Source of the DNA: a virus
Strand: one strand, 5' to 3'
IMG/VR virus record: IMGVR_UViG_3300045988_119157
Coordinates: 1-31,970 of that record
Length of the DNA: 31,970 nt
The notes under the pieces are model-generated. The model had not been told where the DNA came from. It saw only the letters and a list, made by a program, of their open reading frames with translations, and did no database searches. A program made the translations under genes and the position numbers. Shown piece by piece: positions 1 through 31,970 of the stretch. How positions within the stretch are numbered: position 1 is the first letter of the stretch; each line of letters starts with the position of its first letter.

Positions 1-54
1 ATCTTTCCACATGGGGAAAGATACGACTTTCCTTGACATGGTCAAAGGAAAGTC
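1..54. repeat. Terminal direct repeat, left copy. It is identical to 31917-31970 and most likely marks the overlap of a circular or permuted phage genome.
   Basis: The sequence shows an exact 54-bp identity between the window start and end. The repeat bisects the cI/cro intergenic switch region, which is not where attL/attR would lie. Confidence 0.8.
3..54. promoter_or_regulatory. Two CTTTCC...GGAAAG inverted repeats, candidate operator sites upstream of cro. One is CTTTCC-acatgg-GGAAAG (3-20). The other is GACTTTCCTT-gacatggtca-AAGGAAAGTC (25-54), a perfect 10-10-10 inverted repeat.
   Basis: Read directly from the sequence. Both repeats share CTTTCC/GGAAAG arms and a catgg centre, and both lie about 35-85 bp upstream of the cro-like start. 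Confidence 0.4.
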
Positions 55-85
55 GGCGCGACCGATTGAAGGGAGGTGAGACGGA

Positions 86-307
86 ATGAGTGAGTTGAAA
101 GAGACGATCGCCCGCGCCCTGCGCGTCAAGCGCGCCGAGGCAAACATGTCCCAAGAAGAGCTTGCTAAGAGATCCGGCGTGTCTGTCGACGCCATCCGCT
201 CCTATGAGAGGCAGATGAGCCTGCCCCTGCTTGAGACGGCGTACAAGCTCGCCGAGGCGCTTGAGTGCACGGTCAACGACCTGTGCGGAATTCCGAAGGA
301 GGTTTAG
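86..307 (+). CDS. Cro-like HTH_XRE transcriptional regulator (73 aa)
   Basis: The ORF has a canonical XRE helix-turn-helix (QEELAKRSGVSVDAIRSYERQ). The RBS GGGAGG lies 7 nt upstream. It is divergent from the cI-like gene across the circular junction. Confidence 0.85.
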   Translation: MSELKETIARALRVKRAEANMSQEELAKRSGVSVDAIRSYERQMSLPLLETAYKLAEALECTVNDLCGIPKEV

Positions 308-309
308 CA

Positions 310-480
310 ATGCTCGCTCTGGCAATCGCACTCATCGTCATTGCGCTGTTCAGCCCCGTGAGCGCGCCAACGTTCGTTATCTGGATCATCGGCATCGGGG
401 CACTCGGCTTCTGGATGGGCAAGAGCGCAGCCGAACCGGTTAGGAAAGCGGGGGTTTCAGACGATGAAAACCGAGATTGA
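310..480 (+). CDS. Small membrane protein (56 aa, 2 predicted TM)
   Basis: The ATG is preceded by GAAGGAGG. The product is hydrophobic (LALAIALIVIALF...IWIIGIGALGFW) and the gene is tightly coupled to cro. Confidence 0.5.
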   Translation: MLALAIALIVIALFSPVSAPTFVIWIIGIGALGFWMGKSAAEPVRKAGVSDDENRD

Positions 481-901
481 AACCGTTGGTTTTGGGGGTG
501 GTTTTACGGATGCCCGAAGCAACGCGGCTGCGCGCCGCGCAGTTCCGTTGGTGCAGGTACGCGCTCAGCAAGGTTCGTATCTGGGACATGAGAAGAAAGA
601 TGCCCGCCCGAAGCGGCAACTTCGAACGGGCGCGTCAGATTGCAGGCAGCAATTGACAGAGGACATTTTAACGCAGATGCCGCGCTGGAAGCGTTGGGGC
701 ATCTATGCGATTGCGGTTGGATCTGTCACGGGAATCATCCCGCTCGCAGCAGCAGAGCTTGTCGCGGACGCGTTCACCGGAGTTCTCATAGCGCTCGAAT
801 CCCTTATAGGTTCGGGCACGATGGCGGCTCTTGGAATCGGCTTGTGCATCGCCGCCATCATCGCATGCATGGCATACCTGTTCAGGCTGGTGGAGCGATG
901 A
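464..901 (+). CDS. Hypothetical protein with a C-terminal membrane domain. An alternative start at 677 would give 74 aa.
   Basis: The ORF has three hydrophobic segments at its C-terminus. The N-terminal 70 aa are low-complexity and no clear RBS is visible, so the start is uncertain. Confidence 0.35.
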   Translation: MKTEIETVGFGGGFTDARSNAAARRAVPLVQVRAQQGSYLGHEKKDARPKRQLRTGASDCRQQLTEDILTQMPRWKRWGIYAIAVGSVTGIIPLAAAELVADAFTGVLIALESLIGSGTMAALGIGLCIAAIIACMAYLFRLVER

Positions 902-1116
902 GCAATCCGTACCCAATCGTATGCCTCCATCGCGACCCAGATGGTTATTGGGTCGCTCGCATCGAGCAGAGCACGCGGACGCCTGAAACGAGCTGCATAG
1001 GGTCCGTCTTCAAGCGCGTGCGCCTGAACATCCCGCCGACAGCCACCAGAGCCGAGGCAGAGCACGTGCTAGGGCACTACATTCGGGCATGCAGGGAGCG
1101 CGGCAATGGACGTTGA
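898..1116 (+). CDS. Hypothetical protein (72 aa)
   Basis: The ORF shows ATGA stop/start coupling with the preceding gene. It has no recognisable domain. Confidence 0.4.
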   Translation: MSNPYPIVCLHRDPDGYWVARIEQSTRTPETSCIGSVFKRVRLNIPPTATRAEAEHVLGHYIRACRERGNGR

Positions 1117-1507
1117 TGATTGCACGCGCTCGCTCGAATCAGTCATGCGCGATGAAAGCAAGCCTAGGTCATTGCCGCTCAGGATTCAGGATCATCGCGA
1201 GCTGTTCGATGAATGGTGCGCACTCAACCCGCAAGCACTCAGGGAAATCGAGCTGACGGCGCTCGCCATCTCGGCGCACGGAAAGCGCGTATCAACCAAA
1301 TACCTCATAGAAAAGCAAAGGTATGAGGGGCGCTCGAAGCTCAACCCGGTCACCTTCTACGACCTGAGCGGCCATGAGCACACCTATGGGATCAACAACA
1401 CCATTACGCCGATGCTCGCGCGTTACCTGCTCAACCGGCACCCGGACATGGACATCGTAATCAAGCACTCAATCTTCGATGAAAAGGAGAACAACCATGA
1501 AGCGTAA
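1106..1507 (+). CDS. Hypothetical early protein (133 aa)
   Basis: The ORF overlaps the previous gene and its codon usage matches neighbouring genes. No domain is recognised. Confidence 0.5.
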   Translation: MDVDDCTRSLESVMRDESKPRSLPLRIQDHRELFDEWCALNPQALREIELTALAISAHGKRVSTKYLIEKQRYEGRSKLNPVTFYDLSGHEHTYGINNTITPMLARYLLNRHPDMDIVIKHSIFDEKENNHEA

Positions 1508-1775
1508 AGAGATCATCGACCTGATTGATGAGGTCGGGGCAAAGACCTTCGTCACCTGCGGGAGCATGAAGCTTATCCACAAGAAATCCGGCGCTGAGGT
1601 CAAAGTCGATATGCCCGCCGTCTTCTCTGTCGTGCGCGGAACCCTCGCCTGGGTCTGCACTCTTCTCGATGGCATGGCTGACGCTGAGAAGAACACCGCA
1701 AAGCACCTGCAAGACCTGCTTGAATACATCGGCTCTTCAATCGCGCTCGACATCTCCGACGATGACGAGGACTAG
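1497..1775 (+). CDS. Hypothetical acidic-tailed protein (92 aa)
   Basis: The ATG at 1497 is preceded by AAGGAG at the proper spacing, whereas the earlier ATG at 1479 has no RBS. The C-terminus is DISDDDED. Confidence 0.5.
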   Translation: MKRKEIIDLIDEVGAKTFVTCGSMKLIHKKSGAEVKVDMPAVFSVVRGTLAWVCTLLDGMADAEKNTAKHLQDLLEYIGSSIALDISDDDED

Positions 1776-1989
1776 CGGGCAAGGACAGCTGTCGCTTGAT
1801 TTCGGCGAACCGCCGATGCCGACACCCGGCGCGTGCGAGTTCGAACAGAAGACGTTCAACACCAAATCGTGCTGCCTGTTCAGGGGTCGGGAGATCTGGA
1901 CCAACTGCCGCAAATGGGAGCACTGCATTTGGGACGGATGGCACCAGCACGGGCAACCATGCGCCGAATGCGACGAGGAAGATTGTTAG
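1762..1989 (+). CDS. Small Cys-rich protein (75 aa), putative zinc-binding
   Basis: The ORF has ATGA coupling with the upstream gene. It contains eight or more Cys in CxxC-like spacing (CEFEQ..SCCLF..CRKWEHC..CAEC). It ends just before the RBS of the next gene. Confidence 0.4.
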   Translation: MTRTSGQGQLSLDFGEPPMPTPGACEFEQKTFNTKSCCLFRGREIWTNCRKWEHCIWDGWHQHGQPCAECDEEDC

Positions 1990-1999
1990 GAGGTGTGAC

Positions 2000-2455
2000 A
2001 TGGCGAGCAGGGAGGAATTGACCGCAGCTCGCGAGCCAATGGCCTTCTTTAGGCACGATTCCAACGCATCGCACGATGACAAGTGCCAGAGGTTGATTCT
2101 TCGCCGTGGATACGACGGATACGGGCGATGGTGGATTCTCTGCGAATACCTCGCATCGTCCACTGGGCACCATGTGTCTTTCCAGACGGACGAGGACGCG
2201 AAGATTCTCGCGCGGGTACTCGGGTTCGGAACCGGCGGCGCTTTCGATGACCTCATGGCCATGGAGGACTGCAAAGCATTCGTGTCCGACCTAATCGATC
2301 TGAAGCTCTTGGAATGCGATGAAAACGGCTACTTGCAGAGCGTTCGAATGCAGAAAAACGCGCTCTATTTCGGTCAGCAGCGCGCGAACGGTCGCAAGGG
2401 CGGCAGACCTCGAAAGAACAAGGCTTCTGAAGATTCCGCAGCTAGGGAGGTGTAA
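2000..2455 (+). CDS. DUF4373 (Lin1244/Lin1753-like N-terminal) domain protein, a putative phage replisome organizer or replication initiator
   Basis: The RBS is AGGAGG. The N-terminus (AFFRHDSNASHDDKCQRLILRRGYDGYGRWWILCEYL) matches the DUF4373 signature YFxHDSNAxxDxKI...YGxxGYGxYW. It is followed by an AT-rich repeat region. Confidence 0.65.
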   Translation: MASREELTAAREPMAFFRHDSNASHDDKCQRLILRRGYDGYGRWWILCEYLASSTGHHVSFQTDEDAKILARVLGFGTGGAFDDLMAMEDCKAFVSDLIDLKLLECDENGYLQSVRMQKNALYFGQQRANGRKGGRPRKNKASEDSAAREV

Positions 2456-2760
2456 AAGCATGTTCCTAAAACCAAGTACAAAACCGTTGGTTTTTGGTTC
2501 GGTTAACCCGTCAGCAAAAGGTGGCAAAAGCCTAAAACAAAACAAAACAAAACAAGAAGGAGTGGGTTTGGTTCTTAAAACCAAACCAAACCCACTCACT
2601 TGCTTGTCAGTCAACCTAACAAGCAAGGTTATTTCTCTTGCTTCTTCTCTTTGCAGGCACTTCCGAAACGCTCGAATCTGCGATTTCAGACCTCTGTTTT
2701 CAACATGTTTTCCACAGAGTTTTCCACATCGCGTGTTTGGGGGTGATCGTAGATGCCTTG
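2456..2760. promoter_or_regulatory. AT-rich iteron/hairpin region, a putative origin of replication (alternatively attP arm sites)
   Basis: The region contains (AAAAC)x4 at about 2534-2555. A 13-bp perfect inverted repeat AGTGGGTTTGGTT/AACCAAACCCACT lies at 2561-2573/2584-2596. A second inverted repeat, CTTGCTTGT...ACAAGCAAG, lies at 2599-2627. A tandem GTTTTCCACA motif lies at 2707-2729. GC is far below the genome mean and no convincing ORF is present. Confidence 0.35.
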
Positions 2761-2918
2761 GGGAACTTATCACGGGCGCGTAGAGATACGACGATGACCA
2801 ATCTGCGGCAAGGAGCGACCGATTGATTGGTTCGTCCGAAATCATCAAGAGCACGAATCATGCTGGCTCTGCCGTGAGACGGGCAGGGACGGCAGCAAAC
2901 CAAGAAGGGAGAAGGTCG

Positions 2919-3167
2919 ATGGGCTTATCGGATGACAAGATCGATTACCGCAAACAGTGCATCGCTGAAATCAGGTGTGAGGCCGCGTCGGTGCTCGAAG
3001 CCCTATCGAAGCCGAACATTGACATTCGGAATGTGCTCGACCTGAGCAGTGACGTTAACGATTCGGCGTTGAGAATGCACACGATGCTTTCAGCAGCATT
3101 CATTTCAGACTTGTTCGAGGCGATTCATTCAGATGCTAAATTCTACCGTTTCAGAAATCATCACTGA
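2919..3167 (+). CDS. Hypothetical protein (82 aa) with lower GC than its neighbours
   Basis: The ATG is preceded by GGGAGAAGG. Its composition is locally AT-richer. Confidence 0.4.
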   Translation: MGLSDDKIDYRKQCIAEIRCEAASVLEALSKPNIDIRNVLDLSSDVNDSALRMHTMLSAAFISDLFEAIHSDAKFYRFRNHH

Positions 3168-3179
3168 AGGAGTTTGAAG

Positions 3180-3470
3180 ATGATCGAGGTTAAACAGGCA
3201 AAGACGCTTCAGGAGCTTGCAGGGTGTCTCGCTGGCAATCCCGTTGAACATCCCGACCATTACGCCGGAGACGGCAAGATCGAATGCATGGATGCCATGC
3301 GCTCGATGATGAGCGGCGATACCTACGCCCTCCCGGCTATCGCCGCGCACTGGTGGGCCGCAGCGTTCAAGTACATCTGGCGTTGGCGTCGCAAGGGCGG
3401 GGTTCAGGATCTGCGCAAGTGCCGCCAGTGCATCGACTACCTCATTGCCGAGATTGAGGGCGAGCAGTGA
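3180..3470 (+). CDS. DUF3310 family phage protein
   Basis: The motifs PDHYAGDGKIECMDAMRSM and FKYIWRWRRKGGVQDLRKCRQCIDYLI match the DUF3310 consensus (PxHY..G.IE.ID.i...FkYiwRa..Kng.eDL.Ka..Yl.). The RBS is GAAGGAG and the ATG is at 3180. Confidence 0.7.
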   Translation: MIEVKQAKTLQELAGCLAGNPVEHPDHYAGDGKIECMDAMRSMMSGDTYALPAIAAHWWAAAFKYIWRWRRKGGVQDLRKCRQCIDYLIAEIEGEQ

Positions 3471-3610
3471 GACGCCACCGCATCGCAATCGCCATCGTCA
3501 CCACCATCCTGACTGCGTCGGCGGCGTTCTTCGCCTATTGGTGGGTTTACCGGCAGCTCTGCGCGGTCGCTTTACTTCTCATCTTCCTGGCACTGGCCGC
3601 AATGTCTTAA
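3467..3610 (+). CDS. Putative tiny membrane protein (47 aa, GTG start)
   Basis: The start overlaps the upstream stop as GTGA. The product is entirely hydrophobic (IAIAIVTTILTASAAFFAYWWVY...LLLIFLALAA). It is below the ORF-track length cutoff. Confidence 0.25.
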   Translation: MRRHRIAIAIVTTILTASAAFFAYWWVYRQLCAVALLLIFLALAAMS

Positions 3611-3621
3611 GGGGGCAACCA

Positions 3622-3810
3622 ATGGATAACAAAGACCTGATCGACGGATTGGCCGTCATGATCCTTGCGAGCATCGTCATATTGGCCGTGACGGTAAGCC
3701 TCGCTGTCGGCTTTTTCTTCGGAATCGGCTACGGCTTTTTGGTGCTGTCGGCGTTCGTGTTTTCGGCAATCGTCGGGATGCTCTCCATGTTCAAGAGGGC
3801 GAGCAAGTAG
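3622..3810 (+). CDS. Small membrane protein (62 aa, 2 TM)
   Basis: The ATG is preceded by AAGGGGG. The product has two hydrophobic helices. It ends 1 nt before the integrase start. Confidence 0.45.
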   Translation: MDNKDLIDGLAVMILASIVILAVTVSLAVGFFFGIGYGFLVLSAFVFSAIVGMLSMFKRASK

Positions 3811-3811
3811 C

Positions 3812-4996
3812 ATGAGCGTCACGGTCAAAAGGGGCAGGGACGGCGTTTTCGAATGCCGCCTGTATCTCGGTCGCGGCGTTGACGGCAAGGCGATCCGCCC
3901 CTATAAGCGATTCCCCAACGCCGCAACGGAGTCCGAGGCTCTGGAACTCGCGGAGACGTGGGCGGCAAACCTCACGGCAAACGGAGAGGTTAAGAGCGCC
4001 CGCCTGGTTGACCTTCTTGCCGATTACATTCAGCTCAGGGAGCGGAACGGCGCAAGTCCCAACAGCATCAAGAGCTATCGACTGTTCACGCACTACGTTG
4101 CGAGGTTTCTGAGGACTGCCAACGCTCGTGATCTCAGCGTCATGGACTTCAACCGGTTCGAGCAGGCGTTGCTCATGCCCAAATCTGACGGAGGCCAGGG
4201 TCTTTGCAGGAACAGCGTCATCAATGTCCACAACTTCCTGAGAGGCGCTTACAACCACTTTGTCGATGCCGGAATATGCGACGCCAACCCGATTGTCTAC
4301 GTGTCGAAGCCGTCACCCGAGCGGCATGAGGCATGCGCCCTGACCGAATGGGACTTCGAGGACTTCAACGCGCGGCTCGAATCGGCGATGGGCGTCGAGG
4401 GAACCAGCATGAGCGAATACCGCCGTGCGGTCTATGCGTTCGCCGCATGGCTCGCGCTCGTGACCGGGATGCGCGTCGGTGAGGTGTGCGCGGAGCAGAG
4501 GGCCGATGTGAAGCGCTATCAGATGTTCCTACACGTCGGCGGCAATGTCATCGAGAGCGCCGGGGCGAAGCCGTATCGGCGTAACGTCACGAAAGGCCGC
4601 AAATGCCGAAACATCGCCGTGACCGCAGAGGATCTGGGCGTTATCGATTCGTTCGTGAGGCTGCAGAACGCGGTTCTCGGGCGTCTTGATGTCGATTCCC
4701 CTCTGGTGACGCTCGATGGCTCCTATATGCGCCCAACGACGATTTCACGCGCTTTCAGCCGTATCCGCGATTCGTGCGGCCTTCCGAAGGAGATCACGTT
4801 TCACAGCCTGCGGCACACGCATGCCTCCTGGCTCATCGCGAACGGGTGCGACCTTAAGACGCTCTCAGAGCGGATGGGCCACGCTGACGAGGCAACGACG
4901 CTCCGGATCTACGGGCACCTGATGCCCGGTCGCGATGCCGTGGCGGCGCAGCTCTTCAGCGAGGCTAAGAAGCGCGCAACTGGCATCTACGCATAA
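3812..4996 (+). CDS. int: Tyrosine recombinase / phage integrase with an N-terminal arm-binding (AP2-like) domain
   Basis: The C-terminal catalytic signature is HSLRHTHASWLIANGCDLKTLSERMGHADEATTLRIYGHL (R..H..R..Y). The N-terminus has an arm-type DNA-binding domain. Confidence 0.95.
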   Translation: MSVTVKRGRDGVFECRLYLGRGVDGKAIRPYKRFPNAATESEALELAETWAANLTANGEVKSARLVDLLADYIQLRERNGASPNSIKSYRLFTHYVARFLRTANARDLSVMDFNRFEQALLMPKSDGGQGLCRNSVINVHNFLRGAYNHFVDAGICDANPIVYVSKPSPERHEACALTEWDFEDFNARLESAMGVEGTSMSEYRRAVYAFAAWLALVTGMRVGEVCAEQRADVKRYQMFLHVGGNVIESAGAKPYRRNVTKGRKCRNIAVTAEDLGVIDSFVRLQNAVLGRLDVDSPLVTLDGSYMRPTTISRAFSRIRDSCGLPKEITFHSLRHTHASWLIANGCDLKTLSERMGHADEATTLRIYGHLMPGRDAVAAQLFSEAKKRATGIYA

Positions 4997-5016
4997 GGAG
5001 AGGGAGGTAATTGTTC

Positions 5017-5322
5017 ATGTTTGGATCTGATTTTATGTGCCCATACTGCGGTGCGGGTCACAAAGAGTACGACTTCGATTTCTGCGAAGAAGGCAGTTAT
5101 TCCGTCGAATGCGCGAATTGCGGGAGATCGTTCGACGTGAACGTGTCTTACACCCCGTTGATTTCTGTTGATGTGCCCACAGAGCTGGAAAGCTGTTCAG
5201 GGCGATGCTGGGCTTGGAGCATCGGCTGCTGTCGCTACGGCGAGAAGTTCATGCTTTCCGATGGGCATGTTACTTGCGATGTGCCCGATTGTCCGCTTGG
5301 GCACCCAATGGAATCCGAATAG
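5017..5322 (+). CDS. Cys-rich zinc-ribbon protein (101 aa)
   Basis: The RBS GGAGG lies 9 nt upstream of the ATG. Multiple CxxC pairs are present (CPYCG, CANCG, and others). Confidence 0.5.
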   Translation: MFGSDFMCPYCGAGHKEYDFDFCEEGSYSVECANCGRSFDVNVSYTPLISVDVPTELESCSGRCWAWSIGCCRYGEKFMLSDGHVTCDVPDCPLGHPMESE

Positions 5323-5470
5323 TGGTGTGCCAAAAGTGAACCAATCGTGCTTTTCCGGGCATCGCGGCAACCGAGGAAAAACGCGAGATAAACCGCCGCT
5401 TTCGGTACGGGTTGAAACTGTCCGCGACAGATAAGAAGTAATTATCAGGCAATCACGAAAAGGGGGTGCC

Positions 5471-5746
5471 ATGAACCACGATGAAGCTCGGGAACTGGTC
5501 TCGAATCTCGATGTGAGCGACAAGCTTAAGGCGTCAATGATGCGGACTTTCGACGCGTTGCAGGATCGATGGGACAAAGATCGCGATGCGGCAGCGACCG
5601 CGTACCAGATTGACATTCCCGCGCAATCAATTCGGATCTGCGGAGAGCTTCAGGCGAGGCACGCTCTGGACATACTGAAGAGCCTGAAGCTCACCGGAAC
5701 TTATCGAGTTATGAAAGGTGGAGTAAGTGAAGGAAATCGAGGTTAA
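5471..5746 (+). CDS. Hypothetical protein (91 aa)
   Basis: The RBS is AAAAGGGGG. No domain is recognised. Confidence 0.5.
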   Translation: MNHDEARELVSNLDVSDKLKASMMRTFDALQDRWDKDRDAAATAYQIDIPAQSIRICGELQARHALDILKSLKLTGTYRVMKGGVSEGNRG

Positions 5747-5897
5747 CGATGACGAGTGGATGCGGATCAAGCACAAGCTTATGACCTCCATCGTCGAGGA
5801 AGCGCTGAGCGACTACACGGCACCGGTTCGCATCGTGCACGGATGCGAGTACGTGACTTTCGAAAGGGGCAATGATGATTCCGCATCTGACCACTGA
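5727..5897 (+). CDS. Possible small ORF (56 aa, GTG start)
   Basis: AGGTGGAG precedes the GTG. The ORF overlaps both neighbours and is speculative. Confidence 0.2.
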   Translation: MKEIEVNDDEWMRIKHKLMTSIVEEALSDYTAPVRIVHGCEYVTFERGNDDSASDH

Positions 5898-6189
5898 GCA
5901 ACGCCGCGAGTATCTTGAGAAGGCTTCGAAAGTTCGCAGGGAGCGGGCGATTGTTCGTAATGACCTGAAGTCTGGTCTGATGACCTTTGGCCAGGTGCTA
6001 AAGCTCGCCGACGCCGACTGCCAAGCAGTGTCCAACATGCGCGTAAAGCAGGTTATCAACTCCATGCCTGGGTACGGCCATGCAAAGACTCAGCAACTTA
6101 TGAGGGCTTTGCAAATTGCAGATGGTCGGCGCATCAAGGGTCTTGGCGTTCGCCAGCGTGCCGCCCTGTTGGAGGTCCTTGGATGCTGA
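5872..6189 (+). CDS. mIHF/sIHF-family integration host factor-like nucleoid protein (actinobacterial type)
   Basis: The ORF has a strong similarity pattern to mycobacterial mIHF. Key matches are L(T)TEQRREYLEKA..RRERA, FGQVLK, and RIKGLGVRQRAALLE compared with mIHF RLRGLGDRQRKALLE. Confidence 0.8.
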   Translation: MMIPHLTTEQRREYLEKASKVRRERAIVRNDLKSGLMTFGQVLKLADADCQAVSNMRVKQVINSMPGYGHAKTQQLMRALQIADGRRIKGLGVRQRAALLEVLGC

Positions 6190-6353
6190 CCGCCATTTTC
6201 TACCTGTGCGGCGGCTTGCTGTCGCTGCTCGCTCTTTTCGGCTCCGATGCTGAAAAAGACATGATGCTGCTTGTCTTGGCGCAATTGATATTCATTTCTG
6301 CGAACGTCATCGAGATCAAAGGGATTTTAAGGGAGCGGATTTATGAGCATTAA
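6183..6353 (+). CDS. Possible small membrane protein (56 aa)
   Basis: The start overlaps the upstream stop. The N-terminus is hydrophobic (MLTAIFYLCGGLLSLLALFG). The ORF is speculative. Confidence 0.25.
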   Translation: MLTAIFYLCGGLLSLLALFGSDAEKDMMLLVLAQLIFISANVIEIKGILRERIYEH

Positions 6354-6765
6354 CCACGTCATTCTGTCCGGCAATCTCGGAGCCAATTCCGAACTGAGGT
6401 ACACGAAGAGCGGTACGCCCATCCTGACTTTCTCTCTTGCCGTCAATGACCGCGTGCCTAACGGCGATGGGACTTGGGGCGATTACACGAATTGGCTCGA
6501 TTGCTCGATGTTCGGCAAGCGTGCCGAAGCGCTCGCGCCGTACCTCACCAAGGGCGTGAAGGTAACCGTTTCCGGAAGGGTGAGGACGCACACCTACCAG
6601 AAGGACGGGCAGAACTTGAAGCGTTGGGAGATTCGCGTTGAGAACGTCGAGCTGATGCAGGTGAAGCGCGAGCAGCAGAACGCATATGCCCAACCGGTGG
6701 AACAGGCGCAGCCGATTGCGACGTCACCGGCGCCAGACGTGTACGACGAGGATATTCCGTTTTAA
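6343..6765 (+). CDS. ssb: Single-stranded DNA-binding protein
   Basis: The OB-fold pattern is present (NHVILSGNLGANSELRYT..G..ILTFSLAVN). The acidic C-terminal tail ends DEDIPF. Confidence 0.9.
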   Translation: MSINHVILSGNLGANSELRYTKSGTPILTFSLAVNDRVPNGDGTWGDYTNWLDCSMFGKRAEALAPYLTKGVKVTVSGRVRTHTYQKDGQNLKRWEIRVENVELMQVKREQQNAYAQPVEQAQPIATSPAPDVYDEDIPF

Positions 6766-6774
6766 GGAGCAAGG

Positions 6775-7053
6775 ATGTTGTTGGAACTTTTCAAGCGAAG
6801 CAAAGAGGTGGAAGAGCTGCGCGAGCTGCTTGCCCAAGCCGATGATGTGACCCGCTCAAACCCGCGAGACGAACAGGGGCGGACGCTCGCCCTCGATGAC
6901 GTTGTTCTCTACAACGGCGCTCGCTACCGCGTCGTTGCCATGAGCCATCGCGGAAAGGTGTCAATCCGCCACGTCTCGATGCATGGCGGCTGCGGGGCGC
7001 GTTGGGTTCCTGCGGACCGCGTTTCGTTTCTCACAAGTCAGGAGGTCTTCTAA
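6775..7053 (+). CDS. Hypothetical protein (92 aa)
   Basis: The RBS is AAGGAG. No domain is recognised. Confidence 0.5.
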   Translation: MLLELFKRSKEVEELRELLAQADDVTRSNPRDEQGRTLALDDVVLYNGARYRVVAMSHRGKVSIRHVSMHGGCGARWVPADRVSFLTSQEVF

Positions 7054-7490
7054 TGTTCGGACGAAAGCTCAACGTTAAGGTTGCCGAAGGCATGGAGGTG
7101 CCTCGTTACGCCCACGAAGGTGATGCCGGTCTCGATCTTCGCATCACGGAAACCGTGACGCTCGAACCGATGCAGCGCTGTATCGTCGGCTGCGGCCTGT
7201 CAATCGAGATTCCCAGCGGTTGTGTCGGACTGCTTTTCCCGCGCTCCGGCCTTGCATCCAAGCAGGGCATCACGCTCGCCCACAGCGTCGGCGTCATCGA
7301 CAGCGGCTATCGCGGCGAGGTGTGCGCTCCGCTCATCAACCTCAGCTATGAGACCGTGACCATCGAGGCGGGCACGCGCGTGTGCCAGCTTGTCGTGATG
7401 CCTTATGTTCCGTGCGAGCTTGTCCCGGTCGAAGAGCTGAGCGGCACCGAGCGCGGCGCCGACGGCTTCGGCAGCACAGGCATCGAGTAG
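7053..7490 (+). CDS. dut: dUTP diphosphatase (dUTPase)
   Basis: The dUTPase motifs AGLDL, GVIDSGYRGE and RGADGFGSTG are present. The RBS is AGGAGG. Confidence 0.9.
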   Translation: MFGRKLNVKVAEGMEVPRYAHEGDAGLDLRITETVTLEPMQRCIVGCGLSIEIPSGCVGLLFPRSGLASKQGITLAHSVGVIDSGYRGEVCAPLINLSYETVTIEAGTRVCQLVVMPYVPCELVPVEELSGTERGADGFGSTGIE

Positions 7491-7949
7491 GTGAAACGCA
7501 TGAAGGCAAAGGAGTATTTCGAGGGAATCCGCGCCGAGGTGGTGAAGACCGAACAGGCGCGGGAAATGCTGGAGTGCATGAGGGCTAAGGAGGGCGCGAA
7601 GGCGCAGAGCTACCAGCCTTCGGGCGGCGGTGGATTCTGCACAGACGCTTCACTCGCCATCATCCAGCGCATCGACTTTGAGAAGCGGTTGGAACAACGC
7701 ATCACCGACGCTCGGAAGCAGATAGACGAAGCTTGCGAGGTGTTATACGGTATCGACGGGCGCGGCGGTCTGGCGAAGCTCAAAGGTGCAAGATACGCTG
7801 ATGCCATCTGCATGGGCTATCTCCAAGCGCAGTCGTGGACTGAGATTGCAGAGATCATGCAAAGCTCTGTGCGGTGGTGCCATTCTCTTTGTGATACCGG
7901 GTTTGCTTACATTGATCGGGTCGGATTCGCATTTGTTAAAAACGCCTGA
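7491..7949 (+). CDS. Putative late-gene transcriptional regulator with a sigma70 region-4-like HTH
   Basis: The C-terminus (ICMGYLQAQSWTEIAEIMQSSVRWCHSL) resembles a sigma-70 region 4 / ArpU-RinA-type HTH. It lies immediately upstream of the packaging module. The start may be the GTG at 7491 or the ATG at 7500. Confidence 0.4.
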   Translation: MKRMKAKEYFEGIRAEVVKTEQAREMLECMRAKEGAKAQSYQPSGGGGFCTDASLAIIQRIDFEKRLEQRITDARKQIDEACEVLYGIDGRGGLAKLKGARYADAICMGYLQAQSWTEIAEIMQSSVRWCHSLCDTGFAYIDRVGFAFVKNA

Positions 7950-8047
7950 TAGGTTCTTTTCAGATTATTCATTCTGTCTTCCCCTATCATTCTTGTTCAC
8001 ACGGCATCATTCGTTGTGCTAAGATTCGATATGGTGAATTGTCATGA

Positions 8048-8088
8048 AAGGCCGTGCGGGGGAACCTGCGCGGCCTTCCTCATATCTG
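8048..8088 (+). terminator. Putative intrinsic terminator
   Basis: A GC-rich stem AAGGCCGTGCGGG / CCTGCGCGGCCTT with a GGAA loop is followed by TTCCTCATAT. Confidence 0.4.
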
Positions 8089-8154
8089 GACATATCAGAA
8101 CTTCGATATAGGAGTCATAAATTCAGATATAGAGTCTGACATTCCGATATACGC

Positions 8155-8242
8155 GGAGAGTTGGCAGAGCGGCTTAATGTATCCGGTTGCTAACCGGACG
8201 ATGCGCAGGCATCCGCAGGTTCGAATCCTGTGCTCTCCGCCA
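8155..8242 (+). tRNA. tRNA-Ser (anticodon GCT), type II tRNA with a long variable arm, phage-encoded
   Basis: A manual cloverleaf fits. Acceptor GGAGAGT pairs with GCTCTCC. D-loop GAGCGGCTTAA. Anticodon stem TCCGG/CCGGA with loop TTGCTAA. A 16-nt variable arm has a 5-bp stem. T-arm GCAGG-TTCGAAT-CCTGT. The discriminator is G and CCA is encoded. The sequence closely parallels E. coli tRNA-Ser. Confidence 0.85.
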
Positions 8243-8262
8243 TTTGACACAAGGGAGGCGCG

Positions 8263-8577
8263 ATGGCTAAGGACTTCAGTCGCGCCTTCTACCACAGCAC
8301 GGAATGGGAGCGGGCGCGTGACGTTGCGCTCACCAGAGACGCGCACCTATGCCAACACTGCCTGAAGCGCGGTGACATCACCCCGGCGGTCATGGTGCAT
8401 CACATCGTGGAGCTAAGCCCTTCGAACGTGAACGACCCTGACATTGCGACTAACCCTGATAACCTCGTGAGCCTGTGCGACCGATGCCACAAGCAAGTGC
8501 ATGGGTGGATCAGGCAGGGCGCGACACGTCAGGGCTTCGGCTTTGACAGTGACGGCAATCTTGTGCCGCTCGATTAG
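8263..8577 (+). CDS. HNH endonuclease (packaging-associated)
   Basis: A CxxC zinc finger is combined with the HNH motif (HHIVEL...NPDNLVSLCDRCHKQVH). The RBS is GGGAGG. The gene sits immediately upstream of the terminase genes. Confidence 0.85.
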   Translation: MAKDFSRAFYHSTEWERARDVALTRDAHLCQHCLKRGDITPAVMVHHIVELSPSNVNDPDIATNPDNLVSLCDRCHKQVHGWIRQGATRQGFGFDSDGNLVPLD

Positions 8578-8752
8578 CGGCACACAAACACAGCACAACG
8601 CAGACCAAGCGCAAAAGCGGGACACAAAACCGCAGCTAGACACGGCGGAATATCCCCCCATCCCAAAAACACAGGGTGGGTGGCAGGGGACCAACGCCGG
8701 GAGATAGTTTTATGCGCGTGGAAGGTTTTCGAAAGGGGGTGGTCTTGCGCTT

Positions 8753-9169
8753 ATGGCAAAAGTTGGTAATACTTCGGAGGTTTCCGCAAAAGTTGCAGCG
8801 AACAGCCCGCCGAGAGCGCCGAGGTCGAAGCAATCACGTATCGATAGCGAGCTTAAGAAGCTCCGCGAATTGACCAAGGACGCGATTCCCGATGAGAAGC
8901 GCAAGGCGATCATGCCCTTGCTCCCGAACCTCGCTTTCATGAAGGTCAAGCTCGATGATGCACGCGCCGACCTGTTGTATGAGGATATTTTCACCGAGTA
9001 CGACAACGGTGGCGGCCAATCCGGCTTGCGTGAGCATCCGGGATTCTCCGCATACAACAAGCTGTTCACGACCTTCAGCAGATCGGTCAAGCAGCTTGCA
9101 GACATGATGCCCAACGGAACCGCCGCCGCCGACGCGCTGATAGACTTCATCAATGAGACGAGGTGTTAG
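8753..9169 (+). CDS. Terminase small subunit (P27-like)
   Basis: The assignment rests on position between HNH and TerL, size (138 aa) and a P27-family-like sequence pattern. Confidence 0.55.
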   Translation: MAKVGNTSEVSAKVAANSPPRAPRSKQSRIDSELKKLRELTKDAIPDEKRKAIMPLLPNLAFMKVKLDDARADLLYEDIFTEYDNGGGQSGLREHPGFSAYNKLFTTFSRSVKQLADMMPNGTAAADALIDFINETRC

Positions 9170-10889
9170 GCGTTACAAGGGTGCCGACGGGTCGTGCGAA
9201 CGCGCGATCAGGGAGTATTTCGGCGGAATACTCGGCGGCGATATAACCGCCTGCGCCAAGATGCGCAAAGTTGCCGCGCACATCCTGCGCGACATGGACA
9301 ACACCGACCCGCTTTACCCTTACCACTTCCGAGAGGAATACGCGCAGAAGCACGTTCAGTTCATCGAGCGATTCTGCCGTCTGCCGTCTGGACGCTTGGG
9401 TCACGATTTCGAGCTTGAGCTTTTCCAGCGGGCGATCCTCTCGGTTGTCTTCGGGTTCGTTGACGCCGACGGCACGCGCCAGTACCGCGAGGTGCTTTGG
9501 ATCATGGGGCGCAAGAACGGCAAGACTGCTTTGGCATCGGCCATCGAGCTTGACCTTCTCATCAACGACGATGAGGGCGCACCGGAGGTCTACAACGTCG
9601 CTACCGCGCACGATCAGGCGGCGAAGGGCTTCAACAACGCTTGGCGTATGGTCATGACGAGTCCCGCGCTCTCGCGCCATGTGCGAAAACGCGTGTCCGA
9701 CCTTTATTGTGACCTGAACATGGGGAGCATCAAGGCGCTTAGCGCGAACACGAACCACCTGGACGGCCTCGACATCTCGGGCGCGATTGTGGACGAGCTT
9801 GCGGCCATGAAGAACCGCGACCTCTACGACCTGACGATTCAGGGCACGTCGGCGCGCCGACAGCCGCTGGTTTTGGAGATCACCACAAACGGATTCGTCC
9901 GAAACGGCATCTTCGACGCCCAGTACGAGTACGCCTGCAAATGGCTCGACGGCCAAGCGACGGGTGACAAGGCAGAGCGATTCATCGCCTTCATCTTCGA
10001 GCTTGACGAGCGCGAGGAATGGCAGGACGAGAACTGCTGGATTAAGGCGAATCCGGGCTTGGGAACCATCAAGTCGCTCGCCGCCCTGCGTCAGAACGTC
10101 TCGAAGGCCAAAGATGACCCGACTTTCCTGCCGACCCTGCTTGTAAAGGACTTCAACCTCATCGAGAACCAGAGCCAAGCTTGGCTCACGTGGGACGAGA
10201 TACACAACGATGCGACGTTCGACCCGAGTGACGGCACATTCACTTACGCCGTGCTGGGCGTCGATGCTGCTGACACAACCGACCTGACGGCGGCGTGTTT
10301 GCTCATGCAGCGACCCGGTGACCCGAACATCTACGCGATGCACATGGCGTGGATTCCCCAGCGAGCCTTGGAGCAGGCCGAGCGAGAGGGTCGGCGAGGC
10401 GGGCGCGATGGAGTCCCATACGATGCGTGGATCGCGCGAGGACTCATGAGGACGTGCGACACTCCGATCATGGACAAGCGCGACGTGCTCGACTGGGTTG
10501 CCGAGGTCCAGAGCGAATACGGCATCTACGCCGTGGCGTGCGGCTACGACCCGTGGCACATGCGCGACGTGCCGACGCAGGAAGCCTATGAGGATTACTT
10601 CGGCGCGGACAACCTGCAGAAGATCATCCAGGGCGCTCAGACTTTGAGTATGCCGATGAAGGAGCTTCGCGCCCTCTATAAGGAGGGGCGGATTGTCGAT
10701 AACGGAAACCCCATCGCTGAGTGGTGCCGCTCGAACGTCGCGATCCGCACCGACGTGAACGGCAACATCCAGCCGGACAAGAAGAACCAAGACCCGCGCA
10801 ACCGAATAGACGCTTGGGCGGCCGAATGCGACGCGTTCATTGCGATGAAGAATATTGCCGATGACTACGCGGCGATGATTGGAGGTTAA
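9153..10889 (+). CDS. Terminase large subunit
   Basis: A Walker A-like motif (GRKNGKT) is present. The Terminase_1-type ATPase plus nuclease architecture fits. The gene is 578 aa and sits upstream of the portal gene. Confidence 0.9.
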   Translation: MRRGVRRYKGADGSCERAIREYFGGILGGDITACAKMRKVAAHILRDMDNTDPLYPYHFREEYAQKHVQFIERFCRLPSGRLGHDFELELFQRAILSVVFGFVDADGTRQYREVLWIMGRKNGKTALASAIELDLLINDDEGAPEVYNVATAHDQAAKGFNNAWRMVMTSPALSRHVRKRVSDLYCDLNMGSIKALSANTNHLDGLDISGAIVDELAAMKNRDLYDLTIQGTSARRQPLVLEITTNGFVRNGIFDAQYEYACKWLDGQATGDKAERFIAFIFELDEREEWQDENCWIKANPGLGTIKSLAALRQNVSKAKDDPTFLPTLLVKDFNLIENQSQAWLTWDEIHNDATFDPSDGTFTYAVLGVDAADTTDLTAACLLMQRPGDPNIYAMHMAWIPQRALEQAEREGRRGGRDGVPYDAWIARGLMRTCDTPIMDKRDVLDWVAEVQSEYGIYAVACGYDPWHMRDVPTQEAYEDYFGADNLQKIIQGAQTLSMPMKELRALYKEGRIVDNGNPIAEWCRSNVAIRTDVNGNIQPDKKNQDPRNRIDAWAAECDAFIAMKNIADDYAAMIGG

Positions 10890-12161
10890 ATGGCAAGTAC
10901 ACGACCGGTGATGCGCTCGCTGTTCGATGCCGTCTTTCATCGACCGCAGATGCAGGCGGTCAACGGGTATTTCGAAACTTTCACCGCATACGCACCGAGC
11001 TTTAGTACGTGGCAGGGCGGCTTGTATGAGGCCGAGCTGACGCGCAGCATCATCGAGAGCGGTGCCGACCATGCGAGCAAGCTCAAGCCGGAGATCTCCG
11101 GGAGCGCACAGCAGAATGCGGCGCGCGCGCTTCGCCACGCGCCAAACCCCTGGATGACAACGCCTCAGTTCATAAAGCGCGTCTGGACGATGCTTCAGGT
11201 CAACGACACGGCGCTCATCGTGCCGCTCGGCGATGGCGATGAGGTCACAGGTTACTACCCGGTCCTCCCATCGCAATGCGAGGCATACGATGTCGGTGGC
11301 GAGCTTTGGCTTAACCTACGTTTCCCCACGGGTGACACGGTGCTTGTCGAGTGGTCGCGCGTCGGCGTCATGACGAGGCATCAGTACCAGTCCGACCTGT
11401 TCGGCGATGGGACGAACGTGCTTCAGCCGACGCTTGAGTTGATGCACGCACAGGCAGAGGCGGAGCAGACGGCCATCAGGCAGGGTGCCGCAGTGCGCTT
11501 CATCGGCAAGCTCAGCCAGAACCGCAATGAGATTGACTCTGAAGCGGCACGGAAGAGATTCAACTCCCAGCTCTCAGTTGACAACGCTGGCGGCATCGCG
11601 GTCTACGACAAGCTGTTCAGCGAAGTGCAGCAGATCACGCCGACGAGCTACACGGTCGATGCTGCGCAGATGGAGCGCATCGAGAAGAGCGCCTATCGCT
11701 TCTTCGGAAGCAATGAGGACATCGTGATGAATCGGGCCGACGAGGACACGTTCAACTCGTATTACGAGGGGCGCATCGAGCCTTTTGCGGTTCAACTCGG
11801 ATTCGTCATGACCGCGATGACGTTCACGCCGAACGAGATTGCCCACGGCAACGAAATCATGTTCAGCGCGAACCGGTTGGAGTTCGCGAGCAACACGACC
11901 AAACTGAATGTTTCCGTCGCGCTCTTCGACCGTGGTATCTGGTGCGGCAACCAGGTCGCTGACGTCTTCCAATCAGCCCATTACGAAGGCGGAGAGCGCC
12001 ACGTGATCCGTGGCGAGTACATCGACCTGGCCCTCATCAGCGAGCATACGGTCGAGCAGGCCGCTGACGCGGCTGCTAAGAACGCGAACATATCCGTAAT
12101 CGAGTCAAATGAATCCGCGTCGGCATACAAGGAGGATGATGATGCCAGCGAAGCCCAATGA
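10890..12161 (+). CDS. Portal protein (HK97-like)
   Basis: The assignment rests on the 423-aa size, position directly after TerL and translational coupling (TAAATG). Confidence 0.75.
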   Translation: MASTRPVMRSLFDAVFHRPQMQAVNGYFETFTAYAPSFSTWQGGLYEAELTRSIIESGADHASKLKPEISGSAQQNAARALRHAPNPWMTTPQFIKRVWTMLQVNDTALIVPLGDGDEVTGYYPVLPSQCEAYDVGGELWLNLRFPTGDTVLVEWSRVGVMTRHQYQSDLFGDGTNVLQPTLELMHAQAEAEQTAIRQGAAVRFIGKLSQNRNEIDSEAARKRFNSQLSVDNAGGIAVYDKLFSEVQQITPTSYTVDAAQMERIEKSAYRFFGSNEDIVMNRADEDTFNSYYEGRIEPFAVQLGFVMTAMTFTPNEIAHGNEIMFSANRLEFASNTTKLNVSVALFDRGIWCGNQVADVFQSAHYEGGERHVIRGEYIDLALISEHTVEQAADAAAKNANISVIESNESASAYKEDDDASEAQ

Positions 12162-12783
12162 GCGACAGTACCGCTCTCTGTCCGTGCCGCTGATCGCCCG
12201 CGTCGCGCAGGACGGCGGTGGCAAAGAGAAGCGCATCGACAGCGATTACTACGTCGAGGGGTATGCTTCGACGTTCGATGACCCCTATGTGCTATTCGAG
12301 GACTACAACGGGGTCAAATACACGGAGGTCATCAGTCCATACGCTTTCCGCGATGCCGACATGTCAGATGTCATCATGCAGTTCGACCACTCGGGCAAGG
12401 TCTTCGCGCGAATCAGCAACGGAACGCTCATCGTTGAGCCGGATGAGCATGGGCTTTTCATCGCGGCCGACCTTTCGCGGTCTCAAGCGGCTCGCGACCT
12501 CTATGAAGAGATTCAATCTGGACTCATCACGCGCATGTCGTGGGCTTTCACCGTCGCTGCGGACGAGTACGACCGCGACACCCATACCACGACGATCACG
12601 CGCGTTAAGAAGGTTTTCGACGTGTCGGCAGTCAGCTTGCCCGCTGACCCGAACACGGAGATCTCAGCAAGGAATCTGCTCGACGGAGAGATTGAGCAGT
12701 CGCGCAAGGAGCTTGCGCGTCGTAATCGCGCCCTCGCTATCGCGCGGGCAACATTGGCAATCGCCAAGAGCAGAAAGGTTTAG
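12136..12783 (+). CDS. Prohead protease (HK97 / S78 family)
   Basis: The AAGGAGG RBS precedes ATGATGATG. The C-terminal SAVSLPADPNT motif is typical of HK97-type prohead proteases. Confidence 0.75.
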   Translation: MMMPAKPNERQYRSLSVPLIARVAQDGGGKEKRIDSDYYVEGYASTFDDPYVLFEDYNGVKYTEVISPYAFRDADMSDVIMQFDHSGKVFARISNGTLIVEPDEHGLFIAADLSRSQAARDLYEEIQSGLITRMSWAFTVAADEYDRDTHTTTITRVKKVFDVSAVSLPADPNTEISARNLLDGEIEQSRKELARRNRALAIARATLAIAKSRKV

Positions 12784-12786
12784 AAA

Positions 12787-14043
12787 ATGGACGAGATGTT
12801 GAAAGAGCTTCAGGCGCTTATCGACAAGTACAAGGACGGCACGCCCAAGGGCGTGAGCGACGAGCAGGCCGAGAAGGACGCCGAGCGCATGTCCCAGCTC
12901 ACCGCCGAGATCGAGAAGCGCACCGCAGCCGACGCCGCCGCACGCGAGTCCCGCGCCGCCCGCATCGCCGCTGCGCGTTCCGCCATCGACAACGGCACGG
13001 CGCATCAGGTCGGCTCCCTCCCGCTTTCGGGTGGTGCCAACGCCCGCTCCGCCGTGTACGACGTGACGGATTATTCCGCCGCCGAGACCCGAGGTTTCCT
13101 GAAGAACCTCGCCACCAGCGCCGGTGTGCGCCTCGTTGAGGGCAACGACCTCAACGACGTCGAGCGAACCGCGCTCACCGCAATGGAGCAGCGTGCCGCG
13201 TTCACCGTAACCACCAGCAACACTGATAAGGTTGTCCCCGTCGAGCTTAAGAACGAGATCATTTCTCTCATCGACAATTCCACGGCGCTCTTCAGCGACG
13301 TGACCCGCGACACCATCCCCGGTCAATACGAGCTTGTCCGCCACAAGTCCATCACCAAGGGAGATGCCGCCAAGACCGCCGAGGGTGCAGCGCCCACCGA
13401 CGAAGAGCAGAACGTTTTTGATCGCATCACCCTTACGGGCGATGAGATCAAGAAGACCGTCAAGCTCTCCCGCAAGATGATGGTTCAGAGCCTCGATAGC
13501 TTCCGTACCTACATCAACCGCGAGGTCAGTGCACGTTGCGGCGTCGCTGGTGACAAGATCGTTCTTGCCAAGCTCGTTGACTCCACGCTCGGCATGGCTG
13601 CTGGAAACAAGATCAACGTGGCTAAGGCCGGAACGCTCACCAAGGCCGACGTGATGAAGGCTCTCAGCTTGCTCAAGACTTACGGCAACCCCGCCGCGAA
13701 GGGCGTTCGCATCTACGCGAACCAGAGCACCATCTGGAATCAGATCGCGGCAATTGAGGATGCGACGAAGCGCTCTTACTTCATTGATGAGCGCGACGAT
13801 GACCCGACCGTGAAGGGCCGCATCTTCGGCAGCATCGTGAAGCTTGAGGACAATCTTGAGGATGGCGTCATCATGCTCGGTTATCCCGATCTCTTCCGCT
13901 CCAACCTGTTTGACGGCCCTGTTGTCGAGGCTGTCACGCTCCCCGACGGCAGCTGGAACACCGCGATCAACGGTTACATGCTCTATGACGGCGGTCTCGC
14001 CGTGCCCGAGAGCTTCGTACAGCTCACCGTCGGCACTGCCTAG
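12787..14043 (+). CDS. Major capsid protein (HK97 fold) with an N-terminal delta/scaffold coiled-coil
   Basis: The gene is 418 aa and sits after the protease. The N-terminal roughly 100 aa are charged coiled-coil. Position and size are canonical. Confidence 0.75.
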   Translation: MDEMLKELQALIDKYKDGTPKGVSDEQAEKDAERMSQLTAEIEKRTAADAAARESRAARIAAARSAIDNGTAHQVGSLPLSGGANARSAVYDVTDYSAAETRGFLKNLATSAGVRLVEGNDLNDVERTALTAMEQRAAFTVTTSNTDKVVPVELKNEIISLIDNSTALFSDVTRDTIPGQYELVRHKSITKGDAAKTAEGAAPTDEEQNVFDRITLTGDEIKKTVKLSRKMMVQSLDSFRTYINREVSARCGVAGDKIVLAKLVDSTLGMAAGNKINVAKAGTLTKADVMKALSLLKTYGNPAAKGVRIYANQSTIWNQIAAIEDATKRSYFIDERDDDPTVKGRIFGSIVKLEDNLEDGVIMLGYPDLFRSNLFDGPVVEAVTLPDGSWNTAINGYMLYDGGLAVPESFVQLTVGTA

Positions 14044-14056
14044 GATGTGATCGGTT

Positions 14057-14356
14057 ATGGCGGAGAAAGAGCAGATGCTTGACGCATGCCGTGACGCGCT
14101 GAGGATCCCCGCCGATGTCACCGACTACGACGATGAGATTGCAGACCTCATCGACGCCGCCCGCGCCGCGATGCGTGCGGGCGGCGTGTCCGTCGACAAG
14201 TCTCAGGACGATTCAGACGGCACCGTGCGTCTCGCCATCAAGGTCTTCTGTAAGGCTAATTTCGGCATGGACAACCCCGACGCCGATAGGTACATGCATA
14301 CCTTTGAAGAGCTTGTGACCCTTATGCATGGCACGTCGGCATACGGGGGTGCCTGA
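14057..14356 (+). CDS. Head-tail connector (gp6-like / Phage_connect)
   Basis: The N-terminus (LDACRDALRIPADVTDYDDEIADLIDAARAAMR) matches the gp6-like connector pattern. Confidence 0.6.
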   Translation: MAEKEQMLDACRDALRIPADVTDYDDEIADLIDAARAAMRAGGVSVDKSQDDSDGTVRLAIKVFCKANFGMDNPDADRYMHTFEELVTLMHGTSAYGGA

Positions 14357-14667
14357 TGAGCATGTGGGCGGCAAGCTGCATCTTGATCTCGCAGCGCATA
14401 AAGCGCGATGAGTTTGGCGTCGAAACGGCTAGAGAGACATCGCGCAAGGTCGCGTGCAACGTGTTCAGCGTGAGCGACGCCGCGTATTACGCCGCCGCGA
14501 CGGTCGGCATCCATCCAGAGGCCGTCTTGCAGCTTCGCAAGGCGGCCTATCAGGGTGAGCGGCTTGTCGAATTTGAGGGTCGCAGACTCAGCGTTGAACG
14601 CGTTGACCGCTCAAGCGCCGATTTCGTGCGGCTCACGCTCTCGGAGGCGGTCGGTGACCGTGGCTGA
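14356..14667 (+). CDS. Head closure / head-tail adaptor protein
   Basis: The assignment rests on position, size and ATGA coupling. Confidence 0.45.
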   Translation: MSMWAASCILISQRIKRDEFGVETARETSRKVACNVFSVSDAAYYAAATVGIHPEAVLQLRKAAYQGERLVEFEGRRLSVERVDRSSADFVRLTLSEAVGDRG

Positions 14668-14668
14668 G

Positions 14669-15031
14669 ATGGACATCGAACGATTCATCGCGAGCTGCTT
14701 CAGAGAGTGCGTCGAGGACAACGCAGCCGCCGTTGAGAAGAACGCGGCTCAGGCTGGCAAGCGCGCCGTTAAGCTGCTCAAGCAGAAGAGCAGGCAGCGC
14801 ACGGGAGCCTACAAGAAAGGCTGGAAAGCAACCATCGAGACTGATGAGACCGGAACGGTATGCACGGTGCACAACAGGGTCTATCAGCTCACGCACCTGC
14901 TTGAGAACGGCCACAAGGTCAAGAACCAGACGGGCAAGGTGTACGGCGACGTGCCCGGTGACGGAGTTATCCGCGAGGTCGCCGATCAGGTTGCAATGGA
15001 GTTCGCGCAGATGGGCGGTGACGGAGATTGA
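14669..15031 (+). CDS. HK97 gp10-family neck/tail component
   Basis: The motifs GAYKKGWK and QLTHLLENGHK are family hallmarks. Confidence 0.65.
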   Translation: MDIERFIASCFRECVEDNAAAVEKNAAQAGKRAVKLLKQKSRQRTGAYKKGWKATIETDETGTVCTVHNRVYQLTHLLENGHKVKNQTGKVYGDVPGDGVIREVADQVAMEFAQMGGDGD

Positions 15032-15354
15032 TTAAGCTGAGGGATCTGTGCGCGGTGCTCGATTCCATCGGCATCCCGTGGTCCAACCAGTCATTCACGG
15101 GCAATGACGAACCTGCGCCGCCCTATATCGTCCTGGTTGCGGGCTACGGCGAGTCGGTCTATGCGGACAACCGTGTCTATGCGTCGTGGACGTCATACGA
15201 CATCGCGCTATACACGCGCCGACGCGACTACGCACTGGAACGGAAGATAAAGGATGCGCTCGATGCCGCCGACTGCTCTTACACGCTCGCGGTGACGAGC
15301 ATCGAGTCTGAGAAATTGGTCGAAACCGCGTTCAGCGTGGACGTGGAAGAGTAG
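15028..15354 (+). CDS. Tail terminator / tail completion protein (putative)
   Basis: The assignment rests on position before the major tail gene and ATGA coupling. Confidence 0.4.
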   Translation: MIKLRDLCAVLDSIGIPWSNQSFTGNDEPAPPYIVLVAGYGESVYADNRVYASWTSYDIALYTRRRDYALERKIKDALDAADCSYTLAVTSIESEKLVETAFSVDVEE

Positions 15355-15366
15355 AAAGGAAACGCC

Positions 15367-15978
15367 ATGCCTAAAAATGGCTACTTCGGTGTCAAGAACT
15401 CGCATTTCGCGATCTGCACCGACGAGGAAAAGCTCACCTATAACAAGCCGGTGCATGTCCCCGGCACGGTCAGCATCAGCATGGAGCCGTCCGTTGAGAG
15501 CGCCACCAGCTATGCTGACAACGAGACTTGGCTTGACAAGACTCAGGACAATGGCGGCAGCGGCACCATGTCGTTCTTCGATGTCGAGAGCACCCAGGAG
15601 CTTCGCCGACTGCTCGCCGACTTGACCGGATATATGGTCACCAAAGATGGCCGCATGAGCCTGACCGCGAACAAGAAGCCTAAGAAGTTCGCCTTCATGT
15701 GCGAGCAGCCAGGTCACGTCATGGGAAAGCGCCGCTGCCTGCTCATGTGCGAGATGAGCAAGCCGAAGAACGAGGCGAACACCAATCAGGACTCCCCCGA
15801 GATCACTGCCCTTGAGTTCCCGTTCACATGGCGCCCGGTCAGCCTCCCCACCGGAGACGAGGACACCAAGCGCACGAGCGGATACGACTCGTATTCCGGC
15901 CTGTCCGATTACGCCACGTTCTTCGATGCGGTCAAGATCGATGGTCTTTCCGAGGTCGAAGTCGTTGAGGAGCCTTAA
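15367..15978 (+). CDS. Major tail protein
   Basis: The gene is 203 aa. Its position and a TP901-1/phi13-like pattern support the assignment. Confidence 0.55.
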   Translation: MPKNGYFGVKNSHFAICTDEEKLTYNKPVHVPGTVSISMEPSVESATSYADNETWLDKTQDNGGSGTMSFFDVESTQELRRLLADLTGYMVTKDGRMSLTANKKPKKFAFMCEQPGHVMGKRRCLLMCEMSKPKNEANTNQDSPEITALEFPFTWRPVSLPTGDEDTKRTSGYDSYSGLSDYATFFDAVKIDGLSEVEVVEEP

Positions 15979-16385
15979 TGGACATTCGTATCGGAGAAGA
16001 GACATACAAGGCCGAGTTCAACGGGTTCACGCCAATCGCATACTCCCAGGCGTTTTACGAATTGAGCGAGAGCGGGCGAAAGCAGCCGTCTGACATTGCC
16101 GACGCTGTGTCTCAGATCGCAACCTCGCTCACGACCTATGAGGTTCCCGCCATCGTCCCCCTGCTCAAGATCCTCTATGCGTGCATCAAGACGGCAGACC
16201 CGAAGTTCCCAAAATCGTTCAACGATTTCGCATCTTCCCTTCCGGTGGGCGCTTACGACCTTCGCTGCGAGGAAGGTTGGGCAACCGACGTGATGCGCAT
16301 AGTAGAGGAAAACTTTTTTCCTGAGACCGGAGATGGCGTGGACTCCGCACCAGCCGAAGAGGCGGATGCCGAGCCTTCCAAGTAA
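15978..16385 (+). CDS. Tail assembly chaperone (G-like)
   Basis: The product is acidic and 135 aa. It lies directly upstream of the tape-measure gene. A slippery TTTTTTC run lies near its 3' end. Confidence 0.55.
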   Translation: MDIRIGEETYKAEFNGFTPIAYSQAFYELSESGRKQPSDIADAVSQIATSLTTYEVPAIVPLLKILYACIKTADPKFPKSFNDFASSLPVGAYDLRCEEGWATDVMRIVEENFFPETGDGVDSAPAEEADAEPSK

Positions 16386-16578
16386 CCTCGCATCAGCTTG
16401 CGATGCGAGATACATCTACAACTGCCAGCAATGCGGGCTGAGCATTTCAGACCTGCAAGTGCTGAGCTACACGCAAGTCCAAGACGTTCTCGAACTCAAC
16501 GCGTTCTATGCCGATGCGGCTGAGAACTACGAAGACGATGAGAAGGCGCGTGCCGCCGAATCCCAGTTCTGGTCTTGA
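16306..16578 (+). CDS. Tail chaperone frameshift extension (GT-like). Frame +1 is open from 16306 and an internal ATG lies at 16333.
   Basis: An overlapping ORF in the +1 frame ends just upstream of the tape-measure gene. The -1 frame terminates immediately at TGA 16322-16324. Confidence 0.4.
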   Translation, partial: RKTFFLRPEMAWTPHQPKRRMPSLPSNLASACDARYIYNCQQCGLSISDLQVLSYTQVQDVLELNAFYADAAENYEDDEKARAAESQFWS

Positions 16579-16668
16579 CGATACGCGAGCGTTTGACGGC
16601 AGCGCACCCGAGAGGGCGCGTTGCTTCAAGCGTTCATGGTCTTTGACAATCGAAGAAGGTGATGTGAC

Positions 16669-19191
16669 GTGGCGGTTTCCTACAAGGGTCTCGTCATCAG
16701 GTTCGGCGGTGACACGACGGAGCTTCAGGGCGCGCTGAAGCAGGTGCAAAAGGCGTCGAAGGACACTCAGAGCGACCTGCGGGACATAAACAAGGCGCTT
16801 AAGTTCGACCCCGGCAACACGGAGCTGCTTGAGCAGAAGGTGAGGGCGCTGAGCGCGGCCTACTCGGACATTGAAAGGAAGCTCGATGCATACAAGCAGG
16901 CGCTCGCGCAACTCGAAAGCAAGAAGCAGAGCGGCGCGAAGCTGACCGCCGAGGAAGAGCGGCAGTACGACAGCCTCAAACGCGCGATCATGCAATGCGA
17001 GCGGCAGCTTGAGAGCTACGGCGATGACCTGAAGGCAACCGCACGCGAGGCGGAAGGCTCTAAGACGGCGCTCGGCAAGGTGGGTCAGGCGATCGAGGAC
17101 AACGCGGACAAGATTTCTAGCGCCGGTTCAAAGATGTCCAGTGCGGGAACGGCGTTATCTGGCGGAATCGTCGGCGCGGCAGGCGCCCTATCCGGACTCG
17201 CGGCGAGCCAAGAGGAAGCCATACAGCAGAGTGGCCAGCTCGAGACGGCCTGGGAGAGCGCCGGTGGGACAGCCGAGCAGGCTTCCGGGACATACGCGAC
17301 GTTCTACCGCATCTTGGGCGAGTCCGACACGGCCACCGAGGCATCCCAGAACCTCGCGCGTCTCACGACGAACGAACGTGAGTTGAAGCAATGGACGGAC
17401 ATCGCCGCCGGTGCCTACGCGACATTTGGCGATGCCCTCCCCCTCGAAAACCTCGCCGAGGCGGCGCAGGAGACGGCGCACACGGGGACCGTAACGGGCG
17501 GTCTCGCAGATGCGCTCAACTGGTCGACGGCGAGCGCCGAGCAGTGGAGTGCGGCACTCGCTGGGCACTCCGCCGCGCAAGACGCATTCAATGCGGCCGT
17601 CGCTGACGGGCAGACCAAGGAGGACGCGTTCAACGCGACCCTCGCCGCATGCGGAAGCGAGCAGGAGCGCTCGCAGCTCATCACCGAGACCCTTACCGGC
17701 CTTTATGGCGAGGCGGGAAAGCAGTATCAGGAAACCAACGCCGACCTCCTTGCATCGCGTGACGCCCAGAACGAGATGAACAAGAGCATGCAGGATCTTG
17801 GCGAGGCCGCCACGCCAGTCAAGACGGCCGTGACCGAGATCGGGACGAGCCTCCTGAACACGCTCGCACCCGCCCTTGAAAAGGTGACGGGCTGGTACAA
17901 GTCCCTGTCACCCGAGCAGCAGGAGCTTGTGAACAACCTAGCTCTCGGTGCCGTGGCTTTCGGCGGCGTCACGACCGCCGTCGGCAAGACGATGGAGGCG
18001 GCCGATGGCGTCGGCAGGGCTTTCAAGACGGCGGGCGAGCTTTGGGGCGGTGCCAAGTCAGTAATGGGAGACACCGGGTTTCTGGGCACTATCAAGAGCG
18101 GGTTCGGCAGCATCGTCACGAAGGGCGGAGAGCTTGGCGGCATGCTCGCAGGCAAGCTCGCGACTGGATGGACCGGCTTCACCGGCCTGATCGCCGCGCA
18201 CCCAATCGGCTTGGGCGTCGCTGCCGTGAGCGCCGCCGTCGCAGGTCTGGCGTGGTTCTTCACGCAGACCGAGACGGGCAAGCAGATGTGGTCTGATTTC
18301 ACCGGCTGGATCTCCGAAAAATGGCAGGGAGTGCAAAACTGCCTTTCGGGCGCGGGCGAGTTCTTCGGCGGCGTCTGGGAGGACGTCAAGAGCGGTGCCA
18401 GCGATTTCGTGAGCGGAGTCGGCGAGAAGTGGGAGAACCTCAAGGCGAACACGAGCAACGCGTTCTCCGGCATAAAGCAGACCATCCAAGGGGACATGGA
18501 GACCGGCAAGCGCGTCGGCTCTGCGGCATCTAATGCTCTCAAGGCCGCAATGAACGGAGACTGGCAGGGCGCGAGCACTCAGGCCGCAAGCGCCTTCAAC
18601 CTCATCAAGAGCAACATCCAAAGCAAGATGGACGCGACGCGGAGCCAGGCTGTGAGCATCGCCGACCGAATCGGCGATAAACTCGGCTTCCCCGGTCTCG
18701 GCTCTAAGGTGAGCAGTGTTTTTAACTCGGTTAAGGGATTCATTCAGAACCCGATCCAGAGCGCTTGGAACGCTATTTCCGGAATTCCCGGCAAGATCAT
18801 GGGTGCGTTCAACGGCATCCGCATCAGCATCCCCAAGCCCAAGCTGCCGCACTTCAACGTGCGCTGGAACGATTTCGGACCGATCAGCCTGCCGAGTGTG
18901 AGCGTCAGCTGGTACAAGAGGGGCGGATACTTCGACGGCCCGTCGATCATCGGCGTCGGCGAGGCGGGCGGCGAGTTCGTCGCGCCTGAGCGTCAGCTTA
19001 AGGGCTTCATCGAGACTTCGGTAAACAAGGCGTTCTCTAGATTCAATTCTTCGCCGAACCAGTCTGTGAGCGTTGCCGTAACCGTCAACGCGACCGTTGC
19101 CGACGGCGTTGATGCATACGAGACGGGTCAGCAGATCGGCATCGGAATCGCAAGCAAGCTGAAGCAAAGGGGTGTTCCAGTTGCGACGTAA
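16669..19191 (+). CDS. Tape measure protein
   Basis: The product is 840 aa, Ala/Gly-rich and coiled-coil with hydrophobic segments. The gene has a GTG start after GAAGGTGA. Confidence 0.85.
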   Translation: MAVSYKGLVIRFGGDTTELQGALKQVQKASKDTQSDLRDINKALKFDPGNTELLEQKVRALSAAYSDIERKLDAYKQALAQLESKKQSGAKLTAEEERQYDSLKRAIMQCERQLESYGDDLKATAREAEGSKTALGKVGQAIEDNADKISSAGSKMSSAGTALSGGIVGAAGALSGLAASQEEAIQQSGQLETAWESAGGTAEQASGTYATFYRILGESDTATEASQNLARLTTNERELKQWTDIAAGAYATFGDALPLENLAEAAQETAHTGTVTGGLADALNWSTASAEQWSAALAGHSAAQDAFNAAVADGQTKEDAFNATLAACGSEQERSQLITETLTGLYGEAGKQYQETNADLLASRDAQNEMNKSMQDLGEAATPVKTAVTEIGTSLLNTLAPALEKVTGWYKSLSPEQQELVNNLALGAVAFGGVTTAVGKTMEAADGVGRAFKTAGELWGGAKSVMGDTGFLGTIKSGFGSIVTKGGELGGMLAGKLATGWTGFTGLIAAHPIGLGVAAVSAAVAGLAWFFTQTETGKQMWSDFTGWISEKWQGVQNCLSGAGEFFGGVWEDVKSGASDFVSGVGEKWENLKANTSNAFSGIKQTIQGDMETGKRVGSAASNALKAAMNGDWQGASTQAASAFNLIKSNIQSKMDATRSQAVSIADRIGDKLGFPGLGSKVSSVFNSVKGFIQNPIQSAWNAISGIPGKIMGAFNGIRISIPKPKLPHFNVRWNDFGPISLPSVSVSWYKRGGYFDGPSIIGVGEAGGEFVAPERQLKGFIETSVNKAFSRFNSSPNQSVSVAVTVNATVADGVDAYETGQQIGIGIASKLKQRGVPVAT

Positions 19192-19906
19192 CCAGCATGA
19201 CAGAATCATCTTCAACGGCAACGACTTGTCTAAGCTCGTTTACTGCAAGGTTCGCAGGCCGATCATGGCGGACGTGGCAACGACGTTCGAGGCCGTCCCC
19301 GGTCGGCACGGGGAGGTATTCAAGGGTGCGTTCCGCTCCGGTTACGACCTTCCAGTTGAGATCTGGCTTAGATCTGAAGACCGCCGCGATGTTGCCGACA
19401 TTCGCCATAAGCTCGCGGCGGCGCTGTGGTCCGACGAGCCAGCTCCGCTCTACCTGCCCGATGACCCGACACGGTATCTGATGGCAATTGCCACAGGGAA
19501 CACGGACTTGGATGAGATCACCGACGATTGCCCGACAACGACCGTGACGTTCCACGTCGGAGACCCAGATTTCTACGGCCAGAAACGGCGCGTTGATGCG
19601 TCTGCCGGTAATGTCTTCATCAGGGCGGGCGGGAACAGACCGACTCACATGAAGGTCACGGCGAAGCCCGCTGCTGGCAGCAAGTGGCAGATCACCAACG
19701 TGGACACCGGCGAGTTCGTCGCGGTCAACACGACGCTCACGCAGTCGAGCACGATTGAGGTTGACATGGCCATGGAGCGCGTGACCGTAAACGGGCACGA
19801 CGCTCCCGTTTCCATCGATTCCGATTTCTTCGAGATAGACGGGCGGTGCCGTCTCAACATAACGAGCGGCACCGCCGTTCTGGAATGGCGGGAAAGATGG
19901 CTCTAG
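19172..19906 (+). CDS. Distal tail protein (Dit, Sipho_tail family)
   Basis: The N-terminus IIFNGNDLS...RRP..A is typical of the family. The gene overlaps the end of the tape-measure gene. Confidence 0.65.
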   Translation: MFQLRRNQHDRIIFNGNDLSKLVYCKVRRPIMADVATTFEAVPGRHGEVFKGAFRSGYDLPVEIWLRSEDRRDVADIRHKLAAALWSDEPAPLYLPDDPTRYLMAIATGNTDLDEITDDCPTTTVTFHVGDPDFYGQKRRVDASAGNVFIRAGGNRPTHMKVTAKPAAGSKWQITNVDTGEFVAVNTTLTQSSTIEVDMAMERVTVNGHDAPVSIDSDFFEIDGRCRLNITSGTAVLEWRERWL

Positions 19907-22485
19907 TAAGGCGCATAGGCTTCACCCGCTTCAGCAGGTGGGGCGAAAACCTAGGCAGGCTCCATGTCAGCGCGGCGACGCACGCCGATGCGCTCGACGG
20001 GACGGATGAGCTTAAAATCACGTGCGACGAAGATTTGCAGAAGGGCGATAGGATCGTCTGGATCGACCAGCAGGGCGAGTGCCACGAGCACATGGTTGAC
20101 GAGTTCGACCGCATCCACGATGACAGCGGAGCGCCGAAGACCAAGGCAACGTGCATCAACTCGATCGCCGAGACGTGGGACGATTGGGTTGACGATAAGA
20201 GGCCGAGCGGTGGCGTTTCGGTTGCGCTCGCGTCGATCCTGTCCGGCACGCGCTGGGATGTTGGCACATGCGATCAGGGCGGCAGCGCATCCCATACCTT
20301 CTACCACCAGAGCGTGCGCGAGTCCATCGCTGGCATCTGCAAGACGTGGGGCGGCGAGCTTGAGACCGCGATAGTCCACGACGGCGCGGGCATCGTGTCG
20401 CGCCGCGTCGGCATCCGCGCGAAACGCGGGCGCAGGGACAGCGCGAAGCGGTTCACATGGACTAAAGACCTGCTCTCTGTGAAGCGCACCGTCGCGAGCG
20501 ACAACCCGAAGACGCGCGTCTACGGCTACGGGAAGGGCGTGGAGACTGACGGCGGAGGGTTTGGACGCAGGTTGACGTTCGGATCCATAAACGGCGGAAA
20601 GGATTACATCGAGGATGCCGAAGCCGCCAAGGTTTGGGGTCACCCGGACGGCAAGGGCGGAGTCCTCCCGTCTGTGTGCTCCTATGTCAACGAGCAGTGC
20701 GAGGACGCGTCGCAGCTCTTGCGGGAGACGAGAGACTATCTAGAGAAGGTCAAGGAGCCTAAAGTCACCTATACGGCATCGGTCATAGACCTATACGCCT
20801 TCGGTCGTTCATGGGAGGGCGTGGGCGTTGGCGATGACGTTGCAATCATCGACAAGGGTTTTTCGGATGACGGTATCAGACTGCATGGCCGCGTATCGAA
20901 AATCGAGCGCGATCTGCTCACAGGCGATGCGACTGTCACGTTCGGCAACCTGTCCGACGCGATGGCTGACATGTGGCAGGGCGTGAGCAACGCGATCAGC
21001 GGCAACAGCCAACAGAACGCTCTATATGATGCCGCAGCAGGAACGTCGGTGGCATGGCTGATACAGCTTCAAGCCGCGCTGAACGCCCAATTCAACGCCG
21101 TGGGCACATACAAGGTCGAGACGTTCGAACTCGGCACGATTTGGAGCAACGTGCCAATTGGCGCCGAGACGGGCCTGCCGCTCAAATCGACCTCCGGAAT
21201 GTGGGCCGTCAACATAAACGGCGCGGGAATCCGTCTCGCGGCCAACCTGGCGCCTAACGGCCAATGGGATTGGCGCACGTTCATCACCGGCGCACAGGTC
21301 AGCGCTGACGCAATCAACGCAGGAACCATGCGCGCCGAGCGCATCAGAGCCGGTCTGCTGACCGATGAGCTTGGAGACAACTTCTGGAATCTCAGCTCGG
21401 GAGATTTCTCGCTTTCCGCCAATGCGGTCCTTGGCGGAAAGACCGTCGATGCGCTCATGGGTGAGATCGACGGCCTTGACAACGCTATTGACGGACTCGA
21501 CAAGACGATCGATGGCATTGCGACTGACGGAATAATCACCGAGGCGGAGCGCGCAGCGGTGTCGAAGATCCTGCAATCCCTTGAGAAGGAATACAGGGAC
21601 ATCAAGACCGACTATGGCTCTCTCATGGGCAACACGAGTCTTAACGCCTCGTTCAAATCGGTCCTGAGCACGCAATATGACTCGGTTTTCGGCGAACGCG
21701 GGACATATCCGCATCTCCTTCTGATGATTGAGAACGTCGTTGCCGTCACCACGGCAAGCGACCTCACTCAGGCAATGCAGCTTTACGATGCCGCGTACAG
21801 CAACTATTCGGCGACCCTAAGCTCGTATAAATCCGCCGTGCGTCAAGCGCGCAACATCATCGAGCAGACTCAGGCGCAGCAGAAGGTTGACATCCTCGAT
21901 GACTCACTCGACCAGATGGACGTCTTCAACCGGCTCACGCAGAACGGCAGGACTCAGGGCGTCTACATGCAAGGCGGGCTACTTTATGTAAATGCGACTT
22001 ATATGGCAACCGGAACGCTTAGTGATGTACGTGGTCGCAATACGTGGAATCTGAACACGGGCAAGCTCACGACAAACTACATGACAGCAAACAACATCAG
22101 CGCAAACGGCACGTTCGAATGCGGTTCGGCATCTAACCTCCTGCGCGTTACCGGCGGTGTCGTGTATGGATACGAGAACGGGGAAAAGATCGGCCACATC
22201 GACTTCTCGGCGCACTCGTACAACATCGACAACCCGTCAATCAAATATCGCGGAATCCAGCTGACTGCGGACGGAATCGTTCGCATCAGCACGCCGCAAA
22301 TCTCAACGGCAGTCTCTAACGACCAGAGCGTAACGGCAACGATATGCCATACGGGAAACCACACCATGCGCTACATCAAGGACATAACGGACAAGGGGAA
22401 TGGCGTCATAGGCTGGTCATGGATAGAGCGGTCGGTGAACTTCAAGAACGGCCTGTGCACGTGGTGCAACCTTGGAGATGAATAG
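19897..22485 (+). CDS. Tail-associated lysin-like / baseplate hub protein (Tal) with C-terminal fibre-like repeats
   Basis: The gene is about 860 aa and lies after Dit. Internal coiled-coil repeats are present (IDGLDNAIDGLDKTIDGI). The start is ambiguous among 19846, 19885 and 19897. Confidence 0.6.
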   Translation: MALVRRIGFTRFSRWGENLGRLHVSAATHADALDGTDELKITCDEDLQKGDRIVWIDQQGECHEHMVDEFDRIHDDSGAPKTKATCINSIAETWDDWVDDKRPSGGVSVALASILSGTRWDVGTCDQGGSASHTFYHQSVRESIAGICKTWGGELETAIVHDGAGIVSRRVGIRAKRGRRDSAKRFTWTKDLLSVKRTVASDNPKTRVYGYGKGVETDGGGFGRRLTFGSINGGKDYIEDAEAAKVWGHPDGKGGVLPSVCSYVNEQCEDASQLLRETRDYLEKVKEPKVTYTASVIDLYAFGRSWEGVGVGDDVAIIDKGFSDDGIRLHGRVSKIERDLLTGDATVTFGNLSDAMADMWQGVSNAISGNSQQNALYDAAAGTSVAWLIQLQAALNAQFNAVGTYKVETFELGTIWSNVPIGAETGLPLKSTSGMWAVNINGAGIRLAANLAPNGQWDWRTFITGAQVSADAINAGTMRAERIRAGLLTDELGDNFWNLSSGDFSLSANAVLGGKTVDALMGEIDGLDNAIDGLDKTIDGIATDGIITEAERAAVSKILQSLEKEYRDIKTDYGSLMGNTSLNASFKSVLSTQYDSVFGERGTYPHLLLMIENVVAVTTASDLTQAMQLYDAAYSNYSATLSSYKSAVRQARNIIEQTQAQQKVDILDDSLDQMDVFNRLTQNGRTQGVYMQGGLLYVNATYMATGTLSDVRGRNTWNLNTGKLTTNYMTANNISANGTFECGSASNLLRVTGGVVYGYENGEKIGHIDFSAHSYNIDNPSIKYRGIQLTADGIVRISTPQISTAVSNDQSVTATICHTGNHTMRYIKDITDKGNGVIGWSWIERSVNFKNGLCTWCNLGDE

Positions 22486-22493
22486 GAGTCCAA

Positions 22494-22895
22494 ATGGCAA
22501 GGATCACTCATTTTATTGCTCACGACCCCATTACAAACAGCGAGGGGGTAGTTACGGAATACGACCAAGAGCTGTTATCTAGGGCGTCAGACTCGGGAAT
22601 CGTTTTTATCTCAGTTGACGAACAGGGAAATAGGCAGATTGTACCCGTCGATGAGGTCAAGGAGCCGGATCAGGTCGGCGGAGATTACCAGATTGTCCAA
22701 CCGCTATATGTCGATCAGCGAATGCAAGCGGTCGTTGATGTGTTCGACGCCCTGTCGGCGAGCGTTCCAGCAGTTACCGCGAGCGCCGACGTGCAGTCAG
22801 CATCCGGCGAGTCGCGTTCTTCCGTGAGTTTCAATGAAGCGCTGGAAAATCTTCGTTCACTCGCGTATGGAACCGGAGAGAAAGGCGGCGAGTGA
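22494..22895 (+). CDS. Hypothetical tail-associated protein (133 aa)
   Basis: The RBS is AGGAG. The gene lies within the tail-fibre gene block. Confidence 0.5.
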   Translation: MARITHFIAHDPITNSEGVVTEYDQELLSRASDSGIVFISVDEQGNRQIVPVDEVKEPDQVGGDYQIVQPLYVDQRMQAVVDVFDALSASVPAVTASADVQSASGESRSSVSFNEALENLRSLAYGTGEKGGE

Positions 22896-23896
22896 TGGGC
22901 AACACGCGGACTCTTGAACTCGACATCTCGAAAGAGGGAACGGGAGATTGCATAAAGGTCGGTCAGGGTGACGCTGGTGGAACAACAATCAATGCGCTCA
23001 TCTACGATAACGGCGCTGAGTTCGCACTTTCGGGCGCTACAGTATGGCTCGTCGTGATGCTCCCGAACAGGCGCAACTACTATCGCGGCCAGTGCTCGGT
23101 GAGCGGCAATACCGCCATGATCACGGTTGACGAAGCCAAGCTTTGCGGCGTTCCCGGATACACTGACGAGGCATATTTCACGATCACCACGGGCGGCAAG
23201 ACCTATTCGACGGAGCGCTTCGCAATCGAAATCCTGCGCAGCGCTCTTGACGGTCAGAAGCCAGCGCAAAGCTGGGATGACGCCGTGCAAGATCTCATCA
23301 ATCGCGGCGAGAGCGCGGTTTCCTCTGCCAACTCTGCGGCAAGTTCGGCGAATAAGGCCGCAAGCTCGGCAAACGCGGCTGCGGGAACGGCAAGTGCGGC
23401 TGCTGGAAGCGCGAATGCAGCTGCCAGCAAGGCGAGCACGGCGGCGTCAAACGCCGATGCCGCGACAGGAAAGGCGAACACGGCAGCAAGCTCCGCGAAC
23501 TCAGCAGCTTCCGCAGCGAGCGCCGCAAAGCAAAATGCGGACAAGGCAACTGACGCGGCAAGCAAAGCGGCTGGTATCGCCAATTCTGCGGCGTCAAGCG
23601 CAAACGCATCCGCATCGCGCGCCAACGGTGCCGCTGATGACGCGACGGCGGCTGCCACCAACGCGCTCAACATCGCGAACAGCATTGCGTCAATTAAGCC
23701 TCCCAGCAACACGGAGGTCGAGGAACTGAGGAAGGCCAACGAAATCCTCGCCTCTGCGGTGTCGGAGCTTCAGGACAAGTACGTCCTGATCGGTGAGACG
23801 GCATACGTCCCGCCGACCCGCGTGACCTCTTACAGCGGTGAGACGCTTGCGCTAGCGCAGTCGGGCATTTCCGACGAAACCGCGACCCTAAATTAA
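22892..23896 (+). CDS. BppU-like upper baseplate / fibre protein with an Ala-Ser-Asn heptad repeat stalk
   Basis: The N-terminus (TLELDISKEGTGD...QGD...LSGATVWL) resembles the BppU N-domain. The central roughly 125 aa are (SANxAAS)n repeats. Confidence 0.55.
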   Translation: MMGNTRTLELDISKEGTGDCIKVGQGDAGGTTINALIYDNGAEFALSGATVWLVVMLPNRRNYYRGQCSVSGNTAMITVDEAKLCGVPGYTDEAYFTITTGGKTYSTERFAIEILRSALDGQKPAQSWDDAVQDLINRGESAVSSANSAASSANKAASSANAAAGTASAAAGSANAAASKASTAASNADAATGKANTAASSANSAASAASAAKQNADKATDAASKAAGIANSAASSANASASRANGAADDATAAATNALNIANSIASIKPPSNTEVEELRKANEILASAVSELQDKYVLIGETAYVPPTRVTSYSGETLALAQSGISDETATLN

Positions 23897-23907
23897 GGAG
23901 AACCAAC

Positions 23908-24810
23908 ATGGCAGATGTCTCAGTCCTCACATTCAACGGCGCGCCGCGCAACGTCAAGGACGTCACCGCGCGGAACACGGCAAACGCCGCGACCACCGCT
24001 CAGGAATACGACCGACAGCAATTGACCGGAACCTATAAGGGGCGCTCCATCGAGTCAGTCTTCGCCGCCGAGATCGGCAGCGCAAACGTCTGGACGTGGC
24101 TCCAAAAGCGGGTGAAGGCAGCCAACTTCACGGGGCTTCGCATCGGCGATTACATCGACGTGCAGCTGAAGGCCGGTGTCAACGTCCCCTCCCAGACCGT
24201 CAGGTACCGCATCGCGGCCATCGACCCGTATTACCAGTGCGGGGACACACCGAAGGGCCACCATCTAGCGATGGTCCCGTCCGCCCCGGTGTCCGTCACC
24301 GGTGACAAGGCCGTGAACGGATCTTATATCAAGTGGCGCGACACGAACGACAACAACGGCATCGCAGATGAGAAGCACCCGTATCTGTGCTCGAAGCTGC
24401 ATGAGTGGGAGATCGGCGATTTCCTGCCGTCCCTCCCGACCGAGTGTCAAGCAGCCATCATGCCGCAACGCGTCTTGCTCAATGAGCGCTACGCGTCGAG
24501 CGGGAAGCTCACCGATGACAGCGGTTGGTCTTGGGTCGATCTGGGGAAGGTATGGTCTCTTTCCGAAATCGAGGTCTACGGGTTCCAAGCATGGAGCAAG
24601 ACTGGTTACAGCATCGGATTCGATTGCCATTTCCCGATTTTCGAAGACACGGCATCTCGAATCTTGGGAACTCGCGTCGCGTGGTGGCTCCGCTCCGTCA
24701 TGGGCGGTTCGTCCTCCAACGTGTGCAATGTCGGCAGCAACGGCATTGCCGGCGACAACGCCGCGACGCATGACTGGGTTCGCCCGTTCCCGTGCTTCCT
24801 CGTAGGCTGA
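23908..24810 (+). CDS. DGR target protein (putative receptor-binding protein) with a C-terminal variable region
   Basis: The last roughly 45 codons match the downstream TR except at TR adenines. Its position before avd fits the Mtd-like arrangement. Confidence 0.75.
   Translation: MADVSVLTFNGAPRNVKDVTARNTANAATTAQEYDRQQLTGTYKGRSIESVFAAEIGSANVWTWLQKRVKAANFTGLRIGDYIDVQLKAGVNVPSQTVRYRIAAIDPYYQCGDTPKGHHLAMVPSAPVSVTGDKAVNGSYIKWRDTNDNNGIADEKHPYLCSKLHEWEIGDFLPSLPTECQAAIMPQRVLLNERYASSGKLTDDSGWSWVDLGKVWSLSEIEVYGFQAWSKTGYSIGFDCHFPIFEDTASRILGTRVAWWLRSVMGGSSSNVCNVGSNGIAGDNAATHDWVRPFPCFLVG
24672..24799 (+). repeat. DGR variable region (VR)
   Basis: The 128-bp VR aligns to TR 25336-25463 with 11 mismatches at TR adenines. 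The A-to-G changes fall at 24679, 24733, 24734, 24737, 24751, 24752 and 24754. The A-to-C changes fall at 24680, 24769 and 24795. The A-to-T change falls at 24746. Only about 2 non-A mismatches occur, near the ends. Confidence 0.85.
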
Positions 24811-24837
24811 TTTATCAGCCGTACGCAACACTGAACC

Positions 24838-24860
24838 GGCGCATGCCTTGCGCATGCGCC
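24838..24860 (+). other. GC-rich hairpin downstream of the VR (DGR homing hairpin candidate)
   Basis: GGCGCATGC-cttgc-GCATGCGCC forms a 9-bp perfect stem. It lies 28 nt after the target stop and is absent after the TR. Confidence 0.5.
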
Positions 24861-24895
24861 ATCAGGTCGAGACGGCTTAGCAAGGAGATGGTCGT

Positions 24896-25306
24896 TTGAG
24901 TGGTGTATATGCCCGAAACAGGCATCTGAGTGCCCATAAGTATTTCACGCTTGCATTGGAGATAAGGGCAGAGATCACCAAGAAGGTGACAACGAAGCAG
25001 CTGCCGAAGTCGTACAGGTTCGTCTTCGCCGTCCCTATGGCCGAGACAGCCAGAAGCTTGGTCATGAATCTCGTAAAGGCGGATGCGTTCTACCCGAACA
25101 CCGCGCGAAACGTCGATGAGCGCAAGAGATTTATGACGCTCGCTATCGCCGACTGCAACCAACTGCTCCAAGACCTGCAATGCCTGAAGTCTCTCAACTC
25201 GAACATAAGCCTGTCGTGGTTCGAGACGCTTATTCAGGACGTCGATGATGACATAAAGCTCATCAAGGGCGCTCGGTCTGGCGTGAAACTGATAGGAAAG
25301 GGGTAA
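24896..25306 (+). CDS. avd: DGR accessory variability determinant (Avd-like four-helix-bundle protein)
   Basis: The product is a 136-aa basic helical protein. The TTG start lies 9 nt after AAGGAG. It sits between the target and TR as in canonical DGRs. The pattern resembles Avd / IVS-protein family. Confidence 0.6.
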   Translation: MSGVYARNRHLSAHKYFTLALEIRAEITKKVTTKQLPKSYRFVFAVPMAETARSLVMNLVKADAFYPNTARNVDERKRFMTLAIADCNQLLQDLQCLKSLNSNISLSWFETLIQDVDDDIKLIKGARSGVKLIGKG

Positions 25307-25335
25307 AATGAATAAGTGTTGCCCCTTGGAAATCT

Positions 25336-25463
25336 TCGCGTCAATTGGTGGCTCCGCTCCGTCATGGGCGGTTCGTCCTCCAACGTGTGCAATGTCAACA
25401 ACAACGGCAATGCCAACAACAACGCCGCGACGAATGACTGGGTTCGCCCGTTCCCGTGATTCC
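25336..25463 (+). repeat. DGR template repeat (TR)
   Basis: The TR is nearly identical to the VR. It is AAC/AAT-codon-rich (AAC AAC AAC GGC AAT GCC AAC AAC AAC) where the VR differs. Confidence 0.85.
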
Positions 25464-25650
25464 CAAGACCTGCCAGACCGCGCAGACCGCAGCTCTGAGC
25501 GCCGTGCATTTGAGGAAGGAAGGGGCAACCATCGGGCGCGCGCCCGTAAATTTGCACCCCGAGACGGTTGCCGTTCGCTTCTTGCATGGCGCGGGATTTG
25601 GCACCTGCCCGCGTTTCATGGTCATCCGTCAAGCGGCTTTCGGGTGCCGT

Positions 25651-26784
25651 ATGAAGCCGTTCGGGGTGCCTCCAATGAACTCCGATGAGCGCCGAGCGGC
25701 GCGCCGAGCACGGCGCGATAACAAAAGGGCCGCAAATCGCTCGGAGCGGATAGAGGGGTGCACGCTCGAATCCATCGCAGATCTCGACAACCTATACCAG
25801 TCGGCGGTCGACGCCTCACGTGGCGTTAGTTGGAAATCGAGCGTCCAGAGGTACATGCTGAGGGTCATGCCGAACATCATGCGCGCACGAAAAGACCTCC
25901 TATCCGGTAAGGACTTCAAGCGCGGATTCATCGAGTTCGACATATTCGAGCGCGGAAAGCTCAGGCACACATGCTCTGTCCATTTCTCAGAGCGAGTCAT
26001 ACAGAAATCTATCAGCAGGCACGCGTTAGCACCGGCGATATGGCCTACGCTGACCGAAGGGTGCGCCGCGAACATAAAGGGGCGCGGCACTGAATATGCC
26101 GTCAGGCGATTAAAGCGCCAACTCGTAAACCATCACAAGAGGCACGGTGAGCGCGGGTACATCCTTCAGGTCGACTTCGCGAACTACTTCGGCAACATCG
26201 ACCACGGAGCTTGCAAGCGCCTTATCGACCGAGCACTTGACGACGATCGGGTTAAATCGGTCGTATTCGACCAGATTGACGCGCACGGGACTCGCGGCCT
26301 TGGTCTCGGCAGCGAGCCAAACCAAGTGCTCGCCGTAGCACTGCCGTCACCAATCGACCACCTCATGCTGTCCACGCCCGGAATCCTCGCAAGTGGCCGC
26401 TATATGGATGACAGCTATTGCATCGCGCTTGAGAAAAACGTTCTGCATGACGCGCTCGAAAGAATCGAATCACTATGCGACGAATTCGGGATTGTCATCA
26501 ACCGGAAGAAGACGAGGATCGTTAAATTGTCTCGCGGATTCGTCTTCCTCAAGAAGAGGTTTTATTTCGGCGACGGCGGCAAGGTAGTCGTGAGGCCATG
26601 CCGAAGCTCCATCACGCGTCAACGCAGGAAGTTGAAGAAGCAGGCGGCGCTCGTCGGTCGCGGCATGATGACCAAGGAACAGGTAAACCAATCCTATCAA
26701 TCGTGGCGCGGCGGCATGAAGCGGCTCGATGCGCACGACACAATACTGCGCATGGTCGCGCTATATAAGGAGCTTTTCGGATGA
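25651..26784 (+). CDS. DGR reverse transcriptase
   Basis: RT motifs are present (LQVDFANYFGNIDH and the YMDD box GRYMDDSYCIA). The ORF is open from 25456 (GTG overlapping the TR end). Candidate ATG starts are at 25618, 25651 and 25675. Confidence 0.85.
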   Translation: MKPFGVPPMNSDERRAARRARRDNKRAANRSERIEGCTLESIADLDNLYQSAVDASRGVSWKSSVQRYMLRVMPNIMRARKDLLSGKDFKRGFIEFDIFERGKLRHTCSVHFSERVIQKSISRHALAPAIWPTLTEGCAANIKGRGTEYAVRRLKRQLVNHHKRHGERGYILQVDFANYFGNIDHGACKRLIDRALDDDRVKSVVFDQIDAHGTRGLGLGSEPNQVLAVALPSPIDHLMLSTPGILASGRYMDDSYCIALEKNVLHDALERIESLCDEFGIVINRKKTRIVKLSRGFVFLKKRFYFGDGGKVVVRPCRSSITRQRRKLKKQAALVGRGMMTKEQVNQSYQSWRGGMKRLDAHDTILRMVALYKELFG

Positions 26785-26863
26785 CGGAGAGCGCATAGAC
26801 AGGCACCAAGCTCCCAGCGATGAACCCGCCGGGGGCTTTTGTTTTCTAGGGAAAGGAGAAAGT

Positions 26864-27310
26864 ATGGCACTGACCGCACAAGAGGAGGCTAAGGTTCGCG
26901 CGATCATCGCGATTTATGATGGCATGGCCCCATCACTGTCAGATGACGTTGCGAGCAATTGCCCGGCGCTGTTTCCGGAATGGAACGGCAATGGCCATGC
27001 ATACGCACGCGGGGAACGAGTTACGAAAGATTCCGTGCTATATGTCTGCCTCCAAAATCATGTGTCACAGGGCGATTGGGCACCGAAGTCATCCAATAGC
27101 CTATGGGCAAAGGTTCTTGAAGCCGGTAACGCAGACACCCCCAGCTCAGAGGTGCCAGCATGGCAGCAGCCGGAATCGACCAACCCGTATCCGCTCGGCG
27201 CTCGCGTAAAGCACAAGGACAAGGTCTGGGAGTCTATTGTCGCCAACAATGTTTGGGAGCCGGGAGCAGTCGGCACCGAGACCGTTTGGCGCGAGGTCGC
27301 GGAGGGATAA
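26864..27310 (+). CDS. Carbohydrate-binding protein with two CBM5/12-like repeats
   Basis: Two repeats follow the pattern W..(n)..Y..G..V......Y.CLQ.H.S...W.P.....LW. They are HAYARGERV...YVCLQNHVSQGDWAPKSSNSLWAKV and NPYPLGARVKHKDKVWESIVANNVWEPGAVGTETVWREV. The RBS is AAAGGAG. Confidence 0.55.
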   Translation: MALTAQEEAKVRAIIAIYDGMAPSLSDDVASNCPALFPEWNGNGHAYARGERVTKDSVLYVCLQNHVSQGDWAPKSSNSLWAKVLEAGNADTPSSEVPAWQQPESTNPYPLGARVKHKDKVWESIVANNVWEPGAVGTETVWREVAEG

Positions 27311-27313
27311 GAG

Positions 27314-27769
27314 ATGGGCGAAAGCATCGTCACGCACGCTGCGGCATTCGGTCCGGAATGGTTTCTCTCAACAGTCGTTATAGTCGGTCTTGGAATCTTC
27401 GCAAAGCTCCTGTTAGACGAGTTCAGGCGCAACAACGAGCGCAAGGCAGAGCTTGAGGCCAAGCGAGACGAGAGGCAGGCAGACTTGGAGTCGCAGCGCG
27501 AGGCGCGCAAGCGCGAAGAGCTGAACGAACGCGCCAAACGCGATAGAGAGCGCTCCGTTATGGAGGGAAGGATCGCCGCTCAGATGGAGCGCAGCAACAA
27601 CATTTCAGAGAGCCTTCAGGCATCCGTCGAGTCTCTTAGGGCATCGAACGCCGCCCTTCATAGCGAGATAAAGGAGTCTCGCGCCCACTCGCACGACATG
27701 GCGAGCAAGGTCGATCACATCTACGACCGCGTTGACCTGATTTATGACAAGGAGAACTGCAATGATTAA
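27314..27769 (+). CDS. Membrane-anchored coiled-coil protein (lysis-associated?)
   Basis: An N-terminal TM (FLSTVVIVGLGIFAKLLL) is followed by a highly charged coiled coil. The gene overlaps the holin start. Confidence 0.45.
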   Translation: MGESIVTHAAAFGPEWFLSTVVIVGLGIFAKLLLDEFRRNNERKAELEAKRDERQADLESQREARKREELNERAKRDRERSVMEGRIAAQMERSNNISESLQASVESLRASNAALHSEIKESRAHSHDMASKVDHIYDRVDLIYDKENCND

Positions 27770-28022
27770 CATTACGACTCGAATCAAGAACAAGACGTTT
27801 TGGCTGACGCTCATCCCGGCTGTGCTCCTGCTTGTTCAGGTGTGCGCGGCTCCGTTCGGATACCAGTGGGATTTCGGCATTCTTAACGAACAGCTCGCAG
27901 CCATCGTCAACGCGCTGTTCGCCGTGCTCGCGATTCTGGGTGTAGTCGTTGACCCAACCACCGCAGGATTCGGGGACTCCAAACGCGCCATGGCTTACGA
28001 AAAGCCCCATACAGATGATTAG
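27762..28022 (+). CDS. Holin (phiLC3-like family resemblance)
   Basis: The product is 86 aa with two TM segments. The C-terminal motif VVDPTTAGFGDS is as in phiLC3-type holins. The RBS AAGGAG has 7-nt spacing. Confidence 0.6.
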   Translation: MINITTRIKNKTFWLTLIPAVLLLVQVCAAPFGYQWDFGILNEQLAAIVNALFAVLAILGVVVDPTTAGFGDSKRAMAYEKPHTDD

Positions 28023-28659
28023 GCTGGTCAATCTGGCAGCATTCCTCGTTGGCGCAATCTCCGGCATGTCCATCTGCGCGGCAATGATTTTCACGGCACC
28101 TCAGAAACCGGCAGAAGAACCGATCCAAATCGTTCAGAATGCCGTAATGGAGGACTCGCCCGCCCCAAGCGTTCCGATCTACTTGCAGACCGATGAGCGA
28201 TGGGGCGGGCTTCCTTATGCCGATGAGACGCTTTCTGTGTCGGGGTGCGGGCTGACGTGCGCCGCGATGGCGTGGAGTTATTTTAGCGGCGATGATTGGA
28301 CGCCAGTCGAGATGCTGAACGCTGTCGGCAATGATTTCGTTCAAGAGGGTCAGAACTACATGCCTGGGTTCTGCTCATGGATGCATGAGCAGGATGCCGA
28401 CATCGCAAGCTCGGTCATTTACGAGGACATGGAACGCGCCCTTGATGATCTTGAAGGTGGATCACTTATCTTCGCTGAGATGCAGGGGCGGCTTGAAGAT
28501 GGCGGGCGAAGTTATGGCGGGCACATCGTCTTGCTGACGGGATTTGACGAAGAGAACGTAATTGTCCACGACCCTTGCAACCCATACGCCGTCACGCTCA
28601 GCTTGGAGCAGATGACGTGCGTTGATTGGGGTTATTTCATTTCTGTTTGGAGGTCTTAA
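28015..28659 (+). CDS. Membrane-anchored C39-like cysteine peptidase (Peptidase_C39_2-type), a putative peptidoglycan endopeptidase
   Basis: An N-terminal TM is followed by the motifs GCGLTCAAMAWSYF and GGHIVLLTGFDEENVIVHDP (Cys...His). The gene sits in the lysis cassette. Confidence 0.6.
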   Translation: MIRLVNLAAFLVGAISGMSICAAMIFTAPQKPAEEPIQIVQNAVMEDSPAPSVPIYLQTDERWGGLPYADETLSVSGCGLTCAAMAWSYFSGDDWTPVEMLNAVGNDFVQEGQNYMPGFCSWMHEQDADIASSVIYEDMERALDDLEGGSLIFAEMQGRLEDGGRSYGGHIVLLTGFDEENVIVHDPCNPYAVTLSLEQMTCVDWGYFISVWRS

Positions 28660-28660
28660 C

Positions 28661-29725
28661 ATGGCGTTAAACGGCATCGACATTTCAGATTACCAGCGCG
28701 GTCTTGATCTTACAAAAGTTCCTTGTGACTTCGTTATATGCAAGGCCACGGAAGGAACGAGCATCGTGCATGACACGTGCGACGGATTCATCCAGACCGC
28801 AAAGAAGCTGGGGAAGAAATGGGGTTTCTACCATTTCTTGAACGCGTCTGACCCGGTTGCTCAGGCAAACTATTTCGTAGCCAACTGCAAAAACTATTTC
28901 ACTGAGGGATTCCCCGCGCTCGACTATGAGATGTACGGTCGAATCGGAACGGACAAGGCGAAGCTGTTTCTCGACCGAGTTTTCGAGCTTACGGGTGTGC
29001 GCTGCGCCGTATATATGTCTCGATCGGTCTGCACCGAGGAAGATTGGAGCGCGATCGCCCCCAATCACGCCCTCTGGGTTGCGCAATATGCGAACACCGA
29101 GCGAACCGGATACCAAGATTCGCCTTGGTTGCCATCAGGCGGCTTCGGCGCGTGGAGCGCGTGCGCATTGCATCAATACACGTCTAACGGCCGTCCGGGC
29201 GGCTATGACGGCCCGCTCGATCTCGACATCGCGCATATGACGCGCGCCGCATGGGACAAATTCTGCAACCCGTCCAAGGCAGTCAAGCCGGAGGTCGATA
29301 CGCCCGGCACCACTGTCCATACGATCGAGGGGACCGCTCTCGAAATCGCTGCCCGAGTCATGCGCGGTGAGTTCGGTGCGGATGATGAGCGCAAGGCCAA
29401 ACTCGGCACCCGCTACGATGAGGTGCAGGACCTCATCAACTACGTCGACCGAACAAGCTGCGAGCAGCTTGCCGACGATGTTGAGCGAGGCATGTTCGGC
29501 GTCAACCCGATTCGCGCCGAAGTTCTCGGCGGCAAGGCGAAGAGTGTCCAGGCGATCGTCAACAAACGCGCCGGAATCTGCGCGGAGTCTGTCTACATCG
29601 TCAAGAGCGGTGACACGTTGAGCGGCATCGGCGCAAAGGTCGGCGTCGAGTGGCAGACCATTGCGAGCAAGAATGGCATCGCCTCTCCTTACACGATTTA
29701 TCCCGGTCAAAAGCTATTCTATTAA
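28661..29725 (+). CDS. Endolysin: GH25 muramidase with a C-terminal LysM domain
   Basis: GH25 motifs are present (NGIDISDYQRGLDL, KATEG, YHF). The C-terminal LysM is YIVKSGDTLSGIGAKVGVEWQTIASKNGI...IYPGQKL. Confidence 0.85.
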   Translation: MALNGIDISDYQRGLDLTKVPCDFVICKATEGTSIVHDTCDGFIQTAKKLGKKWGFYHFLNASDPVAQANYFVANCKNYFTEGFPALDYEMYGRIGTDKAKLFLDRVFELTGVRCAVYMSRSVCTEEDWSAIAPNHALWVAQYANTERTGYQDSPWLPSGGFGAWSACALHQYTSNGRPGGYDGPLDLDIAHMTRAAWDKFCNPSKAVKPEVDTPGTTVHTIEGTALEIAARVMRGEFGADDERKAKLGTRYDEVQDLINYVDRTSCEQLADDVERGMFGVNPIRAEVLGGKAKSVQAIVNKRAGICAESVYIVKSGDTLSGIGAKVGVEWQTIASKNGIASPYTIYPGQKLFY

Positions 29726-29729
29726 CCTC

Positions 29730-29770
29730 AAAGCGGGGCACCCTGGTAAGGGGTGCCCCGCTTTCTTCCG
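29730..29770. terminator. Strong intrinsic terminator, possibly bidirectional. It ends the + strand lysis operon and the - strand moron operon.
   Basis: A perfect 14-bp stem AAAGCGGGGCACCC / GGGTGCCCCGCTTT with a TGGTAA loop is followed by CTTCCGTT. Confidence 0.8.
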
Positions 29771-29794
29771 TTAAATGACACTCTGGCAAGCCGT

Positions 29795-29977
29795 CTATCT
29801 GATGTTTTGCATATCTGCCGAAATGAGCTTCTTGATATAGTCCGTTGTGTTGTCTTGCGACTTCAGCCACTCATACATCTCTTCATCGCTATCACTGTTC
29901 GGATAAAACCGAATGGTAAGCTGCTTGACCTTCTTGCGGTAATTGCTGCTTGCTCGGCGTTGCGCTTCCGTCTGCAT
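29795..29977 (-). CDS. Small ribbon-helix-helix (CopG/Arc-like) protein (60 aa)
   Basis: A basic N-terminal beta strand (KVKQLTIRF) is followed by helices. The sequence is AT-richer than the genome. The gene is last in the - strand operon. Confidence 0.45.
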   Translation of the reverse strand: MQTEAQRRASSNYRKKVKQLTIRFYPNSDSDEEMYEWLKSQDNTTDYIKKLISADMQNIR

Positions 29978-30054
29978 TACTCTCCCTTGCGATTACTGCG
30001 CCAAATCCTGAACGCGATGAATGACACGATGAACGATATAACCAGTGTTTCCAT
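29977..30054 (-). CDS. Putative 25-aa hydrophobic peptide (METLVISFIVSFIAFRIWRSNRKGE)
   Basis: AGGAGGTG lies 5 nt upstream of the ATG. The stop overlaps the RHH gene start as TAATG. The ORF is below the ORF-track cutoff. Confidence 0.25.
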   Translation of the reverse strand: METLVISFIVSFIAFRIWRSNRKGE

Positions 30055-30115
30055 TGCGCACCTCCTGCGATAAAATCGTGAGCGGCGGGGCACCGCCTAA
30101 GCGATGCCCCTTGTG

Positions 30116-30247
30116 CTAAGACCTCTTTGCGTGCTTTCCGGGCTTGCGAGGGGTCTTTTTCTTTAGACGCTCAACTGTTTCATCGGTAACCTTTGCGAGC
30201 ACCACGCCGAGGACCACAAGAAACACGTCCCAAACTCTGTCTTCCAA
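30116..30247 (-). CDS. Small TM protein with a basic C-terminal tail (about 43 aa, TTG start)
   Basis: GGGAGG lies 9 nt upstream of the TTG. The hydrophobic core is VWDVFLVVLGVVLA and the tail is KKKTPRKPGKHAKRS. The longer 30304 ORF-track start would lie inside the promoter. Confidence 0.35.
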   Translation of the reverse strand: MEDRVWDVFLVVLGVVLAKVTDETVERLKKKTPRKPGKHAKRS

Positions 30248-30275
30248 CTGAATCACCTCCCTTCTGACATTTATT

Positions 30276-30304
30276 ATTATAGGGTAGACCTTATATATAC
30301 GCAA
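30276..30304 (-). promoter_or_regulatory. Near-consensus sigma70-type promoter on the - strand (-35 TTGCGT, 17-bp spacer, -10 TATAAT)
   Basis: On the - strand the sequence reads TTGCGT-atatataaggtctaccc-TATAAT. It lies directly downstream of the 215-aa gene stop and upstream of the small-protein operon. Confidence 0.5.
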
Positions 30305-30307
30305 GTT

Positions 30308-30937
30308 CTATTTTGAGGAATGTTGGTTATTGTTTTCCAGCAATCCGACAATCACGAACCAACTGTTAGTTGCCTGAACAATGCAGGTGTCGAGCTGTAT
30401 TGCATGATTGTCTCGTTCAGAGAACTCACGGGAGTTCGCCGTTTCTCTCATCAGCTCCACCATAAGAGAATTAGTCGAACACCTTTGGTAGCAAGGGTGT
30501 TCGGCTTTTTTCTTTGTCGGGTTAAAGTCATCCGGCAGATCATCGAACATGAAGTAAACGGATATGTCCTTGCCGTCGATGTCCACGAATCGAACCCACT
30601 CGTTGAGGATTTCCAAGGGCGTCGTGTCATTTGCAAGGCTGTCGAGCCACAGCAACACGTCATCGACGCTCACCTCGCACGATTCCGATTTCTCGATGGC
30701 GCACAGCCGGGCTTCAAGCTCTGATTTCTGGCGGTTCAGCTCTTCAATGCGCTCCTTGCCGCCGGGAGGCGCGATACCGTCCTCTATCGCATGCCAGATG
30801 CGCTCAAACGTCGTTTCGATGCGCCGTATCTCCTTCTTGATGAAGTAGCTCTCAGGCTTTTCGTCGCTCCCCTGCTCCGCTTCGTACCCGGCGAGCGTTT
30901 CGGCGATGCGGGCGCGGTTAAGCGCTCTGTTCTTCAC
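30308..30937 (-). CDS. Hypothetical 210-aa protein (lysogeny-linked accessory gene) with a coiled-coil and a possible DUF4368-like C-terminus
   Basis: The start is GTG at 30937 or TTG at 30955. The ORF is AT-richer. The segment LEILNEWVRFVDIDGKDISVYFMFDD weakly resembles the C-terminal tail of large serine recombinases. No catalytic domain is present. Confidence 0.5.
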   Translation of the reverse strand: MKNRALNRARIAETLAGYEAEQGSDEKPESYFIKKEIRRIETTFERIWHAIEDGIAPPGGKERIEELNRQKSELEARLCAIEKSESCEVSVDDVLLWLDSLANDTTPLEILNEWVRFVDIDGKDISVYFMFDDLPDDFNPTKKKAEHPCYQRCSTNSLMVELMRETANSREFSERDNHAIQLDTCIVQATNSWFVIVGLLENNNQHSSK

Positions 30938-30943
30938 CTTTGC

Positions 30944-30990
30944 CCCGTGCGCCAACCGCCAAGAAGCCGCACGGGGTTTCTTTTTTATTT
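30944..30990 (+). terminator. Terminator-like hairpin plus T-run, oriented for + strand transcription
   Basis: The stem CCCCGTGCG / CGCACGGGG has a 15-nt loop and is followed by TTTCTTTTTTATTT. It lies between two - strand genes, in the 5' leader of the 215-aa gene. Confidence 0.45.
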
Positions 30991-31392
30991 GAGCAGCTTC
31001 CTATGTCTCTCCAAGTAAGCTCTCCACCTCGTCGTTAGCTGGTACGTGTCCGAATCCCTTACCTCATCAATCGGGAACGGGAATGAGAACACTCCATTTT
31101 CAGCCCTCTCGAACGCTAACAGCGCATCAAACTTATCTCCTATGACTACAGATCCATGCGAATCGAGCGATTCCAAAGCTGCTTGCTTTATTTCTGGCGA
31201 GAATCCCTTGGCGATCGTACGCTTCGGAGCCCAACCAGATAGCTTCTTGCTGATGAAGAAACCCAACATAAAACCAGCGAATAGCGCAATCGCCGTCCAC
31301 AAGATGAATGGCAGACCGTCGCCGTCTGCGAACTGCTCTGCAACCCATTCTGGGTTCAGCCATTGAAGCAGCGTGTTCAAGAACTCAACCAT
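30985..31392 (-). CDS. Membrane protein (135 aa, 1 TM) translationally coupled to the cI-like repressor
   Basis: The start lies 2 nt after the cI TAG stop. The TM segment is LPFILWTAIALFAGFMLGFFI. The C-terminal roughly 85 aa are soluble. Confidence 0.55.
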   Translation of the reverse strand: MVEFLNTLLQWLNPEWVAEQFADGDGLPFILWTAIALFAGFMLGFFISKKLSGWAPKRTIAKGFSPEIKQAALESLDSHGSVVIGDKFDALLAFERAENGVFSFPFPIDEVRDSDTYQLTTRWRAYLERHRKLLK

Positions 31393-31394
31393 GC

Positions 31395-31778
31395 CTATAC
31401 CGCCGCCCGCTCTTTGGCGGCAGATACACCACGTTCGGCAATCTCTTTAGATTCGCCCGCTGCTGCGCGGGCTGTCATGGATATGTTCTGCCTCCATTGC
31501 GGGGTGCTCTCGCGGTAACATCCGACGATTTCGCTCTCTTCAGAGGTCAATCCGCATGATTCAGGCTCACGTGGATGGCTGTCGTACCAACCGCAAAGGT
31601 CGTTTGGGGTGCATTTGAGGGCAACGGAGAGAATACATGCGTCTTCAAGAGTCAGCGCAACTTCGCCACGTTCCCAGGTGGCGTATTTTCTCTCTTTCAT
31701 TCCAAGAAAATCTGCGATTGCTTTCTGGGTTTTAAAACCAGCCGCCTTGCGAATCTCTTTTAAGCGAAGCTTATACAT
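31395..31778 (-). CDS. CI-like repressor with an N-terminal HTH_XRE domain
   Basis: The HTH is QKAIADFLGMKERKYATWERGE. A C-terminal dimerisation-like region is present. The RBS is AGGAGGG. The gene is divergent from cro. Confidence 0.85.
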   Translation of the reverse strand: MYKLRLKEIRKAAGFKTQKAIADFLGMKERKYATWERGEVALTLEDACILSVALKCTPNDLCGWYDSHPREPESCGLTSEESEIVGCYRESTPQWRQNISMTARAAAGESKEIAERGVSAAKERAAV

Positions 31779-31805
31779 ACAGCCCTCCTTATTTCAATGA
31801 TAAGT

Positions 31806-31822
31806 CTACGTGAATCACGTAG
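31806..31822. promoter_or_regulatory. Operator O1: 17-bp perfect palindrome CTACGTGA-A-TCACGTAG
   Basis: Read directly from the sequence. It lies 28 bp upstream of the cI start. Confidence 0.6.
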
Positions 31823-31850
31823 ATAAATCAATTAATTACGTAAATGACGC

Positions 31851-31879
31851 TTGCACGGAACGTGATACACGTTTATAGT
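31851..31879 (+). promoter_or_regulatory. Candidate rightward early promoter (-35 TTGCAC, 17-bp spacer containing O2, -10 TATAGT)
   Basis: The hexamers were matched by eye. The promoter points toward cro across the junction. Confidence 0.35.
31859..31873. promoter_or_regulatory. Operator O2: AACGTG-ATA-CACGTT palindrome between the putative -35 and -10 of the rightward promoter
   Basis: Read directly from the sequence. It shares the ACGTGA...CACGT core with O1 and O3. Confidence 0.55.
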
Positions 31880-31891
31880 CTGTTCTCGGCG

Positions 31892-31904
31892 ACGTGATTC
31901 ACGT
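31892..31904. promoter_or_regulatory. Operator O3: ACGTGA-T-TCACGT (reverse-complement twin of the O1 core)
   Basis: Read directly from the sequence. It lies about 32 bp from the O2 centre. Confidence 0.55.
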
Positions 31905-31916
31905 TGATTACCAATT

Positions 31917-31970
31917 ATCTTTCCACATGGGGAAAGATACGACTTTCCTTGACATGGTCAAAGGAAAGTC
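31917..31970. repeat. Terminal direct repeat, right copy (identical to 1-54)
   Basis: The sequence shows an exact 54-bp identity with the window start. Confidence 0.8.

Follow-up and report, generated by a model that had tools for sequence, protein, structure and literature searches.

The window, the entire 31,970-nt stretch of DNA analysed here, is the circularly assembled genome (~31.9 kb) of a temperate siphophage, and its early operon carries a gene for what profile and sequence comparisons identify as a full-length member of the actinobacterial integration host factor (mIHF/sIHF) family. The gene sits close to that for SSB, and across related phages the comparison of alleles indicates that it is SSB, not the tyrosine recombinase encoded upstream, with which mIHF co-varies. 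We consider it moderately likely that the phage mIHF serves the early replication/recombination module as a DNA-architectural protein. A terminal redundancy of 54 nt points to circular assembly, and the encoded proteins include HNH, TerS, TerL, portal, S78 protease, capsid, tape measure, GH25 lysin and repressor. With structural, terminase, lysin and repressor genes all in the window, the description of the mIHF as phage-borne in an earlier sequence-only reading of this DNA stands. When 25 kb of the window was compared by megablast with 50,697 deposited phage genomes, no match was returned, and by this comparison that set contains no cultured, sequenced relative of the phage. The features of interest are the following:

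1796..2455, + strand: Lin1244_N-domain protein in the early operon, candidate replication initiator (Pfam Lin1244_N, 37.9 bits)
~2456-2600, directly after 1796..2455: candidate origin, a non-coding stretch that reads as rich in AAACC/GGTTT repeats
3812..4996, + strand: within the early operon, a tyrosine recombinase of the phage-integrase family (Pfam Phage_integrase, 72.5 bits)
5471..5746, + strand: orf91, 91 aa, a lineage-conserved gene without functional assignment, between the recombinase and mIHF
5872..6189, + strand: mIHF/sIHF-family gene (actinobacterial-type IHF), an ATG-started ORF of 105 aa
6183..6353, + strand: small hydrophobic ORF of 56 aa, which shares bases with the stop of mIHF (ATGCTGA) and with the start of SSB
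6343..6765, + strand: SSB (Pfam SSB, 96.9 bits; PHROG 44, 148 bits)
7053..7490, + strand: dUTPase, downstream in the early DNA-metabolism block (Pfam dUTPase, 117 bits)
30308..30955, - strand: what is left, at the C-terminal end, of the large serine integrase found in the lineage (98% identity with the enzyme of relative L007 over its residues 330-486)
30455..30462, + strand: attP core CTCCACCA, the same 8 nt with which the host tmRNA gene ends at the L007 junction

The early operon containing mIHF lies on the strand opposite the repressor. Its candidate initiator also matches PHROG 2562, 'replication initiation protein' (E = 1.5e-9). Searches of Pfam and PHROG with orf91 gave no match; the gene is called in L001, L004 and L015 and has tblastn matches in most members of the lineage. 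The 56-aa ORF, for which a family search was likewise without a match, is called at the corresponding position between mIHF and SSB in L001 and is an optional insert, missing from many relatives. Because their start and stop overlaps form a chain, mIHF, the 56-aa ORF and SSB may be translationally coupled in that order. A promoter and terminator scan gave signals at background level.

Two adjacent ATG codons (5872 and 5875) are present at the 5' end of the mIHF gene. The second is the better spaced, because the Shine-Dalgarno-like run upstream, GAAAGGGG, has its last base at 5869. The nearest relatives found by protein search are 104 aa long and the gene called in L001 begins MIP; the true start is probably the second ATG, which gives 104 aa. 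The protein matches NCBIfam NF041260, 'integration host factor, actinobacterial type', at 105.2 bits (E = 2.2e-30; cut-off 60 bits), with residues 3-103 aligned to profile positions 2-101 of 102, and Pfam H2TH_5 (PF22525) at 65.6 bits (cut-off 27). Sequence matches to M. tuberculosis mIHF (PDB 6TOB; E = 1.9e-19, residues 2-104) and S. coelicolor sIHF (PDB 4ITQ/6BEK; E = 2.2e-17, residues 1-101) complete a set of family matches whose scores lie far beyond chance. H2TH_5 was the sole return of the Pfam search, which gave no match to E. coli-type IHF/HU (Bac_DNA_binding). The product is a small basic protein (computed pI ~10.5), and dN/dS values of 0.08-0.39 in 14 pairs of relatives, drawn from viral contigs, prophage-like contexts and related assemblies, indicate that mIHF is under purifying selection in these relatives. 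PHROG 21723 ('unknown function') matches over the whole length (E = 3e-9) and probably belongs to the same family. An antisense ORF of 118 aa (5709..6065) was rejected as a true gene because the homology, structure and selection signals all fall in the + strand frame. The sequence-only reading had proposed a 105-aa mIHF/sIHF-family protein, next to SSB and about 900 bp from a tyrosine integrase; we find the ORF at exactly 5872..6189, the SSB at 6343..6765 and a distance of 876 bp from the recombinase stop to the mIHF start. The comparison that it had suggested, with M. tuberculosis mIHF and Streptomyces sIHF, was significant by HMM, by PDB sequence match and by Foldseek.

The AF2 model of the window protein (pLDDT 90.8) contains helices at residues 8-34, 39-47, 51-54, 58-64, 70-79 and 93-103. 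[quoted passage not shown] In Foldseek comparisons the model matched 6BEK_A (TM 0.82, rmsd 1.2 Å), 4ITQ_A (TM 0.80) and 6TOB (TM 0.74), and it superimposes on the sIHF-DNA structures 6BEK/4ITQ with an rmsd of 1.2-1.3 Å across 90-92 residues. The matches that follow sIHF and mIHF (S13, Topo VI-B) cover the H2TH part only and have E > 0.1; returns of the structure search were limited to sIHF/mIHF and H2TH domains, with no HU fold among them. In sIHF, DNA is contacted by the second H2TH turn and by an 11-residue basic lid between α4 and α5 (PMC3627587). The window segment PGYG (66-69) aligns with PGVG in the sIHF turn, and GRRIKGLGVRQ (85-95) aligns with SRRVRGLGSNQ in the lid. In an alignment of 18 phage and host sequences P66, R87, G92 and Q95 are invariant and G67, G69, G90 and L91 nearly so. 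By alignment, then, the conserved DNA-contact elements are present, and the window protein would be expected to bind duplex DNA. The N-terminal helix, the part of sIHF proposed for protein contacts (PMC3627587), carries a motif common to phage and host copies (LT.EQR..L.KA...R..RA). The M. tuberculosis/M. smegmatis protein (Rv1388) resembles the window protein in family, length, architecture and basic character, aligns with it end to end (2-104) at ~45% identity, and shares the PG.G turn and the RR.+GLG..Q lid. S. coelicolor sIHF (SCO1480) shares the predicted fold, with its long N-terminal helix and H2TH core, but has only 37-40% sequence identity.

The association with SSB recurs well beyond the window. 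Scanning IMG/VR for mIHF relatives returned 58 viral contigs; relatives were grouped at 85% identity into 23 clusters, composed mostly of viral contigs together with related assemblies. SSB is a recurrent neighbour, lying no more than 412 bp from mIHF in 16 of the 23 (gap 1 to 412 bp), an adjacency to be read as correlative since the clusters are not independent, ten of them sharing a single TerL lineage. In the other seven (L059, L060, L063 and L070-L073) SSB was not detected near mIHF. Six of the SSB-adjoining clusters (L011, L012/13, L021/30, L026, L061/62 and L064-68) have no nearby integrase: within 6-10 kb of mIHF-SSB no integrase homologue was found, save one 7 kb away in L012. The gene order in these clusters is mIHF-SSB-dUTPase in L011, L021, L026 and L064, SSB-mIHF in L061/62, and RusA-RecT-310 aa-mIHF-SSB in L012. 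Identities of mIHF and SSB correlate with r = 0.99, whereas those of mIHF and the tyrosine recombinase correlate with r = 0.39; L016 and L017, for example, retain mIHF at 98% and the recombinase at 82%. The recombinant L042 retains orf91 (98%) and dUTPase (95%) but carries a different allele pair of mIHF (51%) and SSB (61%), a pattern indicating that the two genes have been swapped together as one cassette.

Prophages encoding a 99% identical mIHF protein are present in two Coriobacteriaceae MAGs, L006 and L007, and the assignment of the host to Actinomycetota in the sequence-only reading therefore holds. The host family has a chromosomal mihF of its own. The Collinsella aerofaciens gene, whose product shares 46% identity with the window protein, is arranged as pyrF-mihF-gmk-rpoZ, and locus L010 from a Coriobacteriaceae MAG is laid out likewise. 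In the host copies (L002, L008, L009, L010 and Collinsella L075) mihF adjoins gmk, most with pyrF upstream, and identities to the window protein are 43-46%, so that it is about equally distant (~45%) from all host copies examined. The mycobacterial gene too is an essential chromosomal housekeeping gene in pyrF-mihF-gmk-rpoZ, unlike the window gene, which is phage-borne and sits in an early operon between the tyrosine recombinase and SSB. Because the chromosomal context is missing, we take the window mIHF to be a paralogue or xenologue and not the housekeeping orthologue, and because the host family keeps its own mihF the phage copy fills no gap. In a neighbour-joining tree of phage and host mIHF the host copies group together; the tree is star-like, the protein being too short to separate one capture from several.

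The window and its relatives encode two kinds of site-specific recombinase. The tyrosine recombinase is full-length (PHROG 1 'integrase', 172 bits, residues 4-385), and motifs like the catalytic R..HxxR..H..Y are visible by eye in its translation; residues 1-80, searched alone, gave no Pfam arm-binding domain. Its conservation at this position is confined to the TerL lineage of the window, where mIHF always lies 0.2-1 kb away (1.9 kb in the more distant L060). In every relative, the integrated L007 among them, the recombinase gene has phage genes to either side; in L007 it occupies the middle of the prophage between DUF3310 and orf91. The prophage-host junction of L007 lies instead at the 3' end of a tmRNA gene (Rfam, positions 1629-1992, 151 bits), directly beside a large serine recombinase of ~495 aa (Resolvase, Recombinase and Zn_ribbon_recom domains), with the tyrosine recombinase ~6 kb away. 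To the left of the attP core, the sequences aligned at this junction diverge. The window lacks L007 2447-3456, and the catalytic, recombinase and zinc-ribbon domains of its serine integrase are deleted. Two candidates for sites of the tyrosine recombinase were rejected. Repeat family D3 (467, 2468 and 5377), the only one that reaches into the 5323-5470 gap, consists of a weak AAACC/GGTTT motif of 65-76% identity that looks more like an origin or terminator element than arm sites. The phage tRNA-Ser(GCT) (8155-8242) was dismissed as attP because orf152 and HNH remain adjacent in all relatives and L004 has no tRNA.

We propose, as the moderately likely reading stated above, that a diverged phage paralogue of mIHF/sIHF is produced with the early operon, where it would be co-expressed with SSB. 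Bending, bridging or topological conditioning of phage DNA by this protein would let the replication initiator, SSB and the host replisome assemble there; in other phages RecT-type recombinases might assemble on such DNA as well. In M. smegmatis, depletion of IHF inhibits replication (PMC10028186), and sIHF alters topoisomerase-dependent DNA topology (PMC3627587). An origin-specific role would be without precedent in the family, because in vitro msIHF did not bind oriC specifically (PMC10028186). The sequence-only reading had offered 'integration/excision or replication' as the function. The replication half is the one that our comparisons favour; a role as integration cofactor is only partly supported, given the tmRNA junction beside the serine integrase in L007, the six clusters with mIHF-SSB and no integrase, the position of the recombinase inside the early operon in all relatives, and mIHF alleles that track SSB. 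Secondary help to the adjacent tyrosine recombinase is compatible with the replication/recombination role, although the comparative data point elsewhere.

As a dedicated architectural cofactor of that tyrosine recombinase, mIHF would bend DNA in the synapse, as host mIHF does for L5 Int at attP. The family was indeed discovered as the mycobacteriophage L5 integration cofactor, forming an intasome with Int and attP (PMC3627587), and throughout the TerL lineage and in L060 (TerL 74%) the tyrosine recombinase is followed by 0 to 2 small ORFs and then by mIHF. Since the serine integrase is truncated, the full-length tyrosine recombinase, with its catalytic-type motifs, is also the sole intact recombinase of the window. 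Against these points, on no contig among the relatives is the genome split beside the tyrosine recombinase, its alleles (46-98% identity) assort independently of those of mIHF, and a repeat search found no repeated arm-type sites beside its gene. Together with the L007 junction and the six integrase-free clusters (L012, at 7 kb, excepted), this makes the cofactor role rather unlikely, and the comparative context gives no preference to stimulation of L5-type attP x attB recombination as the main function.

A host-directed modulator of nucleoid structure or transcription is also unlikely. Here the phage protein would compete with, mimic or supplement host mIHF, its conserved N-terminal helix perhaps contacting partners such as TopA, and would reprogram host chromosome structure, replication or expression or condition prophage silencing, as with phage Lsr2/CgpS and H-NS. 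The presence of a host mihF and the N-terminal motif shared by phage and host copies are in its favour, as are documented phage homologues of other actinobacterial nucleoid proteins (PMC7074111). Two reports describe mIHF as essential in mycobacteria and as controlling many genes (PMC6155035, PMC10028186). The gene, however, is part of an early lytic/replication operon opposite the repressor, outside the lysogeny module or a moron position, and tight, repeated coupling to SSB is not what a modulator predicts. A related proposal, which we judge quite improbable, treats phage mIHF and SSB as a co-evolving two-protein cassette: with ~45% identity to every host copy examined and a partner-binding N-terminal helix retained, mIHF would recruit a host factor (e.g. 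topoisomerase I) to phage DNA or displace host mIHF, diverting the replication machinery from chromosome to phage. Were this so, it would be a new route of host-replication takeover by Actinomycetota phages, by way of a nucleoid-protein mimic. Finally, mIHF might bend a cos or pac site for the HNH-TerS-TerL packaging machinery. E. coli IHF has an established role in bending DNA at lambda cosB during packaging, and in the window's lineage the mIHF gene is 2-3 kb upstream of the HNH-TerS-TerL block. In other lineages, however, many early genes intervene (>7 kb in L012), mIHF never adjoins TerS or TerL in the relatives, and no cos site was identified, leaving a packaging function highly improbable.

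The mIHF/sIHF protein belongs to the chromatin of actinobacteria specifically, and what it does at the molecular level is still ill-defined. Diverged copies recur in gut Coriobacteriaceae-type phages, where they are physically linked with the genes for SSB and recombination and not with integrases, and this pattern is a pointer to a replication/recombination-linked function of the family. The phage copies provide small, easily expressed variants for testing that function, and the gene is a good marker of an Actinomycetota host for uncultured gut phages. The known role of sIHF, in chromosome condensation and segregation during sporulation and TopA-dependent topology (PMC3627587), belongs to a context absent from a Coriobacteriaceae phage. 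Among other systems, CgpS/Lsr2 of actinophages and H-NS of phage EPV1 are likewise diverged host nucleoid-associated proteins on mobile elements (PMC7074111), but their folds are unrelated. These proteins act as xenogeneic silencers, form oligomers on AT-rich DNA and have a link to lysogeny, whereas the mIHF family is monomeric and non-specific and the window copy is associated with replication genes. The analogy with E. coli IHF/HU (lambda integration, cos bending, oriC) is purely functional, in that both are small basic DNA-bending accessory factors; E. coli IHF has no sequence or structural kinship, being an HU-fold heterodimer with sequence-specific binding (PMC3627587).

Phage-borne family members have been annotated before, and the window case is a real, fairly ordinary phage borrowing of a host chromatin protein, not a new kind of system. 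Tblastn of the 50,697 deposited phage genomes with the window mIHF (E ≤ 1e-3) or M. tuberculosis mIHF (E ≤ 1e-2) gave no match; a family-consensus query of the INPHARED phage genomes gave a sole match, in Saccharomonospora phage PIS 136. Its gene PIS_028, 'integration host factor MihF' (JX006077), and metagenomic entries labelled 'Integration host factor MIHF [Siphoviridae sp. ct...]' share the fold and family with the window protein (BFVD structural matches among the phage-borne MihF entries, TM 0.67-0.83) but are only 29-37% identical to it. PIS_028 further differs in its length (137 aa), its 95-kb soil phage and its hypothetical neighbours; over the 14 kb examined around it, neither SSB nor an integrase occurs. 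Literature searches on phage-encoded or prophage mIHF found no dedicated study and no functional study of PIS_028-type copies. Extra family copies also occur on other mobile replicons, as mihF paralogues on large plasmids, not phages, of Rhodococcus, Streptomyces and Tsukamurella. The view that mIHF is 'normally a host function' is accordingly softened, as additional mihF genes have been annotated on many actinobacterial plasmids and at least one isolated phage. We found mihF in 75 PLSDB records, many PGAP-annotated as 'mihF: integration host factor, actinobacterial type'; some of these 'plasmid' records are probably pieces of chromosome, such as a 900-kb Collinsella record with pyrF-mihF-gmk.

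The mIHF gene occupies 5872–6189 on the plus strand (ATG at 5872, stop codon at 6187–6189, 105 codons), where the sequence-only reading had placed it. A second ATG (5875) directly follows the first and has the more usual spacing from the purine-rich GAAAGGGG, which ends at 5869; 104 residues is also the length of the closest relatives in a protein search, and the gene call in the related locus L001 begins MIP. The encoded protein is a full-length member of the actinobacterial-type IHF family, as that reading had claimed. Lack of a significant profile match would have refuted that reading; the matches instead lie well above their cut-offs, with 105.2 bits for NCBIfam NF041260 (curated cut-off 60; E = 2.2e-30; model positions 2–101 of 102) and 65.6 bits for Pfam H2TH_5 (cut-off 27). 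Among solved structures, only those of Mycobacterium tuberculosis mIHF (6TOB; E = 1.9e-19, residues 2–104 of the window protein) and Streptomyces coelicolor sIHF (4ITQ/6BEK; E = 2.2e-17) match. Clustered at 50% identity, the family comprises 1,601 representatives (E ≤ 1e-3). The best-matching representative, the 250-residue P0022, matches the 105-residue query in two stretches and could represent a tandem duplication or fusion of mIHF.

An AlphaFold2 model built with 16 homologues (mean pLDDT 90.8) contains a long N-terminal helix (residues 8–34) followed by short helices, and Foldseek places it on the sIHF–DNA crystal structures with TM-scores of 0.80–0.82 and an rmsd of 1.2–1.3 Å. The segments PGYG (66–69) and GRRIKGLGVRQ (85–95) fall in columns that are invariant, or nearly so, in an alignment of phage, host, M. 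tuberculosis and Streptomyces sequences. The model and these conserved elements mirror features reported for the sIHF structure (PMC3627587). By homology, the phage protein would be a monomeric, basic, non-specific binder of duplex DNA that would bend or bridge its substrate and influence topoisomerase-dependent topology; these family properties are described in PMC3627587 and PMC10028186.

The nearest non-phage proteins are encoded in a classical housekeeping context, at the following host loci:

L002: pyrF-PRTase-mihF-gmk-rpoZ-coaBC-metK
L008 and L010 (the latter from a Coriobacteriaceae MAG): pyrF-mihF-gmk
L009: mihF-gmk
Collinsella aerofaciens (PGAP annotation): pyrF-mihF-gmk-rpoZ

Copies in this context are 43–46% identical to the window protein, which shares 45% identity with M. 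tuberculosis mIHF and 40% with Streptomyces sIHF. Because the host copies resemble the window protein no more than M. tuberculosis mIHF does, and only slightly more than Streptomyces sIHF, the phage gene is an anciently diverged paralogue rather than a recent acquisition from the host. A neighbor-joining tree of mIHF copies did not resolve their relationships. The phage gene is under purifying selection, with dN/dS values of 0.08–0.39 in 14 pairs of relatives (67–98% amino acid identity).

The window has an exact 54-nt terminal redundancy (1–54 = 31917–31970) and is therefore a circularly assembled contig of ∼31.9 kb (31,916 bp). A nucleotide search of a deposited phage collection found no DNA-level similarity to the phage genomes in it. 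When one genome per species was scanned, a 99% identical mIHF protein turned up in two MAGs of the Coriobacteriaceae (L006 and L007), whose DNA is 95–99% identical to the window over the shared parts. Coriobacteriaceae belong to the Coriobacteriia within the Actinomycetota, and these near-identical loci bear out the host phylum predicted from the sequence. The genome is organized as follows:

Minus strand, first in gene order: repressor-type HTH gene
Early operon, in order: Lin1244_N-domain candidate replication initiator, DUF3310, tyrosine recombinase, orf91, mIHF, orf56, SSB, orf92, dUTPase, PHROG-36 regulator-like protein
8155–8242: tRNA-Ser(GCT), between the regulator-like orf152 and the HNH gene
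Next block, in order: HNH, TerS, TerL, portal, S78 protease, capsid and tail genes
Distal block, in order: diversity-generating retroelement, C39-like peptidase, GH25/LysM lysin

The tRNA gene is also present in L001, L006 and L007 and is missing from L004. Just after the candidate initiator gene, the non-coding segment 2456–2600 is rich in AAACC/GGTTT and AAAAC repeats and is a candidate replication origin. Weaker AAACC/GGTTT-type copies occur at 467–503 and 5377–5413 in the early region.

The recurrent neighbor of the mIHF gene is SSB. A pattern scan of IMG/VR yielded 58 viral contigs with relatives, a sample biased toward relatives of the window because a single peptide pattern was used. 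Using tblastn on every locus, we mapped homologues of the window's neighbors and of genes from other contexts; the mIHF proteins were grouped at an 85% identity threshold. Excluding host-context copies and two reference proteins, SSB lies within 412 bp of mIHF in 16 of 23 clusters (often 1–30 bp away) and 1.5 kb off in one more, counts from a small query panel that may miss distant SSBs or integrases. Ten of the 16 linked clusters belong to the window's own lineage (TerL 84–99%), and six are phages of other layouts:

L012/13: RusA-RecT-310 aa-mIHF-SSB, in a prophage next to proS whose edge carries a tyrosine integrase 7 kb away
L061/62: RusA-RecT-310 aa-SSB-mIHF
L011, L021/30 and L026: mIHF-SSB-dUTPase
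L064–68: mIHF-SSB-regulator-dUTPase

Within the 6–10 kb covered on each side, these six clusters contain no homologue of three integrase queries except that of L012. Apart from the window's lineage, including its distant member L060, no locus has a tyrosine recombinase within 2.5 kb of mIHF. In the relative L042, orf91 (98%) and dUTPase (95%) are close to those of the window, yet mIHF (51%) and SSB (61%) are not, and the latter two were replaced together. L016 and L017 combine a 98% identical mIHF with an 82% identical recombinase, and in several lineage genomes the recombinase allele is 46% identical, with mIHF and SSB unchanged. Identity correlations (r = 0.99 for mIHF–SSB, r = 0.39 for mIHF–recombinase) reflect a few recombination events and should not be read as 42 independent data points. 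The mIHF stop codon of the window overlaps the start of a 56-residue hydrophobic ORF whose end overlaps the SSB start, an arrangement that fits translational coupling.

The large ‘viral’ contigs L059, L063, L070 and L072 resemble actinomycete elements of high G+C content, and their nature is uncertain; a large protein encoded by L063 looks, as judged by eye, like an FtsK/SpoIIIE-type translocase. The unrelated prophage by the prolyl-tRNA synthetase gene (L012 1796–10697) encodes SNIPE/T5orf172 nuclease-like and HATPase_c proteins between integrase and S24 repressor, a possible defence island.

An integrated copy occupies part of the 173-kb MAG contig L007. A tmRNA gene, complete in length (Rfam RF00023, 151 bits, L007 1629–1992), flanks the phage-homologous DNA on its left, and homology to the window begins within the last 8 nt of this gene, CTCCACCA (window 30455–30462). 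Adjoining the junction is a large serine recombinase of 496 residues (Resolvase, Recombinase and zinc-ribbon domains), followed by repressor genes. Since this is the canonical attL-int-repressor layout, the serine enzyme is the integrase of that lysogen; L001, L004 and L015 also have such a recombinase beside repressor modules. A DNA-bending host factor is not a known requirement of serine integrases. In agreement, φC31-based vectors integrated normally in a ΔsIHF mutant (PMC3627587). The window retains the C-terminal third of its serine integrase (30308–30955, minus strand; 98% identical to residues 330–486 of the 495-residue L007 protein), with L007 2447–3456 deleted, so the circular genome is probably unable to integrate by this route. 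In the intact relative (L007 1629–3436), the attP/attL site falls within the 3′ end of the integrase ORF, and its core is identical to the final 8 nt of the host tmRNA. The C-terminal tail of the integrase therefore differs: 49 residues follow the core in the phage form, against 13, read from the tmRNA antisense, in the prophage form.

The tyrosine recombinase (3812–4996) is a genuine member of the phage-integrase family (PHROG 1, 172 bits) with catalytic-type motifs visible in its translation, and presumably has some function. It is a second recombinase, kept in phages that already bear a serine integrase at the prophage edge. In every relative, the integrated L007 among them, the gene sits mid-operon among the early genes, closely flanked on both sides by phage genes of matching orientation; no contig among the relatives was opened beside it. 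Its alleles (46% to 98% identity) have been swapped independently of their neighbors. The proposal that mIHF serves integration or excision was correct in placing the gene near a genuine tyrosine recombinase, but the L007 junction at tmRNA beside a serine integrase, the mid-operon position of the recombinase and the six clusters with other layouts argue against it. We therefore consider a dedicated cofactor of the neighboring recombinase unlikely.

On balance, we favor an architectural accessory role in phage DNA replication or recombination, which is best supported by placement with SSB, RecT/RusA, dUTPase and the replication initiator, by the exchange of mIHF and SSB as a cassette, and by the inhibition of replication upon msIHF depletion in Mycobacterium smegmatis, as described in PMC10028186. 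Modulation or mimicry of the host nucleoid, suggested by analogy with phage Lsr2/CgpS (PMC7074111), seems quite improbable, and a role as a packaging aid very improbable indeed. The data directly show family membership, fold, selection and genomic context; binding to DNA and the biological role are inferred.

Phage- and plasmid-borne mIHF copies are already present in public annotation: gene PIS_028 of Saccharomonospora phage PIS 136 (‘integration host factor MihF’), metagenomic BFVD entries (‘Integration host factor MIHF [Siphoviridae sp.]’) and 75 PLSDB plasmid records, mainly from Rhodococcus and Streptomyces, many annotated mihF. A literature search found no study of a phage-encoded mIHF. 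PHROG 21723, labelled ‘unknown function’, matches residues 2–101 of the window protein (E = 3e-9) and probably represents the mIHF/sIHF family. The conserved mIHF–SSB linkage in uncultured gut actinobacterial phages is modestly new.

The retroelement of the distal block is complete (23908–26784):

23908–24810: DUF6273 tail-fibre-like gene, with the variable repeat at its 3′ end
24672–24799: variable repeat
24896–25306: Avd-like ORF, with a weak 23S_rRNA_IVP match
25336–25463: template repeat, 91% identical to the variable repeat
25468–25689: Rfam RT-2 RNA (101.9 bits)
After the RT-2 RNA, ending at 26784: reverse transcriptase ORF

Follow-up and report, generated by a model that had tools for sequence, protein, structure and literature searches.

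We are very confident that the region 23908-26784 of the phage genome analysed here is a complete diversity-generating retroelement (DGR) of the BPP-1 type, in which the target gene, avd, TR and RT follow one another where the tail module ends. The genome (IMG/VR record IMGVR_UViG_3300045988_119157; the whole stretch of 31,970 nucleotides is referred to as the window) is circular, 31.9 kb in size, and that of a temperate siphovirus of gut Collinsella; its relatives reside as prophages in Collinsella and other Coriobacteriia. The order target-avd-TR-RT had been proposed in a preliminary description of this DNA, and all four components were independently confirmed; the ORF positions given there were reproduced, the start codon of the RT excepted. 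The genes and repeats are as follows:

22892-23896, plus strand, BppU_N-like baseplate or tail-fibre protein (Pfam BppU_N, 4.9e-5; PHROG tail fibre families)
23908-24810, plus strand, DGR target gene, 300 aa (DUF6273 at aa 143-294, nt 24334-24789)
24672-24799, plus strand, VR, the 3' end of the target gene (rewritten part 24679-24773)
24896-25306, plus strand, avd, 136 aa (TTG start, AAGGAG ribosome-binding site)
25336-25463, plus strand, TR (mutable part 25343-25437; IMH* 25438-25463 with marker A25459)
25675-26784, plus strand, DGR RT, 369 aa (Pfam RVT_1, PHROG 1423, bRT 8ub7)

An ungapped comparison showed that the limits of VR and TR given in the preliminary description, 128 nt at an offset of 664, are exact to the base. 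The two repeats differ at 12 of the 128 positions, and 11 of these mismatches fall on TR adenines instead of being spread evenly over the four bases (P=3.4e-8, hypergeometric; 26 of the 128 TR nucleotides are A). The sites listed earlier as A to G (25343, 25397, 25398, 25401, 25415, 25416 and 25418), A to C (25344, 25433 and 25459) and A to T (25410) are all right, and every variable codon is AAC or AAT in the TR, as had been claimed; the tally of 11 mismatches at adenines stands, but a single non-A mismatch (25345, T to G) was found in place of about two. The mutable part of the TR contains 25 adenines, 10 of which differ from the VR in the present copy, and 11 AAY codons. Together with three further A-containing codons these are open to randomisation, and mutagenesis of the adenines cannot generate a stop codon but allows approximately 4e14 protein variants. 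A scan of both strands of the window revealed no second VR or other TR-like copy. The adenine-specific pattern is repeated in about 65 related loci with TR/VR pairs of 119-130 nt.

The direction of the transfer can be read from the sister prophage L001, the VR of which differs from the present one at 16 of 128 positions (12.5%), the TR at only one (0.8%); in avd, RT and the spacers the divergence does not exceed 0.5%. The sole TR change in L001 (25424, G to A) is also found in its VR, at 24760. This mirrored change, together with the near-constant TR and the variable VR, indicates that information flows from TR to VR. In 15 members of the target's 90% protein cluster, which has 280 members besides the present one, 4-11 different residues occur per AAY codon, and the hypervariable residues coincide exactly with the TR AAY codons; only TR codons containing A are hypervariable, and the remaining variable columns in these 15 members show two residues in nearly all cases and at most three. 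From such comparison between genomes we infer that the DGR is active.

The 3' end of the VR and the sequence following it contain three conserved features:

24774-24799, plus strand, IMH-like 3' end of the VR, an A-free, GC-rich 21-nt stretch (CTGGGTTCGCCCGTTCCCGTG) followed by C24795 and TTCC
24805-24820, plus strand, hairpin 1 (GGCTGA-TTTA-TCAGCC), 5 nt after the VR and including the stop codon of the target gene
24838-24860, plus strand, hairpin 2, with a 9-bp GC-rich stem and a conserved CTTGC loop, read as GCAAG on the other strand, at a distance of 38 nt from the VR

At 24795/25459 the VR has C and the TR has A in 54 of 56 related loci, and in 36 of these the codon concerned is GGC/GGA, where any base would be synonymous. 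Since the difference is fixed even at a four-fold-degenerate codon, it is, as judged from these sequences, a marker that separates IMH from IMH* and not a product of mutagenesis. The base difference at 25459 is real, but its earlier listing among the adenine substitutions does not hold.

The 6-bp stem of hairpin 1 shows compensatory changes at three of its six pairs with 100% of cells paired, and that of hairpin 2 at seven of nine pairs with 99.3% of cells paired. Hairpin 2 is a candidate for the DGR target-recognition hairpin or cruciform. It is kept also in loci that have a separate terminator-like hairpin and a T-run just downstream, and is therefore not simply the terminator; after the present target gene a terminator scan found none. 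The published DGR hairpin has a stem of 7-10 bp and a 4-nt GRNA loop and lies 4-34 bp from the VR, whereas neither TTTA (hairpin 1) nor CTTGC (hairpin 2) fits the GRNA consensus on the sense strand and hairpin 2, at 38 bp, is slightly beyond the published distance. In single-sequence folding the post-VR region (z −1.8) was not significant, nor was the spacer discussed next (z −1.7); for both, the support is from comparative analysis only.

Around the TR the following RNA-level elements were found:

25304-25309, plus strand, TAnAAT hexamer that overlaps the stop codon of avd, a candidate −10 box from which the TR RNA would be transcribed
25318-25327, plus strand, 5' strand of a long-range duplex that brackets the TR (pairs with 25520-25529)
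25468-25689, plus strand, Rfam RF03077 RT-2 RNA, representing the spacer RNA (Sp) that separates TR and RT of the DGR
25510-25523, plus strand, purine strand UUGAGGAAGGAAGG (Sp 47-60), near-invariant
25520-25529, plus strand, 3' strand of the long-range duplex, AAGGGGCAAC (pairs with 25318-25327)

Weinberg et al. 2017 (PMC5737381) gave no function for RT-2; they tied only RT-10 to a DGR and "speculated" that the other RT motifs were retron- or DGR-linked. The present spacer matches RF03077 over its full length (model positions 1-222 of 222) with a high score (101.9 bits, gathering score 40, E 8.7e-23); it differs from the published RNA in being placed right between a verified TR and the corresponding RT and in forming two pairings outside the Rfam model, one with the 3' end of the TR and one with sequence upstream of it. 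Over the TR-flanking structure as a whole, compensatory change was seen at 27 of 70 pairs and the paired fraction of cells was 96.7%, which none of 500 shuffles matched. The bracketing duplex was recovered by RNAalifold without constraint (compensatory change at 6 of 11 pairs, 94.5% of cells paired), and the G-U wobbles within it point to pairing at the RNA level. The 8-nt core of the purine strand, AGGAAGGA, does not vary among 25 loci. Base pairs link Sp 47-49 and 51-54 to 25460-25466, which comprises the terminal UUCC of the TR and three further nucleotides; the four pairs within the TR are essentially constant and the three distal pairs covary. We regard the purine strand as a candidate primer strand, in which Sp A54 (25517) would stand opposite U25460. 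Putative analogues of the structures that characterise the RNA around a BPP-1-type TR (template:primer duplex, stop duplex, Avd-binding stem-loop) are present as covarying helices.

Downstream, a helix of 25554-62 with 25661-69 probably takes in the Shine-Dalgarno-like GGGGUG of the RT and would couple RT translation to RNA folding. Apart from its third position, the TAnAAT hexamer is identical in 25 diverse loci; a sigma-70 promoter scan of 23700-27000 detected no site and no canonical −35/−10 pair, so that the box is a candidate by conservation only. Taken together, RT-2 probably serves a DGR clade of Actinomycetota as its scaffold RNA in cis, with a purine primer strand (candidate A54), a "stop" duplex bracketing the TR and the Shine-Dalgarno sequence of the RT sequestered.

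The Avd-like 136-aa gene noticed earlier between VR and TR was confirmed to encode a basic four-helix-bundle protein adjoining the TR. Neither Avd (single sequence and profile) nor the target sequence gave anything meaningful against PDB chains; matches to designed repeat proteins and cytochrome oxidase in these searches were dismissed as chance.

The conserved start of the RT is ATG 25675 (MNSDERR), where ATG, GTG and TTG interchange among homologues, and not 25651 as first described. The YMDD box was correctly recognised; it lies at 26401-26412, within an RYMDD (26398-26412) that is invariant. Typically, motif 4 of DGR RTs is [I/L/V]GxxxSQ. The present RT has LGLGSEPNQ, in which L, G and Q are kept and Asn for Ser is invariant across the clade. 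The enzyme matches PHROG 1423 at 5.5e-60, its best PDB match is the Bordetella phage bRT (8ub7, E 2.6e-9, 39.8 bits; group II RT 19.4), and F66, R74, G182 and Q187 of bRT are conserved in it; the roles of bRT I181, G182 and Q187 have been described (bioRxiv 10.1101/2023.10.23.563531). One codon of the RT is private to the present contig:

25969-25971, plus strand, ACA for Thr99, which aligns to bRT I76 (Ile in the clade, ATA in the closest relatives)

The target protein, for which no recognisable family had been seen, belongs to Pfam DUF6273 (1.2e-12; 48.5 bits, above the curated cut-off of 23.5; aa 143-294), and the VR encodes aa 255-298, the C-terminal end of this domain. The C-type-lectin-like fold suggested earlier for the C-terminus was found in a structure model and agrees with the DUF6273 assignment; the model is of low confidence (pLDDT 44-68, residues ~190-270), with an IgA peptidase (9qa6) as top structural match. 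The order of the tail module is TMP-Dit-Tal-BppU_N-target, with lysis genes downstream. The BppU_N-like protein, whose gene lies immediately upstream, is the probable anchor of the target protein; natural BppU_N-DUF6273 fusions exist (P0066, P0116). Most likely, VR changes in the C-terminal loops of the target alter receptor binding and host range.

Could the repeat be an ordinary duplication and the RT that of a group II intron, a retron or an Abi/DRT defence system? The RT does have sub-threshold NCBIfam matches, to group II RT/maturase (52.6 bits, cut-off 300) and to Drt2-5, but retron RT reaches only 21 bits against a cut-off of 235, the Drt families stay far under their cut-offs, and the best solved relative is bRT. 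Rfam scans of the window revealed neither an intron nor a retron RNA, RT-2 being the only match in the region. With adenine-specific mismatches throughout the family and the TR-to-VR transfer directly visible in the comparison with L001, this explanation is effectively refuted. A genuine DGR whose present copy is a recently inactivated relic, with I99T in the RT and a frozen VR, is a different matter. Residue 99 is Ile in all 118 homologous proteins and in 79 loci, and Thr in the present contig only; since it aligns to a fingertip residue of bRT, I76, that contacts the template base (bioRxiv 10.1101/2023.10.23.563531), the substitution at this clade-invariant position could have impaired the element. 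The non-A mismatch at 25345 of the present VR, absent from L001, fits such a loss. We nevertheless consider it unlikely, because the TR, avd, the RNA elements and the rest of the RT are undamaged and hardly differ from those of relatives, a single substitution of conservative size need not abolish activity, Thr99 could be an assembly error, and a VR differing from its TR at 10 mutable adenines argues that the element was active recently.

Still less likely is that the DGR is real and its target is another virion-surface adhesin or one expressed by the lysogen, for example a module binding mucus or host epithelium. DUF6273 is known also from Hoc-like or Ig-bearing "tentaclin" proteins, and the paper on the IgA peptidases to which the top structural match of the target model belongs mentions DUF6273 (PMC12402451). 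Against this stand the position of the target gene, directly after those of Dit, Tal and the BppU_N protein and ahead of the lysis genes, the natural fusions of the two domains, and the architecture, which parallels that of mtd in BPP-1.

For the DGR of a distal tail protein, the following mechanism is proposed. An RNA spanning the TR and its flanks would be transcribed, possibly from the TAnAAT box at 25304-25309, and would fold such that the 10-11 bp duplex 25318-27/25520-29 brackets the TR, while the UUCC at the TR 3' end (25460-63) pairs with the RT-2 purine strand (Sp 47-54). The RT and the basic four-helix-bundle Avd would then copy the TR into cDNA with misincorporation opposite adenines, and the cDNA would replace the VR between 24679 and 24773, with the GC-rich IMH at 24774-24799, its marker C24795 included, and probably also the two post-VR hairpins directing the homing. 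The 11 AAY and three other A-containing codons would thus be randomised, giving up to ~4e14 variants without a stop codon, and the changes would land in C-terminal loops of the DUF6273/C-type-lectin-like domain of the 300-aa distal tail protein. In this scheme priming in cis from Sp A54, the part played by the hairpins, the promoter and receptor binding are candidate functions suggested by analogy.

The element resembles that of BPP-1 (mtd-avd-TR-brt) in gene order, in a distal tail gene that carries the VR at its 3' end and encodes a fold of the C-type-lectin type, in the AAY codons and the basic four-helix Avd, and in an RT whose closest solved relative is bRT with F66, R74, G182 and Q187 conserved. 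In both, the IMH is GC-rich and marked by differences between TR and VR, and a hairpin, in the present element a candidate for target recognition, lies downstream of the VR. It also shares a purine primer-like strand at nearly the same position (Sp 47-54; in BPP-1 Sp 47-56 with A56; bioRxiv 10.1101/2023.10.23.563531) and a duplex joining sequences up- and downstream of the TR (the "cPRT Stop" of BPP-1). It differs in that the host is a Gram-positive actinomycetote, the target is a DUF6273 protein without sequence similarity to Mtd, there are two conserved hairpins rather than one, with loops that are not GRNA, motif 4 has LGSEPNQ instead of IGSLTSQ, the spacer RNA is RT-2 of 211 nt instead of RT-10 of 140, and the duplex at the TR end involves the last four TR nucleotides only.

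DGRs targeting DUF6273 have been reported for the Faecalibacterium prophages Lelie, CP11, Roos and Pioen (PMC11792537), for target2 of the phages nd4/nd12 (PMC10743442) and for Toutatisvirus (bioRxiv 10.1101/2024.10.15.618418). These gut phages likewise are temperate and have a small target with the VR at the C-terminus of the domain and a predicted C-lectin-like fold; their hosts are Bacillota and not Coriobacteriia, and the present element differs from theirs in its single adjacent target, no second VR being found in the window. The clade to which it belongs comprises 323 Coriobacteriia genome stretches, type strains among them. In a blastn search of 50,697 phage records the sole match of the cassette was 74 nt long, which leaves it without a close annotated phage in that collection. 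The literature searched for Collinsella DGRs contained no account of the present element (the catalogue of 372 DGRs, Wu 2018, was outside its scope); one apparent match for Collinsella and DGR concerned the CspRecT recombinase instead.

Besides DGRs, no natural system of targeted protein hypermutation is known from prokaryotes, and tools for directed evolution are under development from them. The present element embodies no new principle but is one of a known and well-populated kind, since DUF6273-targeting DGRs of gut phages have already been published and relatives occur in hundreds of Coriobacteriia genomes. It does connect RT-2, an orphan RNA of Rfam, with a defined DGR role, and the covariation indicates that the RNA architecture of BPP-1, with primer strand and TR-bracketing duplex, recurs in a distant phylum in unrelated sequence. 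If the reading of RT-2 as a scaffold is true, the element, with its two-hairpin target site, would provide a second, sequence-unrelated test case for the RNP mechanism of BPP-1. The hosts can be cultured (C. stercoris DSM 13279, RT 95% identical; C. aerofaciens ATCC 25986, RT 81% identical), and in cultured type strains with 81-95% identical cassettes tropism switching of Collinsella phages is testable.

The 3' end of the tail-protein gene (variable repeat, VR, 24672-24799) and the template repeat (TR, 25336-25463) form a 128-nt direct repeat with an offset of 664, exactly at the coordinates of the preliminary description. In a base-by-base table, VR and TR differ by 12 mismatches, of which 11 are at TR adenines; given 26 A in the 128 nt of TR, the hypergeometric probability of this bias is P = 3.4e-8. 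Each substitution claimed earlier was recovered, and the mismatch-bearing codons are, as had been stated, all AAC or AAT in TR in the target reading frame. Instead of about two non-adenine mismatches there is a single one within the repeat, at 25345 (TR T versus VR G). A scan of the whole window found no additional TR-like copies on either strand. TR/VR pairs of 119-130 nt are present in about 65 related loci, with mismatches nearly all at adenine.

The flow of information from TR to VR is directly seen in the comparison with L001, a near-identical sister prophage integrated within a 186-kb bacterial contig. The two VRs differ at 16/128 positions and the two TRs at 1/128, while avd, RT and spacers differ by ≤0.5%; the L001 VR carries the one TR change (25424 G to A) too, at the corresponding position. 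Among 15 members compared from the 90% cluster of the target (281 members in all), each of 11 AAY codons encodes 4-11 different residues. ATG265 and GAC289 are variable too, as expected from the adenines in both codons, and the remaining variable columns are nearly all biallelic, none with more than three residues. Adenine mutagenesis of the mutable stretch can give no stop codon, and about 4e14 protein variants are possible.

The A-to-C substitution at 25459 is real, but it is not the mutagenesis site it was taken for. In 54 of the 56 loci in which this position could be anchored, VR has C and TR has A, also where (36 of the marker loci) the codon is GGC/GGA and any base there is synonymous; moreover, copying TR A25459 into the window's VR would create a TGA stop. 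It is therefore a fixed marker of IMH and IMH* (the 3' ends of VR and TR) that lies beyond the transferred segment. The last mutable TR adenine is 25437; after it come 21 nt that are GC-rich and free of A, the analogue of the GC-rich IMH element of Bordetella phage BPP-1.

Two hairpins stand 3' of VR:

24805-24820: hairpin 1, enclosing the stop codon
24838-24860: hairpin 2, a 9-bp GC-rich stem with the loop CTTGC

Guo et al. reported that BPP-1 homing requires such a hairpin/cruciform, with GC-rich stems of 7-10 bp and GRNA loops 4-34 bp from VR; the present hairpins are alike in kind but differ in loop sequence. Both recur family-wide with differing stem sequences: together, 10 of 15 pairs have compensatory changes and 99.5% of cells are paired, a covariation score reached by 0/500 shuffles. 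Hairpin 2 is not simply the terminator, since it is kept where a separate terminator-like hairpin with a T-run stands just downstream.

Most clade members (L008-L016, L021, L029-L080) have this extra hairpin (CCCGCG..CGCGGG plus T-run) after hairpin 2 and before avd. It is absent from the window and its closest relatives, in which the distance from VR to TR is 664 nt versus about 700-760. In L024 (Olsenella sp. Marseille-P4559) the sense-strand loop of hairpin 2 is GCAA, as against CTTGC (antisense GCAAG) in the other loci; the loop appears to be inverted in this lineage alone.

The reverse transcriptase (RT) matches Pfam RVT_1 and PHROG 1423 (5.5e-60), and its best solved relative is the enzyme of BPP-1 (bRT, 8ub7, E 2.6e-9), group II RT being far behind. 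RYMDD is invariant, and motif 4 is LGLGSEPNQ clade-wide. Also conserved are F66, R74, G182 and Q187 of bRT, residues that touch either the template or the incoming nucleotide (bioRxiv 10.1101/2023.10.23.563531). The start is 25675 rather than 25651 as proposed before, because the N-terminus MNSDERR is conserved and relatives alternate ATG, GTG and TTG at this codon; the same start rules out the 442-aa ORF of the gene callers. Residue 99 is Thr in the window (ACA, 25969-25971), ATA in the five closest relatives, and Ile in 118/118 listed homologous proteins and 79 loci. Its bRT counterpart in the alignment is I76, a residue of the fingertip that contacts the template base (bioRxiv 10.1101/2023.10.23.563531). 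Thr99 may indicate an impaired or altered enzyme, or else an assembly error; the identification of the DGR is unaffected.

Rfam RF03077, RT-2 RNA, matches 25468-25689 over its full length (101.9 bits versus a gathering score of 40). Weinberg et al. (PMC5737381) had described the motifs RT-1 to RT-19 in the vicinity of RT genes; RT-10 alone was tied to a DGR, that of BPP-1, and the others were speculated on. RNAalifold, applied to an alignment of 25 loci from 45 nt upstream of TR through the RT start, gave two pairings besides the internal RT-2 helices:

25318-25327 with 25520-25529: TR-bracketing duplex, 10-11 bp
25460-25466 with the near-invariant purine strand UUGAGGAA (47-54 of Sp, the spacer RNA between TR and RT): helix of the TR 3' end plus 3 nt

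In the whole TR-flanking structure 27/70 pairs have compensatory changes and 96.7% of cells are paired; 0/500 shuffles match this covariation, and slid controls collapse. By analogy, Sp A54 (25517) would be the primer opposite U25460, with A25459 as first template base. The hexamer TAnAAT (25304-25309) is invariant across 25 diverse loci. It overlaps the stop codon of avd, stands 7 nt upstream from the bracketing duplex and may be the -10 box of a dedicated TR-RNA transcript; a promoter scan called no canonical promoter there, and a canonical -35 was not found. A clade-invariant 9-bp RT-2 helix (25554-25562 with 25661-25669) pairs GGGGUG (GGGGTG), the only Shine-Dalgarno-like sequence upstream of 25675, which points to a coupling of RT translation with RNA folding.

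The window encodes a temperate siphovirus. Its first and last 54 nt (1-54, 31917-31970) are identical; it is thus a circularly closed assembly, and the genome of about 31,916 bp is probably complete. Large terminase, portal, tape measure, Dit and Tal are encoded, as well as:

3812-4996: integrase
8155-8242: tRNA-Ser, anticodon GCT (both ARAGORN and Rfam)
22892-23896: BppU_N-like protein, adjoining the DGR cassette, which comes next

After the cassette follow a CBM5/12 protein, holin, a C39-like peptidase and a GH25-LysM endolysin. The central part of the BppU_N-like protein is a long low-complexity stretch, rich in Ala and Ser, with repeats such as ASSANAAAG; in the related proteins P0066 and P0116, BppU_N and the DUF6273 target are fused in one polypeptide. 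The small CBM5/12 carbohydrate-binding-module protein (26864-27310), between RT and holin, is in the same place in the sister prophage and could bind the cell wall in lysis or in adsorption. Collinsella and other Coriobacteriia have homologues of each of the three DGR proteins. In a scan with one genome per species, 323 genome stretches encode RT relatives, including C. stercoris DSM 13279 (95%), C. aerofaciens ATCC 25986 (81%) and C. intestinalis DSM 13280 (56%).

The interpretation as a complete DGR is upheld, with corrections on 25459, the RT start, the number of non-adenine mismatches and the target, which was thought to have no recognisable family and contains DUF6273. The element belongs to a known, well-populated kind, architecture B1 (a class of Wu et al.) with a DUF6273 target; such targets have already been published (PMC11792537; PMC10743442; bioRxiv 10.1101/2024.10.15.618418). 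Two by-products are the most useful: RT-2 RNA is now assigned to a DGR, and there is covariation evidence for conservation of the BPP-1 RNP architecture in Actinomycetota.
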